The notes under the pieces: generated by a model | Seen by the model: only the letters and a program-made list of their open reading frames with translations | The model's database searches: none | Told to the model about the DNA's origin: nothing | Shown here: positions 1 through 64,000 of the stretch, piece after piece | Numbering within the stretch: position 1 is the stretch's first letter | Layout of the letters: each line of letters opens with the position of its first letter | Origin: Bacteroidota bacterium | Lineage (GTDB): Bacteria; Bacteroidota; Bacteroidia; Palsa-965 | Assembly: GCA_020402865.1 (NCBI GenBank) | Contig: JADBYT010000021.1 | Span: 7,263 to 71,262, forward strand | Reading direction: 5' to 3' | Length of the DNA: 64,000 bases | Position numbers and translations under genes: made by a program

Positions 1-1318
1 ACCTGAAGCTGCGCCGGTTTCAAACCCGATACATTGCCACGCTGCCGACGAAACGAAACTGCCCTGCGATAATCCGTAGGCATTTGTAGCCACATACATG
101 GCCGAGCTTACACCGTAGGTCATTACAATATCTTTCAGCATGTTTTTGTCTTTCAAAAACTTCATTGAATGCTGAAAGAAGCGGTTGTAGGTAAGCACCT
201 CCGGGTCGGCATTGTATTTGGGATCGGAGTTTGACACCCACGGTTCGGGATATTTTGGTTGCGGCGGAGCTACCGTTTTAAGCGGATAGGCTTTGTCGGC
301 CTTAAAACGGCGCAGCAGTGCTTCCATGAAATCTTTCATGGTTACATCGCCGTATTTGAAATAGCCGGCGCGCACACCGTCGGTATTGGCCAGCACCATG
401 TTGGCATACTGCTTTTCAATAAACGTGAGGTAATCGTCGGTTATAATTGTGCCCAGTGTAAGCACACAGTCTGATTCGAGAATGGTATTGCGTACCGGCT
501 CAATGGAAGCTGCATCGGAGTATGTGCCCATGAATTTATTGCCCTTCTCGTCGAGCACCGCTTTGCCGAGACTTGTGGTGGTATAGATAAATCCGCTGGC
601 ATCAATAATTTTCTGAAGCAGGTCGGTAAGGCCAAAGCGCAGTATTTCCACACCGGCAAAAATCACCGGCTTTTTAGCTGCCGTAATCTGGCTCCACGCC
701 TGCTCTACCGCATTTTGCAGCGCAAGTGCAGGGCTTTTTACTTCGCGCGGCTTTAGCGGTGTTTTAGGCGGCGGCGGACAGGGCTGTCCCCACACTTCCT
801 TGTAGCAGGCAATATACACCGGGCGTTTTTGCGTAATGGCTTCAATCAGCAATTCATCAATCTGTTCGGCCGCGCCTACGTTTGTGCTGAGCGTAATTGC
901 TTTTACCGTTACGTTTTCATACACATTCTGATCGGCACGAAGATCGCCGGTGGAGTGATGAAAAAGCACATCGTACATATCGGTAATATTTCGCGCATCA
1001 GCACCCGGAGCAGCGCTGATTACCACAATCGGACTACGTTCTACCCAGGCACCGGCAATGGCATTAAGTGCGCTGAAGGTACTCACCCCGAATTGCAGCG
1101 AAACCGCAGCCAGTCCGCGTGTACGGGCATACGCATCGGCTGCATAGGCGGCATCCAGTTCATTGATGGCGCCGATTGTATTTACGCCCGGGAAATATTC
1201 CAGCGCCTGCGTGAAATGCTTTACATAATCGCCCGGAATCTGAAACACATCCGTAACGTTGAGTTGCTTAAGCCGGGTAAGCAGATAATCGGCTACTGTA
1301 AATGTTTTGTTGGCCATG
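1..1318 (-). CDS. Thiamine-pyrophosphate-dependent 2-keto-acid decarboxylase (indolepyruvate/pyruvate decarboxylase family). The N-terminus is in the window and the C-terminus lies beyond position 1.
   Basis: The reverse-strand reading from the ATG at 1318 gives MANKTFTVADYLLTRLKQLNVTDVFQIPGDYVKHFTQAL, with the GxPGDY TPP-enzyme N-terminal motif. The frame stays open to the window edge, which is why it is absent from the ORF track. The overlapping + ORFs (259..474, 829..1365) are antisense artefacts. Confidence 0.65.
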
Positions 1319-1618
1319 CGATAATTGAGTTGAAGTGGCGCTGCCGCAGCAGCTTGCTGATTTGATTACGCAAGCATGAACATGTAAAAACAGCTTGTTT
1401 GAACGAATATTCGTATTTCACTATTCAAATGAAAATGCGAGATATTAACAGCTGCTGAAACTCTTTACCAGCAAGGCATTCAGCGGGTCGGGTAGAATTA
1501 CCTGATTTGTTTTTGCGTAATAATACAGGTAGAAATCTGTATCCAGTTAATCAACAACCGCAGGGTTGCATCATAGCTAAATAACAGCAGGCAAAATCAA
1601 GTACCGGTAATATGAAGG

Positions 1619-2101
1619 ATGTCATTTTCAATTATTCCCGAAATCCGTTACTTTGCACGCATGGAAACACCCGTGAATACCGAGAATTTTTTTATGCTCA
1701 ATCTGCTGATTTTGCTGCTGTTTATTTTTCTGGCAGCCGCAGCGGGCGTTATTGCGTTGTTGTATGGCCGTGTGGTTTACAAACGCTGGTTTTCGTGGGT
1801 TCGTTTATTTGGCGGAGCCATGCTGGGAGGTTTGCTGGCATCAGGTGTAATCTGGTTTGCAAGTGAGTTTGGCAAACTTGATGAAAACAATTCGCTTGCA
1901 GGTTTCAATGATATGATGGTAATGATTTGCGCGTTGTTTTTGCCTCTCATGCTTATTATTCCGCTTCTCAGCATTGCCCAGCGCAACCGGAAAGCCAAAA
2001 TTGCCGAGCTAGAACTTGAAGTAGCGGCACTAAAGGCGCAACTTGCCTCCAAAGGACAATCGCAAACACCTCCTTCACCGCCCCCGGCTGCTACGGTTTA
2101 A
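1619..2101 (+). CDS. Small membrane protein with a C-terminal coiled-coil and Pro-rich tail (hypothetical).
   Basis: 160-aa ORF with three hydrophobic helices (LLILLLFIFLAAAAGVIALL, LFGGAMLGGLLASGVIWF, MMVMICALFLPLMLIIPLL), then KIAELELEVAALKAQLAS and PPSPPP. The start could be the downstream Met at 1661. Confidence 0.4.
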   Translation: MSFSIIPEIRYFARMETPVNTENFFMLNLLILLLFIFLAAAAGVIALLYGRVVYKRWFSWVRLFGGAMLGGLLASGVIWFASEFGKLDENNSLAGFNDMMVMICALFLPLMLIIPLLSIAQRNRKAKIAELELEVAALKAQLASKGQSQTPPSPPPAATV

Positions 2102-3234
2102 AACGCTTCGGCCACCACAAAGTAGAAATAGCCACCTTCGCGGCCGTGGCCGTAATCAAGCCGGATATTGAGCCGCTCGGCCGGATTTACCACAAAGCGT
2201 AAACCGGCACCTACCGAGTATTTAAGTGTGCGCATACTTACATCCGACGGGCGGTTAAACACATCGCCCGCCCCCGCAAAGCCCACCAGCCCGAAACGCC
2301 ACCACACCGGAAAACGATATTCAACCTGTGCCGCCACAAAATTCCGGTCGCGGAAACGGTTCTTCGGATAGCCACGTAAAATATCATCATTGCCCAACGT
2401 AGGCAAATCAAGAAACGGCACTTCACCCTCGGCATGCCGCGCTTTGGCCTGCACTGCCAGCACATGTTTGCGCCTAACCTGCCAGTATTTCTGATAAGTG
2501 GCGTTGATGTTCCAGTAGTTGAACGTGCTGCCCCATGCCGGATTGAAAATGTATGAGGTAAGTTCAATCAGCGACCCTTTGTAGGCATTAATCAGATTGT
2601 CGCGGCTGTCGTAAATAGCCACCAGCCCGATGGCGGATGCCGTGCCGCCCCTGTAGCCCGGAATAGTGCCCTGTTCAAGCAAACCGCCGGGTGTGTAGCT
2701 GAATCCGTACTCACGCCGGAACTGATAATCGAGCCCGGCAAAGAAATCGTACTTGCGGCTCATGCGTTTCAGCATAAGACTTTTTACGCTGATGTAGTTG
2801 TATTCGTATTTCTCGGCATTACTGCTTGAACTCTGATTGCCTATGCCGTAAAAACGATCGGGAAAATCGCGGTAACGCATTTCCCCTTCAAGCAGGTAGT
2901 TTTCGTTTCGCGTAAAAATTTTCCATTGCCCCCACACATCCAGCTGCCGGTTCTGTGTGTAATCGGCAAGGAACTGTACATACGAAATACGCGTTTCTTC
3001 TTCGTGCTCGAATTTAGGCGGCACTTTGAAGTAATATACTCCGGCGGCACCCGCAGCCCAGCGTGTATCAGGTGTGTAGTATAATAAGGGTAAAATGAAA
3101 AAGCCGCTTTTGTCGCTTTCAACCGTATCGCTGAGCGGTGAGAAACCGAAAAACTTCCGTTTTTCTTCTTCCTGTGCATTTGCCTGAAAGGCAGTGACCA
3201 GAAAGACCAATATCAGCATTAATTTACTTTTCAC
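2098..3234 (-). CDS. Outer-membrane beta-barrel protein (Omp85/surface-antigen-like, hypothetical).
   Basis: 378 aa with signal peptide MKSKLMLILVFLVTAFQANAQ, alternating aromatic/hydrophilic beta-strand pattern throughout, and a C-terminal aromatic residue (…VVAEAF) typical of OM beta-barrels. Confidence 0.5.
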   Translation of the reverse strand: MKSKLMLILVFLVTAFQANAQEEEKRKFFGFSPLSDTVESDKSGFFILPLLYYTPDTRWAAGAAGVYYFKVPPKFEHEEETRISYVQFLADYTQNRQLDVWGQWKIFTRNENYLLEGEMRYRDFPDRFYGIGNQSSSSNAEKYEYNYISVKSLMLKRMSRKYDFFAGLDYQFRREYGFSYTPGGLLEQGTIPGYRGGTASAIGLVAIYDSRDNLINAYKGSLIELTSYIFNPAWGSTFNYWNINATYQKYWQVRRKHVLAVQAKARHAEGEVPFLDLPTLGNDDILRGYPKNRFRDRNFVAAQVEYRFPVWWRFGLVGFAGAGDVFNRPSDVSMRTLKYSVGAGLRFVVNPAERLNIRLDYGHGREGGYFYFVVAEAF

Positions 3235-3347
3235 TTACATCGAGGTTTTCATTGGTCAAGATAAGTGCAAAAAACGTAGTGCAAATACACCTCATAAAAA
3301 TTAATACGTGTTTTATTCACGGGTAGGTGCGCCGGGCGCGGCCGCAC

Positions 3348-4442
3348 TCATTGTTTCATGCGCATCCCGATAAAAAGAAACGTCAGCACAGCAGCTCCAA
3401 TACCCAACATCCATAGCCATGTGGAATCTGTGGTCTTTTCTTCCTGCGCTGCAACCGTTGCTGCCGGTGGTTTTCTCATCAATGCAAATTTCTTCTCCTC
3501 TTCAAGGGCTGCTTTAAGTACAGCTTCATCTTTCAGTTTCCAGGCTTTTGCATTCGAAAACTGGGTAAAGCTATGGTAATGAATTTTCAAATAATGATTT
3601 CTAACGGCTTTCGCCGTATCCTCAAAAGGTATTTCTACCAATTCCGACTGAAGTGGTATTTTGCTTCCGGCTTCCCGCAGTTTGGATATGCGCTGTGCGG
3701 GATCGGGACTTACTGCGGGTGTGCCAAATTCTTGGGCCAGTTTCCACCAGGCCATACCCACTTCAATGCTGGTATTTTCAATTATTTGTGCAGCATCCGC
3801 ACAAATATCTCCCATAATCATATCGCCCGGCGAGGTAAATGGCAGGCGTTCATTCAGTTGAATATAAATTGCGTTGAGTGTGTTATACAATTTAACTTTT
3901 GCCGGGTCTTTGCCAAAAATACTTAGCCCAAAGTCCTTGCGGTTTATGTTCAGTACATGATTTTTGTCAAGCCATTGCGGATCTTTGGCAAGATTGATTT
4001 TTGCTTTCAGAATATCGGTATGTACCCACTCGGTTCCCTCGTGGGCATTGGGGTTCAGCGTGAGGCTGTATTCAATCCACTTCAGCGCCGAATCGTTTTG
4101 CCCGGCAAGTTCATAAGCCGTACCCAGATTGGCGGCAATTATATACTCGCGCGGATGAGCGGCGCTCAGCAAAAACAATATCCGAAGCCCTTGCCCCACA
4201 TAACCCCTTTTAAGCTGATTCACGGCAAAGTCTGATGAATCTTTGTACGTGGCACAGGCCGGGTTAAGTACACGTAATTCATCGAAATGACGGTCGGGCA
4301 ATTCTTCAAATCCGTTTAATCCGTGATATGCATTTCCTTTTATTCCATGAAACTCATATTCGTTTAAACAGGCCATGCCCGATACCGGCATAATAAGGCA
4401 GAGCAGAAAGGCTCCGAACAGTTTACCCACAGTCGATTTCAT
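3348..4442 (-). CDS. Exported TPR-like repeat protein with a C-terminal transmembrane anchor (hypothetical).
   Basis: The ORF-track ORF runs to 4496. An internal ATG at 4442 gives MKSTVGKLFGAFLLCLIMPVSGMA (signal-like). TPR-like segment GTAYELAGQNDSALKWIEYSLTLNPN. C-terminal TM WLWMLGIGAAVLTFLFIGM. Confidence 0.45.
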   Translation of the reverse strand: MKSTVGKLFGAFLLCLIMPVSGMACLNEYEFHGIKGNAYHGLNGFEELPDRHFDELRVLNPACATYKDSSDFAVNQLKRGYVGQGLRILFLLSAAHPREYIIAANLGTAYELAGQNDSALKWIEYSLTLNPNAHEGTEWVHTDILKAKINLAKDPQWLDKNHVLNINRKDFGLSIFGKDPAKVKLYNTLNAIYIQLNERLPFTSPGDMIMGDICADAAQIIENTSIEVGMAWWKLAQEFGTPAVSPDPAQRISKLREAGSKIPLQSELVEIPFEDTAKAVRNHYLKIHYHSFTQFSNAKAWKLKDEAVLKAALEEEKKFALMRKPPAATVAAQEEKTTDSTWLWMLGIGAAVLTFLFIGMRMKQ

Positions 4443-4522
4443 GCAAAGAGGTTTTAAATGAAACCACAAAACGCGCATGACTGCATCGTATTGCAAGCAT
4501 GCGCGTTTTGCTTTGTAAGTGG

Positions 4523-5428
4523 TCAGCCCTGCTGTATCCGCTGGTATTTTATACCGTTTCCGGGGTCAATTTTCTGAAGCAGCGGTACAATTTTGCCTTT
4601 CTCATCGGGCATGCCCTGCGTAAAGAGTTTCACTACTTCATCAGATTTTGCATTGAAGAAAATCTGCATCGGAAACGAAAGCGGGCGCTGTGCATGAATG
4701 GCTTCGAGACCTTGCAGGGCTTCGAGCACAGCGGCACGGCCAGCAGCCACATCGTTGTACATGATATCAAAGCCCAGGCGGTGATATTTGTAAATACAGC
4801 TGCGCATGGGCGCAAACAGCGGCTGCAGCATGTTTTCTACAAGCCAGTAGCGGTTTTTGGTGTCTTCCTGCGAACGCCAGCCGCGCTCGGGGGCGTTTTG
4901 CGCATTGGCTACAATGGTTTGCGCTTTTTGCCAGAATGGGGTGCCGCCGTTGAGTGAGAATGAATCGTAATCAAGTGCCAGAATTACATAAGCGTAATAC
5001 GCCAGCACCGAGGTAAGGTTGGTGGTGTGCTGGTTGATGGTGAAATCGAACGCCTGAAACTCGATGTATTTGAACTGAAAGTTTGGATCGTTGTGGTTGA
5101 GCATTACCGAATTGTACGACGATTTAAAGGCCGTGCGGGTTGACTGAATCTGCAACGTGGCTTTGTATTCGTCGTTCGAGAGTTTTTCGGTTACGTTTAT
5201 GAAGAAACTACAATTAATACGTTCATCGGGACCGAATACATCGTTTGTCCATTTCGTGTTATTAATAAACTCGAAAATGGCTTTCTGGAGGTTATCGAAA
5301 ATACGGCGTTCAGATGTGCCCTGAATCTGAGGCGACACCACCTGCACCTGGCAGTTGAGTTCCTGCGCCTGTGCGGCTGTGGCAGAAAAGCAGGCAATAA
5401 AAACAAGTAAGCGACTAAGCAGCTTCAT
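4523..5428 (-). CDS. DUF4835-family protein, the conserved partner downstream of coaBC in Bacteroidota.
   Basis: 301 aa, signal peptide MKLLSRLLVFIACFSATAAQAQ. It overlaps the coaBC stop by 1 nt and has the same position and orientation as DUF4835 genes in Bacteroidota (recalled from memory, not searched). Confidence 0.5.
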   Translation of the reverse strand: MKLLSRLLVFIACFSATAAQAQELNCQVQVVSPQIQGTSERRIFDNLQKAIFEFINNTKWTNDVFGPDERINCSFFINVTEKLSNDEYKATLQIQSTRTAFKSSYNSVMLNHNDPNFQFKYIEFQAFDFTINQHTTNLTSVLAYYAYVILALDYDSFSLNGGTPFWQKAQTIVANAQNAPERGWRSQEDTKNRYWLVENMLQPLFAPMRSCIYKYHRLGFDIMYNDVAAGRAAVLEALQGLEAIHAQRPLSFPMQIFFNAKSDEVVKLFTQGMPDEKGKIVPLLQKIDPGNGIKYQRIQQG

Positions 5429-6633
5429 CAGGTAAGAATAGTTTGGAGATAATCGGCAATATCGGCAGCTACTTCCGATTTTGTCTTCAGTTCAAATTTA
5501 AGTGTTTTTCCCTCGCGGGTCAGCAGGGAAATGCGGTTGGTATCTTTGCCAAAACCGGCCCCTTCATCGCGCAGTGAATTGAGCACAATGAAGTCGAGAT
5601 TCTTGCGTGTAAGTTTGCTTTGGGCGTTGGCTTCTTCGTTGTCGGTTTCGAGTGCGAAGCCGGCCAGTATTTGTTTGCCGGTTTTGCGGCGGCCCAGTTC
5701 GGCCAATGTATCGGGCGTTTGTTCGAGTTCAATTTGCGGCACACCGCCGGCTTCTTTTTTGATTTTGCTGCCTGCCGCATTTTTCGGCCTGAAATCGGCC
5801 ACAGCTGCGCTGAGAATGGCGGCATCACATTGGTCAAATACAGCGGTGGCGGCCTCGTACATTTCCTGCGCCGACGTAATGCTGATGCGTTTAATGCGCG
5901 GATGCTGAGTATGTAGTGCCACCGGTCCTGTAACCAGCGTTACATCAGCGCCACGGCGGGCCAGTTCCTCGGCCAGCGCAAAGCCCATTTTGCCTGTGCT
6001 GTGGTTGCCAATAAACCGCACCGGATCAATAGCTTCGTAAGTCGGGCCTGCCGTCACAAGGATATGTTTACCGCTAAGACGTTCGGCCTGTGCAAACGTT
6101 GCCGCAATGTGCTTTACAATCTCTTCGGGCTCGGCCAGCCGCCCTTCGCCGCTGAGTCCGCTGGCCAGCTCGCCGGTGCCGGGCGGAATTACATGCACAT
6201 CACGGCTTTTCAGCAAATGAAGATTAGCCTGTGTGGCGGCGTGATGATACATGTCCACATCCATGGCCGGCGCCACCATAACCGGGCAACGTGCAGAGAG
6301 GCAAACAGCCAGCAGCAGATTGTCGCACTGTCCGTGGGCAAGTTTGGCCAATGTATTGGCCGTGGCCGGAGCAATTATCAGCACATCGGCCCAGAGACCA
6401 AGTTCTACATGGTTGTTCCACGTGCCGTGCGCATCGGCCACAAACTCAGTAAGCACTTCATGTTTCGAAAGTGTGGCCAGGGTGAGCGGGGTTACAAAAT
6501 CGTGCGCAGCGCGGGTCATTACCACCTTTACTTCTGCCCCGTTTTTTACAAGCAGACGCACCAGCAGCGCAGCCTTATAAGCAGCAATACCGCCGGTTAC
6601 GCCCAGCACAATACGTTTACCCTGAAGGATCAT
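5428..6633 (-). CDS. coaBC: Bifunctional phosphopantothenoylcysteine decarboxylase / phosphopantothenate–cysteine ligase.
   Basis: 401 aa. N-terminal flavoprotein motif KRIVLGVTGGIAAYKAALLVRLL, and a C-terminal CoaB ligase half (…KHILVTAGPTYEAIDPVRFIGNHSTGKMG…). ATG at 6633 confirmed. Confidence 0.9.
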   Translation of the reverse strand: MILQGKRIVLGVTGGIAAYKAALLVRLLVKNGAEVKVVMTRAAHDFVTPLTLATLSKHEVLTEFVADAHGTWNNHVELGLWADVLIIAPATANTLAKLAHGQCDNLLLAVCLSARCPVMVAPAMDVDMYHHAATQANLHLLKSRDVHVIPPGTGELASGLSGEGRLAEPEEIVKHIAATFAQAERLSGKHILVTAGPTYEAIDPVRFIGNHSTGKMGFALAEELARRGADVTLVTGPVALHTQHPRIKRISITSAQEMYEAATAVFDQCDAAILSAAVADFRPKNAAGSKIKKEAGGVPQIELEQTPDTLAELGRRKTGKQILAGFALETDNEEANAQSKLTRKNLDFIVLNSLRDEGAGFGKDTNRISLLTREGKTLKFELKTKSEVAADIADYLQTILT

Positions 6634-6753
6634 GCACGAAAGTTAAGCACAATATCAGCACTCATCGCAAAAAACAAAATACGCTGAGTGCTATAAACAG
6701 AAAGACATGACAACCGTAAACGGAAGTCATGCCTTACTTATTTTATTGCCGGA

Positions 6754-7092
6754 TCAGGCGTTGCTGCCTTCTTCGCGGGCGGGGTTGCGGAAATACACTT
6801 TGTTTTCCACAAACTCCTGCATGGCAATGCTAACGGGTTTGGGCAAACGCTCGTAGAATTTCGAGATTTCAATCTGCTCACGGTTTTCAAACACCTCTTC
6901 GAGGTTGTCTGAATGTGTGGCAAATTCGTTCAGTTTACCCGTCAGTTCTTCGCGGAGTTCAGCGCTGATCTGATTGGCACGCTTGGCAATAATCGCTACC
7001 GATTCGTAGATATTACCGGTTTCGGTGTCGAGCTTGCGCACGTCGCGGGTTACTGTGGTAGGTTCGGCGTTGGTTTTCTTGAAGTCAACCAT
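6754..7092 (-). CDS. rpoZ: Small conserved protein, probably the Bacteroidota-type DNA-directed RNA polymerase omega subunit.
   Basis: 112 aa, acidic, with IYESVAIIAKRANQISAELREEL. Positioned between bamD and coaBC as in many Bacteroidota genomes. Confidence 0.5.
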   Translation of the reverse strand: MVDFKKTNAEPTTVTRDVRKLDTETGNIYESVAIIAKRANQISAELREELTGKLNEFATHSDNLEEVFENREQIEISKFYERLPKPVSIAMQEFVENKVYFRNPAREEGSNA

Positions 7093-7124
7093 GGTTGTTA
7101 TGAACGTTTGAAGTGATTGCTGAA

Positions 7125-7940
7125 TTAACGGGTCTTCTGTTGGTTACTGAATTCAGTTTGCAACTGAAGGGTATTGTTGTAAATCTTCTTCGCCTCGTCG
7201 GTAAACGGACTTACCGGGTAGGCAGTGGTGAATTTCTGGTATTCGTTGAGTGTATCTTTAATACGTAATTCTTTTTTGGTGTCGATACTGTTAACCGCAA
7301 GCTGGTAACGTGCCTGAAGGGTAAGGTACATGGCTTCTTCGCGGTAAATGGAACCCGGATAAGTTTTCACGAGTTGCTCAAACGCAGTAATGGCTGCTTT
7401 GTAATCGCCAATTTTCAGGTATTGGCGGGCAATGAGGAATTCTTTTTTCTGCAGCTTTTCATACATTTTATCAATCAGCTTGTTGCATTCGGGAATGCGC
7501 TTGCTGTTTGGGAATTGCTGGATGAAATACTGAAATTCATTAATGGCCTGATAGGTATCGGTCTGATCGAGTGAATACGGGGGAGAATTGAGATAATGGC
7601 AGTATGCGCTCATGTAGAGGCATTCTTCGGCGCGGGGGCTGAGCGGGAAGCTGCGGAAATAGCTGCGAAACTGGTAGCCGGCCATGATGTAATCACCAAG
7701 ATTGTAATTGCAGAATGCAAGGTGATAGGCCACATTCTCTGCTTTATCGGTGGTGCGCATCTGGGGATACAGCTCATCCAGCAACATCTGCGCTTTCACG
7801 TACTCGGCTTTGCCGAAGTATTCAAGTGCTTTGTTGTACTTCTCTTCCTGCGTGCCTTTTTTTTGAATTTTATTAAATTCATTACAGCCGCCGGCAAGAA
7901 GCAGAGCAAAAATTACAGAAATGAATGCAAGTTGGCGCAT
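7125..7940 (-). CDS. bamD: Outer membrane protein assembly factor BamD-like TPR lipoprotein.
   Basis: 271 aa with lipoprotein signal MRQLAFISVIFALLLAGGC and TPR-like repeats (YNKALEYFGKAEYVKAQ…, LKIGDYKAAITAFEQLVKTYP). Conserved synteny with rpoZ–coaBC. Confidence 0.6.
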   Translation of the reverse strand: MRQLAFISVIFALLLAGGCNEFNKIQKKGTQEEKYNKALEYFGKAEYVKAQMLLDELYPQMRTTDKAENVAYHLAFCNYNLGDYIMAGYQFRSYFRSFPLSPRAEECLYMSAYCHYLNSPPYSLDQTDTYQAINEFQYFIQQFPNSKRIPECNKLIDKMYEKLQKKEFLIARQYLKIGDYKAAITAFEQLVKTYPGSIYREEAMYLTLQARYQLAVNSIDTKKELRIKDTLNEYQKFTTAYPVSPFTDEAKKIYNNTLQLQTEFSNQQKTR

Positions 7941-8017
7941 ACCGATTCAGAAGGGCAAAAGTAATACTTTTTTACGTACCCGGCCCCGCCTTTTTTCAGT
8001 TTACCCACAGCAGGGTG

Positions 8018-8695
8018 TTAACTGCTTTCGGCCAGTTTTTGCAGTCCGGGCACATTCAGCAGACGTATTTTCCGTCCGTCGGTTGCCAGCAGGCCTTCAT
8101 CGCGCAGGCTGTGCAGTAGGCGGATCACCGTTTCGGTGGCTGTGCCCACCAGTCCGGCAACTTCTTCGCGGGTAAGCTGTACAGCCAGCGTACTGCCGTC
8201 TTTTTCAAAGCCGTAGGTTTCGGCCAGCAGCAGGGTTACTTCGGCCAAACGGGCGCGCACATGCTTGCGGGCGAGTCCGGCGAGGTGATGTTCGGCGTGG
8301 CGGAGTTCGGAAGTAAGCAGGCGGATAATGTAATGCGAAAGCACCGGGCTGTGGTCGAGCATTTGAAAGAGCACGGCCTTGGGAATAACCAGCACGGAGG
8401 TGGTTTCGAGCGCCGCCGCCGAGCATGAATATGCATCGTTGCCCAGCACGGCCCGGTAGCCCATCAGATCGCCCGGCCGCGCCAGATGCACAATCTGCTC
8501 ACGCCCCTGCAAATCAGTGGTAAACAGTTTCACTTTGCCGCGCTGCAAAATATACACGGATACCGGCTGTTTGCCCTCCAGAAAAAGCTCCTCACGCCGT
8601 TGAAATACCTGCACTGTACCCGCTTCGGCCAGCAGCTTTTCATCGGCCGGGGTAAGTGCTTCAAACGGGAAAGGCGGCGAATGCGGGACGAACAT
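8018..8695 (-). CDS. Crp/Fnr-family transcriptional regulator.
   Basis: 225 aa with a cNMP-binding-like N-terminal domain (…FLEGKQPVSVYILQRGKVKLF…) and a C-terminal HTH (LTREEVAGLVGTATETVIRLLHSLRDEGLL). ATG at 8695 confirmed. Confidence 0.8.
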   Translation of the reverse strand: MFVPHSPPFPFEALTPADEKLLAEAGTVQVFQRREELFLEGKQPVSVYILQRGKVKLFTTDLQGREQIVHLARPGDLMGYRAVLGNDAYSCSAAALETTSVLVIPKAVLFQMLDHSPVLSHYIIRLLTSELRHAEHHLAGLARKHVRARLAEVTLLLAETYGFEKDGSTLAVQLTREEVAGLVGTATETVIRLLHSLRDEGLLATDGRKIRLLNVPGLQKLAESS

Positions 8696-8770
8696 AGGTA
8701 GTAATGGTATAACAAACCTCCGCAGGCAATGTTGCCGGGCGGAGGTTTGCTGTGTAATTCAATATATTGC

Positions 8771-9985
8771 TTAAGCGCCTACCACCTGCTTCACCAGGTC
8801 GGCTGCTTCCTGAAGCTGAATTGCAGAGAATACTTTCAGGCCCGACTCCTCGATAATTTTCTTGGCTTCCTCAGCATTGGTGCCCTGAAGACGTACAATG
8901 ATGGGGACTTTGACATCGCCAATGTTTTTGTAAGCATCCACAATGCCCTGCGCCACACGGTCGCAACGCACAATGCCGCCAAAAATGTTTACCAGAATGG
9001 CTTTCACGTTTTCATCGCGCAGGATAATGCGGAAAGCCTGCTCAACACGGGCTGCGTTGGCTGTGCCGCCTACATCAAGGAAGTTGGCCGGCTCACCGCC
9101 AGAGAGTTTGATAATGTCCATAGTAGCCATGGCCAAACCGGCGCCGTTTACCATGCAGCCCACGTTTCCGTCGAGCTTCACATAGTTGAGGCCGTAGCTG
9201 CCGGCTTCCACTTCGGTGGCGTCTTCTTCGCTGGTATCGCGCAAGGCGGCCAGATCGGCATGACGATAAAGACCGTTGCCGTCGAGCGTTACTTTCGAGT
9301 CAACCGCGATAATCTTGCTATCACTGGTTTTGAGCACCGGGTTGATCTCAAACATGCTGGCATCAATGCTTTCGTAGGCTTTGTAAAGCGCCTGCACAAA
9401 TTTCACCATGCTTTTGAAGCTCTCGCCGCTCAGGCCGAGGTTGAATGCAATCTGACGGCACTGAAAATCGCGCAGGCCTACACGCGGGTCAATTTCTTCT
9501 TTAAATATCAGGTGCGGCGTATGTTCGGCCACTGATTCAATGTCCATACCGCCCTCGGTAGAATACATAATTACATTACGTCCGCTGCCACGGTTGAGCA
9601 GCACACTCATGTAAAACTCAGAAGGTTTTTCGGCACCGGGATAATACACGTCTTGTGCAATGAGCACTTTGTTTACGGTTTTGCCTTTTTCACCGGTTTG
9701 AAGTGTGATGAGCTTTTTGCCCAGAATGTTTTCTGAGATTTGCTTCACATCATCAAGCGATTTGGCCAAAGCCACACCACGCTGTTCGGTGCCTTCAATT
9801 TTGCCTTTTCCGCGCCCGCCGGCATGAATCTGCGATTTTACAACCCACCAGCCGGTGCCGGTTTGTTCCTGAAGTTTTTTGGCTGCTTCTACGGCCTGTT
9901 CCGGCGTATCGGCTACAATTCCTTCCTGAATGGCCACACCAAACTGCTTGAGAATGGATTTACCCTGATACTCGTGAAGATTCAT
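8771..9985 (-). CDS. sucC: Succinate–CoA ligase (ADP-forming) beta subunit.
   Basis: 404 aa. MNLHEYQGKSILKQFGV…WVVKSQIHAGGRGKG…ATP-grasp signature, and C-terminal CoA-ligase domain (GNVGCMVNGAGLAMATMD). The + ORF 8729..9535 is antisense to it. Confidence 0.95.
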   Translation of the reverse strand: MNLHEYQGKSILKQFGVAIQEGIVADTPEQAVEAAKKLQEQTGTGWWVVKSQIHAGGRGKGKIEGTEQRGVALAKSLDDVKQISENILGKKLITLQTGEKGKTVNKVLIAQDVYYPGAEKPSEFYMSVLLNRGSGRNVIMYSTEGGMDIESVAEHTPHLIFKEEIDPRVGLRDFQCRQIAFNLGLSGESFKSMVKFVQALYKAYESIDASMFEINPVLKTSDSKIIAVDSKVTLDGNGLYRHADLAALRDTSEEDATEVEAGSYGLNYVKLDGNVGCMVNGAGLAMATMDIIKLSGGEPANFLDVGGTANAARVEQAFRIILRDENVKAILVNIFGGIVRCDRVAQGIVDAYKNIGDVKVPIIVRLQGTNAEEAKKIIEESGLKVFSAIQLQEAADLVKQVVGA

Positions 9986-10138
9986 AATCGGCTTTTGTAT
10001 TTGAGAGTGTTAGAATTCGGTTTTGGTAATCGGGGGGTAAAATTAGCAGGATTTTGGAGATATGCTTCACCCTTTTTCTGGCCACTTTGGTTTACCCCTA
10101 ATTAAATTTCTTAAATTTAACTATCCCAAATTACTTGT

Positions 10139-10924
10139 TTGATGAAAAAGCTAACCTCTTTCTTTTTTTTTCTCCCTCTTTCCCTGTTTAGTCAGACCGA
10201 AATCCCCCAAAGGCTTGTTTATTCTGTCTTTGGCGGCACCAATTTCTCCACCATCCGGGTATTTGATCTTTTAGGTCACCAAAATCCGTACGTTAAGCAA
10301 GACCTCTACTATGGGAATACTCCATTGCTGAATCCCTATGAGGAGCATGATTTTACATATACCACCCGTGTGGAAAATGTTAAATACAGTCCCGGATTTC
10401 AATTCGGATTGCGTTTATCCAACCCCGGAAAGTTTGTAAGCGTTGCAGCGCAGCTTGCGTTCAGTCAGTTGAACTTAAATTACGACTATACCAGAACCTG
10501 GTTTAGGGGTCATCACGGCACCATGCAGGGAGCGAAATGGAAAAACAATTGGCTTGATTTTTCAATTATGGCTCAATTTACGTGTGGCACAGGGAGCAGG
10601 TTTAAGTTTTTTGCCGGTTTGGGGGTAAGTAAATGTGTAAGCAGTAAAAATGAGGGATGGATGAACGATCATCAGTATTATACTTATTTAACAAATAATG
10701 GCGGCGGTACAATTAATTCCACCGCGGAATATCAGTTAACTACAAAAATCGACAACCTTAATTACAGTACCAATATCGGAATTGAAGCTCCGCTTACGAA
10801 AAAGGACAATGTTCCGCTTTATGCCTCATTGATGTGGAACAAAGGTTTCTCAAATCTGGCCTTCGAGCACAATGTATCACAAAGCAATCTTCAATTAAAT
10901 ATTATCTATTATTTTTTCCTTTAA
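10139..10924 (+). CDS. Outer-membrane beta-barrel protein (hypothetical porin-like).
   Basis: 261 aa with signal peptide MMKKLTSFFFFLPLSLFSQ, amphipathic beta-strand pattern, and a C-terminal aromatic end (…IIYYFFL). Confidence 0.45.
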   Translation: MMKKLTSFFFFLPLSLFSQTEIPQRLVYSVFGGTNFSTIRVFDLLGHQNPYVKQDLYYGNTPLLNPYEEHDFTYTTRVENVKYSPGFQFGLRLSNPGKFVSVAAQLAFSQLNLNYDYTRTWFRGHHGTMQGAKWKNNWLDFSIMAQFTCGTGSRFKFFAGLGVSKCVSSKNEGWMNDHQYYTYLTNNGGGTINSTAEYQLTTKIDNLNYSTNIGIEAPLTKKDNVPLYASLMWNKGFSNLAFEHNVSQSNLQLNIIYYFFL

Positions 10925-10975
10925 CAACTACATTTGATTACCGAAATCAGTCTGCGGCAAAGCCGTTACTTTTTT

Positions 10976-11701
10976 TCACGAACCACACCCGCCACAACCC
11001 GAACAACCACTGCAACCCGAATCGCCTCCGCAACCAGATCCTCCGCCGTCGCTCAAACAACCGCCTGCGCAGCCGCTGCTGGCTGAAGTCAGAATCATTG
11101 CTGCCCGTTTTTCATCTTCAATTGCCCAGGCTATCGGCCCCCAGCGTGCATCAACGCGGGTTATCCCTTCCGTAAATTCTCCGGTAATAAACCAGCGTCT
11201 GGCGCCAAGCATTTGCAGCAGCGTATGCAGTTGTGTTTTGTTTGCTGCATGCTGCCATATTCCGCGAAGTTGGTTGATTTCGGTTTTCAATGTGTGCTGT
11301 ACCTCCCGTCCTTCGTGTGTGAGTTCAAAGTTTCCGGTAATCCAGCCAAGCAGGTTCTGCGAAAAGTAACCTGCTTTTTTAAGTTTGCGGAGTATGTGCC
11401 GTATGAGTTTGTGCTGGTCAACCGTTTCGGCCAGTATGCGCACGAAGTGACTGAGCAGTGTGCCGTTGCCTTCAGATTTCAAACTATTCAGCAGGTAATC
11501 CAGCTCGTGCGGCTGATTGGTTTGGATATTGGTCATTTGCACATATTCCACATCATCTGTATCGTGAAACCGTATTTGTCCGCTTAGCTCAAACTCCATA
11601 AGCGAGGTGGTGATTATTTCTCTCCGGCTGGCGCTATAGCCTTTCAGGAAAACAAGTATCTCGGCCGGATTGAATCGGGTAAGTAATAAAGTATTGTTCA
11701 T
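10976..11701 (-). CDS. GPP34 (GOLPH3/Vps74)-like protein with a C-terminal Cys/Gly/Ser-rich low-complexity tail.
   Basis: 241 aa. N-terminal pattern LLLTRF…ITTSLMEFELSGQIRFHD resembles the GPP34 fold start. The last 33 aa are SGCAGGCLSDGGGSGCGGDSGCSGCSGCGGCGS. No TM segment or signal peptide. Confidence 0.4.
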   Translation of the reverse strand: MNNTLLLTRFNPAEILVFLKGYSASRREIITTSLMEFELSGQIRFHDTDDVEYVQMTNIQTNQPHELDYLLNSLKSEGNGTLLSHFVRILAETVDQHKLIRHILRKLKKAGYFSQNLLGWITGNFELTHEGREVQHTLKTEINQLRGIWQHAANKTQLHTLLQMLGARRWFITGEFTEGITRVDARWGPIAWAIEDEKRAAMILTSASSGCAGGCLSDGGGSGCGGDSGCSGCSGCGGCGS

Positions 11702-11762
11702 TTGTTTGTTTTTATTGATTACTAAAAATGTCCCGCGCCGTATTGTTTTGTGTGAAATAGTT

Positions 11763-12302
11763 TTACATGATCTTTTTGCGGATTTGATTTGTGAGTGAAT
11801 TGATAATTGTGAGCAGCCAGACCGGTTTGGGAATGATCCAGTTTGTGCGCACGTTTATGCGCTTGTAATGCACATCGCTGAAGCGTTTGGCGGGATGCGG
11901 CCAGATGTCGGCCGGCGGTTCTGATAAAAAAACAGCCCGGTACATTTGCAATGTCCGGGCATACCAATCGTTAAACTTTTCGGCCTCCTGTTTTCCGCCT
12001 TTCGTGGGGCCGTGGTGAATTTCGCGTTTCAGAGTTTGTTCGCAAAAATCTTTCCAGTAAGATTGCGTGTAAAGCATGTGCAGATGCCACACCTGATCGA
12101 CCTGGTCGGACGGGGTTAGCGGGTGTGGCACTACACATATAAGATAGATGAATTTCCTGTATTCATCCACCGCCCGGATTGCATAGCTTGTTTTCCAGTT
12201 GTTCTCCCGCGCAAGGCGCTGTGTAAACTTGAGGGAGGACGCGGGGTTATCTGTTTGAAAGTCTTGTATTGCTTGCCAGAGTGGGTAATCTGTAATACTC
12301 AT
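11763..12302 (-). CDS. Hypothetical cytoplasmic protein, co-oriented upstream of the GPP34-like gene.
   Basis: 179-aa ORF, Trp/His-rich conserved-looking block (VDQVWHLHMLYTQSYWKDFCEQTL). Sits 61 nt from the downstream gene on the same strand. Confidence 0.35.
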   Translation of the reverse strand: MSITDYPLWQAIQDFQTDNPASSLKFTQRLARENNWKTSYAIRAVDEYRKFIYLICVVPHPLTPSDQVDQVWHLHMLYTQSYWKDFCEQTLKREIHHGPTKGGKQEAEKFNDWYARTLQMYRAVFLSEPPADIWPHPAKRFSDVHYKRINVRTNWIIPKPVWLLTIINSLTNQIRKKIM

Positions 12303-12520
12303 ATTCTATTTTCTGATACAAATATTCTCTCTCCATGTGACTGTACTGTGAATGCAGTGTTATAGAATTATGAAAAATAAATTCATGAACTTCTGTTACC
12401 AATCTCCGGTTTATCCGTCCATAAAAAAGAACCATTTATAGCTATTTAACATCCTTTCATCCTTCTTCACAAGATAAAGAAAGATGTTTGCCCTACTTTT
12501 AACGCCAAATTAACCACCTT

Positions 12521-14995
12521 ATGCGCCTTACGCTAACCGCATTAGTTCTGATTATTAACTATTTGTCGCTTTTTGGGGCGGCAGACACAACTGTTATTGT
12601 GCGTAAGGAGGCTTTTGCAGTGCGTACGGATGTGTCGCCCAAAATTGATGGCAAACTGGATGAAGCGATCTGGCAGAAAGCAGCGGTAATAAACGGATTC
12701 CAGCAAAACAGTCCAACTGAAGGGGCGCCGGTACATTTTGATACGGATGTGCGGATTTTGTACGACAATACAGCCATTTACATATCGGCGATGTTGTACG
12801 ACAACAGTCCCGACAGCATTATGCGTCAGCTGGGCATACGTGACACCTGGGTGAATGCCGACAATTTCAGGATGGTGTTTGACACCTACAACACCCAGCA
12901 GGATGCGTTTGACTTTTCGGTAACGGCTTCGGGCGTGCAAAACGACTCGCGTTTCTCAGATATGAATTATAATGCGGTGTGGGCCAGCGAGGTTCAGATT
13001 TTATCGAATGGCTGGAGTGTGGAAGTGGAAATTCCCTGGTCGGCATTGCGTTTCCCAACCGAAAACGGCCGTGAGTGGGGCGTGCAGTTTACACGCAATG
13101 TGCGCCGTTTTCAGGAATTTGATCAGTGGGCGCTTACTCCGAAAGCGGCGTCAAATGCGATGATGTATTGGGGAAAGCTCAAAGGGCTGGCTGATATTGA
13201 CGTGCCTCTGCGGTTACAGCTTACGCCCTACGCATCATTGATCTGGCAAAACGACGACCGTTTTGGCGAAACATCGCCCGTGCTGAATTACGCCGGCGGT
13301 ATGGATGTAAAATACGGCATCAACGAAAGCTTTACCCTCGATATGACACTGCTTCCTGATTTCAGTCAGGTACAAAGCGACAACGTAATTAAAAACCTCG
13401 GTGCTTTTGAGCAGCAGTTTCAGGAACAGCGTCCGTTTTTTACTGAGGGAGTAGATCTGTTTCAGCTGGGCGATTTATTTTATTCCCGGCGAATAGGTAA
13501 ACGGCCGTCGGGATTCTGGAGCGCGCCTTATGAGCTTGACAGTACAGAAGTATTGAAAAAGAATCCTACACAATCGCGGCTCATGAATGCCACCAAAATT
13601 TCAGGGCGCACCAATACGGGGTTAGGCATCGGTATTCTCAATGCATTTGTAGAAGACACTTATGCGGAAGCCCACGACACCATTACGGGCAACAAGCGCA
13701 AACTGCTTACAGAGCCTCGTTCAAATTATAACATTGTGGTTTTTCAGAAGCAAATGAAAAACAGTTCATCGGCTTATGTAATTAACACCAATGTAATACG
13801 CACACACGGCTGGAACAGTTCGAATGTAACGGGGGCCGGTACAGTGCTGAATGATAAAAAGCAAAACTGGCAACTCCGTTTTGACGGCGCGGTGAGTGAT
13901 ATTCTTTCGCCGGTTGACAGTGTAAAAGGAGAGTTTGATGCACGTATTGGTTATCAGTACAACCTGCAGCTGGCACGCACAAGCGGAAAAATTCAGTATT
14001 ACATTGCCCGCAACGTGAAAAGCCTCAATTTTGATGCAAACGACCTGGGCATTACGTTTGAAACCAATTTTGCCCAGCAGAATGCCGGTATCACCTACTT
14101 CATTTTCAACCCGTGGAAACGTATCAATCAGGGCAATTTCGGCTTTAATGCCGGATATCAGTACAACCTGATTACCAAAGAACGGAATGCTTTGTTTTTG
14201 AACATTAACTCCTGGTTGCAGTTCAGGAATTTCTCCAATATGTTTTTCGGCATGGAAGCCAATCCCTACGATCAGCGCGATTATTACGAGCCGCGCGAAC
14301 AGGGCCGGTTCTTCCTGCGCCGGCGAATGATGAACATGTGGGCTGGCTACAATACCAACTCAAACAAGAAAATAAGCGGTGGCGTAAATGTATATTGCGG
14401 CACAACGGATAAAGTGACTGAAACAATCCCCGCAAACCCCTGGATTGGCGGTGGTTTCTGGATGGACTGGCGGGTAAACGACCGGCTCACGCTTTCGGTT
14501 TTTCCCAGTGTACACAACGACATTGGCGACCGGGGCTGGGTAAACACAGAAAACAACGGTAACATTGTGTTTGGCCGCCGCATTTTACGCAATATCGAAA
14601 ACGGTCTTAGCGCAAGCTACGTGTTTAAGCGTGATATGTCGCTTACCATTAACGGCCGCCATTTCTGGGCCACCGGCCGCTATACCGGTTACTACACGCT
14701 TAACAATGAAGGTATTCTGGAAGATTATGCTTACTACACCGGAAATCACAACTTTAACTTCAACTCGTTCAATGTAGATATGGTTTTTCGCTGGATTTTC
14801 GCGCCGGGCAGCATACTGAGCGTGGGCTGGAAACAAAATATTCTTACAGATGAAGTTGGCATTCCGCAAATAAATTACAACTACACCTATAACCTGAAAA
14901 ATACGCTTCAGGCTCCGCAGCTGAACCAGTTCTCGGTGAGGGTGTTGTATTTTATTGATTACGTGTACTTGAAAAAGGCATTGCAACGCAAATAA
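12521..14995 (+). CDS. Large exported DUF5916 / carbohydrate-binding-family-9-like domain protein.
   Basis: 824 aa. N-terminal signal, then AFAVRTDVSPKIDGKLDEAIWQKAAVINGFQQNSPTEGAPV…ILYDNTAIYISAML, the characteristic CBM9-like opening of DUF5916 proteins. The long beta-rich C-terminal part is consistent with a barrel. Confidence 0.55.
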   Translation: MRLTLTALVLIINYLSLFGAADTTVIVRKEAFAVRTDVSPKIDGKLDEAIWQKAAVINGFQQNSPTEGAPVHFDTDVRILYDNTAIYISAMLYDNSPDSIMRQLGIRDTWVNADNFRMVFDTYNTQQDAFDFSVTASGVQNDSRFSDMNYNAVWASEVQILSNGWSVEVEIPWSALRFPTENGREWGVQFTRNVRRFQEFDQWALTPKAASNAMMYWGKLKGLADIDVPLRLQLTPYASLIWQNDDRFGETSPVLNYAGGMDVKYGINESFTLDMTLLPDFSQVQSDNVIKNLGAFEQQFQEQRPFFTEGVDLFQLGDLFYSRRIGKRPSGFWSAPYELDSTEVLKKNPTQSRLMNATKISGRTNTGLGIGILNAFVEDTYAEAHDTITGNKRKLLTEPRSNYNIVVFQKQMKNSSSAYVINTNVIRTHGWNSSNVTGAGTVLNDKKQNWQLRFDGAVSDILSPVDSVKGEFDARIGYQYNLQLARTSGKIQYYIARNVKSLNFDANDLGITFETNFAQQNAGITYFIFNPWKRINQGNFGFNAGYQYNLITKERNALFLNINSWLQFRNFSNMFFGMEANPYDQRDYYEPREQGRFFLRRRMMNMWAGYNTNSNKKISGGVNVYCGTTDKVTETIPANPWIGGGFWMDWRVNDRLTLSVFPSVHNDIGDRGWVNTENNGNIVFGRRILRNIENGLSASYVFKRDMSLTINGRHFWATGRYTGYYTLNNEGILEDYAYYTGNHNFNFNSFNVDMVFRWIFAPGSILSVGWKQNILTDEVGIPQINYNYTYNLKNTLQAPQLNQFSVRVLYFIDYVYLKKALQRK

Positions 14996-15137
14996 GTGTT
15001 GTTTTGCCTATTACCACATTTTCCCTTCCGGCTGCATGATAATTTCTGCCACTTACTTCTGCATCGTTGTAGTTTAGACAGGTCTGTGTATTTTTGACAG
15101 CATCCGGTGCTGCGAACCTGAATGCCGGATACGTTGC

Positions 15138-17846
15138 ATGAGACCACCCTTGCACTGCTTTTTTACTGTTTTGTGTCTGTCGTTCACTGTTTTTCTCCAC
15201 GCTCAGGGCGGGATATGGACATGGATGAAAGGCTCATCGGTAACCAATGCTGCCGGTAATTATGGTGTGCTGGGTGTTTCTTCCCCGGCCAATGACCCGC
15301 CTTCCATGTATGCTGCGTTGAGCTGGACTGATCCGGCGGGTAATTTCTGGCTTTACGGCGGGCTCAACAGCAGTTCCTTTCAGATTTACAGTGCGTTGTG
15401 GCGGTTTGATACGGGTAATTTGCAATGGACCTGGATGAATGGCAGCAGTGCTACGGGTCAATGGCCTGTTTACGGGACACAGGGCGTTTCGGCACCCGGT
15501 AATACACCGGGAGCACGTTTCAGGGGCTGCACCTGGATTGATGCCAATGGGAATCTCTGGCTCTTTGGCGGCTACGGGTTCGACTCGAACGGGCAACAGG
15601 GGCAAATGAGCGATTTGTGGATGTATAATGTGGCCATCAATGAATGGACATGGATGAAGGGGCCTACAATATCGGGGCAGCCGGGCAGCTATGGAACTTT
15701 GCAGGTGGCTTCGGGCGCCAACAACCCGCCCTGCCGGCATGAAGGCAATGCCGCCTGGGTATCAGCCAACGGCGAATTGTGGATGTTTGGCGGCGAGGGC
15801 GGCGGCGGTTTTTACAGCGATATGTGGCGCTATGACCCTGCTACCAACAACTGGACCTGGATGAGCGGGCCCAACACAACCAATGCATTTCCCAACTGGG
15901 GCGTGCTTCAGGTGCCCGCTGCAACCAATACGCCCGGCAGCCGCTCATCATACAACCACTGGACGGATGCGACAGGTAACTTCTGGCTTTTTGGAGGGAA
16001 CCGTTTTACCAACACCTATAACGATATGTGGCGCTACAATCCGGCCACCAATCAATGGACCTGGATGGGCGGCAGTAACTCGGCAAACGATCCGGGCAAT
16101 TACGGCACCTTTTGCACAGCCGGTGGTTTCAGGCCCTCGTCGCGGATGGAAACACGCACCTGCTGGAAAGACAATTGCGGCCGTTTCTGGCTTATGGGCG
16201 GCAGCACCAACAACCAGCTGAATCAGCTCGTGCAGGATATGTGGCTTTACGACCCGGTGCTGAATGAATTTCTGCTTTCGCGCGGGGGACCCGCCACCAA
16301 CCAGCCTGCCAGCTTTGGCGTAATGGGAGTGCCTGCGGCCACAAACGAACCGGCCGGCCTGGCAGGAAGCATGAGCTACACTGCACTGAACGGTGATATG
16401 TGGATGTTTGGCGGGTTGCTTAACGCCGCCGGCGGAACCAGCAATGCCCTCTGGCGCTTTCAACCCGATCTTTCCTGCTTCTCCGTACAGTTCAACCTCA
16501 CCGCATCCCCGTCAACCGGATGTTTCCCGCTGCCGGTAACCTTCCAGCTTTCGCCTGTGAGCAATAATTTCAACTTTCACTGGGACTTTGGCGATCCTGC
16601 CACGCAGGCCGATACAAGCAACCTGCCCGCTCCTTCGTATGTGTACACCAGCGCAGGCACATTTACCGTAACCGCAATTATCACAAACAACTCATGCGGC
16701 TTACTGGCTGATACCATTACCACCACAATACAGGTGAGCGCCGTTCCACTACCCGCGCTGGGGCCTGATACCATTCTTTGCGGAAATGCGTCGCTTACCC
16801 TTGATGCCGGTTATCCCGGCGCCTCATTCAGCTGGAACACCGGCCCGGCCGATACGCTGCAAACCCTTACCATAAACGCACCCGGCACCTATGGTGTGCT
16901 GGTATCGCTGGCCAACTGCTCGGGCAGCGACAGCATAAATGTAACCTACCTGCAACCACCAAACATCGGCAACGACACTACGCTTTGCGAAGGTCAGCCA
17001 CTCACGCTTTCGGCCGGAAACATCTGGGATACCTACCTGTGGAGCAACCAGACTACGGCCTCCACCGTGCAGCCGGATACTACCGGAATCTGGTGGGTAC
17101 AGGTGGCTGCCGGCCCATGCACGTTTACCGATTCGGCCAGCATTACCATACATCCCCTGCCCGTAGTTAATCTCGGCCCCGACACTACGCTTTGCCCTGA
17201 TGTGGTATATGTGCTGGATGCAGGCAACCCGAATGCCACTTTCAGCTGGAACACCGGCGCCAGCACACAACAGGTGGTGGCTTCGCAGCAGGGGGCATAT
17301 TCGGTTTCCGTAACCGAAAATAACTGCACCGTGAATGATCTTGTGCTTGTCAATTTCTATCCGCCACTCGACCTCGGGCCTGATCTAAACCTCTGTCTGG
17401 TGCCCGAACTCTCGCTTGATGCAGGACCGGCACTCAGCTATTTGTGGAACACCGGCGAAACCACACAAACAATCGTGGCCAACACTGCGGGTATGTATTC
17501 CGTATTGCTCGACAATGGCACCTGCCAGCTGCGCGACTCAATAGAAATTACCGGAGGCACCAGTTCGGGTATGCTTTATGTGCCCAATACGTTTACACCC
17601 AATGCAAACGGTACAAATGATTACTTCTTCGTGGCCGGCGACGGAATTACCCAGTTTACAATGCGCATTTACAACCGCTGGGGGCAACTGATTTTCATTT
17701 CCGGCAATATGAACGAGTACTGGGATGGTACATTGAATGGTGTGAAATGCCAGAATGATACGTATGTCTATATCATCGACTACCGTACAGAATGTGGCGG
17801 GGAAAACGATTTCAGAAAAATTGGGCATGTGAATTTATTGCGTTAA
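15138..17846 (+). CDS. Secreted Kelch-repeat beta-propeller / PKD / Ig-like repeat protein with a type-B T9SS (gliding-motility-associated) C-terminal domain. This is paralog 1.
   Basis: 902 aa with signal peptide, then about 7 repeats of the WTWMxG…G…W.FGG Kelch pattern, a PKD-like WDFGD…GTFTVT block, repeated LGPDTTLC…LDAG…WNTG…TQ modules, and a C-terminus YVPNTFTPNANGTNDYFF…RIYNRWGQLIF matching the TIGR04131-type CTD consensus (recalled). Confidence 0.8.
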   Translation: MRPPLHCFFTVLCLSFTVFLHAQGGIWTWMKGSSVTNAAGNYGVLGVSSPANDPPSMYAALSWTDPAGNFWLYGGLNSSSFQIYSALWRFDTGNLQWTWMNGSSATGQWPVYGTQGVSAPGNTPGARFRGCTWIDANGNLWLFGGYGFDSNGQQGQMSDLWMYNVAINEWTWMKGPTISGQPGSYGTLQVASGANNPPCRHEGNAAWVSANGELWMFGGEGGGGFYSDMWRYDPATNNWTWMSGPNTTNAFPNWGVLQVPAATNTPGSRSSYNHWTDATGNFWLFGGNRFTNTYNDMWRYNPATNQWTWMGGSNSANDPGNYGTFCTAGGFRPSSRMETRTCWKDNCGRFWLMGGSTNNQLNQLVQDMWLYDPVLNEFLLSRGGPATNQPASFGVMGVPAATNEPAGLAGSMSYTALNGDMWMFGGLLNAAGGTSNALWRFQPDLSCFSVQFNLTASPSTGCFPLPVTFQLSPVSNNFNFHWDFGDPATQADTSNLPAPSYVYTSAGTFTVTAIITNNSCGLLADTITTTIQVSAVPLPALGPDTILCGNASLTLDAGYPGASFSWNTGPADTLQTLTINAPGTYGVLVSLANCSGSDSINVTYLQPPNIGNDTTLCEGQPLTLSAGNIWDTYLWSNQTTASTVQPDTTGIWWVQVAAGPCTFTDSASITIHPLPVVNLGPDTTLCPDVVYVLDAGNPNATFSWNTGASTQQVVASQQGAYSVSVTENNCTVNDLVLVNFYPPLDLGPDLNLCLVPELSLDAGPALSYLWNTGETTQTIVANTAGMYSVLLDNGTCQLRDSIEITGGTSSGMLYVPNTFTPNANGTNDYFFVAGDGITQFTMRIYNRWGQLIFISGNMNEYWDGTLNGVKCQNDTYVYIIDYRTECGGENDFRKIGHVNLLR

Positions 17847-17922
17847 GCCTGTTTTTGACTGCATACATGCAAACACTTTGTGTACTTATATGTTATATTT
17901 CATGGTAAAACCAATTCTGATG

Positions 17923-18618
17923 ACAAAACTTTTTGCTTCGCTGGCAGCATTGCTGTTTGCCTCATTACTTGCCGCGCAAAGCCCGGTACGTTTTTATGAA
18001 AAAGGAAAAGTTGGCTATAAAAGTGCCGATGGTAAAATTATTGTTGCACCTTCCTATGACGCCGGTGGCGATTTCAGCGAAGGTTTTGCGATTGTGCTGA
18101 AAGGCTCAAAACGCGGATATATCAACGAATCGGGCGAACTGGTTATTCCGATGATTTATGAAGATGCCGGACAGTTTAAAAATGGCATTGCCCGTGTGAT
18201 GAAAGATAAATTGTATGGTTTTATTAATACAAAAGGAAGTATCGTTATTCCGTTCAGCTATGCCTTTGCCGACGATTTTTCTAACGGACTTGCCCGTGTG
18301 GCGGTAAACGGGAAATATGGCTTTATCAACAACACGAATCAGTTTGTGATTGCCGCTCAGTACAGCAACGCCAACAACTTTTCAGAAGGACTTGCCTCCG
18401 TGCAGAAAGACGGGAAATGGGGGTTTATTGATGTAAAGGGACTAACAGTAATTCCTTTTGAATATGATCAGGCCTATACCTTTGTTAAAGGCGAAGCCAA
18501 AGTGCGCAAAGGCGATAAATCATATTTTATTTCCCCTAAAAACAAATTTATACGCAAGGAAGAAAACCGCCACGAAGAAGAAGAACGTGAGCGCGAAAAA
18601 GCCAGAGGCAAAAAATAA
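17923..18618 (+). CDS. WG/KWG-repeat-containing exported protein.
   Basis: The ORF-track ORF starts at 17878. An internal Met gives the signal peptide MTKLFASLAALLFASLLAAQS. Tandem approx. 35-aa repeats each contain KYGFIN / KWGFID (WG repeat). Lys/Glu-rich C-terminus. Confidence 0.7.
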   Translation, partial: TKLFASLAALLFASLLAAQSPVRFYEKGKVGYKSADGKIIVAPSYDAGGDFSEGFAIVLKGSKRGYINESGELVIPMIYEDAGQFKNGIARVMKDKLYGFINTKGSIVIPFSYAFADDFSNGLARVAVNGKYGFINNTNQFVIAAQYSNANNFSEGLASVQKDGKWGFIDVKGLTVIPFEYDQAYTFVKGEAKVRKGDKSYFISPKNKFIRKEENRHEEEEREREKARGKK

Positions 18619-18685
18619 GCTGTTTGCCACATTGATCTTCCGGATTCTAAATTCAGATTGTCTGAATTCTTTCATCATTAGTCAT

Positions 18686-18730
18686 ACCGGATTATCAGCT
18701 AAAATTGATAATCCGGTTTTCTTTTTACAG
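18686..18730 (+). terminator. Rho-independent terminator after the WG-repeat gene.
   Basis: Perfect 12-bp stem ACCGGATTATCA / TGATAATCCGGT with an 8-nt loop, followed by TTTTCTTTTT. A second 8-bp hairpin AATTCAGA-ttgt-TCTGAATT lies just upstream (about 18650–18669). Confidence 0.7.
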
Positions 18731-18954
18731 CAATTTTTACAGGTTGTTTTCATTTGACATTGACACTGGTATTTCCTGCTTCAAACCACTTGATAAAGAT
18801 TAGCTGCCGGATAACAGAATTGCCCTGTTGCCGGCAAATGTTTTATTAACATTACTAACGGTTTTGTGGCATTAGCTGTATTTTGCTTCACACATTCCGC
18901 TCCGTTAAATTGCAGAAACAGGCACGTGCAACCAGCGTTTGGCTGCATGAATTG

Positions 18955-21768
18955 ATGAATAAAGGATGTATGCATAACGTGCACAGTTTATCTGAATTGC
19001 AACATTGTTTTTTATTCCGCGCCAAATGGCTGCTGATAACAGGCTTTATGCTGTTGCATCTTGCAGGTGTATCTCAAAACGGCACATGGACATGGATTTC
19101 GGGTGATACACTGAGTGCTTCACCGGGCGATTTCGGCGTGCAGGGTGTTCCTTCTCCGACCAATGTTCCGCCAGCGTTGTATGAAGCGGCAGAATGGACC
19201 GATTTAAACGGAAATTTCTGGATTTTTGGCGGCTCCAATATTTCTACCCAAAATGCGTATTCGGATCTCTGGAAATTTGATCCGGTTTCGCAACTCTGGA
19301 CATGGGTAAAAGGGTCGTCGATTCCGCTGATGCCGGGAACTTATGGTGTACAGGGAGTGCCCTCTCCGCAAAACAACCCGGGGTATCGCGAACGCGGCTG
19401 TGTAACCTGGGTGGATGCCGCCGGCGATTTATGGTTGTATGGCGGAAGCGGTCCCGATATAAATGGATTCGACGGTACATCAGACGAGCTTTGGAGGTAT
19501 CAGATTTCAACCAATGAGTGGACATGGATGAAGGGTTCGGGTAACGCCAACCAGCTTGCCATTTTTGGCACATTGCAGGTTCCGGCTCCGACAAACAATC
19601 CACCCGGCATACACGAAACAGCCTGCGGCTGGACAGATGCCGCGGGCGATTTCTGGATGTATGGTGGCGAGGGAACGATCACTCCTAACGCTCATGATGC
19701 CATGTGGCGCTACAATATAGCTACCAATACCTGGACCTGGATGAGCGGGCAAACGATATCTCCGGTCATGCCTAATCATGGTGTACTTCAATCTCCATCG
19801 CCAAGTAATACGCCCGGATCGCGTCGGGTGTATGCACATTGGGAAGATTTGCAGGGAAAATTCTGGCTCTATGGTGGTGCCAGTTTTTTCGGACTTTGCG
19901 GTGATCTGTGGATGTATGATCCTACTACATTGGTTTGGACATGGATGGCCGGAACTCCGACAAATGCCAATTTCACAAACTTTACTACACAATGTACACC
20001 GGGCAATGAACACCCGCATGCGGTATATGAAAACCGTGCAAACTGGCGCGATGAATGCGGACGTTTGTGGTCAATGACCGGCGTTGCATCAGACAGTTCA
20101 CAGAACCCCAATAGCCCGCAATCAACCAGTACCAGCACGCTCTGGTGCTTCGATCCGCTTACTAATCAGTTTGTGTGGGTAAGTGGCCCCACGGCTGCCG
20201 GCGTGGCTGCCCATCATGGCACGCAGGGTGTGCCTTCTGTACTTAACCGCCCGCCGTCGCTCATGGGTACTGTTTCGTTTACCGGCGCCAACGGCGATTT
20301 CTGGCTCTGGGGCGGCGTTGAGTTGTATGGCGGTGCAGCAGTAAAAAACACCCTCTGGCGTTATCAGAAGGATCCCAACTGTCCGCGCTTCCCCCTGCTC
20401 GACTCCATTGCTGCAAATCCGGCCGTTTCGGGCTGTGCGCCATTCACCGCTCAATTATCAAGTGTGTACACTGCAAACGTGAGTTACTTCTGGGATTTTG
20501 GCGACAGCACAACACTTGCCGACACGGCTGTTACGGCATCTGCCTCGTACACGTTTCAGCAACCCGGTGTGTACACGGTTACACTGATCACTACAAGCCT
20601 GAACAGTTGTTATCTCGGCGCCGATACATCTTACCTTACCCTTACCGTACATCCTACACCGCAAATCAATCTGGGTAGCGATACCACAATTTGTTCACCA
20701 CCCGTAAACCTGCTGCTCGATGCAGGCAATGCCGGAGCCTCCTACGCATGGAGCACCGGAGCCACTTCACAAACCATACAGACAACTGCAGCCGGGATAT
20801 ACAGCGTAATAGCTTTCTCCGGCCCCAACAACGTGTGCAGCGACGAAGACTCAATTACAATTACACTTCCTGCACAACCCGACCTCGGCAGCGATACTGC
20901 AATTTGTGCCGGACAGTCGCTACTGCTTAATCCGGGCATTACAGGCAGCCAGTACAACTGGAGCACAGGCGATACAACAGCCACACTACTTGTAAATACA
21001 GCCGGTTTATACACTGTGCAAATCATCGCTCAGCCCTGCACACTCAGCAGCAGCATGACACTGAGTATTACACCGCTGCCTGTGGTAAATCTGGGCTCCG
21101 ACACAACACTCTGCCCCGGCGATACATTGCAGCTCAATGCACAAAATGCAGGAGCAACCTATGCATGGAACAACACAGCCACCTCGCAAACAATTGAAGT
21201 TACTGATGCAGGCAGCTATGCCGTGGTTGTAACTGCACAAAACTGCAGCGCCTCCGATTCGGTGCGCATCAATACCATGCAGGATGTGGACTTTGACCAA
21301 ACAGCCACACTTTGCGGCAGCAGCAATGCGCTGGTGCTTGATGCCGGAAATGCAGGCGCAAACTTTATCTGGAGCACCGGCGAAACATCGCAAACCATCA
21401 CCGTGCAACAAGCCGGCACTTACTGGGTCACAATTAACGCACCGCCCTGCATACTTACCGATACCGTGCAGGTAAACGGAATACTTGGCGAAGGACTTGT
21501 ATTTGTGCCAAACAGCTTTACACCCAATGCCGATGGCCTCAACGACCGCTTCACCGCATCGAGTGAAAACTTCACACAGTTTCATCTGATGATTTTTAAC
21601 CGCTGGGGCGAACTTATTTTCGAAACGTTTGACACGGCTGGCTGGGATGGTACATTTAAAAACGAAATTGCCAAAGGCGATGTGTATGTGTATAAACTAT
21701 CGTACTCGAATATCTGCACAGGCAATCAGGTTATCGGCAAGCTGGGGCATGTAACACTGGTGCGTTGA
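18955..21768 (+). CDS. Secreted Kelch / PKD / Ig-like repeat protein with a type-B T9SS CTD. This is paralog 2.
   Basis: The ORF-track ORF starts at 18883. The likely start is Met 18955 or 18970, before the hydrophobic WLLITGFMLLHLAGVSQ. Same architecture as 15138..17846. C-terminus FVPNSFTPNADGLNDRF…MIFNRWGELIF. Confidence 0.75.
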   Translation: MNKGCMHNVHSLSELQHCFLFRAKWLLITGFMLLHLAGVSQNGTWTWISGDTLSASPGDFGVQGVPSPTNVPPALYEAAEWTDLNGNFWIFGGSNISTQNAYSDLWKFDPVSQLWTWVKGSSIPLMPGTYGVQGVPSPQNNPGYRERGCVTWVDAAGDLWLYGGSGPDINGFDGTSDELWRYQISTNEWTWMKGSGNANQLAIFGTLQVPAPTNNPPGIHETACGWTDAAGDFWMYGGEGTITPNAHDAMWRYNIATNTWTWMSGQTISPVMPNHGVLQSPSPSNTPGSRRVYAHWEDLQGKFWLYGGASFFGLCGDLWMYDPTTLVWTWMAGTPTNANFTNFTTQCTPGNEHPHAVYENRANWRDECGRLWSMTGVASDSSQNPNSPQSTSTSTLWCFDPLTNQFVWVSGPTAAGVAAHHGTQGVPSVLNRPPSLMGTVSFTGANGDFWLWGGVELYGGAAVKNTLWRYQKDPNCPRFPLLDSIAANPAVSGCAPFTAQLSSVYTANVSYFWDFGDSTTLADTAVTASASYTFQQPGVYTVTLITTSLNSCYLGADTSYLTLTVHPTPQINLGSDTTICSPPVNLLLDAGNAGASYAWSTGATSQTIQTTAAGIYSVIAFSGPNNVCSDEDSITITLPAQPDLGSDTAICAGQSLLLNPGITGSQYNWSTGDTTATLLVNTAGLYTVQIIAQPCTLSSSMTLSITPLPVVNLGSDTTLCPGDTLQLNAQNAGATYAWNNTATSQTIEVTDAGSYAVVVTAQNCSASDSVRINTMQDVDFDQTATLCGSSNALVLDAGNAGANFIWSTGETSQTITVQQAGTYWVTINAPPCILTDTVQVNGILGEGLVFVPNSFTPNADGLNDRFTASSENFTQFHLMIFNRWGELIFETFDTAGWDGTFKNEIAKGDVYVYKLSYSNICTGNQVIGKLGHVTLVR

Positions 21769-21882
21769 ACGGCACATCGTGTTAAGTCTGCAGTTTTCCG
21801 GCATTTAACATTAATACGTACCTGCATTTTGAACTCTTTTACATAACTGGTGTTTACTTGTTGAACCCAATTTAACATTCAA

Positions 21883-24585
21883 ATGCCCCGTAGCCTCTTT
21901 GTATTTTGCACACTTCTCATTACATGCACTGTTTCTGCACAAAACGGCGTGTGGACATGGATCGGAGGCGGTAATTTACCCAATCAGGCACCGGTATTCG
22001 GCACTCAAACTATACCTGCGGCAGGCAACAGGCCTCCGCCGGTTTACGGCGCAGCTTCGTGGACTGATCTGAACGGTGATTTCTGGGTGTTTGGCGGTTT
22101 GGATAATTCGGCAGTAACGTCTTACTGGGGTAATCTCTGGAAATTCGATCAGGCACTGGGACAATGGGCGTGGATGAAAGGGCCGAATGTGTCAGATAAT
22201 TCTGGCGTATATGGTACTCTTGGTGTTCCTTCACCGCTGAACCAACCGGGGGCGCGTGCATTCGGGGCATCAACCTGGACAGACAATGCGGGCAATCTTT
22301 GGTTATTTGGCGGGTTTGGCATTGATGCTACCGGCCTGCAGGGTGAAATGAACGATTTCTGGAAATTTGATATTACTACCAATGAATGGACATGGATGGG
22401 TGGCAGTCAGAATATTTACGGTGCCGGGAGCTTTGGTACGTTGCAGGTTCCATCGCCCGCAAATATGCCTTCGTACCGGTCAGAAACCTTAGCCAACTGG
22501 AAAGATGGTGCCGGTAATCTCTGGCTGTTTGGCGGCACCTACTATGATGATATGTGGCGTTTTGATCCGCTTACCAACACCTGGACCTGGATGGCAGGCA
22601 GCAATGTAACAGGTGCGCTTGTTGTGCATGGCACACTTGGCGTTTCGTCGCCCGCCAACACACCGGGGCAACGCTGGGCATACGCCCACTGGACCGATCA
22701 GCAGGGGAAATTCTGGCTTTATGGCGGATTGCTTAACAGCACTACGCTCATGGGTGATATGTGGAAGTTTGATCCGGTAACGCTTGAATGGACGTGGATG
22801 GCGGGCAGCAATTTGCCTAACGATTCAACTACTTTTACTCAGCAATGCACCCCGGGCGGTTACCCCGATGCCACTTATGAAGGTCGTTCGTTCTGGACTG
22901 ATGCTTGCGGAAGATTCTGGAATGCACACGGAGGAAGTATTTTTGAAGCAGAAAACCACATCTGGATGTTTGATCCGGTGACCAATCAGTTTTCGTGGAT
23001 AAGCGGTGCGCTTAGTCCGGCCACACCCGCAAATTTTGGAACACAAAATGTACCTTCGCCCGCTAATTATCCGCTTGCCTTGGTGGGGACAGCGTCTTTT
23101 AACGATTTGAGCGGCAATCTTTGTTTGTATGGCGGCATGGATGCGAATACAGGATTTAGCTACAACACCATCTGGCGCTATCAGATTGACCCGGTTTGTC
23201 CGGGAACCAATGTTACGGCGCAGTTTAACGTTTCACCCGGACTTTCAGGTTGTGCCCCGTTTACCACCCAATTTACACCGGCAGTAAATTTGTATTCCGC
23301 ATACACCTGGAATTTCGGCGATACAGCCACCACAGCCGATACAAGTAGCCTGATTTCTCCGGTGTGGACCTACACACAGCCGGGCACATATACGGTAACG
23401 CTGATTACTTCGGGCCTTTCGGCCTGTGGTGGAGGCAGCGATACGGTTTCTGCCACAGTTACCGTATATCCGCAGCCCCAGCCAAACCTCGGCAGCGATA
23501 CCACCATTTGCATTGGCCCCGTTAACCTGCTGCTCGATGCCGGAAATTCCGGCAATAGCTACCTCTGGAATACCGGCGCTACCACACAAACGCTGGCCGT
23601 GAATGCGCCCGGCATCTATTCCGTTACTGTTTCTGCAGGCCCGAACGGACTTTGCAGTGTGCAGGACACCATCGTAATCACCCAACCCGCGCAGCCCGAC
23701 CTCGGCGGCGATACCACCCTTTGCGCCAACCAATCGCTCCTGCTCGATCCGGGTGTTACCGGTACACAATACAACTGGAGCACCGGCGCCACAACGCCTA
23801 CAATTACGGTTAATACTGCCGGCTTGTACAGCGTGCAAATCATCAACCCGCCCTGCACGCTCAGCAGCAGCATGAACCTGAACATAACACCGCTGCCGAT
23901 AGTGAACCTCGGCGCCGACACCACACTTTGTCCCGGCGACAGCATTCTGCTCAACGCACAAAATCCGGGCGCTATGTTTTTATGGAGCAATGCGGCCAAC
24001 ACACAAAGTATCACCACCGCCACAGCAGGAAACTACGCCGTAACCGTTACCGCACAAAACTGCAGCAACAGCGATACAATAAACATAAACACCAGCGCAG
24101 CACTTACTTTTGATGAAACCATATCGCTCTGCGGCAGTTTCAATGCGCTCATACTGGATGCCGGTAATCCCGGAGCCGGCTTCCTCTGGAATACAGGCGA
24201 AAACACACAAACCATCAGCATTGAACAGCCCGGCACCTACTGGGTTACGGTAAATGCTCCGCCCTGTGTACTTACTGATACCATTGAAATAATTGGAAAT
24301 ATTGGCGAAGCTGCAGTGTACATCCCCAACAGCTTCTCGCCAAACGGCGATGGTCTCAACGATAACTTCAGCGGCTACGGCGAGAGTTTTACTTCCTTCC
24401 GCCTCCTCATCTTCAACCGCTGGGGCGAACTCATTTTTGAAACCACCGATCCGGCCGGCTGGGACGGAAATTTCAACGGCACAAAAGTTACCGACGATGT
24501 GTATGTGTACAAACTCAGCTACACCAGCGCCTGCACAGGTGGTAAATTTGTGGACAGGCTGGGGCATGTAATGTTATTAAGGTAA
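21883..24585 (+). CDS. Secreted Kelch / PKD / Ig-like repeat protein with a type-B T9SS CTD. This is paralog 3.
   Basis: 900 aa, signal MPRSLFVFCTLLITCTVSAQ, Kelch WTWMxG repeats, WNFGD PKD-like block, Ig-like modules nearly identical to paralog 2, and CTD YIPNSFSPNGDGLNDNF…LIFNRWGELIF. Confidence 0.8.
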   Translation: MPRSLFVFCTLLITCTVSAQNGVWTWIGGGNLPNQAPVFGTQTIPAAGNRPPPVYGAASWTDLNGDFWVFGGLDNSAVTSYWGNLWKFDQALGQWAWMKGPNVSDNSGVYGTLGVPSPLNQPGARAFGASTWTDNAGNLWLFGGFGIDATGLQGEMNDFWKFDITTNEWTWMGGSQNIYGAGSFGTLQVPSPANMPSYRSETLANWKDGAGNLWLFGGTYYDDMWRFDPLTNTWTWMAGSNVTGALVVHGTLGVSSPANTPGQRWAYAHWTDQQGKFWLYGGLLNSTTLMGDMWKFDPVTLEWTWMAGSNLPNDSTTFTQQCTPGGYPDATYEGRSFWTDACGRFWNAHGGSIFEAENHIWMFDPVTNQFSWISGALSPATPANFGTQNVPSPANYPLALVGTASFNDLSGNLCLYGGMDANTGFSYNTIWRYQIDPVCPGTNVTAQFNVSPGLSGCAPFTTQFTPAVNLYSAYTWNFGDTATTADTSSLISPVWTYTQPGTYTVTLITSGLSACGGGSDTVSATVTVYPQPQPNLGSDTTICIGPVNLLLDAGNSGNSYLWNTGATTQTLAVNAPGIYSVTVSAGPNGLCSVQDTIVITQPAQPDLGGDTTLCANQSLLLDPGVTGTQYNWSTGATTPTITVNTAGLYSVQIINPPCTLSSSMNLNITPLPIVNLGADTTLCPGDSILLNAQNPGAMFLWSNAANTQSITTATAGNYAVTVTAQNCSNSDTININTSAALTFDETISLCGSFNALILDAGNPGAGFLWNTGENTQTISIEQPGTYWVTVNAPPCVLTDTIEIIGNIGEAAVYIPNSFSPNGDGLNDNFSGYGESFTSFRLLIFNRWGELIFETTDPAGWDGNFNGTKVTDDVYVYKLSYTSACTGGKFVDRLGHVMLLR

Positions 24586-24600
24586 GCAATTAGTTGCATA

Positions 24601-25830
24601 CTATTGTACTTCGCTCACCGGCTGTGCAACAGGCACCGGCCAATCGTCACTAAGCCCGATGCCTTTCCACATGCGTGCTATTTCGGCTTCGTTTGCAAGG
24701 CATTGTTCAAGATCGGCGCGTATTTTTTGCTCGTCCATTTGCTGGCCAATAAATACAAGCTCATTTATTCTGTCGCCAAAATTTGTATCCCAGCGGCTTT
24801 CAATCTGCTCTTTATTATTTACAAATGAAGCAAAGCCGATACGTTCACCGAAAGGCATACTCGCCCACCACACGCCCGCACTGTCGGCCCGCAGCGAGCC
24901 TCCGGCCTGGCTCCACGACATTGCCTGCTGCGGACGAGAAGCCAGCCAGAACAAACCTTTGCTGCGCACTATATTGTCGGGAAATTGAGCATTCACATAA
25001 TTCCAGAACCGGTCGGGATGAAACGGCCGGCGTTCCCGATACACAAAGGAACCGATACCGTATTCATCCGTCTCCGGGGTATGATGGTCTTTTTTCAATT
25101 CTTCAATCCAGCCCGCCTGCTTTTCCGCTTCTTCATAATTAAACAAACCTGTATTAATTATTGAACCCAATGGCACTTTCCCAAATTCCGACCGTATAAA
25201 ACGCGCACCGGCATTGAGTTTGCGCAACATTCGCTCAAGCAGATCAACCGATTCTTTCTCTATCAAATCGGTTTTATTCAGCACAATCACATTCGCAAAC
25301 TCAATCTGATCGGTCAGCAAATTCACAATGGTGCGGTAATCGCCATCCATATCGGTAAGTGCACGGTCGGCCAGCGTTTCCGCACTTCCGAAATCGCGGA
25401 AAAAATTATAACAGTCAACCACGGTTACCATGCAATCAATGTAACTGAAGCGGCTCAGATCAATATTCTTTTCCTCGTCGGCAAATGAAAAAGTCTGAGC
25501 CACAGGCACGGGTTCCGAAATACCCGTACTTTCAATAAGCAGATAATCAAACCTGTTTTCTCTGGCCAGCTTTTCCACTTCAGTCATAAGGTCTTCACGC
25601 AGTGTGCAGCAAATACATCCGTTGCTCATTTCCACCAGTTTTTCTTCCGTGCGCGATAAACTGGTTTCCCGCTCCACAAGCTGCGCATCAATATTCACCT
25701 CGCTCATATCATTCACAATCACAGCCACCTTTAAACCTTCTCGGTTATTTAGCACATAATTGAGTAAGGTTGTTTTCCCGGCTCCCAAAAAGCCGCTGAG
25801 CACTGTTACCGGAAGTTTTGTTTGTATCAT
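24601..25830 (-). CDS. COG0523-family G3E GTPase (zinc metallochaperone ZigA/YeiR/CobW-like).
   Basis: Walker [10 protein letters not shown], metal-binding GCICC motif, and a C-terminal CobW_C-like domain. The ORF-track start at 25899 is an upstream in-frame extension. The internal ATG at 25830 ([21 protein letters not shown]) is more plausible. Confidence 0.8.
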
Positions 25831-25912
25831 AAGCTCTTTTTTGTTTAAGAGATTCGATTGTAAGCGATTGTATGTATCAACAATCTTGTTAACTTGCATT
25901 AAACACCAAAAC

Positions 25913-25954
25913 GCAACAATGTTGCAAATATAAGTCGATTACTTAATTTTGCAA
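25913..25954. promoter_or_regulatory. Candidate Fur/Zur operator elements in the divergent promoter between the COG0523 GTPase and the Fur-family regulator.
   Basis: Perfect 13-bp palindrome GCAACAATGTTGC at 25913–25925 overlapping a TTGCAAA(25922–25928)…N19…TTTGCAA(25948–25954) inverted repeat, 18–60 nt upstream of the regulator start codon. Function inferred only. Confidence 0.35.
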
Positions 25955-25971
25955 CTTAACTGCATTAAGAC

Positions 25972-26364
25972 ATGTTAAAAAAACGCGAAACATCGGGAAA
26001 ACGGCAGGTAATGCAAATTCTTGAGAACAGCCAAACGGCGTTAAGTCAGGATATGCTGGAAAAAAATCCTGCCCTGAACATAGATCGCGTTACCATTTAC
26101 CGCATTCTCCGGAGTTTTGAGGAAGACGGCAAGGTGCACCGGATTATGGGTAATGATGGGAAAGCCTATTATGCCTGTTGCCGCAATTGCAGCGAAAGCC
26201 ACGCCCATCATTTGCACTATCATTTACACTTCCAGTGTAATTCGTGCAATAAAGTAGAGTGTCTTCAAACGGAAATGACAATTCCTTTGCCTGAAAACTA
26301 TCAGGTAATTGATGCCAATATTGTACTTAGTGGTATTTGTGCCGGCTGTCGCTTAGCGGGCTGA
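25972..26364 (+). CDS. Fur-family transcriptional repressor (likely zinc-uptake regulator Zur).
   Basis: 130 aa. DNA-binding helix region RVTIYRILRSFEEDGKVHRI, and metal-site residues HHLHYHLHFQCNSCNK…CAGC (two Cys pairs and a His cluster), typical of Fur/Zur. Divergent from a COG0523 zinc-chaperone gene. Confidence 0.75.
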   Translation: MLKKRETSGKRQVMQILENSQTALSQDMLEKNPALNIDRVTIYRILRSFEEDGKVHRIMGNDGKAYYACCRNCSESHAHHLHYHLHFQCNSCNKVECLQTEMTIPLPENYQVIDANIVLSGICAGCRLAG

Positions 26365-26372
26365 ACAACCTC

Positions 26373-27542
26373 TTACTCCTGCTCTTCTTCTCTGAAAAAT
26401 GCGAGGCGGGAAATATGCACAATATCCACGCCTTTGTAATAGTACGTAAGTATATAACGGAATTCAAACCCCTTGCGGGCCATATTAATGGCGCCTTCCT
26501 GACACATGCCCACACCATGTCCGTATCCTCTGCCACGAATAATCACTGAATCGCCCGATTCAGTTACATTGAAATAGGCCGATTTTAATTGCCAGTCGGT
26601 GCGCAGGTTTTTGTAGGCAATGCGCACACCGCCGTAGCTGAAAAAGTTGGTGCGCGAATTTTGTTTCATGTTGCAGGCCAAGCGGCAGGCCACACTGTCT
26701 TCAATCGGATACTTATAGCGTTGGGCAAGTCCGTTCAGCCAGTCGTCTTTAGCGATACGTCGTTCCCAGGTGGCGTGTGGCATACCGTTACAAAAACTAT
26801 CGCTTCGTCCGCGCAGATAAGGCAGCGTGCCGCCCCACACATCTTCCGAATTGGCGGTTTGTCCGCCACAGTTGGAGTGAAAGGCCGCCGTAATCAGTGT
26901 AAGACCTTTATCAACAAGCACCAGCCCGGCGGTAGCCTGCGCGGCGGCCGTAATTTCCGGGTGCGAAGTACGGCTGCGATACACCTGGCAATGCACACCA
27001 TCGCACACGTCAAAACCTTCGGTAATATGCCGTCCAAGCTGCGCAAGCGCATACGTGCGGCAAAGAATGGCCTGCACCTTATAAAACTCGCTTCCGCCCT
27101 GTCCGCCTGATTCCGACTCCACCACGCCACACACATACGACTCCAGTTCCACTTCGTTCCGGCAATGCAGGTAATTATCGCGTATGGAAATGCTGAGTTG
27201 CCCGTCGTATGTGCGGGTACCGGAAAGCGGCTTGATGGGTTTTATTTTAAATATACAACTGTCGGCAAGCGGCTTCAGCACAAAACTCGCAAAGCGTCCG
27301 AGTGTATCGCCCGGCACGCGCACTTCAAGCGAATCATTCACCATAATCAGCTGAAAGGCTTTTGCGGCGAGCGAGTCAGCCTGGCGCTTGCCATCGAGCA
27401 GCAGCATAAAATTGCCCCGCGAAGCCGATACGGAAACAACCTGCACCTTCATGGTGGAAAGCAGTTTCACATCAACCTCATGAGCGGAAAGTAATGCGGA
27501 AAAAAGCAGGGTAAACAGAAATGATAAGGCGGGTCGGGTCAT
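26373..27542 (-). CDS. SpoIID/LytB-domain-containing protein (putative cell-wall amidase activator).
   Basis: 389 aa, signal MTRPALSFLFTLLFSALLSAHE. The central/C-terminal region resembles the SpoIID/LytB domain (…YKVQAILCRTYALAQLGRH…GFDVCDGVHCQVY…NCGGQTANSEDVWGG…GHGVGMCQEGA). Confidence 0.65.
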   Translation of the reverse strand: MTRPALSFLFTLLFSALLSAHEVDVKLLSTMKVQVVSVSASRGNFMLLLDGKRQADSLAAKAFQLIMVNDSLEVRVPGDTLGRFASFVLKPLADSCIFKIKPIKPLSGTRTYDGQLSISIRDNYLHCRNEVELESYVCGVVESESGGQGGSEFYKVQAILCRTYALAQLGRHITEGFDVCDGVHCQVYRSRTSHPEITAAAQATAGLVLVDKGLTLITAAFHSNCGGQTANSEDVWGGTLPYLRGRSDSFCNGMPHATWERRIAKDDWLNGLAQRYKYPIEDSVACRLACNMKQNSRTNFFSYGGVRIAYKNLRTDWQLKSAYFNVTESGDSVIIRGRGYGHGVGMCQEGAINMARKGFEFRYILTYYYKGVDIVHISRLAFFREEEQE

Positions 27543-28642
27543 TTTTTCTGAAGTTCGAGAATAAGTTGTGCAGCTTTGGCCGAAGCTCCGGCACCGCCAA
27601 GTGCTGTTCGCAAAGCTTCATAACCCTCAAGCAGTGCAGCGCGTTTATCGCCCCCGGCTACAATGCGGCGAAGTTCGGCAGCCATGTTTTCGGCAGTCAT
27701 TTCATGTTGTATCAATTCGCGTACCACCTCACGGTCCATCACCAGATTCACCAGCGAAATGTATTTCACGTTCACCAGTCTTCGCGCAATCTGATACGAA
27801 ATGGCACCCGCTTTGTAACACACTACCTGCGGTACTTTAAAAAGTGCCGTTTCAAGGGTAGCGGTGCCGGAAGTAACCAAAGCCGCATGGGCCTGGCTAA
27901 GTAAATCGTAGGTGCGGTTATGAATCAGTTCGGCCTGTGTGCCCTGCATCATACTTCGGTAAAAAGCTTCGGGTTGCGAAGGAGCACCGGCCACCACAAA
28001 CCTGTATTCCGGAAACTGCACCGCGCATTGCAGCATAACCGGCAGTTTGGCTGTAATTTCCTGCTTACGGCTTCCGGGAAGCAAGGCTATAATAGGTTTA
28101 CCGTTGTCGGCAACAGCCGGATCACGTGTAATTTGTGTGACCGCGTCAAGCAGCGGATGGCCCACAAAATGCACCGTATCGCGGTATCCGAACGAGGCAT
28201 AAAAGTCTTTTTCAAAAGGTAAAATTGTAAGCACGGCATCGGTACCTGCCACAATTTTATGCACTCGCTTTTGTTTCCATGCCCAGATTTGCGGCGAAAT
28301 ATAATACACCACTTTTATGCCCAGCGCCTTTGCAAACGGGGCAATGCGCAGGTTAAAGCCGGGATAGTCAACCAGCACTAGCACATCGGGCTGCCACGCC
28401 GCAATATCATTTTTACAGGTATCAATATTCCGTAAAATGGTGCGCAGGTTCATCAGCACTTCAGTGAAACCCATAAAAGCCAGTTCGCGGTAATGTTTCA
28501 CTATAGCACATCCCTGCGCGGCCATGAGATCGCCACCAAAACCACGAAACTGCGCCGCTTCGTCGCGCACCCGAATTTCACGCAACAGGTTGGAAGCATG
28601 CAAATCGCCCGAAGCCTCGCCGGCTATGATATAATACTTCAT
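27539..28642 (-). CDS. lpxB: Lipid-A-disaccharide synthase.
   Basis: 367 aa. MKYYIIAGEASGDLHASNLLREI…VDYPGFNLRIA…YYISPQIWAWKQKRV, the canonical LpxB N-terminal motifs. 4-nt overlap with the downstream gene. Confidence 0.9.
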   Translation of the reverse strand: MKYYIIAGEASGDLHASNLLREIRVRDEAAQFRGFGGDLMAAQGCAIVKHYRELAFMGFTEVLMNLRTILRNIDTCKNDIAAWQPDVLVLVDYPGFNLRIAPFAKALGIKVVYYISPQIWAWKQKRVHKIVAGTDAVLTILPFEKDFYASFGYRDTVHFVGHPLLDAVTQITRDPAVADNGKPIIALLPGSRKQEITAKLPVMLQCAVQFPEYRFVVAGAPSQPEAFYRSMMQGTQAELIHNRTYDLLSQAHAALVTSGTATLETALFKVPQVVCYKAGAISYQIARRLVNVKYISLVNLVMDREVVRELIQHEMTAENMAAELRRIVAGGDKRAALLEGYEALRTALGGAGASAKAAQLILELQKK

Positions 28643-28646
28643 CGGC

Positions 28647-28940
28647 TTAGCTTAGAAATTTTCGATATACCACCCAACCCGCATACGCCATTGTGGCAAA
28701 CATCACTCCGCGCGCACTCTGGTTGCGGTTTGTCCAGAGAAAAATAAAAAACACCGCCAGATTCGAAATCACACACAAACTCAATGCAGGCACCAGATTA
28801 CGAAACCGCTCGAAATACTCAATGAATCCGGAAAATGAGGTCTGGCTGCTGTAAGTAAGCGCATAAAAAAGATAAAGCGTGATGAGTGGTGTAATCAAAC
28901 CAACCGCAATACCGATGAGAATGTGATCGAAACGTTTCAT
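28647..28940 (-). CDS. Small integral membrane protein (hypothetical), between surE and lpxB.
   Basis: 97 aa with three predicted TM helices, tightly packed in the surE–lpxB operon. Confidence 0.4.
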   Translation of the reverse strand: MKRFDHILIGIAVGLITPLITLYLFYALTYSSQTSFSGFIEYFERFRNLVPALSLCVISNLAVFFIFLWTNRNQSARGVMFATMAYAGWVVYRKFLS

Positions 28941-28944
28941 GGTG

Positions 28945-29739
28945 TCAGGGTTTGATGAGCGGAACGGAATTCATGGCAGACAAACTGCCCAGGGCGGCAT
29001 GCGCTGTAAGATCAAACTGAGCCGGCACAACTGACACATAGCCGTGATGCAGCGCCCATACATCAGTATCATCCGCATCGGGTTCAAAACTCTCAAAATG
29101 GCCGGTGAGCCAGAAATAAGTTCGTCCAGAAGGATCTGTACGCTCATCAAGGTCTTCAATCCATGAAGCACGGCCCTGACGGCATACTTTAACGCCTTTA
29201 ATTTCGTCGATATGCAGTTTGGGGATATTTACATTCAGGCAAACGCCTTCGGGCAATCCGCGTTCAAGTACCTGCGCAATAATAGTTGCCGCTGCGGCTT
29301 TGGCGGCAGTAAAATCGGCTTCAATGGAATGATTGAGCAACGAAAAACCAACAGCCGGTATGCCTTCAATTGCAGCTTCAATTGCAGCCGACATGGTGCC
29401 TGAGTAAATAATATTGATGGAGTGATTGGCACCGTGGTTGATACCCGACACACAGAGATCGGGCATGCGCGGCAAGAGTTTATTCACAGCCATCTTCACA
29501 CAATCAACCGGTGTGCCGCTGCAACTCCATGCTTCGGCACCGGCATGCGCATTTACTTTATCTACACGCAGTGTGGAATTAATGGTAATGGCATGCCCCA
29601 TTCCCGACTGCGGTTTATCGGGCGCTACCACCACCACATCGCCAAACGAGCGGGCCACTTCCACCAGCGCGGCAATACCAGGCGCATAAATACCATCGTC
29701 GTTGGTAACAAGGATGAGCGGACGCTTTTGTGCTGTCAT
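28945..29739 (-). CDS. surE: 5'/3'-nucleotidase SurE.
   Basis: The internal ATG at 29739 gives MTAQKRPLILVTNDDGIYAPGIAALVEVA…VVAPDKPQSGMGHAITIN (SurE signature). The ORF-track ORF extends to 29883 through an implausible leader. Confidence 0.85.
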   Translation of the reverse strand: MTAQKRPLILVTNDDGIYAPGIAALVEVARSFGDVVVVAPDKPQSGMGHAITINSTLRVDKVNAHAGAEAWSCSGTPVDCVKMAVNKLLPRMPDLCVSGINHGANHSINIIYSGTMSAAIEAAIEGIPAVGFSLLNHSIEADFTAAKAAAATIIAQVLERGLPEGVCLNVNIPKLHIDEIKGVKVCRQGRASWIEDLDERTDPSGRTYFWLTGHFESFEPDADDTDVWALHHGYVSVVPAQFDLTAHAALGSLSAMNSVPLIKP

Positions 29740-29858
29740 TTTACAAAAATAGGGAAAGCCCCACCATCCAAACCGGCCTGAATCAGGAGTAATGAAGAGC
29801 AGAATGTTGATAAGGGCAATGTACCGGCCGCCCATGCCGGGCATATCCGGCTGTGTAG

Positions 29859-32800
29859 ATGATGCATGGCACGAACAGCGCACCCGGAAACCGCCCCGCC
29901 ATTAACAGAATACCGGTACATTTGTGCGTGCAAAATTTCACCGTTTACAAATCTTCGGCCGGATCGGGTAAAACTTTTACACTGGTAAAGGAATACCTTA
30001 AACTGGCATTGGCCGACGAGGCCGATCCGCCGCAGGTGTACAAGCATATTCTGGCGGTGACATTTACCAATAAGGCCGCGGCAGAAATGAAACAGCGTAT
30101 CATTTCGGCCCTCAAGGAATTGTCGCATGCACAGTCGGGCAAACCCTCTGCCATGGCTCAGGCGCTGGGCAGCGAACTCCTGCTCGACCCGTTTACACTG
30201 GCCGACAGGGCGCAACGTGTGCTAAAAGCAATTCTGCACAACTATACCGACTTTGCCATTGGTACCATTGATGCGTTTGTGCACAGGATTGTGCGCGCCT
30301 TTGCATTCGACCTGCACCTGCCTGTGAACTTTGAAGTGGAAACCGATGCTGACAAGCTGTTGCGGCAGGCGGTTGATCTGCTTATCGGCCGCATTGGCAG
30401 CGACGAACAGCTTACCGAAGTGCTCGTGCAGTTTGCCGAAGCCAAAACGGAAGAAGACCGCAACTGGCAAATTGAACAGGAGCTGCTCACTACGGCACGC
30501 CACCTGCTTGGTGAAGAAGGTGCTGCCAAAGCCGAGCGCCTGCGTAATCTTTCGCTGAACGACTTTCTCGGGTTCCGCGATACACTGCGGAAATCAACCG
30601 AAGCATTCAAAACCTTGATAAAACAAACAGCCGCAAAAGGTGTGCAGCACATTGAACTTTCGGGGATACCGGTTTCGGCATTTTATCACGGCAGCAGCGG
30701 AGTGCCCAAATGGTTCGACGATCTGGCCCAAGGTACGCTTGAAAAGCTGGCCGATTACAGCAGTTATGTAAAACATAGTTTCGAAGAAGACAAATGGTAT
30801 TCGGCCAAAACGCCGGCGGCGCAAAAGGCGGCAATTGATGAACTGAAGCCGCAACTCAGCGAACTGTATGCAAAGCTGCTGGCCTTACGCGATAAGCATT
30901 ACGGCACGTATTTAATACACACGCTGCTGCTGAAAAACATCTATGCCATTGCCGCACTCAACGAAATAGAAAAACTCATTTTCAGTTTCCGCGCCGATCA
31001 GAACATTGTACATATTTCTGAATTCAATCGGATTATTTCAAAAATTGTGTTTGCCGAGCCCGTGCCGTTTATTTACGAACGCCTGGGCGAACGCTACACC
31101 AATTACCTGATCGACGAGTTTCAGGATACATCGGTGCTGCAATGGCAAAACCTGCTTCCGCTCATTGACAATGCTTTGGGAGGAGGAAATTTCACGATGC
31201 TCGTGGGCGACGGGAAACAGGCTATTTACCGCTGGCGCGGCGGCGAAGTGGAACAGTTTGCCCGCCTGCCGTATGTGAAACAGGATGCCGAAAACGAAAT
31301 TATTGCTGATCGCCAGCAAAGTTTAATACGCAACTATCGCGGGTTGCAGCTTGCCCGGAATTTCAGGAGTAAAACTGAAATTGTACAGTTTAACAATGCA
31401 CTTTTCCGCTTGCTGGCGCAGGATTTAACGGCAGGCTATCAGGATATATACGATAAGTTAGAGCAGGAATCAGACACCGCCAACACAGGAGGCAGTGTGT
31501 GTATTGAGCGGCTTGTACCCGAAAAAGGCGACGACGAAAAAGAGCTTCATGTGCAGCGCACGCTTGAAAAAGTGCATGAATTACGCGCACAAGGCTGGGA
31601 ATTGCAGGACATAGCCATACTCACCCGTACCAACAACGAAGGCTCGCGCATTGCGGCGGCACTGCTTGATGCAGGTTATCCGGTTATTTCGTCGGAGTCG
31701 TTGCTCATCAGCCGCTCGCCTGCCGTTGGCTTTGTGCTGGCGGTGCTGCGCATTATCGAACTTCCGTCTGACGCGATTGCGCGCACGCAAATGCTCGGAT
31801 TCTTAGTAAATACCGGCCGTATTCACGGCACATTGCACAGCCTGCTGGAGGAAGCTGCAAAGGACGGACTCGCCGCATTACTGCAAAAGCATAACCTTAT
31901 TTTCAACGAGCTGGTACTGGCACGCATGCCTTTGTATCAGCGTTGCGAAGAAATTATTCGCCGGTTCAGACTGGATAATGAACCAGATGCCTACCTGCTT
32001 TTTTTCCTCGATGAAGTGCTGAGTTTTGGAATGGGACGGGGCAATAATCCCGCCGATTTTCTGAACTGGTGGACAGATCGCAGCTACAAGGCTTCTGTGG
32101 TAGTGCCCGAAGGCATGAATGCCGTGCGCGTAATGACCATTCACAAATCAAAAGGACTGGAATTTCCGGTGGTAATTTTCCCGTTTGCCAATTGGAAATT
32201 CGAAACAAGCCGTAAGGATTTGTGGATTGATCTGGATGACGAGGCACTGCCCGGACTGGAAACTGCAGTGGTTTCTGTAAACGAAAGTTTGCTGCACACT
32301 TCTTATGCCGCGCAATATGAAGAAGAGCGCAACAAATCGCTGCTCGATCATTTGAATGTGCTGTATGTGGCGCTTACACGACCTGAACACCGGCTTTATG
32401 TTTTTACCGGACGCAGCGGCAAAGATGCAGGCACGGAACTGAAAACAGCGTCAGACTGCTTTGCGCGTTTTCTGACAGCCACCGGCGAAGATGCTGAAGA
32501 AACCGTGTATCTTCTCGGCGAAGAAACACCACCTTCGGGGCAGCAACGCAGGCCGGGCGAGTTTTTGAACACCGGCGCTGCAAAAGTTACCGACTGGACC
32601 GAGCGCATAAGCATACGTTCACATGCCCGTGAGCTTTGGACAGACGAGAAAGAGCAGCCGGGCGATAAACACAAGTTGCTGCGCCTGCTTCTCAGTCATT
32701 GCCGCACAGCTGACGATGTGCAGGATGCTGCCCGCCGACTTGTGCTTGAAGGCGTGGCGGAAGACACACAGGCCTTTCTGCTTGCGCATGAAGCCACTCA

Positions 32801-33077
32801 ACTCATACGCCAACCCGCTTTGCAACCGTTTTTTGATGCCGCCAGCCCTATCAGCTCAAACGCCGAACTGCTGTTGCCTGCATCAGGCAGCATAAAGATT
32901 GACCGCGTAACCGACACCGGCGAAAAACTGCTGCTGCTGAATTTTGTTACAGGCATGCCCGCAAAACCGCGAAGAGAAATACTTTTGGCGGCAGCAGCAT
33001 TGGAAAAGAAGAAAAAAACAGAAGCCTGGTTGTATTTTTTGCAGGACGGGAAGTTGTGTAAGGCCACAGAGGTCTGA
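29859..33077 (+). CDS. UvrD/Rep-family ATP-dependent helicase, AddA/RecB-like (helicase-nuclease).
   Basis: 1072 aa. Walker A VYKSSAGSGKTFTL, UvrD motifs (AVTFTNKAAAEMKQR, DEFQDTS, VGDGKQAIYRWRGG, MTIHKSKGLEFPVV, VLYVALTR), and a long C-terminal extension. The true start may be downstream of 29859. Confidence 0.8.
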   Translation: MMHGTNSAPGNRPAINRIPVHLCVQNFTVYKSSAGSGKTFTLVKEYLKLALADEADPPQVYKHILAVTFTNKAAAEMKQRIISALKELSHAQSGKPSAMAQALGSELLLDPFTLADRAQRVLKAILHNYTDFAIGTIDAFVHRIVRAFAFDLHLPVNFEVETDADKLLRQAVDLLIGRIGSDEQLTEVLVQFAEAKTEEDRNWQIEQELLTTARHLLGEEGAAKAERLRNLSLNDFLGFRDTLRKSTEAFKTLIKQTAAKGVQHIELSGIPVSAFYHGSSGVPKWFDDLAQGTLEKLADYSSYVKHSFEEDKWYSAKTPAAQKAAIDELKPQLSELYAKLLALRDKHYGTYLIHTLLLKNIYAIAALNEIEKLIFSFRADQNIVHISEFNRIISKIVFAEPVPFIYERLGERYTNYLIDEFQDTSVLQWQNLLPLIDNALGGGNFTMLVGDGKQAIYRWRGGEVEQFARLPYVKQDAENEIIADRQQSLIRNYRGLQLARNFRSKTEIVQFNNALFRLLAQDLTAGYQDIYDKLEQESDTANTGGSVCIERLVPEKGDDEKELHVQRTLEKVHELRAQGWELQDIAILTRTNNEGSRIAAALLDAGYPVISSESLLISRSPAVGFVLAVLRIIELPSDAIARTQMLGFLVNTGRIHGTLHSLLEEAAKDGLAALLQKHNLIFNELVLARMPLYQRCEEIIRRFRLDNEPDAYLLFFLDEVLSFGMGRGNNPADFLNWWTDRSYKASVVVPEGMNAVRVMTIHKSKGLEFPVVIFPFANWKFETSRKDLWIDLDDEALPGLETAVVSVNESLLHTSYAAQYEEERNKSLLDHLNVLYVALTRPEHRLYVFTGRSGKDAGTELKTASDCFARFLTATGEDAEETVYLLGEETPPSGQQRRPGEFLNTGAAKVTDWTERISIRSHARELWTDEKEQPGDKHKLLRLLLSHCRTADDVQDAARRLVLEGVAEDTQAFLLAHEATQLIRQPALQPFFDAASPISSNAELLLPASGSIKIDRVTDTGEKLLLLNFVTGMPAKPRREILLAAAALEKKKKTEAWLYFLQDGKLCKATEV

Positions 33078-33099
33078 GTATTTTCGGAATTATTCTGCA

Positions 33100-33132
33100 T
33101 AAAAAACCGGTTCCTGCAAAAGCAGAAACCGG
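33100..33132 (-). terminator. Intrinsic terminator for the caspase/TIR–STING operon (read on the - strand).
   Basis: Compound hairpin CCGGTTcCTGCaaaaGCAGaAACCGG at 33107–33132 preceded on the + strand by AAAAAAA (33100–33106), which is a U-tract on the - strand transcript. It lies 43 nt after the stop of the 33175..34113 gene. Confidence 0.55.
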
Positions 33133-33174
33133 CAGCACACAGCAATCACAAATACACATCGGAAGGAATAAGGA

Positions 33175-34113
33175 TTACTGGTGCATTGGGGTGACATGAA
33201 CTATTTTTTGGCATAACGTATCACGTGCGATGTAATGTGAAAGTACCCGGGAAAAATTATTCATTTCACGAATTATCACTTCCTCTTTTGATTCGTTATT
33301 GCCAAAATAGGTTTGGGGAAAAAGCATGTTAATGGCTGCTTCAATTGCTAAGGGCGAAGAAGGTATTATACAAAACTCAATGCGGTTATCAGGAACACGC
33401 AAGTTCCGGTATGCCGCAAATACAGCCCCTTTGCACTCACAAATTATCTTCTTCCATTTTGACTGTGAAAAAAAATAATCAACTGCCGCAAGCGTATGAT
33501 CGTGAATCGAATTGGAAACTAAAATGTGTAGTGATAACTGTTTAATGTTGGCGCCCAATGCATAATTCGGGAGGTTTTCTTTCAGATACACAACCAATGG
33601 CGAAACACAATTAATGTAATACTCATAGGCCAGCACACCCGATGAAAATTTACTCAAAGCCACATTATCCTGTTGTTTCAGAATCTGATTGCGAATAGTA
33701 TTCACCACAGAAAGTAAGCTCAATCTGTCTTCATCAGCTGCACCGGTATTAAACTTTAAAACTACCACACCATCAAGATCAGATGGCAGTTTCACCTTTT
33801 CGTCGCAAATAAGAAATGTGAAATTGTATCCTTTAGCTCCGTCGAAAAGACCAAACTCATACAATACATTATCGCGTGTTGCTGAGTAAATTTCATTTCT
33901 GTATGCTAACTTATCATCGGCCGTAGCCACAAATATCCCGAAATCATAATAGTTCAGCGATCGTTGTAGAATTTGACTTACAGTTTCACCACTTCTGAAC
34001 ACGCCTTCGTTCCAAAGTGTGGCATCGAGTTCTGGTTTAAGTAATGTTTTTACTTTTTCGGCTGCTGCGAGCCCCTCTTTCGAGGATCCGATAAATATTT
34101 TTAGTGGCACCAT
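33175..34113 (-). CDS. TIR-like domain fused to a STING-like cyclic-dinucleotide-binding domain (CBASS Cap12 / bacterial TIR–STING-like effector).
   Basis: 312 aa, ATG at 34113 confirmed. The N-terminal approx. 140 aa show the COG4271-type TIR-like pattern KIFIGSSKEG…LWNEGVF…GETV…DFGIFVATADD. The C-terminal approx. 160 aa carry SGVLAYEYYINCV…LSLHILVSNS…YRNLR…EFCIIPSSPLAIEAAINM, paralleling the STING CBD elements GLAWSYYIGYL…LYILLPLD…R238… (recalled human and bacterial STING features). The gene is AT-rich. Confidence 0.6.
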   Translation of the reverse strand: MVPLKIFIGSSKEGLAAAEKVKTLLKPELDATLWNEGVFRSGETVSQILQRSLNYYDFGIFVATADDKLAYRNEIYSATRDNVLYEFGLFDGAKGYNFTFLICDEKVKLPSDLDGVVVLKFNTGAADEDRLSLLSVVNTIRNQILKQQDNVALSKFSSGVLAYEYYINCVSPLVVYLKENLPNYALGANIKQLSLHILVSNSIHDHTLAAVDYFFSQSKWKKIICECKGAVFAAYRNLRVPDNRIEFCIIPSSPLAIEAAINMLFPQTYFGNNESKEEVIIREMNNFSRVLSHYIARDTLCQKIVHVTPMHQ

Positions 34114-34116
34114 AAA

Positions 34117-35115
34117 TCAGAACATTCCTTTTTTCGACATTTTCCAATAAAGTTTCCCGGACAAGGTAAGTTCTGCGGCCCCGTTTCTCATGGCTGCCCA
34201 GTATAAGTCTTCTTCCGGCTCGCAAGGTTTAAGCAAACCGGCATCGCGGAGTTTTTTGAACACCTTAAACTTCTTCACGTTTTCAGGATTCATAAATTCT
34301 TTCTCCGTTTCCTCCCAGCTTTTATCCATTTTCACCTTCGAATCAGGTGTAATGAATAACTCAGGAAGCCGATGTAGTTCATTTATAGTCAACCGCGTAT
34401 GTGCTTTCCGAATCAGATGCAACCGGTCTGTATGCGTTTTAAACTGCGGGCGTTGCTGCCAGGCACCAAGCATCTGATCGGCATAATTATATAAACTGGC
34501 AGCAGTAACCCGGCCAAGAATATCAGCAGCACCACCATTTAATCCATCACACAGTATTCCGGTAAAAAGCCCGCCATTGCTGTTTTCCCATGAAAGTTCC
34601 TTTGGGGAGCTTGAGGTAAGAATTGATAGGCCGGGAGAAAGCAGTGCATGTGGAATATCGAGAGATGAAAAGTTACCTAAATGACCGGCATAGCAGCAAT
34701 CCAATATCAGTGTAACCTCTTTTATTTTTCGTTTGGCGAGGGCATCATTTGCCAGCGCAAGAAGTTCGGAAACGGGAAATCCCTCATTAAATTTTTCGGG
34801 ATTCTGAGCCACAAGAAAACCTTCGAGATTATTCTCATAGCCATGTCCTGAAAAATAAAATAAAACACGGTCATCAGGTGTTCGGAACAGGTCGTGAATA
34901 TTTTCTCTCAGTTTCCTTAATGTTACATTCGTAACGGGTGAAGTAATTAGTTTACAATCATAATTTATAGAACCATCATGATGACGACTCAGTAATTTAT
35001 TCATTGCAATTGCATCAGGAACGCTTCCTTTAAGCGGTGAAGTGGCATAATCATTAATGCCAACAATTAAAGCACGGGCCATGAGTTTATGAATTAGTGT
35101 GGAAGCAAACATCAT
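34117..35115 (-). CDS. Caspase-family (peptidase C14, metacaspase/orthocaspase-like) protein with an approx. 130-aa C-terminal extension.
   Basis: 332 aa from the ATG at 35115 (the ORF track begins one codon earlier on TTG). N-terminal RALIVGINDY (metacaspase-like start), catalytic His in FYFSGHG, catalytic Cys in LILDCCYAG. Stop is 3 nt before the TIR–STING start. Confidence 0.7.
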   Translation of the reverse strand: MMFASTLIHKLMARALIVGINDYATSPLKGSVPDAIAMNKLLSRHHDGSINYDCKLITSPVTNVTLRKLRENIHDLFRTPDDRVLFYFSGHGYENNLEGFLVAQNPEKFNEGFPVSELLALANDALAKRKIKEVTLILDCCYAGHLGNFSSLDIPHALLSPGLSILTSSSPKELSWENSNGGLFTGILCDGLNGGAADILGRVTAASLYNYADQMLGAWQQRPQFKTHTDRLHLIRKAHTRLTINELHRLPELFITPDSKVKMDKSWEETEKEFMNPENVKKFKVFKKLRDAGLLKPCEPEEDLYWAAMRNGAAELTLSGKLYWKMSKKGMF

Positions 35116-35185
35116 CAAAACACATTCATAATTTTTCCTCAGTTCCCACTATTTTAAATCCTTAGAACTATGGATTTATTAAAAT

Positions 35186-35818
35186 TTAAGCTAATCCCAT
35201 TTCCACAGCCTTACGTACAAGGCCAAGTGTACCTTTCACACCAAGTTTGGCAATCAGGTTGCGGCGGTGTGTTTCAACGGTGCTGGCGGCAATAAAAAGT
35301 TTTTCGGCAATTTCGGGAGTGGTACATTCTCGGGCAATAAGGCGTAAAATTTCCTCTTCACGCCGTGTGAGTTTCACGTTTTTTATTTCCTCTTTTTTCC
35401 TTTTGCTGCTGCGTATTACAGCCATAATTTCCTGACTGAAATAAATACGCCCTGCGGCAAGTTCCTTAATAGCCAGCACCAATTGTTCAGCACCTCTGGT
35501 TTTGAGAATGTAACCCGACACGCCCACATCAATCAGTTCATCCACATGTTCTGACTGATCGGAATACGTAACAATGAGAATGGGAATATCAGGAAATTCA
35601 ATTCGCATGAGTTTGGCCACTTCAATGCCTGAAATTCCGGGCATACCAATATCAAGCACCAGTACATCGGGCATATGTGCTCTTACCAGAGGCAGCACTT
35701 CATTTCCGTTGTTTGCTTCGGCCACAATACTGATACTGTCGCCGGCAAGGCTTTTCAGTACATCATTGAGGCCATCAATAAACATTTTGTGATCGTCGGC
35801 AATAATTAAGCGTATCAT
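35186..35818 (-). CDS. LuxR/NarL-family two-component response regulator.
   Basis: The internal ATG at 35818 gives MIRLIIADDHKMFIDGL… (receiver domain; Asp in VLDIGMPG) and a C-terminal LuxR HTH (LTRREEEILRLIARECTTPEIAEKLFIAASTVETHRRNLIAKLGV). The ORF-track extension to 35914 overlaps the kinase. Confidence 0.85.
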   Translation of the reverse strand: MIRLIIADDHKMFIDGLNDVLKSLAGDSISIVAEANNGNEVLPLVRAHMPDVLVLDIGMPGISGIEVAKLMRIEFPDIPILIVTYSDQSEHVDELIDVGVSGYILKTRGAEQLVLAIKELAAGRIYFSQEIMAVIRSSKRKKEEIKNVKLTRREEEILRLIARECTTPEIAEKLFIAASTVETHRRNLIAKLGVKGTLGLVRKAVEMGLA

Positions 35819-35828
35819 AAGCGTTGGT

Positions 35829-37901
35829 TCAATGAACAGGAATATCAATTGACACGGATGTTCCGTGACCGGGTTGTGAATCGATGTGGAAAGTGGCGTT
35901 AATCTGTGTGGCACGGTTGCGCAAGCTGGTTAACCCAAGTCCTGAGCGCGACTGTGCTTTGGCTGTGTCAAAACCATTTCCATTGTCTTCCACCATAAGG
36001 TTAATATTTCCATTTTGGCGCTGAAGCTGAATTGTAACTTCCGACGCATTGGCATGACGCAAAATATTGGCCATGAGTTCGCGCACGATTTGATAAATAT
36101 TAAACTCGGTAGCTCCGTCGAGCCTGCTGTTCAGGCCGTTTGCATGAAACTCCACCTGAAGTTTATTGAGGCCGTTAATGTTATTGCATAAATTCTCAAT
36201 GGCTCTCACTAATCCGAAGGTTACCAGTTCGCCTTTATGCAAATCAGCCGCCACAAGCCGCACTTCTTCACAGGCCTCGTCGAGTATTGAATTGGCTTTT
36301 TTCAGTTTTTCAAGTTCTTCGGCCGACAGGCTTCCGGCCATATTTTCCATTAAGTTGTAATACAGTTTTGCGGTAGAAAGTTTAACACCGAGGCTATCGT
36401 GCAGATCCTGAGCAATTCGTTGCCGTTCTTTCTCTTGTGTTTCAAGCATGGTTTGAACGGCCAGTTGTTCCTGGTTGCTAAGCAGGTCTTCAATTTGCTT
36501 TTTGCTTTGCTGATTTCGTTTCTCTACAATCCGGTTTCGATACAATGCAAAAAGAAGGATGAGCAGTAAAATAATTATTACCGTCAGTGCAAGAACAATC
36601 AGATTAATTCGCTCGATGCGGGCTTTCTGATGGTCTCTTTCCTTTTCTAATAAAATTCGTTTTGCCTGCTCCTCCTTGTAAGCGATGGCAATTTCAGAGG
36701 CTTGCTGCGAAATATATTCAAGTGTATCGCGGAGTGCTCCTCCGCTTGCAGCATATCGAAAAGCCTCTGAATAGTTTTGCTTTCTGGCGTGAGCCTCGGA
36801 AAGGCAATCGCTAATTTTCTGAAGCAGAAACAAGTCTCTGATTGAAGCGGCTACTGAATCGGCTTTTACCAGATTTAAAATTGCCTCATCATATTTATTC
36901 TGCCTGATCAGCAACCGGCCAATATTAAAGTAGCAAAGCGAAAGCCCCTGTGCATAATTGGTTTTCTGATTAAACTCAAGCGATTTTCGTATATAGGCAT
37001 CAGCCTGCGAATATTCCCCTTCTTTCTCGTAATACTGGCTGATATTGATCTGCACCACAGCTAATTTATTTTCGAGCTTTAAATCAGAATAAATCGAAAT
37101 AGCTTTATTAAACGCATTTAAAGCAACAGTATCACGATTTTCCTTGAGGTAAATTCCGCCAAGATGGTTTAGTATTTCGGCCTGATATTTCTTGGTTTTA
37201 AATGTGTTGGCAATCAGCAGTGCTTCTTCAAACACACCAGCAGCACGGTTGTTTAAATTTTGTCGTTCATACACCTGCCCCATTCCCTGCAGGGCTTTAA
37301 ACCGCATAAGGCTGTCGTTTATTCGCTCAGCAGTATCGAGTACCTGCTGATAGAATGATAATGCTTTGGGATAATTGGAACGTTTCAAATGAATATTTGC
37401 GGCTCCTACCAACGCCTGCACCATTTGCTCCTTTTTATCAGGCATTGTGCCCCATATCCGGGCAGCTTCATTGGTATAATGTAACGCAGAATCATAGCTG
37501 CCTCTGTTTTTCAGGATAACTGAAAGCATATATCGGTCTCGCGCCATGCCGTGCATGTACTTGGCATTATCATCAATTGCCTTTGCGTTACGGTAGTAAT
37601 AAATTGCCGAATCGGTATTGCCGGTATTTTCAGCCAAACGCGCATACTGACAATAGGCATCGGCTTTGAGTAACCGGGTTTGTGGTGTGCCAGCCTGCGC
37701 AATTACCTGCCGAAGTATTTCGCGGCTCTTTGCCGGATCGCCCTCGCGCAACGCATAAGCACTATCAAGATTGCGGGCCAGTCTGGCTGAATCAGCAGAA
37801 ACGGAAACAGCTGACGAAGGCTGATCAGACTGTGTACAGCCTGAAAGTGATACAATAAAGCTGCAAGGAATAAATAGAAGTATAAACAAGATAAATTGCA
37901 T
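35829..37901 (-). CDS. Sensor histidine kinase with a periplasmic/N-terminal TPR array, one TM helix, HisKA_3 and HATPase_c domains.
   Basis: ATG at 37901 (MQFILFILLFIPCSFIVSLSGC, lipoprotein-like signal). Multiple TPR-like repeats, TM LIVLALTVIIILLLILLFAL, H-box RIAQDLHDSLG, ATPase motifs (MVEDNGNGF, GLGLTSLRNRATQI). Followed 10 nt later by the LuxR regulator. Confidence 0.8.
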   Translation of the reverse strand: MQFILFILLFIPCSFIVSLSGCTQSDQPSSAVSVSADSARLARNLDSAYALREGDPAKSREILRQVIAQAGTPQTRLLKADAYCQYARLAENTGNTDSAIYYYRNAKAIDDNAKYMHGMARDRYMLSVILKNRGSYDSALHYTNEAARIWGTMPDKKEQMVQALVGAANIHLKRSNYPKALSFYQQVLDTAERINDSLMRFKALQGMGQVYERQNLNNRAAGVFEEALLIANTFKTKKYQAEILNHLGGIYLKENRDTVALNAFNKAISIYSDLKLENKLAVVQINISQYYEKEGEYSQADAYIRKSLEFNQKTNYAQGLSLCYFNIGRLLIRQNKYDEAILNLVKADSVAASIRDLFLLQKISDCLSEAHARKQNYSEAFRYAASGGALRDTLEYISQQASEIAIAYKEEQAKRILLEKERDHQKARIERINLIVLALTVIIILLLILLFALYRNRIVEKRNQQSKKQIEDLLSNQEQLAVQTMLETQEKERQRIAQDLHDSLGVKLSTAKLYYNLMENMAGSLSAEELEKLKKANSILDEACEEVRLVAADLHKGELVTFGLVRAIENLCNNINGLNKLQVEFHANGLNSRLDGATEFNIYQIVRELMANILRHANASEVTIQLQRQNGNINLMVEDNGNGFDTAKAQSRSGLGLTSLRNRATQINATFHIDSQPGHGTSVSIDIPVH

Positions 37902-37984
37902 GGAAAAGAAATAATGTGGATATGGGAGTTCATACTTATGAACTCCCATAACAGATTGAATGGATCGTGAGGGCATTGGCTGCA

Positions 37985-38350
37985 TTACACAAAAATGATG
38001 GGGCGAACCTGATCTTCATTATCGCCCTGACTCACCACCACATTTACGCTGGCAGAAGAAAGCAGTGTGCTGCCATCCTTTACCATTACATTAATTTCAC
38101 GGGTGGTGCTGAAATCAATGGCTGTTACAGGAATCTGATGGTTTACAAGCGATGCCTGACGCAGCGCAGTGCTGTTTTGCGTTACATAAGCAGTAACTTC
38201 AACCGGATTAACTGTAAGATCGGCTGGCAGTGCGTAGGATTGCGCCACATAGCCCGATTTTGAAAACAGTGAGGTCAGGTAAAGGTAGTGTTCAGTACTA
38301 CCATTTACAGCTTTAGTTACAAGCTGAATAACAGGGTTTTGCATTGACAT
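37985..38350 (-). CDS. Hypothetical protein, possibly spurious.
   Basis: The ORF-track ORF starts on a non-ATG codon. The first ATG gives MSMQNPVIQLVTKAVNG…, about 121 aa, Ser/Thr/Val-rich with no recognisable motif. My coordinate count is ±1 nt uncertain here. Confidence 0.25.
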   Translation of the reverse strand: MSMQNPVIQLVTKAVNGSTEHYLYLTSLFSKSGYVAQSYALPADLTVNPVEVTAYVTQNSTALRQASLVNHQIPVTAIDFSTTREINVMVKDGSTLLSSASVNVVVSQGDNEDQVRPIIFV

Positions 38351-38560
38351 TGTTGTACGTTTAATTGGTTTACCCAAAATTGAAACAACACCGTTTGTCA
38401 ATAGTCCCAATTTTTTACGGTTTGCATATCCTCAGTTCAGAGGATTTTTAAAACCGACAAAAGACTGTTCGGGGGCATTCAATTAAAGCATTGAAATATA
38501 TAAATCTCATTCAGCATAGTTCAGCGTCTGTTGATAAATCAGCCTGAATCAATAGAACTT

Positions 38561-39064
38561 CTACCCGTTACTTTTCCAGATCATTACAAAATCTTCCATA
38601 AAATAACCTTCACCAATATCAAAGTCGGCCACTTTATCAATCACAAACCCCAAACGGAAGTAGAAGTTTACCGACTTGTAATTCTTACGGTTAACCGTAA
38701 GTGTCCACTGCTTCAGTTCTGGAAAAAGCGCAGTTGTGGCTGCAAAAACAGCTTTTCCAAGTCCGCGTGCCTGCAAAGACGGATCAATATAAAATTTGTG
38801 CAGGAAATAATGCCCTTCCTCTTTTTGTGATACGGCAATGTAGCCTGCTTTTATTTCGCCCGCATAAATCAGGTAAAACAGTTGGCCTTCCTGCATTTGT
38901 TTAAGCAGCGCAGGTTCAGAATACATGTTACTGAGCATATAATCAACCTGCTTCTGACCGATAATTTGCGGGTAATGCTGCTGCCAGATGTGTGCCGCCA
39001 GTTTGGCTATGGAACTGGCATCGTGTGTGGTGGCTTCAATAAGTCTTACTTCATGCGGGCTCAT
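38561..39064 (-). CDS. GNAT-family N-acetyltransferase.
   Basis: The internal ATG at 39064 gives MSPHEVRLIEATTHDASSIAKLAAHIWQQHYPQII…, with acetyl-CoA motif QARGLGKAVFAAT and C-terminal FYFRLGF. Confidence 0.65.
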   Translation of the reverse strand: MSPHEVRLIEATTHDASSIAKLAAHIWQQHYPQIIGQKQVDYMLSNMYSEPALLKQMQEGQLFYLIYAGEIKAGYIAVSQKEEGHYFLHKFYIDPSLQARGLGKAVFAATTALFPELKQWTLTVNRKNYKSVNFYFRLGFVIDKVADFDIGEGYFMEDFVMIWKSNG

Positions 39065-39189
39065 ACACAAAGATGGGTAATGCTGCACAAATAAAAAAGC
39101 TTCCGCAGCATCGCAATTCTGAGTAAGATTCAGAATTGCGATGCTGCGGAAGCTCAAAGGCACAACCTATTGCCGGATGAACTGTGGGT

Positions 39190-41196
39190 TTATTCGATCA
39201 CGAGCGGCTGCTTTTCGCGCCCACCATCAGCATAATCCACTGCTAGTAAATAGTAGCCGGAAGAAAGGCCATTAAGTTCGATTGTAATTTTACCGGATGC
39301 GGCAGCACAGCTTACTGATTTTACAACTTTGCCCTGTGCATCGTAAATAGTAATGCTTTGCGGGTTTTCTCGGCCAGGTGTAATTTCAACACGGTCTTTT
39401 GCCGGATTGGGAAATACAAACAAGGTTTGTCCGGCTGGTGTGGTTTGGGCAAGCCGCTGATTAAAATCTCCGGCGTCAACCGAAGTACAATATACATTCA
39501 TACAATCGGTAATTAAATTACCAAACGGATCGTACACACAACTTATAGCGGTAAGGCACACATTGTAGGTTCCGGGATTGCTGTATGTATGAAAAGTAAC
39601 AGGCGTAAACGACTCGGTGCTTCCATCACCAAAATCCCATATATAATTGCATAATGTGCCGTTAGTCACGGTGATATCCTGCATAAATACATGGGAATAG
39701 CCTGATCCCATTGGCCAGAAGAACGCATTCACCTCGCAGTTTACCGAAGACGGATCGGTTGGGCAAACCGTTACCGGTTTACACACTTGCGTGGTGCAGG
39801 CCGGGCCACTTGAGGGTTGTGCCACAATAGTGAGACATACATTGTAGGTGCGTGAAGTAGTTGTAAGGAAAAGATGGCCGGGGTTTTGCTGATTAGAAGT
39901 AGTACCGTCGCCAAAATCCCAGTGCCACGAAACCACATTGGTGCCACCTGTATTGGTGCCACTGAAGGCAACCGGATTACAAAGTGAGGTAGTAAAATCG
40001 GGCTGTGCATTGCAAGGACAATTTACAGGTGCAATATTTACTGTTTGGGTAGCCATACAACTCTGCCTGAAATCACTGATATGCTTTACGGTAAGTGTAT
40101 AGGTGCCGGCCAACTGTTCGGTGACATTTGGAATTGAAAAAGCCGAACCAAATTTACTGAATCCATTAGGGCCACTCCAGCTATATACATAATCATTACA
40201 ACTCAACACAGGCGAGGCACTGAGATTAAGAACTCCTCCGCATTGGGGATTTGTGTTTCCGCTTATGCTAAATGCTGGTGGAGAAGAATTAATAGTGATC
40301 CGAACTTTTTGACCACCATCAGCACATATTTCACAGTTTTCATTGGGTAATACTATTAATGCCTCATACTCTTGTGTAGTACACGGACTAACAGTTACTA
40401 CGGCTCCTTGCGTACTGCTAAGTCCAGGAGCGGGTGTCCATTTCACAATTGCATTTGGTGGAAGATTATTTACAGTAAGTGTAGCAGACTGACACCAGGT
40501 TATATTGTTTGTGCTGGCTGTAATAAATGCGCCGGATAAGGTGGAACTAATTTCATTTACTACTACTTTATCCACCTGAATTTCCAACTGATTCATATTG
40601 TTTCCCAGGTTTCCGTCGCCGCGTGAAGGATAAATCCATAAGCGATTATAGTTTGATGAAGCCTGAAACTGATACGATACCAGTGTCCAGCTGGGGTAGC
40701 TTACCGAGGAAGATGCAATTATCTGCGAGGAAACAGATGGAATGGCATAATTGGCATTGGAGGACGGTGGGGAGTAAACAGGCAGATTATTGGCTGCTTT
40801 CACATTCATTCGTCCGTTTGTCTGATTGCCAAAATTGCCATTGTTTTTTACCCAGAAACATACCTGATACTTTTTTCCATTCTCGAAATTGTAACACGTA
40901 TGTATTCCTTCCCCGATTCCCTCCGCAGCCCACATCCATACCGAACGCTGATTGTTATCTGGAGGGCAATCGGTATTAAATAAAGAGGGATTGCCATGTG
41001 ATACAAACCATTTATCTACAGTGAGGCTTGGGGAGTTCATCTGGTTCATATTACCGGGTGCAGATATAGACGAGAACCCTCCGTTTTCTATACATGTGCA
41101 GCCTTGCGCGCTTGCCTTTTGTGAACCGGCGCTGAGAAAAAGAATCAACAATGCACTTATTGCTGACTTTCTCTGAAAGAAATTATTTGTTTTCAT
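39190..41196 (-). CDS. Secreted multi-PKD-domain protein with a type-A T9SS C-terminal sorting domain.
   Basis: 668 aa with signal peptide. Two WxFGDG…PGTYNVCLT PKD motifs. C-terminal approx. 80 aa LFVFPNPAKDRVEI…ITIYDAQGKVVKSV…GYYLL resemble the Por-secretion CTD (TIGR04183-like, recalled). Confidence 0.7.
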   Translation of the reverse strand: MKTNNFFQRKSAISALLILFLSAGSQKASAQGCTCIENGGFSSISAPGNMNQMNSPSLTVDKWFVSHGNPSLFNTDCPPDNNQRSVWMWAAEGIGEGIHTCYNFENGKKYQVCFWVKNNGNFGNQTNGRMNVKAANNLPVYSPPSSNANYAIPSVSSQIIASSSVSYPSWTLVSYQFQASSNYNRLWIYPSRGDGNLGNNMNQLEIQVDKVVVNEISSTLSGAFITASTNNITWCQSATLTVNNLPPNAIVKWTPAPGLSSTQGAVVTVSPCTTQEYEALIVLPNENCEICADGGQKVRITINSSPPAFSISGNTNPQCGGVLNLSASPVLSCNDYVYSWSGPNGFSKFGSAFSIPNVTEQLAGTYTLTVKHISDFRQSCMATQTVNIAPVNCPCNAQPDFTTSLCNPVAFSGTNTGGTNVVSWHWDFGDGTTSNQQNPGHLFLTTTSRTYNVCLTIVAQPSSGPACTTQVCKPVTVCPTDPSSVNCEVNAFFWPMGSGYSHVFMQDITVTNGTLCNYIWDFGDGSTESFTPVTFHTYSNPGTYNVCLTAISCVYDPFGNLITDCMNVYCTSVDAGDFNQRLAQTTPAGQTLFVFPNPAKDRVEITPGRENPQSITIYDAQGKVVKSVSCAAASGKITIELNGLSSGYYLLAVDYADGGREKQPLVIE

Positions 41197-41511
41197 AATA
41201 ATGTGTTTTTGATGAGAAAAATGAAGCGCGCTTTTGCTTATTCAATATTAAAGTATATGAATAATAAATAGTATTAACTCGTGTTAATTATCCGAAATCA
41301 TTACTAATTTTAGTTTAACACATACCTGAAACACTTTTTACAGGTCTGATATAAATAAAAAACTCCCGCAGCACCCGTTTTCCTGAATTCGGTTCAGAAT
41401 AACGGTTCCGCAGAAGCCGAAAAACGCTAACAGGCTCTAAAGGCTTTTCACGGTTAAATCAGCACTGAGGAGTTTGCTGTTTACCGTTTTAGAGTATAAA
41501 TGTTGTTTTTA

Positions 41512-42240
41512 TTACATCAGCAATATTCGGACAATAGCGGCTCCTCCCATAAAAAGCGAACCTAAAAAAGAAGCTATCATAATGAGCCAACTGAATACAA
41601 GAAACAAAACGGATAATCCACTTCCTCCTGTTACGGCTTTGTTGTTTACCTCTTTAACTTCATTAACTACTGATGATGTTCTTTTGATGCCTGCAATGGA
41701 AAAAATTAATGCGCTGAGAAATGCAATAAAGGAAATAACTGTAAGCCCAACAAGTAAATAGGTACCAATAGTCAGAATCATTAATACAACGGCAAGTACA
41801 AACAGCGTAATGGAAAGCATAAAGTATATTTGCGACCATTTCCGGTTTTCTTCCAGCGAGGCCTTCTTTGCTTTTGAGCGTTCGGGCTTAACAATAAAAG
41901 TATCGGCAGGTATTCGCCGTTGAGCTTCTGTAACAAGCTGAACAGTTGTGATTGCATCTTGCTGTGCAGGCTGTATCGTTTCATTGGCCGGTTTGAGGCC
42001 ATCAGAAGCCGGATAATCAACCACGGCAGTCGTATCGGGAATACCGATATTTTCACTTGTTGTTTTGCAATCCTGCGCAGTGGCATTTGCCGGAATGTTT
42101 TGCTGCACATTATTGTGGTTTCCACCAGACTCGGTTGTTGAAATATACCAGCCTTTGCGGTAGCGACGCTTTTCAATATGATTCATGCTACAGCTACCGA
42201 GCATTAACGTAAACAGGATGAGTAATGACAGCGCTTTCAT
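41512..42240 (-). CDS. Lipoprotein-signal protein with a conserved N-terminal HIEKRRYRKGWY motif, a low-complexity linker and a C-terminal multi-TM domain. Paralog A.
   Basis: 242 aa, MKALSLLILFTLMLGSCS lipobox, three predicted C-terminal TM helices. Paralogous to 42663..43418. Confidence 0.45.
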   Translation of the reverse strand: MKALSLLILFTLMLGSCSMNHIEKRRYRKGWYISTTESGGNHNNVQQNIPANATAQDCKTTSENIGIPDTTAVVDYPASDGLKPANETIQPAQQDAITTVQLVTEAQRRIPADTFIVKPERSKAKKASLEENRKWSQIYFMLSITLFVLAVVLMILTIGTYLLVGLTVISFIAFLSALIFSIAGIKRTSSVVNEVKEVNNKAVTGGSGLSVLFLVFSWLIMIASFLGSLFMGGAAIVRILLM

Positions 42241-42248
42241 TTCTTCAA

Positions 42249-42488
42249 TTATTTAATTCCTTTTGATGATCCAATATACACCAAAATCCCTATACACATA
42301 AGACATTGAACAGCTAAACAAATAAATAATGTCAGGAAAAACCGAATCGGAAACTGTGAATAGATGTAGCCGACACCAATAAGCTGTATGAGTTGAATAA
42401 ACGATAACACAATTAACATATACGAAAGTGCACGAAACTGGCTACCGTTGAAGGAAAACTGTTTCAAACTGAATTTTATCCTTTTCAT
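42249..42488 (-). CDS. Small hydrophobic protein (hypothetical), between the two paralogs.
   Basis: 79 aa, two predicted TM helices, 8 nt from the upstream gene's stop. Confidence 0.3.
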   Translation of the reverse strand: MKRIKFSLKQFSFNGSQFRALSYMLIVLSFIQLIQLIGVGYIYSQFPIRFFLTLFICLAVQCLMCIGILVYIGSSKGIK

Positions 42489-42662
42489 TTTCCTGATGTT
42501 CTACTTTTTTCGCATTGCGGTGGCCGGGTAATATGCCACATTATTAATTTTTACCCGGCCACGTTGTCTGGCTGATGAGGTTATCAGACTTCCCTGAACA
42601 GTGTTGTAATCAGGTAATGAATTGCATTGCCTGCAGATTCAGTTTTATGAGATGCTCGTTTC

Positions 42663-43418
42663 TCAAACAAATTCGCTGAGAATAATAAATGGCATTAACA
42701 CCAATAGCACAAGAAACACAGCTACCATCACAGCGCCAAGTGCGATCATTGCCACCAGCGAACCTCTCAGGTTACGTGCGGCTTTTTCGGGTGTGTGCGT
42801 ACCACGATGACGCTGTACAAGATCAATAATACCTGCTATTAACAGTGCAAGACCCAATAAAAACGAAAAGAACCATAAAAACGGGGTAGCCAATAATAGA
42901 AAGAAGGTAACCACAGTAATTAACACCAAACCAACAGCTATTTTCACTGCCGGATGAATACTTGCCGCAATATTCCGGGTTTCGTCGAGCGTAGGAATAT
43001 GCGGATATCTGTTCACCGGCATTTTCGACGATAGAATGCTGCGTTTACTTTCCTCTGCCTGCACTTGTTTTGTGTCTGAAACATTTCGATTATTATTCTC
43101 TGTTTTGGCTGTTTGGTTGTCTGAACCCGCCTGTGGAGGCATACAGCTGTTCTGTTCACAAGCAGTTGCTGAATCCGTATTTTCAGCGATGATATTTTCC
43201 GATGCCGTAACGGTTTTTACCAATGCTTCCGTTGCAGCCGTTTTTTCGTCGGAATTAATATCCGTAATTGCAGTGTTGGGTGAAACTTTTTCACTGACCT
43301 TGCTGCGGTTAGTATTGCTTACATACCAGCCTTTACGGTACTTGCGCTGTTCGATATGCAACGAGCTGCAGCTGCTGAGAAAAAATGTGATAATAAAAAG
43401 TGCGAGAAAATTTTTCAT
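42663..43418 (-). CDS. Lipoprotein-signal protein with an N-terminal HIEQRKYRKGWY motif and a C-terminal multi-TM domain. Paralog B.
   Basis: 251 aa, MKNFLALFIITFFLSSCS lipobox. Same domain order as 41512..42240. Confidence 0.45.
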   Translation of the reverse strand: MKNFLALFIITFFLSSCSSLHIEQRKYRKGWYVSNTNRSKVSEKVSPNTAITDINSDEKTAATEALVKTVTASENIIAENTDSATACEQNSCMPPQAGSDNQTAKTENNNRNVSDTKQVQAEESKRSILSSKMPVNRYPHIPTLDETRNIAASIHPAVKIAVGLVLITVVTFFLLLATPFLWFFSFLLGLALLIAGIIDLVQRHRGTHTPEKAARNLRGSLVAMIALGAVMVAVFLVLLVLMPFIILSEFV

Positions 43419-43732
43419 TGTTTTAGCTTGTTAAGTGAAATTTATAGAACAAATGGAAATGTTATTTAGGGGATGATTTGGTGAATCAGTAATTTATTGG
43501 GGGTGCAGGTAAACTTCCCGGAACAGTATAGTGAGGGATTTCCGGGGTTGAGTTATGCCAGCCGCTTTGCAACCAGAGCCGCCATGCTTTCTGCCGTTCG
43601 TCAGCACCACGCACAAGCAGGGTGTGCATATCATTGGCTGTAATCCGGCTGAACCAGAAGCAGATGAGTAAACTGAGTTTACAAAGCGGCCAGGCGTGAC
43701 TAAAAAGTAAACGACGCATCTTGGTAGTCAGG

Positions 43733-44881
43733 TTAGCTTCTGTTGCGTGCGTTGTAGCCTATCGAAAGTCCGAAACGCCAGCCGCTGCGGGCCGGAATGG
43801 CATATATATTTACCGGCACGTTCACATTACCTGTGCGGAACGATTTACCCATGGCAAATACAAACGACGAATGCAGCATTACATCGCCCCTGCTGTCGAG
43901 ACGGGAGATGTAATCGGGTTGCGTCAATTGCTGGTTGGCGGGCTCAGCATTCCATTCGTTTTTAGTAATCCAGTTTCCGCTGGCATCATAAAATCCATCG
44001 TTTACGGTAATTAGATTAAGCGAAGGGCCAAAGGCAAACTCCCAGCCGCTTTTGCTGCCGCGTAAACCGTTCATAATGGTGAAACTGGGTATAAACAAAC
44101 CCTGATCGAGACCGGTAATCATGGGAATGAATTCGAACAGCGCCTGAAAATTACCGGCAGTGAGATATTGCTTCTCAAACTGATAGCCAAACTGAAACAT
44201 ATAAGGCACCGCATTAAAGCCACCTTGCGCTTTGGGCAGGCCAAGTATATGTGCTGTTTCACCTGTAAACAGGGTGGCGCCCATGCGAGGCCCGTCGAGA
44301 CGTAGTTTTTCGGTTTTGGGTGAGCGCGAACGCATTTCATAAGCTCCCGGCTTTTGCAGCTGTGCAATTACCAGTTCTTCTACCGGGCGATTAAACATGC
44401 TGCGCAGCATTACCGTAGTCATGGTTTGTATTTCATTCGGATCATAAATAAATTCCATCACTTTGGTGCGTTCCACTGTTTCGGTGGGCACATCAATAAA
44501 CTGAAGTGTATAAACCAGCTGATCGCCCAAACGCTCAATATTGCCTGTAATCATTTTCTGTACACCCAATGCCTTACCAGCCTCTACCACGCACAGGCGT
44601 CCAAAACACTCGTCGGTTTTAAGGCCGGCTTTTTGAAGCAGTGTTTGCATTTCATAACGGTCGAGTACATTAAACGTATCCAGTTTCTGCACTTCAAGCC
44701 TGACCATGCTGCCCATTTGTTCGTCTTTAAATTCGGGCAGATTGGAGTCGATATGCATCACGCCCGCCTTTATGCGCGATGACTGGGCCTGCAGCGGCTC
44801 CGTTTGAAAAAACAGAAAGGCCGCAAAAACAAGTGCTTTGTGAAATACCCGTGAAATAGTATGATTAATGTGTGTTTTCAT
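43733..44881 (-). CDS. Exported hypothetical protein with a CsgG/LpoB-like N-terminal region and a beta-rich C-terminal half.
   Basis: Internal ATG at 44881 (MKTHINHTISRVFHKALVFAAFLFFQTEPLQAQ). Segment CFGRLCVVEAGKALGVQKMITGNIERLGDQLVYTLQFIDVPTETV resembles the CsgG-like fold. Ends in an aromatic/basic beta pattern. Confidence 0.4.
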   Translation of the reverse strand: MKTHINHTISRVFHKALVFAAFLFFQTEPLQAQSSRIKAGVMHIDSNLPEFKDEQMGSMVRLEVQKLDTFNVLDRYEMQTLLQKAGLKTDECFGRLCVVEAGKALGVQKMITGNIERLGDQLVYTLQFIDVPTETVERTKVMEFIYDPNEIQTMTTVMLRSMFNRPVEELVIAQLQKPGAYEMRSRSPKTEKLRLDGPRMGATLFTGETAHILGLPKAQGGFNAVPYMFQFGYQFEKQYLTAGNFQALFEFIPMITGLDQGLFIPSFTIMNGLRGSKSGWEFAFGPSLNLITVNDGFYDASGNWITKNEWNAEPANQQLTQPDYISRLDSRGDVMLHSSFVFAMGKSFRTGNVNVPVNIYAIPARSGWRFGLSIGYNARNRS

Positions 44882-45237
44882 TTTACAGTTCGTTTGTTTG
44901 AACAAGGCAAAACTAAATTGACACATCAACGCTATGAAACGGCTGTTTGCGTTAACCCGGTTGCATGCTGGCGTTAATCGCTTTTTTGGGAAACTGCACA
45001 ATGATTTTGCACTGCTCTTTTGCAATTATTGCAAATACCCTGCTTACTCTTGCACGAATCCCTTGAAAAAATTGAATAACTACGGGTTTCAACCAAAAGA
45101 ATTTTTTGGTGTACGAATATTGTCCTGTCCGAAAACTTAAGTTTGCTCAAAAGTCTGCCCATTCACTAACACATACCGCTGAGTTAAGAAAACAAACAAT
45201 ATATTTATACCAGATCACCCGCTCAGAACCCTCAAGA

Positions 45238-46491
45238 ATGGAAATTAACCGGCGATTTTTCCTGAAAAAAACTGTATTCACAGGAGCTTTATTGGCATCG
45301 GGCATAAAACTTTCGGCCAAAGAAGCAGATACGGAAGTTCAGGGCGACGATTTATGGGCTTCACTACGTGACGAATTTTACCTTCGCAAAGACCGTATTT
45401 ATTTTAACACCGGAAGCCTGGGGCCAAGTCCGAAAGTAGTGGTAAAAACGCTTAATGAGCTTACGATTGAATTAGAAACAGCTGGCGAAATCAGGCATGA
45501 GCTTACTCTTGAAACCAATAAAAAATTAGCTGCATTTCTTAACTGCGACTTTCACGAAATTGCCGTAACCCGCAACGCTACCGAAAGTTTAAACAGCATA
45601 GCCCGCTCATTGCCACTCGCTGAAGGCGATGAAGTAATTATGACCAAAGACGAACATGTGGGCGGATCGCAGATTTGGGTGGCACTGATGAAAGAAAAAG
45701 GGATCCGCATCAAACTTATCGACCTCGATTATTCGGGCGAGAAAAATCTTGAGCTTTTCCGAAACAGCATTTCAAGCCGCACCAAAGTGGTGATGTTTTC
45801 ACATGTAACCTGCACCACCGGTATGGTACTGCCGGCTAAGGAAATTGTGGAATTGTGCCGGTCGAAGAATATTTACTCCTGTGTGGACGGCGCACAGGCC
45901 GTGGGAATGATTGATGTAAATCTGAAAGAGATTAATCCCGATTTTTATGCAGGAAGTGGTCATAAATGGCTGCTTGGCCCGAAAGGAACCGGAATATTAT
46001 ATATCAATAAAGAATTACTTCCCAAACTTAATCCTGTATATGCCGGCGCAAATTCCGATGAAAAATTTAATCTGTTAACGCAAGAACTTGAGTTTACCCG
46101 AACAGCTCAACGCGAAGAATACGGCACACGCAATACCGCATTAACCCTGGCTTTTGGCAAAAGTATTGATTTTATTATGCAAACAGGTCTTCCCAATATT
46201 GTGCAACGAACAAATTATCTGGCCAGTCTGCTGAAGACCGAACTGCAAAAAAACAAACAGGTTGAGCTGTTAACGCCACTTAATCATCAGTATGCAGGTG
46301 CAATTGTTACTTTCCGTATTAAAGGAAAAGATTACATGCAAATAATCAATCAGCTGCAGCAAGAGTTTTCATTTCGTGTACGGGGTATCTATGAGAATAA
46401 ATTAAATGCCATTCGTATTTGCTGCTCCGTGGTGAATATGGATGATGAAGTAATGAAGCTTGTAAAAGCGATTGAAAAACTATCGCAATGA
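45238..46491 (+). CDS. Twin-arginine (Tat)-exported class-V aminotransferase-fold PLP enzyme (cysteine-desulfurase / isopenicillin-N-epimerase-like).
   Basis: ATG at 45238 gives MEINRRFFLKKTVFTGALLASGIKLSA (RRxFLK Tat motif). Class-V features: FNTGSLGPSP…, TRNATESLN, FSHVTCTTGM, PLP-lysine context YAGSGHKWLLGPKGTGILY. Confidence 0.7.
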   Translation: MEINRRFFLKKTVFTGALLASGIKLSAKEADTEVQGDDLWASLRDEFYLRKDRIYFNTGSLGPSPKVVVKTLNELTIELETAGEIRHELTLETNKKLAAFLNCDFHEIAVTRNATESLNSIARSLPLAEGDEVIMTKDEHVGGSQIWVALMKEKGIRIKLIDLDYSGEKNLELFRNSISSRTKVVMFSHVTCTTGMVLPAKEIVELCRSKNIYSCVDGAQAVGMIDVNLKEINPDFYAGSGHKWLLGPKGTGILYINKELLPKLNPVYAGANSDEKFNLLTQELEFTRTAQREEYGTRNTALTLAFGKSIDFIMQTGLPNIVQRTNYLASLLKTELQKNKQVELLTPLNHQYAGAIVTFRIKGKDYMQIINQLQQEFSFRVRGIYENKLNAIRICCSVVNMDDEVMKLVKAIEKLSQ

Positions 46492-46648
46492 GTAGTGATT
46501 GAATAAGAAACTATTGATTGCCCGATTTTAACACCCGGTGCGAATCCGCATCGTTTTTTTTGCGATTTTTGCAACTATACACTTCGTGTATTTGCAAGAT
46601 TTGCAGAAATCATACTCCTCTAAACCGGCATTAGCCGGAAAACAGATC

Positions 46649-47665
46649 ATGCCAACTTCGTCAGACCGTACTGTTCAGCTCAATTTTATTCAGCGACTCA
46701 AAGAGTCGCTTCCCCCGTCGCGCTCATTTGTTGACGAACTGGCCGATATTCTGGATGTAAGTCCCGACAGTGCTTACCGCCGCATCCGTGGTGAAACGGC
46801 GCTTTCGCTGGATGAGGTAGCCTTGCTGTGCGCGCATTTCCGGATTGCGCCTGATTTGCAACCTCCGGGAGCATCGGGCAATACGGTTACCTTCAGCTAT
46901 CATCATCTGGCTGATAACACGCTCAATTTCGAGCAGTATCTTTCGAATATTGCCAGCGATCTGAAACGGATCAAGGCTTCGGCTAAATCAGAAATTATCT
47001 TTGCGGCCGAAGATGTGCCAATTTTCCATCATTTTCAGTTTCCGCTGCTCTCAGCCTTCAAGGTCTTTTACTGGAGCCGTTCTATTTTGAATACGCCACA
47101 GCTTGATGGCGCCCGGTTTAATCCGGCACTTATCAGCGAAGAAATGATTGCCAAAGTGCGTGAGATATACAATATCTATCTCGAAATTCCATCCATCGAA
47201 ATCTGGTCGGAAGATACGCTCAACAGTACGGTAAAACAGGTAGAATATTACTGGGAATCAGGATTGTTTGCCAGCAAGGAAGATGCACTGAATGTATTGA
47301 ATGATGTAGAACTGATGGTTGCCGGCATTGAAAAACAGGCCGCACACAGTACGAAGTTTCAGGGCGATGTGCCACCGGCTGCCTCGCAGCAAAATTATAC
47401 GCTCTATTGCAGCGAACTGATGATTGGCAACAACTGCATTCTGGTGCGTTTTGGCAACAACAGTGTGTCATACATCTCCTACAACACCTTCAATTCAATG
47501 ACCACTACCAACCCGGCGTTTAATGAAGAAACCGATCGCTGGCTGCGCAACCTGATCCGAAAATCAATTCCAATCAGCGGTGTTTCCGAAAAACAACGTT
47601 TCCGCTTCTTCCGCATGATGAATGATAAAATTGCGAAGATGCGCGAAAAGATTTCGGCCGGGTAA
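46649..47665 (+). CDS. Hypothetical protein with an N-terminal HTH-like segment.
   Basis: The internal Met at 46649 avoids the artefactual hydrophobic leader. Segment FVDELADILDVSPDSAYRRIRGETALSLDEVALLCAHF looks like an HTH. The remaining approx. 280 aa are unrecognised. Confidence 0.35.
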   Translation: MPTSSDRTVQLNFIQRLKESLPPSRSFVDELADILDVSPDSAYRRIRGETALSLDEVALLCAHFRIAPDLQPPGASGNTVTFSYHHLADNTLNFEQYLSNIASDLKRIKASAKSEIIFAAEDVPIFHHFQFPLLSAFKVFYWSRSILNTPQLDGARFNPALISEEMIAKVREIYNIYLEIPSIEIWSEDTLNSTVKQVEYYWESGLFASKEDALNVLNDVELMVAGIEKQAAHSTKFQGDVPPAASQQNYTLYCSELMIGNNCILVRFGNNSVSYISYNTFNSMTTTNPAFNEETDRWLRNLIRKSIPISGVSEKQRFRFFRMMNDKIAKMREKISAG

Positions 47666-47676
47666 TAGACAAGTAT

Positions 47677-50394
47677 TTACCGTATCAGCACCACATGTCC
47701 GAGGCGTGTTTGCGGTGCATTGCCCGTGCAGGTACTCTTGTACGAAAGCCTGTACACATACACCTCATTTTGCGCCATATTAGTTGCGTATGCGCCATCC
47801 CAGCCTGCGGGATCAAACGTTTCAAAAATCAAATCGCCCCAGCGGTTGAAAATAAGCAGGTGATATTCAGTAAGCCCTTCCACTGTGCCGGTAAAGCGGT
47901 CGTTAAGGCCATCGCCATTGGGTGTAAAGCTGTTGGGCATAAACAGCATGGCCTCGCCCAAACTGCCGGTTACCAGAATACTGTCGCGCAGCGTACAGGG
48001 CCCCGTGTTTAGCGTAACTGAATAGTTGCCGGGGGTGGTTACTAATATGGTTTGTGTGGTATCTCCCGTATTCCAGAGGTGAGCCGCACCGGGATATCCG
48101 GCATCAAGTGTAATTCCGTTCAGTGTGCCGCATAGCGATGCATCCGGTCCGAGATTTACAGGCCTTGTTATGTTTACCTGTATGCTGTCGGCATCAGAGC
48201 AGTTTCCTGACACGGTTACGTTTACGGCGTAAAGGCCTGTACTGTCTGCAAGCAGTGTTTGGGTTACATCACCCGTGTTCCAGTTCCATGCGGCACCCGG
48301 GTTTTGTGCATCGAGCAAGAGTGTGGCTCCGGGACAAAGTACAGTATCATTTCCAAGATTTACAACCGGCAACGGAATTAAGGTAAGCTGCATGGTGCTG
48401 CTCAGTGAACAGGGTGGTACAATTACAGTTACCGTATAAAAACCACCGGTGTTTACAGTAATGCTTGCTGTGGTGTCACCGGTACTCCATATATAATGCT
48501 GGCCGGGAACACCGGCATTAAGTGTGGTGCTTTGTCCTGCGCAAATGCTGGTATCGCCAAGTGCGGGAGCCACCGGAAATGTAAGTTGCACGGTATCGGA
48601 AGCAATACAGTTTGCAACCGAAACCGTTACACTATATACACCATTGCTTCCCGGCGATATGGTTTGTGTGGTGGCTCCGGTGCTCCAACTGTAATTAAAC
48701 CCCGGATTGCCCGCATCGAGTAAATACGTTTGCTGCGGCGGACAAATTACCGTATCGCTGCCCAAATCAACCACCGGCTGAGGATGAACGGTTATAACCA
48801 CCTGATGCGTATCACGCCACACCTCGCAACGTGAAGAGTCGAATGCGACAAGTGTGGCTGTGTAAGTTCCCGGCTGAGCATAAACCCAGCCCACAGCCGC
48901 TGCCGACGAGGTATCGGCTAATGTTGCCTGATCGCCAAAGTCCCAGCTGAGGCGTCCGCTTAACCCGCAAAGGCCGGTTGATGAAAGCGCAAAGTGTACC
49001 GTATCTCCCAAACAAACAACGGTATCACAGCTAAACCCGGCACTGGGCGGACTTGGCGTAAAACGCCATAACTCGTCACTGGTATTTGAAAATCCACCAT
49101 AAACCCAGAAATTTCCATCGTAGTCAACCCAGCCTACCCCACCCATATGAACGCCGGGTAACACATTGGGGCCTGGCACCTGATAGGTACCATACACACG
49201 TTGTCCGGTAAAATCTTCGTGAAGCAATGTCCATTGATTGGTGGCTACGTTATAGCGGTATAGCGTTAAATGTGGCGACAAAGGCCCCGGATTGCCGCCA
49301 AACGTATAAAACAAATCGCAATCAGGTTTATTCCCATTCAAGTGCCATTCCGAATCTCTCACCGGGTAATCAGTTGCCGAGGGTACACAAATACCACCGG
49401 ACAGCGGCGTGGGATATACTTGTTGCGCTCCCTGTATTCCCGAAACCCAAGTCCATTCGTTTGTCTGATAATTATACTTCCACATATCATAATACGCCCC
49501 GCCTACTGCGGCATATTCCCCATTACCATAGAGATAAAATTCATCTGCCGTTGATTGCCAGTTGATATATACATTTCTTGTTCCGGGTGTGTTGGCTGCT
49601 GAAGGAACATTCTGAGTACCATACACCGGAGCCACATAACCAACACCCGGATTTCCTTTCACCCATTTCCATTGATTCAATTGCGTATCGTAAGTCCAGA
49701 CTACATCAGACGCGCCTGAAACATTAACCCCTGCTCCACCAAAAAACCATAAGTTCCCGAGTGAATCGCCCCAACCACAATGGTGTTCGGTTAAAGACTG
49801 AGGCAATGTTGTGGGCGTAAACACATTTTGCGGCCCCGGATTACCGTTGGGCATACTTCCCAAACCCGGTCCGTTCATCCATGCCCACTGATAAATACTC
49901 ACGTCGAATTTCCATAAATTCTGACTGCCATTCCCTTCCAGAAGCCAGAAATTACCATCTTTATCAATAAACTCAGTACTTCCGAAATTTACCGGACAAG
50001 GATAATAGGCAGGTGAAAATACCCCTTGCGACACATACGTACCTGCATAAGGAAATACGCCCCACATAGGCCCGTTCATCCATACCCACATACCCAGCGA
50101 TATATCATACATCCACATGTCAGCAAAGGCACATACTCCGAATTGCGGATCCTGGCTTACACCTCCGTGAAGCCATAAGTTGCCCTGATGATCAGTCCAA
50201 CGTGCCGCCTGATAACGAGAGCCAGGTGTATTGGTTGGAGAAGGAAGCCCCATTACTCCATAACTGGCCATCGCATTTGAGGGTTGATTTCCCTTCATCC
50301 ATGTCCACTCTCCGCCCGACTGCGCAAAAACACTTCCGCATCCGATTGAGAGTATGCATAACAGCATACAAAAACTATATCGTATTCTATTCAT
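47677..50394 (-). CDS. Secreted Kelch / PKD / Ig-like repeat protein with a type-B T9SS CTD. This is paralog 4.
   Basis: ATG at 50394 (MNRIRYSFCMLLCILSIGCGSVFAQ). Same architecture as the + strand paralogs. C-terminus FMPNSFTPNGDGLNDRF…LIFNRWGDLIF. Confidence 0.8.
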   Translation of the reverse strand: MNRIRYSFCMLLCILSIGCGSVFAQSGGEWTWMKGNQPSNAMASYGVMGLPSPTNTPGSRYQAARWTDHQGNLWLHGGVSQDPQFGVCAFADMWMYDISLGMWVWMNGPMWGVFPYAGTYVSQGVFSPAYYPCPVNFGSTEFIDKDGNFWLLEGNGSQNLWKFDVSIYQWAWMNGPGLGSMPNGNPGPQNVFTPTTLPQSLTEHHCGWGDSLGNLWFFGGAGVNVSGASDVVWTYDTQLNQWKWVKGNPGVGYVAPVYGTQNVPSAANTPGTRNVYINWQSTADEFYLYGNGEYAAVGGAYYDMWKYNYQTNEWTWVSGIQGAQQVYPTPLSGGICVPSATDYPVRDSEWHLNGNKPDCDLFYTFGGNPGPLSPHLTLYRYNVATNQWTLLHEDFTGQRVYGTYQVPGPNVLPGVHMGGVGWVDYDGNFWVYGGFSNTSDELWRFTPSPPSAGFSCDTVVCLGDTVHFALSSTGLCGLSGRLSWDFGDQATLADTSSAAAVGWVYAQPGTYTATLVAFDSSRCEVWRDTHQVVITVHPQPVVDLGSDTVICPPQQTYLLDAGNPGFNYSWSTGATTQTISPGSNGVYSVTVSVANCIASDTVQLTFPVAPALGDTSICAGQSTTLNAGVPGQHYIWSTGDTTASITVNTGGFYTVTVIVPPCSLSSTMQLTLIPLPVVNLGNDTVLCPGATLLLDAQNPGAAWNWNTGDVTQTLLADSTGLYAVNVTVSGNCSDADSIQVNITRPVNLGPDASLCGTLNGITLDAGYPGAAHLWNTGDTTQTILVTTPGNYSVTLNTGPCTLRDSILVTGSLGEAMLFMPNSFTPNGDGLNDRFTGTVEGLTEYHLLIFNRWGDLIFETFDPAGWDGAYATNMAQNEVYVYRLSYKSTCTGNAPQTRLGHVVLIR

Positions 50395-50593
50395 GCAAAA
50401 TAAATTTGAATTACCTCTCAAATCTATTCCGATAAATTGATCTAATTTGTTTAGCAATTTTGCACTAAACAAAATTTTAAAAAACTGATTATCTGTTAGA
50501 TAAAATGAAATTAATTAGTTTTATCGTAATATAATAGTTATCATCAACAACTAAATCAATTAAATCAGTAAAATGGTAATATTAAATAAATCA

Positions 50594-50620
50594 GAGCCTC
50601 GTGTGTGAGGCTTTTTGTAT
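50594..50620. terminator. Hairpin terminator between two - strand genes.
   Basis: AGCCTC-gtgtgt-GAGGCT followed by TTTTTG on +. The - strand version is followed by TGATTTATTT. It lies about 150 nt after the stop of 50766..54278. Confidence 0.45.
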
Positions 50621-50665
50621 TTCATCCTTTGATTTTGTAATGGCTCATTTTCCTCATCTTGCATT

Positions 50666-50708
50666 GGTATTTTTTGTCGATACTTGGAGAGGATCGACAA
50701 AAAATACC
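50666..50708. repeat. Perfect 16-bp inverted repeat (palindrome with 11-nt spacer).
   Basis: GGTATTTTTTGTCGAT (50666–50681) … ATCGACAAAAAATACC (50693–50708), with spacer ACTTGGAGAGG. Lies in the 294-nt intergenic region upstream of Kelch paralog 4. Confidence 0.6.
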
Positions 50709-50765
50709 AACGATGAGGTGCCCCAAAGACACAAAATTATTAGTAAGTAGTTCCCAAACAGGTTC

Positions 50766-53700
50766 TCAGTGATACACTACTATTTTACGCACAGCCCTTG
50801 CGCCGTTATACTCTACTTCACAGCTATACACTCCGGCCGGCAAGGTACTTACATCAATATTCCGCACCTGTATTCCGGGAGAACATACAGAGCTTTCAGT
50901 AAAGACTGTTTTACCGGTAATATCGCGCAATGTAATTATGGCCTGCGCAGCCTGTAAGACAGTAAATGAAATTGCTGTGGTTTGCGAAGCCGGATTGGGA
51001 GAACAGCTAAGCTGTATTTCATTGCCCGTAATTTCTTCCAGACCAACCGTTGAGATCAATTCAAATCCGTCTATTGCCCAACCATCATCGGCAGGGTAAA
51101 TTACACCCGGATCTGATACCAGTGCAAAGCGGAACTGCACAGGTTGCGGATTACCATTGAGAAAGGTTAGATTATACTCAGACTGAATGTAGGAAGTTTG
51201 CAAGCCTGACCAGCCGGGTGTATTTGAGGCAAAAATAAATGATTGATTATACCACATTACACCAGCCTGATCGTTAAAGACGCCGAGATGAATCCAGTTG
51301 GCTCCGGCATCGGTACTGTATTCGATATAGCAGCCATCGCCACCGGTATCTGTTGAAAATGCATGCCAGAATTTCAGGCGCACATAACTGTTGCCGGAAA
51401 AATCAAAGAATGGCGAGTAGAGATATTCTTTAGCATCCGGCTGGTATGCGCCGCCAAGATTAACCTCCCAAGCATTGGGTGCCGAATGCGCATTAAGAAT
51501 TTGAGGGGCAAGCGGTGTGCCCAGCTGCCATGAGGGTGAAAATGAATTCTGAGGCGTGAAAAACGTCGAAGGCCCGTCGAAATTATCCGAAAACGGAAGC
51601 GGTAGTACCGGTAAGCCCGCAGTTGTAACACAGGCTGTATCGTTACTAAGATTTCCATCAGTTAACAGTGAAGTCCAGGCACAAATGGTATATGCACCTG
51701 CGGGTACAGTAAAAGGCACGGTAAAAGTAAATACCGCTGAGGTGTTTGGCGCCAGTGAACCTGTCCAGGTTTGCACCACAGGTACTGACGATCCGATCTG
51801 ATACTGTACCGGAATTGATGTAAGGGTATTAGCACCGTTATTACGCAGTTTTACTTTCACTGTATGCTGGCTGCCTGCTACAAATGGTGCGGTTGGATCG
51901 GTTATCGCCTCCACCATGGCATCTTGCGGATATATTTCAAAAATGCGCACATTATCAAGCAGCACACCGGAACTGCTTGATAAGAAATTATCCCCAACCT
52001 TCGCTTCAAAATCAATCGCTATTGAAGCCGCTGGAAGAAACGGTGTAAGGTCAAAGCGGTAGGTAGTCAACATAGAAGCCGATTGTGATTGCAAATGCGG
52101 CGAAATCATAACCCCGTTTACCAAAACCCTGAAATACGAGGCCCCGGTCCACGGGTTCGAACTCAAAAAATTATCAAACTCAAGCGCCAGACTGCTATAA
52201 CCTGTGGAATTAACAATTAACCGAAGATTTGAACGAAAGTCACGGTTTACCGATGGCAGCCAGATATAATTGGGTGAGTTCACAAGCGTGTCTGTCAAAA
52301 AATTCCATGTTGTACCTGTTTGTGCATCAAACAAAGCCCCCTGACTACCTGTAATTGCCGCAAAAGGCGATTGGTTTACCTGCCCCCAGGTTGTGTTTGT
52401 GACACAAAAATCATTATACGCTGCCGTTGTCTCGAAACCATTAAAATAAGGGACTGATACAGCTGATTTTGCGTTAAAAATAAACCTGAGTGTGTCGTTG
52501 GCCGAATAGCCATCGTTAACAAGCGACGTATAAAGTGTAATGGTATGAGTACCCGGACTAATATTAACAGGAGTAAGAAACGAATATACCGCAGTTTGTG
52601 CGGGAAGAAGTGAACCTGAAAACTGTTCGGTAACCGGCGCATTGTTATCGAGCTGATAGGAAACCGCTACTGGCCCGTTAATATTCAGCCCTCCGGCATT
52701 AAACAACCGCACGTCAATTGTATTTGAACCTGATGGCACACAATTACTCACATCAGGAGCTTCCAGCACACGCATTTGTATATCCTGCGCAAAGGGTAAA
52801 CTAATCTGAAAGTCATCAATCGAATACCCATCTAAACCGGTTATCGGATCAGACACAAATACAAATCTGAATTGTACAGCATTCGGCATAGAATTAAAAC
52901 TGCTTAACTGATATTCCGAATACACCCATCCATTACTTTGACCAGACCATGCCGAGGAGTTATTGGCATAAATTGAAATATCGGTGTACCAGTTTACCGC
53001 GTTCGGATCGGTCGGTGTGCCCAGCAGGTGCCAGGTGCTTCCGTTGTCTGTGGTGTATTCAATATACATCCCGTCAAGCCCCTGTTCAGTATTATAATTA
53101 TGCCAGAAACTCATACGCGCATTCACGGTTTGCGAAAAGTCGAACACCGGTGTGTACAACTCAGCGCGGGAAGACGACGCATATCCGGTTATCAAATTGA
53201 TATCCCACGCATTTAGTCCTGAATTTGCTCCGGTGGTTAGTCCAAACGCCGGGGCGCCATACTGCCAAACAGACATGCCATTTACCACCTGCTCTGTCCA
53301 GAGCAGGTTATTTACTTCAAAATCATCCATAAACGGAGGCATCAAAGGTGCAGTAGCAATAAATGGTCTGCATCCGGCAGAAGGCTGAACAGCGGTATTC
53401 GCCATTAACGATCCATCCACAGCCATTATATAATAACAAACGGTATCAGTAAAATTTACGGATGGAATATTTCCCACCCAGGTATTTCCCGAAGTATTAT
53501 TCATGCCTGCAACCTGCTGGGGGCCTCCGTTTACAGTGTAATAGACATAAGCCGTATCCACTCCGCTTGTATCTGTAATTTCAGCGGTTATGGGAAATGG
53601 ACCTGATGAATACACACTATTCAGAAACAACGGAATTTGGTAGGAAATTACAGGCGGAGTAATTTCAGACAGGGCGCCGGTAACTTTAATATTGTCAAGC

Positions 53701-54278
53701 AACCAGCCGTATGCCGCTCCCGGGCCGTTGCCATTTCCGTCACTTAGTTTAAAGCGGATTAAAACACCAGCCGCATTTGCGCAAAGGGCCGATAAATCAA
53801 ATGTTTCATGTTTCCACCATGTATTCGAAGGTGCTGTGGCGTCTTGATTAAATAGCCAGTCGGGATAAGATGCCGAACAGAAACGATTATTGATTGCACC
53901 AAATATTCCTGCCCCCAAATAATGAGCACTGGTTACTGCCTGCCAGGTATTACCATTGTTATTGGATACTTCTATACGTGCATTATCCAGAAACTGAATT
54001 TTACAGATCTGATCAAACTCCAGAAATACATAGGGGCTGCCCAGTGTACTGAATGAAATTGTGGTAAGCCTTGAAGAATCATTAAGAGCAACCTGATTAC
54101 GATAACTCAGCAAACCACCAGCCTGATATACTGCGTTGGAACTCCATACCGGATTGCCGGACGAGGCCACAGAATCTGCCGTTTCAAAATCTTCGTGAAA
54201 GACGGTTGTCTGTGCCATTAATAGGCTACAAGCGCATAGGGCTAAAACAAGAAGCGTAATTTTTTTTTGCATTTTCAA
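50766..54278 (-). CDS. Large secreted choice-of-anchor-J / MAM-like multi-domain protein with a type-A T9SS C-terminal sorting domain.
   Basis: 1170 aa with signal peptide. N-terminal HEDFE…W… block. Three MAM-like repeats each with FWH…Y…DG.YIEY(S/T)TD.G..W..LG. C-terminal CTD …ITLRDITGKTVFTESS…LPAGVYSCEVEYNG…IVVYH. Confidence 0.65.
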   Translation of the reverse strand: MKMQKKITLLVLALCACSLLMAQTTVFHEDFETADSVASSGNPVWSSNAVYQAGGLLSYRNQVALNDSSRLTTISFSTLGSPYVFLEFDQICKIQFLDNARIEVSNNNGNTWQAVTSAHYLGAGIFGAINNRFCSASYPDWLFNQDATAPSNTWWKHETFDLSALCANAAGVLIRFKLSDGNGNGPGAAYGWLLDNIKVTGALSEITPPVISYQIPLFLNSVYSSGPFPITAEITDTSGVDTAYVYYTVNGGPQQVAGMNNTSGNTWVGNIPSVNFTDTVCYYIMAVDGSLMANTAVQPSAGCRPFIATAPLMPPFMDDFEVNNLLWTEQVVNGMSVWQYGAPAFGLTTGANSGLNAWDINLITGYASSSRAELYTPVFDFSQTVNARMSFWHNYNTEQGLDGMYIEYTTDNGSTWHLLGTPTDPNAVNWYTDISIYANNSSAWSGQSNGWVYSEYQLSSFNSMPNAVQFRFVFVSDPITGLDGYSIDDFQISLPFAQDIQMRVLEAPDVSNCVPSGSNTIDVRLFNAGGLNINGPVAVSYQLDNNAPVTEQFSGSLLPAQTAVYSFLTPVNISPGTHTITLYTSLVNDGYSANDTLRFIFNAKSAVSVPYFNGFETTAAYNDFCVTNTTWGQVNQSPFAAITGSQGALFDAQTGTTWNFLTDTLVNSPNYIWLPSVNRDFRSNLRLIVNSTGYSSLALEFDNFLSSNPWTGASYFRVLVNGVMISPHLQSQSASMLTTYRFDLTPFLPAASIAIDFEAKVGDNFLSSSSGVLLDNVRIFEIYPQDAMVEAITDPTAPFVAGSQHTVKVKLRNNGANTLTSIPVQYQIGSSVPVVQTWTGSLAPNTSAVFTFTVPFTVPAGAYTICAWTSLLTDGNLSNDTACVTTAGLPVLPLPFSDNFDGPSTFFTPQNSFSPSWQLGTPLAPQILNAHSAPNAWEVNLGGAYQPDAKEYLYSPFFDFSGNSYVRLKFWHAFSTDTGGDGCYIEYSTDAGANWIHLGVFNDQAGVMWYNQSFIFASNTPGWSGLQTSYIQSEYNLTFLNGNPQPVQFRFALVSDPGVIYPADDGWAIDGFELISTVGLEEITGNEIQLSCSPNPASQTTAISFTVLQAAQAIITLRDITGKTVFTESSVCSPGIQVRNIDVSTLPAGVYSCEVEYNGARAVRKIVVYH

Positions 54279-54318
54279 TCTGTGAATTAATTTAATGTAT
54301 GGCTGATTCTTTTTGTCA

Positions 54319-57024
54319 TTACCGCATTAGCAATACATGCCCAAGCCTCATCTGTACGGCATTTCCGGTACAGCTGCTTTTATAAGAAAGCCGGTACACG
54401 TAAACCTCGTTTTCGGCCAGCTTATTGGCATATTTTCCATCCCATCCCATCGGATTCCTTGTTTCAAAAATGAGTTCACCCCAGCGGTTGAATACCATTA
54501 AATGAAATTCGGTGATACCGTCGCCCACTGGCGCAAACCAATCATTCAGCCCGTCGCCGTTGGGTGTAAAAGTGTTTGGCACAAACACAATAGCTTCGCC
54601 AAGGTTACCGGCAACCGTAATAGTATCTGTTTGCGTACAGGAACCACTAACTGTAGTTACCCAATACTGTCCGGGCTGCGTAACCGTAATTGTGCGGGAT
54701 GTGTCGCCTGTATTCCATAAATAGAATGTGGCATTACTATCTGCCTGAAGGACTATCCCGTTAAGCTGTCCGCAAAGTGATACATCTGGTCCTAAGCTTA
54801 ATTGCCCTGCTACTTGTAAGTTGATACTGTCGCTGCTGAAACAGTTTCCGGGTTGGGAGATTACAGTTACCCCATAAATTCCACCGCTGTTTACCAGTAA
54901 CGTTTGCGTGTTGGCGCCGGTATTCCAGTTCCACACAGCACCGGAATTCTGCGCATCAAGCAGCAAGGTGCTGCCAGGACACAGTATCGTATCCGCCCCC
55001 AGGTTTACAACGGGCAACGGATTAACAATAAGCTGCATACTGCTCATGAGCGTACAGGGCGGATGTATGACTGTAACAGAATAAATTCCGGATGCAGTTA
55101 CCGTAATTGCTGCAGTAGTATCTCCCGTACTCCAGATATACTGACCGGGTACGCCTGCATTAAGTGTAATACTTTGCCCCGCACAAATACTGGTATCCGT
55201 AAACACTGGTGCGGCAGTAAATGTGAGCTGCACCGTATCGCTGGCCGAACAAGATGCCGCTGATACAGTAACGCTGTACACACCACTGCTGCCCGGCGAA
55301 ATGGTTTGCGTAGTGGCACCAGTACTCCAGCTGTAAGTAAAACCGGGATTGCCGGCATCGAGCAAATAATTTTGCTGTGGCGGACAAAGTACGGTATCAC
55401 TTCCCAAATCAACTACAGGCTGCGGGTACACCGTAATTACAACCTGATGCGTATCGCCCCAAATATCGCAGCGTGTTGAATCAAATGCAATCAACGTTGC
55501 GGTGTATGTTCCGGGTTGCGCATACACCCACCCGATAGCTGCTGCTGAGGAGGTATCAGTAGTAACGGATGGATCGCCAAAATCCCAATGCAAACTACCG
55601 GTTAAACCACACAAACCGGTTAAGGAAAGTGCAAAATGCACGGTATCGCCAAGGCAAACTGCAGTGTCGCACGTAAAATCGGCCTGAGGAATTGTGGGAA
55701 TGAATCGCCATAACTCATTACTTCCATTATACATTCCTCCATATACCCAGTAATTCCCGTTGTTATCTACCCACGCCACGCCGCCCCAATGTTCGCCCGG
55801 CATTACATTCGGCCCAGGTACCTGATAAGTACCATAAACCCGCTGTCCGGTAAGATCCTCAAAAAGTAATGTCCACTTATTGGTAGCTGCATTATACCGG
55901 TACAGTGTGAGGTGTGTGGTTATCAAATTGGCTTCACCGCCATAGGTATAAAACAAATCACAATTGAGTTTATTGGCATTCAGATGCGACTCAAGACTAC
56001 GCACCGGAAAATCGGTAGCTGAGGGGACACAGATGCCACTTGTTTGCTGATTGGGCAAAGTAAACTGCGGCCCCTGAATTCCCGAAACCCAGGTCCACTC
56101 GCCCGTTCCAATATTGTATTTCCATAAATCAAGAAAATCAGCTCCGCAAAAACCGCCGTGTCCGTATATGTATAACTCATCTGCAGATGACTTCCAAGAT
56201 ATATATACATTACGCGGCCCGGGGGTATTTAATGGCGATGGTACATTCTGAATCCCATACACAGGTAACCCGGAGAGCTGAGCCGGGTTACCACTTACCC
56301 ATTTCCACTGATTAAGCTGTGTGTCATACGTCCACACAAGATCAGAACATCCCGGAACAGTGATATAATTACCTCCGAAGAGCCAAAGATTTCCCAATGT
56401 ATCGCCCCATCCGCTGTGATGCTCGGTAAAACTGCCGGGCATATTGGTAGGCGCAAAAACATTTTGTGTACCCGGACTGCCATAAGGCAAGAGTGGAAAA
56501 CCTGGGCCATGCATCCATGCCCATTGATTGATACTTACATCATACTTCCACAAGTTGGGGCTTCCATTTCCTTCAAGCAGCCAGAAATTTCCATCGGCAT
56601 CTGTAAATTCCGTGTTTCCAAATCCGGCAGATGCCGGATAATAATTTGGCGAAAAAACGCCTTTCTGAATATATGTTCCGAACGAAGTTGAAGACCACAT
56701 CGGCCCATTCATCCACACCCACATGCCCAGCGAAATATCATACATCCACATGTCTGAAAATGATCCACCACCGCCCTGAGGATCATTGCTCTGACCGCCA
56801 TGCAGCCAAAGATTGCCTTGTAAATCAACCCAGCGCAATGATTCGTACCTGAAACCGGGAGTATTTGTAGGCGATGGCACTCCCTGTACTCCGTAATTTG
56901 CCAACGCATTGGCCGGCTGATTCCCATGCATCCACGTCCATTCACCCCCTTGCTGAGCAGAAAGAAATCCGGCAGAAGTAAGAAAAATCAACAGCCCGAA
57001 AAACAACCTGATTAGCTTGTTCAT
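54319..57024 (-). CDS. Secreted Kelch / PKD / Ig-like repeat protein with a type-B T9SS CTD. This is paralog 5.
   Basis: 901 aa, signal MNKLIRLFFGLLIFLTSAGFLSAQ. Closest to paralog 4, with long stretches near-identical. C-terminus FVPNTFTPNGDGLNDWF…MVFNRWGELIF. Confidence 0.8.
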   Translation of the reverse strand: MNKLIRLFFGLLIFLTSAGFLSAQQGGEWTWMHGNQPANALANYGVQGVPSPTNTPGFRYESLRWVDLQGNLWLHGGQSNDPQGGGGSFSDMWMYDISLGMWVWMNGPMWSSTSFGTYIQKGVFSPNYYPASAGFGNTEFTDADGNFWLLEGNGSPNLWKYDVSINQWAWMHGPGFPLLPYGSPGTQNVFAPTNMPGSFTEHHSGWGDTLGNLWLFGGNYITVPGCSDLVWTYDTQLNQWKWVSGNPAQLSGLPVYGIQNVPSPLNTPGPRNVYISWKSSADELYIYGHGGFCGADFLDLWKYNIGTGEWTWVSGIQGPQFTLPNQQTSGICVPSATDFPVRSLESHLNANKLNCDLFYTYGGEANLITTHLTLYRYNAATNKWTLLFEDLTGQRVYGTYQVPGPNVMPGEHWGGVAWVDNNGNYWVYGGMYNGSNELWRFIPTIPQADFTCDTAVCLGDTVHFALSLTGLCGLTGSLHWDFGDPSVTTDTSSAAAIGWVYAQPGTYTATLIAFDSTRCDIWGDTHQVVITVYPQPVVDLGSDTVLCPPQQNYLLDAGNPGFTYSWSTGATTQTISPGSSGVYSVTVSAASCSASDTVQLTFTAAPVFTDTSICAGQSITLNAGVPGQYIWSTGDTTAAITVTASGIYSVTVIHPPCTLMSSMQLIVNPLPVVNLGADTILCPGSTLLLDAQNSGAVWNWNTGANTQTLLVNSGGIYGVTVISQPGNCFSSDSINLQVAGQLSLGPDVSLCGQLNGIVLQADSNATFYLWNTGDTSRTITVTQPGQYWVTTVSGSCTQTDTITVAGNLGEAIVFVPNTFTPNGDGLNDWFAPVGDGITEFHLMVFNRWGELIFETRNPMGWDGKYANKLAENEVYVYRLSYKSSCTGNAVQMRLGHVLLMR

Positions 57025-57175
57025 AATTACGATTATGAGATTGTAGTTTCAAACATAGATGCATTTCTTCGGCTAATCTGTTTAGCTGCAAAGCAATTTA
57101 TCGGACTGAAAAACAGAATTTTAAACCTAATCATATTAGATCAGTCCGCTGTAGCCCGGAATGACCAGGAGGTAG

Positions 57176-57988
57176 TTGAACCGGTTTCCCGAAAATGGTG
57201 TTCTTTGTACCATGTTCGATCCATCCGATACAGAACTTCGGTACTTACTCGAAACGAGTGTGCAGCGTTTCAATACGTTTACATTTATCGAAACCGATCC
57301 GGTGAGCATTCCGCATTTGTTTACAGCGCGGGCTGATATTGAAATTGCCGGTTTTCTTGCTGCCACCATTGCCTGGGGCCAGCGGCCGGTTATTTTGCGC
57401 AATGCGCTGCAACTCATGCAACGCATGGACATGGCGCCCGCACAATTTGTGCTGCACGCCGATGCGCGCGAGCTGAAACACCTCAATGGCTTTGTACACC
57501 GCACATTTAACGGCGAAGATGCGCGCACACTGGTACTGGGTTTGCGGCATCTTTACAAAAAGCACGGCGGGCCGGAAGCGGTGTTTGCAAATGCACTCCG
57601 GCAGGGCAACATGGCGCAGGCCATAAGTACATTCCGCGCCGCGTTGCTCGAAAAACCGCATCCTGCACGCAGCCGCAAACACGTAGCCGATCCGGCTGCA
57701 GGATCCTCGGCCAAACGTATTAATATGTGGCTGCGCTGGATGGTACGCAGCGATAAAGCCGGCGTTGATTTCGGCCTCTGGAAAAACCTATCGCCCGCCC
57801 TGCTCCACTGCCCGCTCGATTTGCATTCGGGCAATGTGGCACGCAAACTCGGCCTGCTGCAACGCACTCAAAACGACTGGAAAGCCGTAGAAGAACTCAC
57901 CGCCAACCTGCGCCTGCTTGATGCCAAAGATCCCGTGAAATATGACTTTGCACTTTTCGGCTTGGGGGTGTTTGATGGCGTGAAGTAA
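57176..57988 (+). CDS. TIGR02757 / DUF2400-family conserved hypothetical protein.
   Basis: 270 aa. The pattern FLAATIAWGQRPVILRNALQLM…NGFVHRTFNGEDA… matches my recollection of this family. A possible alternative start is at 57212. Confidence 0.5.
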   Translation: MNRFPENGVLCTMFDPSDTELRYLLETSVQRFNTFTFIETDPVSIPHLFTARADIEIAGFLAATIAWGQRPVILRNALQLMQRMDMAPAQFVLHADARELKHLNGFVHRTFNGEDARTLVLGLRHLYKKHGGPEAVFANALRQGNMAQAISTFRAALLEKPHPARSRKHVADPAAGSSAKRINMWLRWMVRSDKAGVDFGLWKNLSPALLHCPLDLHSGNVARKLGLLQRTQNDWKAVEELTANLRLLDAKDPVKYDFALFGLGVFDGVK

Positions 57989-58189
57989 CCTCTTGCCTCG
58001 TCTCGACTACGCCTGAGGTGACAAAAGGCTTTAGTTTTTTGAGCACAGCTGTTAACGCCTTCGCTCCGCTTGATGCGACTGATTAATGTGATTTCAAGTC
58101 AGTTGTTTTCAAACTAAAGCCGAACCTAACTGACAAGCCTGCATATCACCCATCATTTCAAACTAAATGAGTGCTGTGACTAAAAACTA

Positions 58190-58232
58190 AAATGCGGCAA
58201 ACCGGCGGCCTGGTTTTGCGACGGGTGAATGT
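58190..58232 (-). terminator. Probable intrinsic terminator downstream of rarA.
   Basis: Imperfect hairpin GCAAAACC…GGTTTGC around 58196–58225, followed on the - strand by a T-rich run (TTTTAGTTTTTAG). Confidence 0.35.
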
Positions 58233-58242
58233 GCTTAATAAA

Positions 58243-59520
58243 TCAGTAGCCGTATTTATCGCCCCAGCATTTACGAAGGTAAGCGCGTAGTTCGTTTTCG
58301 CGGGCCGATTGACCGGGCTCGTAGAGTTTGTGATTACTGAGCGCATCGGGCAAATATTCCTGTTCCCCGAAATTGCCGGTGTGGCTGTGGCTGTAGTCGT
58401 ACTCGCGGCCGTAGCCTATTTCTTTCATGAGTTTGGTGGGCGCGTTGCGCAAATGCAGGGGCACGGGCAAATCGCCGGTTTGGTTAACCAGCGCCATGGC
58501 TTCGTTAATAGCCATGTACGAGGCATTGCTCTTTGGCGAGGAAGCGAGATACGTAACCGTTTGCGCAAGTATGATGCGCGCTTCGGGCATGCCTATGGTG
58601 TGTACGGCCTGAAAGCAGTTGTTGGCCAGCAGCAGCGCATTCGGATTGGCATTGCCTACATCTTCCGAGGCCAGAATGAGCAGGCGGCGGGCAATAAAGA
58701 GCGGATCTTCGCCGCCAGCCAGCATGCGCGCCAGCCAGTACACGCCCGCATTGGGGTCGCTGCCGCGGATGGATTTAATGAAGGCGGAGATAATGTCGTA
58801 ATGCTGCTCGCCGGTTTTGTCGTACCGCGCCATGTTCTGCTGCACGTGTTTCAGTACCTCGTCGTTGGTAATCACCACCGGCGACCCGCCAATGGCATTG
58901 ATGACCAGTTCAAACACGTTGAGCAGCTTGCGCGCATCGCCGCCCGAAAGCCGCAGCAGGGCTTCGTATTCGCGGATTTCCACCTGCTTCTGCCGCAGCA
59001 GTTCGTCTTTCTCCAGCGCATCGTGCAATAGCTGGATCAGGTCGTCCTTGCTGAGCGATTCGAGAATATACACCTGGCAGCGCGAAAGCAAAGCAGAAAT
59101 CACCTCAAACGAGGGATTTTCGGTAGTAGCACCAATCAGCGTAACCGTGCCCTTTTCCACCGCGCCCAGCAGCGAGTCCTGCTGCGCCTTGCTGAAACGG
59201 TGAATCTCGTCGATAAAAAGTACGGGCTGGTTGGTGCCAAAAAACGACTGGCTCTTTGCCTTGTCAATCACTTCGCGCACATCCTTTACGCCGGAGTTAA
59301 TGGCGCTGAGCGCATAAAACGGACGTTTAAGCTGCCCGGCAATGATATTGGCCAGCGTGGTTTTGCCCACACCGGGCGGCCCCCAGAAAATCATGGAAGG
59401 CAAAACCCCGGCCTCAATGGCGCGGCGTATTACACCCGTTTCACCCACCAGATGGCGCTGACCAATATACGTATCAAGCGATGTGGGGCGAAGGCGTTCG
59501 GCAAGCGGTGCGGATGTCAT
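58243..59520 (-). CDS. rarA: Replication-associated recombination protein A (AAA+ ATPase RarA/MgsA).
   Basis: ATG at 59520 gives MTSAPLAERLRPTSLDTYIGQRHL…, Walker A GPPGVGKTT, Walker B/sensor VLFIDEIHRFSKAQQD, and C-terminal MgsA helical domains. Confidence 0.9.
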   Translation of the reverse strand: MTSAPLAERLRPTSLDTYIGQRHLVGETGVIRRAIEAGVLPSMIFWGPPGVGKTTLANIIAGQLKRPFYALSAINSGVKDVREVIDKAKSQSFFGTNQPVLFIDEIHRFSKAQQDSLLGAVEKGTVTLIGATTENPSFEVISALLSRCQVYILESLSKDDLIQLLHDALEKDELLRQKQVEIREYEALLRLSGGDARKLLNVFELVINAIGGSPVVITNDEVLKHVQQNMARYDKTGEQHYDIISAFIKSIRGSDPNAGVYWLARMLAGGEDPLFIARRLLILASEDVGNANPNALLLANNCFQAVHTIGMPEARIILAQTVTYLASSPKSNASYMAINEAMALVNQTGDLPVPLHLRNAPTKLMKEIGYGREYDYSHSHTGNFGEQEYLPDALSNHKLYEPGQSARENELRAYLRKCWGDKYGY

Positions 59521-59618
59521 GGCATAAAGATACAATGGAGCACAGCCGCTGTCAAACACCAGCACGTTTTGGCACATTTTTTTCATTACACCATCCAAAC
59601 AATTATCTTTAACGTCGT

Positions 59619-60065
59619 ATGAAACGTTATTTCTCCCTTTTTACCGTGGCCGGACTCTTTATGCTGTTCTGCTCGGTGGCCTTGCCCGGCGATACCGAAA
59701 CCATTGAAGGCAAAGCCTATAAAGTAACCATGACCGAAGCCAAAAAAGGCGGCAAATCAGGCCAGCCTGAGCAGGATGTACTGAGCATCAAAAACGGAAA
59801 ACTCCGCTCCAAACTCCTCGGCCGCGAAATGGGCGCCGATGCCATCAGCATCGAACTCACCGTTGATTCGGTGTACCGCGACGATGGCTACGAAATTCTT
59901 TACGTTGAGTTTGAAGGCACTGCTACCAACAAACTTGAGGAAACCGTTGAGGTAAAAGGCACCATAGACGGCTACGGCATTGAAGGTTCTGCGGAGCTTT
60001 CGAAGAAAGGTAAAGTAAAACGCCATTACGATTTTGTAGGCTCGGAGAAGGAAGGGAAAAAGTAA
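59619..60065 (+). CDS. Small secreted protein (hypothetical).
   Basis: 148 aa, signal MKRYFSLFTVAGLFMLFCSVA, Lys/Glu-rich. Confidence 0.4.
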   Translation: MKRYFSLFTVAGLFMLFCSVALPGDTETIEGKAYKVTMTEAKKGGKSGQPEQDVLSIKNGKLRSKLLGREMGADAISIELTVDSVYRDDGYEILYVEFEGTATNKLEETVEVKGTIDGYGIEGSAELSKKGKVKRHYDFVGSEKEGKK

Positions 60066-60153
60066 GCTTTTCCTATCAAGCGATATAGTTGGGAAAGCGG
60101 TCTCTGTTTGGGGCCGCTTTTTTTGTGGGTAATTCAATCGTACAAAGCTATAC

Positions 60154-60741
60154 TTGCCCAAAAAGCATAAATTAACAGGATTAATATATAAAGCTATTTT
60201 GGCAAATTCATTTCTACATTCCATACTATACGGGTTTGCAGTGTACAGCCTGATTGTGCTATTGTGTAACCTATTTCCGGGTAGCCGGATAAAAAATCAA
60301 ATCGAAAAATTCGATCAATCGGTTTGCACGTTTATTCCTGTTGTTGGCCTGCTTTTATTGATTATCAATATTCTCTATCTGTATTCAGAAATAACTATCA
60401 CGCCAAATCCGAATGAAGGAGATTTGCTCCAACGCATCACTGGCCCTTATTGGTATGCATACTGGTTCCAGTACATGATTTATCTATCTTCTGTTCTTCT
60501 TTGGATGAAGAGATTGCGTAAAAATGGATTAATCAGAATAATAGTTTCTGTAATCATTCTTTTTCCGTTAGAGAGAATTGTTAACTATCTGACATCATTC
60601 AACCGCGATTATCAACAAAGCAATTGGACAATGTATCATCCTGAACAAATAACAAACTGGCTTTGGCATATTGTTATTTTTTGTCTCGTGGCTGTAATTT
60701 TTCATTGGATACGACTGAGATTTATGAAGAATATGAAGTAA
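60154..60741 (+). CDS. Integral membrane protein (hypothetical).
   Basis: 195 aa with 4–5 predicted TM helices. AT-rich coding sequence. Confidence 0.35.
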   Translation: MPKKHKLTGLIYKAILANSFLHSILYGFAVYSLIVLLCNLFPGSRIKNQIEKFDQSVCTFIPVVGLLLLIINILYLYSEITITPNPNEGDLLQRITGPYWYAYWFQYMIYLSSVLLWMKRLRKNGLIRIIVSVIILFPLERIVNYLTSFNRDYQQSNWTMYHPEQITNWLWHIVIFCLVAVIFHWIRLRFMKNMK

Positions 60742-60787
60742 CTTAATGTTACCTAGAAAAATATTGAATTGCTAATAATAACACACA

Positions 60788-61633
60788 ATGCCATTTTTAG
60801 TGCATCTTGCTGATGAAAGAGACGCAGCAACTATTCGTAAAAACGGAATAAAAATCGGGAAATACAGACCCGGTGTGTTCTGTATGCCTGTTCTTCCAAA
60901 TTATTATTTTACCCATCAATGGCTCAGGGAACTAAAAAGACGTGGTGCAAGAACTTATGTGGGTGTGTATTTCAAATTAAATTCCAATGAGATCGTTTAT
61001 GCAGGCAAATACAATCAACCGCACAAACAAATTACACTTGGTGAAGCAATAAAGGAAATAATGAGTCTGGATGATCCGCTTGGCTATGAATTGATCATTG
61101 GCAGAAAAATAGGAACAAAAGAAATAGATAAAATCAAAATCTTACCTCAAAAAACAGGATGGCGATACTTTCCCGGAAGTAACCGAAAAAAACCTGCATG
61201 TGCATGTAATATGTGTATCCCTATTGGTTCGATAAAAGGGAAACGTCTTCGTGAAAAGCTTGAACCACCGGTAAAAGCAATGGATTATTATCAGATAATT
61301 GAAAAATTAAAGGTTGCTAACACTGAGAACGAAATTGATGAGCTACTTTGGACAGTAAGGCGAACAAGAAGGCGTGCTGACCCAACAAATCTGCTTTTCC
61401 TACTGGATAGAAAGTCTGATTCGATAAATCAGTCTGTTGCACTGGCGTTAGGAATGTATAGACATAAAAATACACGTCCAATTTTATTGGAGTTACTAAA
61501 AAGTGCTGATGTAACTACCAAAGAATTTGCTGCCGACAGTTTATTGAAGCTGTATGGGAAAGATATTGAAAAGATGCTTGTTGAAATGAATGATTATGCC
61601 ATAAATTATGTGGTTGAGGAGTGGAAACGATAA
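60788..61633 (+). CDS. Hypothetical protein with a C-terminal HEAT-like repeat.
   Basis: 281 aa. C-terminal …SVALALGMYRHKNTRPILLELLKSADVTTKEFAADSLLKLYGKD resembles HEAT/PBS lyase repeats. N-terminal domain unrecognised. AT-rich. Confidence 0.35.
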   Translation: MPFLVHLADERDAATIRKNGIKIGKYRPGVFCMPVLPNYYFTHQWLRELKRRGARTYVGVYFKLNSNEIVYAGKYNQPHKQITLGEAIKEIMSLDDPLGYELIIGRKIGTKEIDKIKILPQKTGWRYFPGSNRKKPACACNMCIPIGSIKGKRLREKLEPPVKAMDYYQIIEKLKVANTENEIDELLWTVRRTRRRADPTNLLFLLDRKSDSINQSVALALGMYRHKNTRPILLELLKSADVTTKEFAADSLLKLYGKDIEKMLVEMNDYAINYVVEEWKR

Positions 61634-61709
61634 TCTCTGCGCTAACAGTCTCTAACACATGTTCAAAATTTACAATTCTCCCGCCCCGGCTCTTTTGTAA
61701 TTTTCACGC

Positions 61710-62564
61710 GTGAAAAATACACTACCCGTTCCCGTTACAGAAATCAACGCCGGCACTTCCCGTTTCTGGATGCACAGGCCGCAGGGCGTGGTGGCCGATG
61801 CGGTGAGTCTGATCTGGGCTTCGGCGGGTGTGGCGGCTTTTCGTGAGGAGCGGATTATTCCCGACGGGGCCGGTGTGTTGTTGTTCAACTTTGGTGATGC
61901 GGTGCGCAGTGAAGCGGCCGGAAGCGGTGAAACGACTTTGTTTAACCGCGTAATGCTTTCGGGCGTGTTTACGCATGCGGCTTCCATGTTTTACCAGCCG
62001 GGTATGCAGCACGAGCAGCTGGGCATTATTTTTTATCCTTATGCCATTGGACAGTTGCTGGGCTTTGCAGCCGAAGCAGTGAACAACTTAGCCATTACAC
62101 AAACCGATTTACCGGCTCACCTGCATCTGCTTTGGGAACAGCTGGCCGCGTGTACACATCCTGCGCAGCGCATTCCCCTTGTGCTGCACTGGCTGCAAAA
62201 TCAACTCCATGCAGCGCCGGTGTCGCAGCCGCTGGTGCAGCTCATACGCCGCTACCGCCACGAAACTGCAGCCGAAATTACCGCGCGTACCGGCTACAGC
62301 CAGCAGCACCTCAACCGCCTGCTGCGCCGCGACACAGGCGTAAACCTCAAAGCCCTGCAACGCATTTTCCGCCTCAATGATGCCGTGCAGGCGCTTTCAC
62401 TTCCGCCAAAGCACAGCGACAATCTCACCGCCCTTGCCGTGGACGCAGGTTATTTCGATCAGGCACATTTCAACCACGAGTTTAAGGCCATGACGGGCTT
62501 TACACCTGCGGCTTTCCGCAAAATGGGCGGCGTAGTGGCCGGGCGCGTTATTTATCTGCACTGA
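61710..62564 (+). CDS. AraC-family transcriptional regulator.
   Basis: 284 aa. C-terminal double HTH (ITARTGYSQQHLNRLLRRDTG… and ALAVDAGYFDQAHFNHEFKAMTGFTPAAFRK). Confidence 0.75.
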   Translation: MKNTLPVPVTEINAGTSRFWMHRPQGVVADAVSLIWASAGVAAFREERIIPDGAGVLLFNFGDAVRSEAAGSGETTLFNRVMLSGVFTHAASMFYQPGMQHEQLGIIFYPYAIGQLLGFAAEAVNNLAITQTDLPAHLHLLWEQLAACTHPAQRIPLVLHWLQNQLHAAPVSQPLVQLIRRYRHETAAEITARTGYSQQHLNRLLRRDTGVNLKALQRIFRLNDAVQALSLPPKHSDNLTALAVDAGYFDQAHFNHEFKAMTGFTPAAFRKMGGVVAGRVIYLH

Positions 62565-62637
62565 TGTCCGGCAGCATGTTCAGTATTTACAAGTTTGCTG
62601 ATGCAGCTGCATGTAGGTTTGCCGAAAAATCAAACCA

Positions 62638-63276
62638 ATGAAAAAACTCAAACGCATCATGCTTGGCTTTCTCCTTTTACTCGTATTCTGGTTTGGCCTT
62701 GTAGGCATTCTCATGAATCATATTTTTCCGCCCGATCCGTCGCAGGCCATTGCCGCATTAAAGCCGGGCAGCGTAATTGAAAGCGCACAGGAAGGCATTT
62801 CGCAAACTGTGTTGCAGGAAAACAACGGCATGCTGTGTATGCACATCGAACTGAAACCACACGCCCCCGGCCCGCCCGAACACATTCACTTCACATTCGA
62901 TGAAACGTTTGTGGTGAAAGAAGGCACACTGAGCATGCAGCTGGCTGGAAGCAAAAAAACGTTCGGCCCCGGCAGCATTGTGACTGTGCCCGCCGGTACA
63001 CCGCACCGCATTTACAACGAAACCAATTCAACCGTAGTGCTGCATGATACCACGCTGCTGCACGCCACCATGCCCGCGGGCTTTGCCGCCGGACTGGCCA
63101 GCCTTTATCCCGCCATGGACAAAGCCGGCAACCCGAAATCGGGCAAAGTGCTTTTACAACTTGCCGCACAAGGCAACAGTTTCGATACCTGGATTGCCGA
63201 TGCCCCACCAGGCGCGCAAAAAACCATACGCTGGCTGCTTGGGCCCACAGCACGGTTGCTGGGTTACGGATACTGA
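62638..63276 (+). CDS. Cupin-domain protein with an N-terminal TM/signal anchor.
   Basis: 212 aa. Cupin motifs HIHFTFDETFVVKEGTL and TVPAGTPHRIYN. Confidence 0.55.
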   Translation: MKKLKRIMLGFLLLLVFWFGLVGILMNHIFPPDPSQAIAALKPGSVIESAQEGISQTVLQENNGMLCMHIELKPHAPGPPEHIHFTFDETFVVKEGTLSMQLAGSKKTFGPGSIVTVPAGTPHRIYNETNSTVVLHDTTLLHATMPAGFAAGLASLYPAMDKAGNPKSGKVLLQLAAQGNSFDTWIADAPPGAQKTIRWLLGPTARLLGYGY

Positions 63277-63358
63277 CACAAAAAAAGCAAAACGCCCGGC
63301 CATTGCAGCCGGGCGTTTTTACACATCCTCTTTTCAATCCTAACCAAATTTTACGCTG

Positions 63359-63877
63359 TTATTCCCATTTATTCTTGTCTTTATCCTTCTCCTTCTCTTC
63401 ATCTATTTCCGACTGCTCAAGTACATTCGAAAACTCAAACCGTTCCTTGATTCCATTGCTGTTGGTACATTCCAGATACAGATCGTTTTGAGTGAGACGC
63501 AAAATTTTGAAACGGCGGTCGCCATACTCGCGGCCATTGGGTTGAAGAAGAATTTCTTCCTTGTCGTTTTCAAAGCGCCATTTGCCTGTCCAGCTCAGCT
63601 GATCCGAGCAGCCGGCACATTCCTGTAAATATTCCGTGTAATCGCCATCATTCACATCGGAAAAACGCAGTTGATAGTTGTAACCGAGATAATGAAACGC
63701 ACTGTCGGTTTTGTCTATTCCCTCGCGCGAGTATTTTTCCAATTTCCAGAGTTCTTCCAAACGAACTTCTTTGGGGATGAGCGAAAGTCCGGGGCCTTCT
63801 TCATATTTCCCGCACGAACTGAAGGTTAAAAGCAATCCCCAACAAATAGCCGAAAGTAATAATTTGAAATTTTTCAT
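63359..63877 (-). CDS. Lipoprotein (hypothetical) with an acidic Lys/Glu/Asp-rich tail.
   Basis: 172 aa, lipobox LLLTFSSCGK, C-terminal EIDEEKEKDKDKNKWE. Confidence 0.4.
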   Translation of the reverse strand: MKNFKLLLSAICWGLLLTFSSCGKYEEGPGLSLIPKEVRLEELWKLEKYSREGIDKTDSAFHYLGYNYQLRFSDVNDGDYTEYLQECAGCSDQLSWTGKWRFENDKEEILLQPNGREYGDRRFKILRLTQNDLYLECTNSNGIKERFEFSNVLEQSEIDEEKEKDKDKNKWE

Positions 63878-64000
63878 CGTTTTTTTTGTGTTAGTGAATA
63901 CATCAATATGACAGCAAAGAGCATACTTTCCCCTATCAGAATATATTAAATTGGAATTAGGATACCGGTAAATCCATTTAGAAACCAGCTGCTAAAAGAT

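Follow-up and report, generated by a model that had tools for sequence, protein, structure and literature searches.

A type IV Thoeris-family caspase-like effector in an exchanged cassette with a two-component system and a TIR-STING gene

Type IV Thoeris systems consist of a TIR protein and a caspase-like effector, and are represented by the PsTIR/PsCaspase and EcTIR/EcCaspase pairs (Rousset et al. 2025, bioRxiv 10.1101/2024.10.24.620036). In the characterised systems the TIR protein makes an N7-cADPR signal, residue C129 of PsCaspase is essential, and the C-terminal domain of the caspase has been hypothesised to bind N7-cADPR (bioRxiv 10.1101/2024.10.24.620036). The system was defined as a TIR-caspase pair. 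The locus described here, from a 64-kb stretch of Bacteroidota DNA that is referred to throughout as the window, and its relatives show that the same effector also circulates without that TIR, its sensor-domain invariants intact.

A first-pass annotation had proposed a caspase-like protein from the sequence of the window, and such a gene is indeed present on the minus strand. Its translation holds the RALIVGINDY, FYFSGHG and LILDCCYAG motifs and the C-terminal string that the annotation quoted, and it is matched by Pfam Peptidase_C14 (PF00656; 65.4 bits, well past the cut-off of 21.4) and by the PADLOC "caspase" model (2e-19). The open reading frame spans 34117..35118 and encodes 333 aa if read from a TTG at 35118; its first ATG, at 35115, had been taken as the end of the gene. 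The probable start is at 35082 (Met13 of the long frame), since homologues begin at the equivalent Met, and residues are numbered from that position here. The features of the gene are as follows:

34117..35082, minus strand: caspase-like protease gene, 321 aa plus stop, from the probable true start
34468..35082, minus strand: Peptidase_C14 domain, residues 1-205, Pfam E 8e-18
34843-34845, minus strand: codon of His80
34699-34701, minus strand: codon of Asp128
34693-34695, minus strand: codon of Cys130
34120..34467, minus strand: family-specific C-terminal domain, residues 206-321, about 115 aa, winged-helix-like, presumed ligand sensor

Pfam and Foldseek agree in placing the catalytic dyad at the canonical C14 positions, as the annotation had it, and His80, Asp128 and Cys130 are invariant in the family alignment (53 of 53 sequences). 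Structure prediction of the whole protein, one of the checks that had been suggested, gave an AlphaFold model with a mean pLDDT of 90.4 and a caspase fold that Foldseek superposes on those of MALT1, yeast metacaspase and caspase-7 (E between 1e-11, for MALT1, and 1e-9), while a sequence search of the PDB with the full-length protein returned MALT1 alone, at E 0.86. The D-x-C motif formed by Asp128 and Cys130 is spaced, in our view, as is the acidic residue of the S1 pocket in paracaspases and metacaspases with Arg specificity. With a dyad that is canonical and family-invariant and a dN/dS of 0.13, indicative of purifying selection, the protein is likely an active protease, as had been anticipated. 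An assignment to the EACC1-associated caspases (NCBIfam NF047832) was rejected, the match being limited to the protease domain and scoring 78.8 bits against a cut-off of 140. A single-protein scan of genome contigs with the caspase yielded one true relative; its Streptomyces matches were to the caspase domain only.

Homology to the type IV Thoeris effectors extends over the entire protein. The window caspase is 37% identical to EcCaspase, residues 1-321 against residues 1-321 (E 6e-65), the reference being the orthologous E. coli locus (L099:4413-5378). There, EcCaspase adjoins a TIR gene, and over the first 399 nt of that gene identity with the EcTIR that Rousset et al. cloned is 100%. The N-terminal stretch available for PsCaspase, MRKALVVGI, likewise matches the family consensus. 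Among 651 homologues, nearly all are 315-321 aa long, and their coverage of the query, at 95-96%, shows that conservation extends to the C-terminal part. The open reading frame combines full-length homology, the His/Cys dyad and the C-terminal domain of the family, and by sequence it clearly belongs to the caspase-like effectors of type IV Thoeris (the ThsE / Ths-Caspase family). To call its extension "uncharacterised", as the annotation did, is therefore an overstatement, the family having been characterised experimentally; what stands is that the extension has no sequence match in Pfam or the PDB.

This C-terminal domain deserves attention in its own right. The last 129 aa alone match nothing in Pfam at E <= 0.05, and a profile of the domain has no credible match in the PDB (best E 0.65). 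The same profile collects 803 relatives, nearly always C-terminal to a caspase domain. The domain is modelled at a pLDDT of 88.7, and all of its top Foldseek matches are MarR/PadR proteins, at weak E-values of 0.016-0.2, so that the model would weakly resemble the winged helices of those proteins; it offers a first fold-level description (winged-helix-like) of the presumed sensor of the caspase. Seven positions, Q210, R211, K215, R225, F243, E257 and G309, are invariant in the 53-sequence alignment, and they are kept, like the dyad, in the window caspase and in every relative without a TIR. At dN/dS 0.08 the domain is the most constrained part of the caspase. Its assignment as a sensor, which the annotation had raised, is plausible for a domain specific to the type IV Thoeris caspases and under such constraint. 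Neither a dyad out of register with C14 nor a common housekeeping domain at the C-terminus was found. Positions 300-303, however, read NGxA in the syntenic clade versus SKxC in the rest of the caspase family, and the ligand could accordingly differ.

Most members of the family have the expected partner close by. A type IV ThsB-type TIR gene lies within three genes and on the same strand in 58 of 85 distinct caspase relatives, and the profile of the commonest neighbour cluster matches PsTIR at 3e-46 and EcTIR at 6e-42. All told, the caspase family is paired with at least four TIR-like families (ThsB-like, TIR_2, DUF4062 and fused TIR_2, the last seen in the single-chain fusion P0266, which reads TIR_2-TPR-caspase-C-terminal domain), so partner swapping appears to be common. 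At the window locus there is no adjacent ThsB-type TIR, the operon-level hallmark of type IV Thoeris. Profiles built from the neighbour clusters of ThsB-like and TIR_2 type had no match at E <= 10 in a six-frame translation of the 64-kb window, where the sole TIR found is the Cap12-type domain of a TIR-STING protein. The canonical signal source is thus either absent or encoded elsewhere. The missing ThsB-type partner goes beyond what the annotation had noted, as do the partners found in this lineage, a TPR kinase and a LuxR regulator, and the remodelled pocket of the TIR-STING protein.

The caspase comes fourth in a cassette of five genes that runs, in order of reading, from a small protein, p121, through a TPR histidine kinase and a LuxR-type regulator to the caspase and TIR-STING:

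37985..38350, minus strand: p121, a small protein of 121 aa from MSMQ, first gene of the cassette
35829..37985, minus strand: TPR histidine kinase with HisKA_3 and HATPase_c domains
35186..35818, minus strand: LuxR-type response regulator, 210 aa, with receiver and GerE domains (Pfam Response_reg 1e-22, GerE 1.5e-15)
33106..33133, minus strand: terminator-like hairpin, a 12-bp stem with 7 G-C pairs followed by a T run

The stop codon of p121, which has no match in Pfam, overlaps the kinase start by 1 nt (TAATG). From a lipoprotein-like signal at the N-terminus of the kinase and a second transmembrane segment we read its TPR region as lying outside the cytoplasm. The kinase can be aligned from end to end with the kinases that adjoin caspases in two relatives (L005, L011), and a homologous LuxR regulator gene precedes the caspase in six (L001, L002, L005, L011, L100, L101); this conserved adjacency suggests that the two-component system may control the caspase. 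Only 3 nt separate the caspase from TIR-STING, with a single terminator 3' of the latter, and the hairpin there closes the predicted caspase/TIR-STING transcription unit. The same hairpin stands directly 3' of the caspase in relatives without TIR-STING. A sigma-70 promoter scan gave 13 sites against 12.8 expected, with a model that does not include Bacteroidota promoters.

The cassette has a history of its own. Against the relative L106, synonymous divergence (dS) amounts to 0.06-0.24 within the cassette but lies at 0.45-0.88 on either side of it, and the step is abrupt at the p121 end, from 0.06 in p121 to 0.85 in the next gene outward. Divergence is also incongruent between relatives: the flanks of L002 are nearer to the window (90-95%), yet its p121, kinase, regulator and caspase are much more divergent (44-71%). 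This is the pattern of a five-gene cassette exchanged between strains as a single unit. The order kinase-regulator-caspase recurs in two unrelated genome contexts (L005, L011), and these two lineages together with L002, L100 and L101 keep all three genes with no TIR of any kind nearby; the caspase, then, does not need TIR-STING. The recurrent add-ons of the cassette are defence-type genes, TIR-STING and 8xMP, and a literature search on "8xMP" returned nothing relevant. Across genomes whose caspases share 50-94% identity, the locus keeps its place between housekeeping genes, an unusual setting for a defence system.

The gene downstream of the caspase had been named as a TIR-STING, and correctly so:

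33175..34113, minus strand: TIR-STING (Cap12-like), 312 aa, beginning 3 nt past the caspase stop
about 33748-34101, minus strand: TIR domain, with the codon of catalytic Glu86 at 33856-33858
about 33193-33648, minus strand: STING domain, with altered pocket residues Cys169, Ala230, Ile249 and Ser253

It is matched by CAP12-PCTIR_TIR (PF10137, 4e-28) and prok_STING (PF20300, 5e-10), and in the PDB by Cap12 (9lmq, 7e-35); its score with the NCBIfam Cap12 model is 193.8 bits against a cut-off of 450. With SfSTING as reference (F6, S10, W33, R78, N80, E84 and D110), the NADase residues are intact in the window protein as F7, S11, W34, R80, N82, E86 and D112. The STING pocket no longer matches one for c-di-GMP: the residues that read this ligand in PcSTING, R233, D252, F171 and T255, are Ala, Ile, Cys and Ser. 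The Arg, Asp and Phe are kept in all 115 other TIR-STING homologues, and the Thr in 113 of them, so that replacement of the first three is confined to the subclade linked to the caspase. The closest canonical homologue has a CD-NTase directly upstream. No CD-NTase was detected in the window (among neighbouring genes and mid-sized ORFs, with phmmer and the CD-NTase of L104), and none was found in L001, L012 or L106.

The pair of caspase and TIR-STING occurs in four lineages (the window, L106, L012 and L103). TIR-STING is under purifying selection, at dN/dS 0.31; the TIR half has a dN of 0, and all 16 amino-acid changes relative to L106 fall in the STING half (dN/dS 0.37). A decaying pseudogene was rejected on the grounds that the reading frame is intact in all four lineages, on this dN/dS, and on the absence of amino-acid change in the TIR half. 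Searches with tblastn found no remnant of TIR-STING in relatives without the gene; in L101, about 15 nt of homology reach into its 3' end. By sequence, TIR-STING is accessory to the cassette, and the ligand pocket of its product is remodelled.

The explanation we favour, with a probability of roughly 0.7, is that the protein is a Thoeris-type caspase effector carried in an exchanged cassette with a two-component system, gated by a TIR-derived nucleotide and partnered with TIR-STING. By homology, a C14 protease formed by the N-terminal 205 aa, with His80 and Cys130, would be joined to a winged-helix-like domain that receives a small NAD-derived signal. If the characterised relatives are a guide, binding of the ligand would turn on a promiscuous protease with Arg specificity, and cleavage of EF-Tu and of many further proteins would abort phage infection. 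The two-component system may set the level of the caspase/TIR-STING transcript on an envelope cue, and a TIR-derived nucleotide would then gate the caspase. As the only TIR in the cassette, the presumably co-transcribed TIR-STING is the candidate functional partner; it might act as a source of the signal, a second NAD-depleting effector or a substrate of the protease.

One possible, if unlikely, form of this partnership is that TIR-STING replaces ThsB as the signal generator. STING would sense infection, its cue being a phage product or another nucleotide, and form filaments, whereupon the TIR would convert NAD+ to the ligand read by the C-terminal domain of the caspase. TIR-STING holds the only TIR in what we read as a co-transcribed operon of a family prone to partner swapping, and an unchanged TIR half beside a STING half that carries 16 of 16 changes is what a sensor would show. 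Against this, relatives manage without TIR-STING, and it has no detected sequence similarity to type IV ThsB. Cap12-type TIR domains, moreover, are known as NAD+ hydrolases that yield ADPR and nicotinamide and are not known as makers of cyclic ADPR signals.

Equally tentative is the proposal that TIR-STING works in parallel as an NAD-depleting effector, its altered pocket reading either the same signal of Thoeris type as the caspase or a different one, with the signal maker encoded elsewhere in the genome. Planctomycete loci carry a caspase, c1, a ThsB TIR and then a Cap12-type TIR with a different C-terminal domain, an order which suggests that a Cap12-type TIR-X was added to a complete system; that this TIR-X might be a divergent STING was rejected after hhalign gave no match. 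The accessory presence and absence of TIR-STING suits an add-on, and there is a precedent in an operon that holds type IV Thoeris together with another signalling effector system, the two acting in synergy (PMC13069673). That said, no generator is visible in 64 kb, and the effectors of the Pycsar/Thoeris hybrid operon do not cross-activate (PMC13069673).

A bolder and rather doubtful reading is that of an undescribed hybrid pathway, in which a periplasm-facing TPR kinase and LuxR regulator arm the caspase, and a rewired STING, a TIR and the caspase form one chain without CD-NTase or ThsB. STING would here have abandoned c-di-GMP for a TIR/NAD-derived nucleotide (N7-cADPR, for example) or for a phage cue. 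A search of the available literature for the combination of TIR-STING, caspase and kinase found nothing relevant.

It is improbable that the two proteins are unrelated neighbours, an orphan Thoeris effector beside an orphan or decaying CBASS effector. Defence genes do cluster, TIR-STING is dispensable in sister lineages, and between the window and L012 its identity is no more than 43%, against 83% for the caspase. The 3-nt spacer and common terminator speak for a connection, as do the persistence of the pair in four lineages, the co-transfer of both genes within one low-dS block, and a dN/dS of 0.31 with the active site intact; the changes in the pocket are systematic and common to the subclade, unlike random decay. 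No better placed is a domesticated, non-immune protease under two-component regulation, serving in envelope-stress or population-level programmed death or in protein turnover with no link to phage. The fixed position between housekeeping genes, the conserved tie to the TPR kinase and LuxR regulator, and the lack of a TIR in most members of the clade would suit such a role. But the cassette bears the signature of a conflict locus in its hypervariability and horizontal exchange, its recurrent add-ons are of defence type, and the caspase keeps the C-terminal-domain invariants of a defence family. Least likely is a protease cascade in which the activated caspase cuts TIR-STING, for example in the linker between TIR and STING, and unleashes the NADase: the gene order of caspase then TIR-STING on one predicted transcript, a pocket that no longer looks ligand-competent, and the type III CRISPR SAVED-CHAT/PCaspase cascades, which show that bacterial caspase-like proteases can act on immune proteins, speak for it, but Cap12 TIR activity normally requires STING-driven filaments, so that removal of STING would be expected to inactivate the TIR.

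Without ThsB, the effector travels in a cassette that strains exchange and that also holds a two-component system, TIR-STING and 8xMP being optional additions, and the question that the cassette poses is what activates a Thoeris caspase where ThsB is absent. The natural STING variant, with its guanine-reading residues all replaced, provides a handle on the evolution of STING ligand specificity, and on how parts of CBASS and Thoeris type might cross-talk.

The locus can be set against several described systems. With MALT1 paracaspase, the metacaspases and the caspases (Peptidase C14) the window protein has its fold and dyad in common, but sequence identity is just 12-17%, and where those proteins have Ig, death or p10 parts it appends a winged-helix-like module. 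The CBASS systems that pair CdnE with a Cap12 TIR-STING (SfSTING, PDB 7un8; PcSTING) have the same two-domain architecture and the same TIR NADase residues; they differ in having a cognate CD-NTase in the operon, which the window TIR-STING does not, and in the pocket, where R233, D252 and F171 of PcSTING are replaced by Ala, Ile and Cys. The CapH/CapP and CapK/CapS operons (PMC13373217) resemble the window in placing regulatory genes upstream of a cell-killing immune operon, though the regulators here would be of another kind, a LuxR regulator and a histidine kinase in the membrane whose TPR region would lie outside the cytoplasm. In the Pycsar clade F / type IV Thoeris hybrid operons (Liu-DS6; PMC13069673), as here, the caspase shares its operon with parts of a second nucleotide-signalling system, but there each system is complete, having a generator and an effector to itself, and the two do not cross-activate (PMC13069673), whereas neither generator (ThsB or CD-NTase) was found at the window locus. 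Closest of all is type IV Thoeris itself, in which the effector family is the same over its full length, including the C-terminal domain, with the same catalytic dyad. Type IV Thoeris loci carry a ThsB-type TIR, while the window has none anywhere in its 64 kb, and has instead a TPR histidine kinase and LuxR regulator upstream and a Cap12-type TIR-STING downstream, at a chromosomal, syntenic site and not, as in type IV Thoeris, in a prophage or defence island. What the cassette presents is a known effector family in new wiring.

The caspase-like protein of the window belongs to the effector family of type IV Thoeris, in which a ThsB-type TIR protein is paired with a caspase-like effector, and is itself a further member of an already known family. 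Its 651 database relatives cover 95-96% of its length, which makes the C-terminal region a conserved feature of the family. When 92 loci of relatives were gathered and their neighbouring genes clustered, the commonest neighbour, mostly directly upstream on the same strand, encoded a protein of 125-140 aa (62 of 92 loci, and close to 58 of the 85 distinct caspases). Pfam identifies it as a ThsB-type TIR (ThsB_TIR, 1.8e-9), and the profile of its cluster matches PsTIR and EcTIR, the validated type IV Thoeris TIRs in Table S2 of Rousset et al. (10.1101/2024.10.24.620036), at 3e-46 and 6e-42. The EcTIR-EcCaspase locus lies in a lambdoid prophage of E. coli strain 165, where the first 399 nt of the TIR gene are 100% identical to cloned EcTIR. 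EcCaspase aligns with the window protein across all 321 residues (37% identity, E 6e-65), and this end-to-end alignment places the latter in the family.

The validated pair (L099, NZ_CP020509 3886579-3887956) is flanked by the holin/lysis genes on one side and the gene for antiterminator Q on the other, where "moron" genes of prophages are typically found. Some other Thoeris loci (L038:6366-7337 and L045:8239-9177) carry two tandem paralogous caspases, each with the C-terminal domain.

In the window, three genes precede the caspase gene and one follows it:

37985-38350, minus strand, p121, 121 aa, first of the three; no Pfam match
35829-37985, minus strand, histidine kinase with TPR repeats, HisKA_3 and HATPase_c
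35186-35818, minus strand, LuxR-type response regulator
34117-35118, minus strand, caspase-like ORF, 333 aa from a TTG; first ATG at 35115
33175-34113, minus strand, TIR-STING
33133-33106, a single strong terminator-like hairpin 3' of TIR-STING

The sequence strings quoted in the first-pass annotation are all present in the translation of the caspase ORF. Homologues are 315-321 aa long and have their first residue where this ORF has Met13 (MARALIVG), so the true gene is most likely 34117-35082, encoding 321 aa; residues are numbered from this methionine. Assignment as a C14 protease, proposed by that annotation, is secure: the protein exceeds the Pfam Peptidase_C14 threshold (E 8e-18) and matches the PADLOC "caspase" model (2e-19), the catalytic His80 and Cys130, along with Asp128, are invariant in a 53-member alignment, and the full-length structure prediction suggested as a check proved confident (AlphaFold, pLDDT 90.4), with Foldseek matches to MALT1, yeast metacaspase and caspase-7 at E 1e-11 to 1e-9.

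The remainder of the protein had been described as an uncharacterised extension lacking any recognised motif. Searched alone, the last 129 aa indeed have no Pfam match, and a profile of the domain gave no credible match in the PDB; what must be revised is "uncharacterised", for this is the hallmark domain of the type IV Thoeris caspases, hypothesised to bind N7-cADPR at a dimer interface (Rousset et al., 10.1101/2024.10.24.620036). When 1.84 billion representative proteins were searched with a profile of the domain, 803 relatives were found, and among the best 150 it lies C-terminal to a caspase domain in full-length proteins, with none seen on any other effector. The sensor domain of the window protein is intact, retaining all twelve family invariants (W208, Q210, R211, P212, K215, R225, F243, E257, Y294, G309, Y312 and W313), and against a close relative its dN/dS (0.08) is lower than that of the protease domain (0.14). 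A model of the domain on its own, built from a 30-sequence alignment, is confident (pLDDT 88.7). Its top 50 Foldseek PDB matches are all MarR/PadR-type winged-helix proteins or ribosomal proteins with a comparable fold, at weak scores (E 0.016-0.2, TM-scores about 0.45); the domain is therefore termed winged-helix-like at the level of fold only. The coupling of TIR and caspase is reinforced by P0266, an 836-aa protein of the representative library that joins TIR_2, TPR repeats, caspase and Thoeris C-terminal domain in one chain. In effect, P0266 is a whole type IV Thoeris in a single protein, TPR sensor included.

The window genes are closely packed: stop codon of p121 and start codon of the kinase overlap in TAATG, a 10-nt spacer separates kinase from regulator, and only 3 nt lie between the caspase and TIR-STING genes. 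The order kinase, regulator, caspase is shared by syntenic relatives (L001/L012, L002, L100, L101 and L106) and by two loci of unrelated genome context, Roseivirga L005 and L011; in these two the kinases align full length with that of the window, and an 8xMP membrane protein follows the caspase. In a rough neighbour-joining tree the two-component-linked caspases cluster, and EcCaspase is nested among the ThsB-linked members. Searches of the literature found no Thoeris caspase without ThsB, and none inside a strain-exchanged two-component cassette.

Several neighbours recur across the family. 8xMP, an "octameric membrane protein" (Pfam E 8e-43), adjoins caspases at L005:6951-7400, directly after the caspase at L011 (6969-7397), and at L042, L073, L083 and L095, in TIR-linked and two-component-linked loci alike; it may be a membrane co-effector, and a literature search on it found nothing. 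At L011, a second, shorter Peptidase_C14 protein (1734-2558, 274 aa), devoid of the Thoeris C-terminal domain, and a 124-aa protein are encoded immediately ahead of the genes for TPR kinase, regulator and caspase. The cluster c1 protein (about 160-170 aa, no Pfam or NCBIfam match) lies behind the caspase at 17 loci, its start overlapping the caspase stop (L006:6921-7430, L009:6945-7427 and 15 more), including six distinct caspase contexts with no ThsB-type TIR within three same-strand genes; at L009 its gene precedes one that encodes DUF4062, a TIR-like NADase domain, together with TPR. The c1 protein has motifs (GADQ...GGTADVV) that seem to resemble those of SLOG/LOG proteins, and it may be an unrecognised type IV Thoeris component.

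Synonymous divergence between the window and L106 is far lower in all five cassette genes than in both flanks: dS is 0.06 for p121, 0.21 for the kinase, 0.18 for the regulator, 0.24 for the caspase and 0.08 for TIR-STING, against 0.85 for the flanking acetyltransferase, 0.88 for UvrD, 0.54 for SurE, 0.45 for LpxB and 0.64 for SpoIID. The similarity ranking of relatives is likewise incongruent, L002 and L012 sharing 90-95% and 84-90% amino-acid identity with the window in flanking genes, and 44% and 79% in p121, 44% and 70% in the kinase, 71% and 88% in the regulator, and 51% and 83% in the caspase. These patterns indicate a variable cassette (33175-38350) swapped by recombination at a fixed chromosomal locus, and they argue that the two-component system, caspase and TIR-STING form one unit.

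The adjoining UvrD-family helicase (29859-33077, plus strand) matches PADLOC GajB models (E 1e-26), but its conserved synteny, its 72-90% identity to the genes of relatives and its high dS make it a probable housekeeping gene and probably no component of Gabija. Beyond the cassette, adjoining paralogues (41512-42240 and 42663-43418, both minus strand) encode proteins that begin like lipoproteins (SCS.(N/L)HIE.R.YRKGWY), continue through a low-complexity stretch and carry C-terminal transmembrane segments; neither has a significant Pfam match. Beside them lies a PKD-repeat protein (39190-41196) whose L106 orthologue bears a Por_Secre_tail (T9SS) signal.

TIR-STING is an accessory gene, absent from L002, L100 and L101, where the caspase stop is directly followed by a homologue of the sequence that directly follows the TIR-STING stop of the window, terminator included. 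In L101 this homology already takes in the last 15 nt of the TIR-STING gene, which slightly favours loss by deletion over gain by insertion. Four lineages have the caspase/TIR-STING pair: the window, L106, L103 and L012 (TIR-STING identity to the window 95%, 57% and 43% for the last three), with caspases 82-94% identical; beyond this caspase-linked subclade TIR-STING identity falls to about 30%. A decaying gene is rejected by a dN/dS of 0.31 overall (STING half 0.37) and an unchanged TIR half, all 16 amino-acid differences falling in the STING half. The TIR active site is complete, F7, S11, W34, R80, N82, E86 and D112 matching all the NADase residues of the CBASS protein SfSTING (F6, S10, W33, R78, N80, E84 and D110). 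In contrast, among the residues with which PcSTING, also of CBASS, reads c-di-GMP (R233, Y235, D252, T255 and F171), four are replaced in the window protein. Across the window protein, P0121, P0122 and P0123, which constitute the subclade, the position of R233 holds Ala, Ala, Asn and Arg, that of D252 Ile, Ile, Ile and Leu, that of F171 Cys, Cys, Tyr and Thr, and that of T255 Ser throughout; the 115 other homologues all keep R233, D252 and F171, and 113 keep T255. No Thoeris caspase coupled to such a STING without a CD-NTase was found in the literature searched.

Established at this locus are the family membership of the protein, the integrity of its dyad and of its sensor domain, and the unity of the cassette. 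By analogy with characterised relatives (Rousset et al., 10.1101/2024.10.24.620036), a small NAD-derived ligand would bind the caspase C-terminal domain and unleash an Arg-directed, promiscuous protease that would arrest the infected cell. Control of expression is the probable role of the two-component system, and TIR-STING would be the partner of the caspase. That partner could be a further effector that depletes NAD, its pocket re-tuned, an add-on for which Pycsar/Thoeris hybrid operons (PMC13069673) and Planctomycete loci provide precedent, the latter encoding, besides ThsB, a Cap12-type TIR joined to a C-terminal domain other than STING. It could instead be the signal source in place of ThsB, although sister cassettes without the TIR disfavour an obligate generator role. 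It could also be a substrate of the caspase.

Compared with Arg-specific paracaspases, the Asp23/Asp128/Glu166 set of the window protein appears to resemble their acidic S1 pocket, a likeness we presume from the Asp128-x-Cys130 spacing and the invariance of Asp23 and Glu166. The nearest canonical TIR-STING directly follows a CD-NTase in a restriction/abortive-infection island; phmmer with this CD-NTase as query detected none in the window, and the mid-sized ORFs yielded no CD-NTase. Profiles of the ThsB-like, TIR_2, c1, c9 and 8xMP neighbour families likewise had no match when the 64 kb were translated in six frames; in place of the ThsB-type TIR of canonical type IV Thoeris, the caspase of the window has p121, kinase and regulator upstream and TIR-STING downstream.
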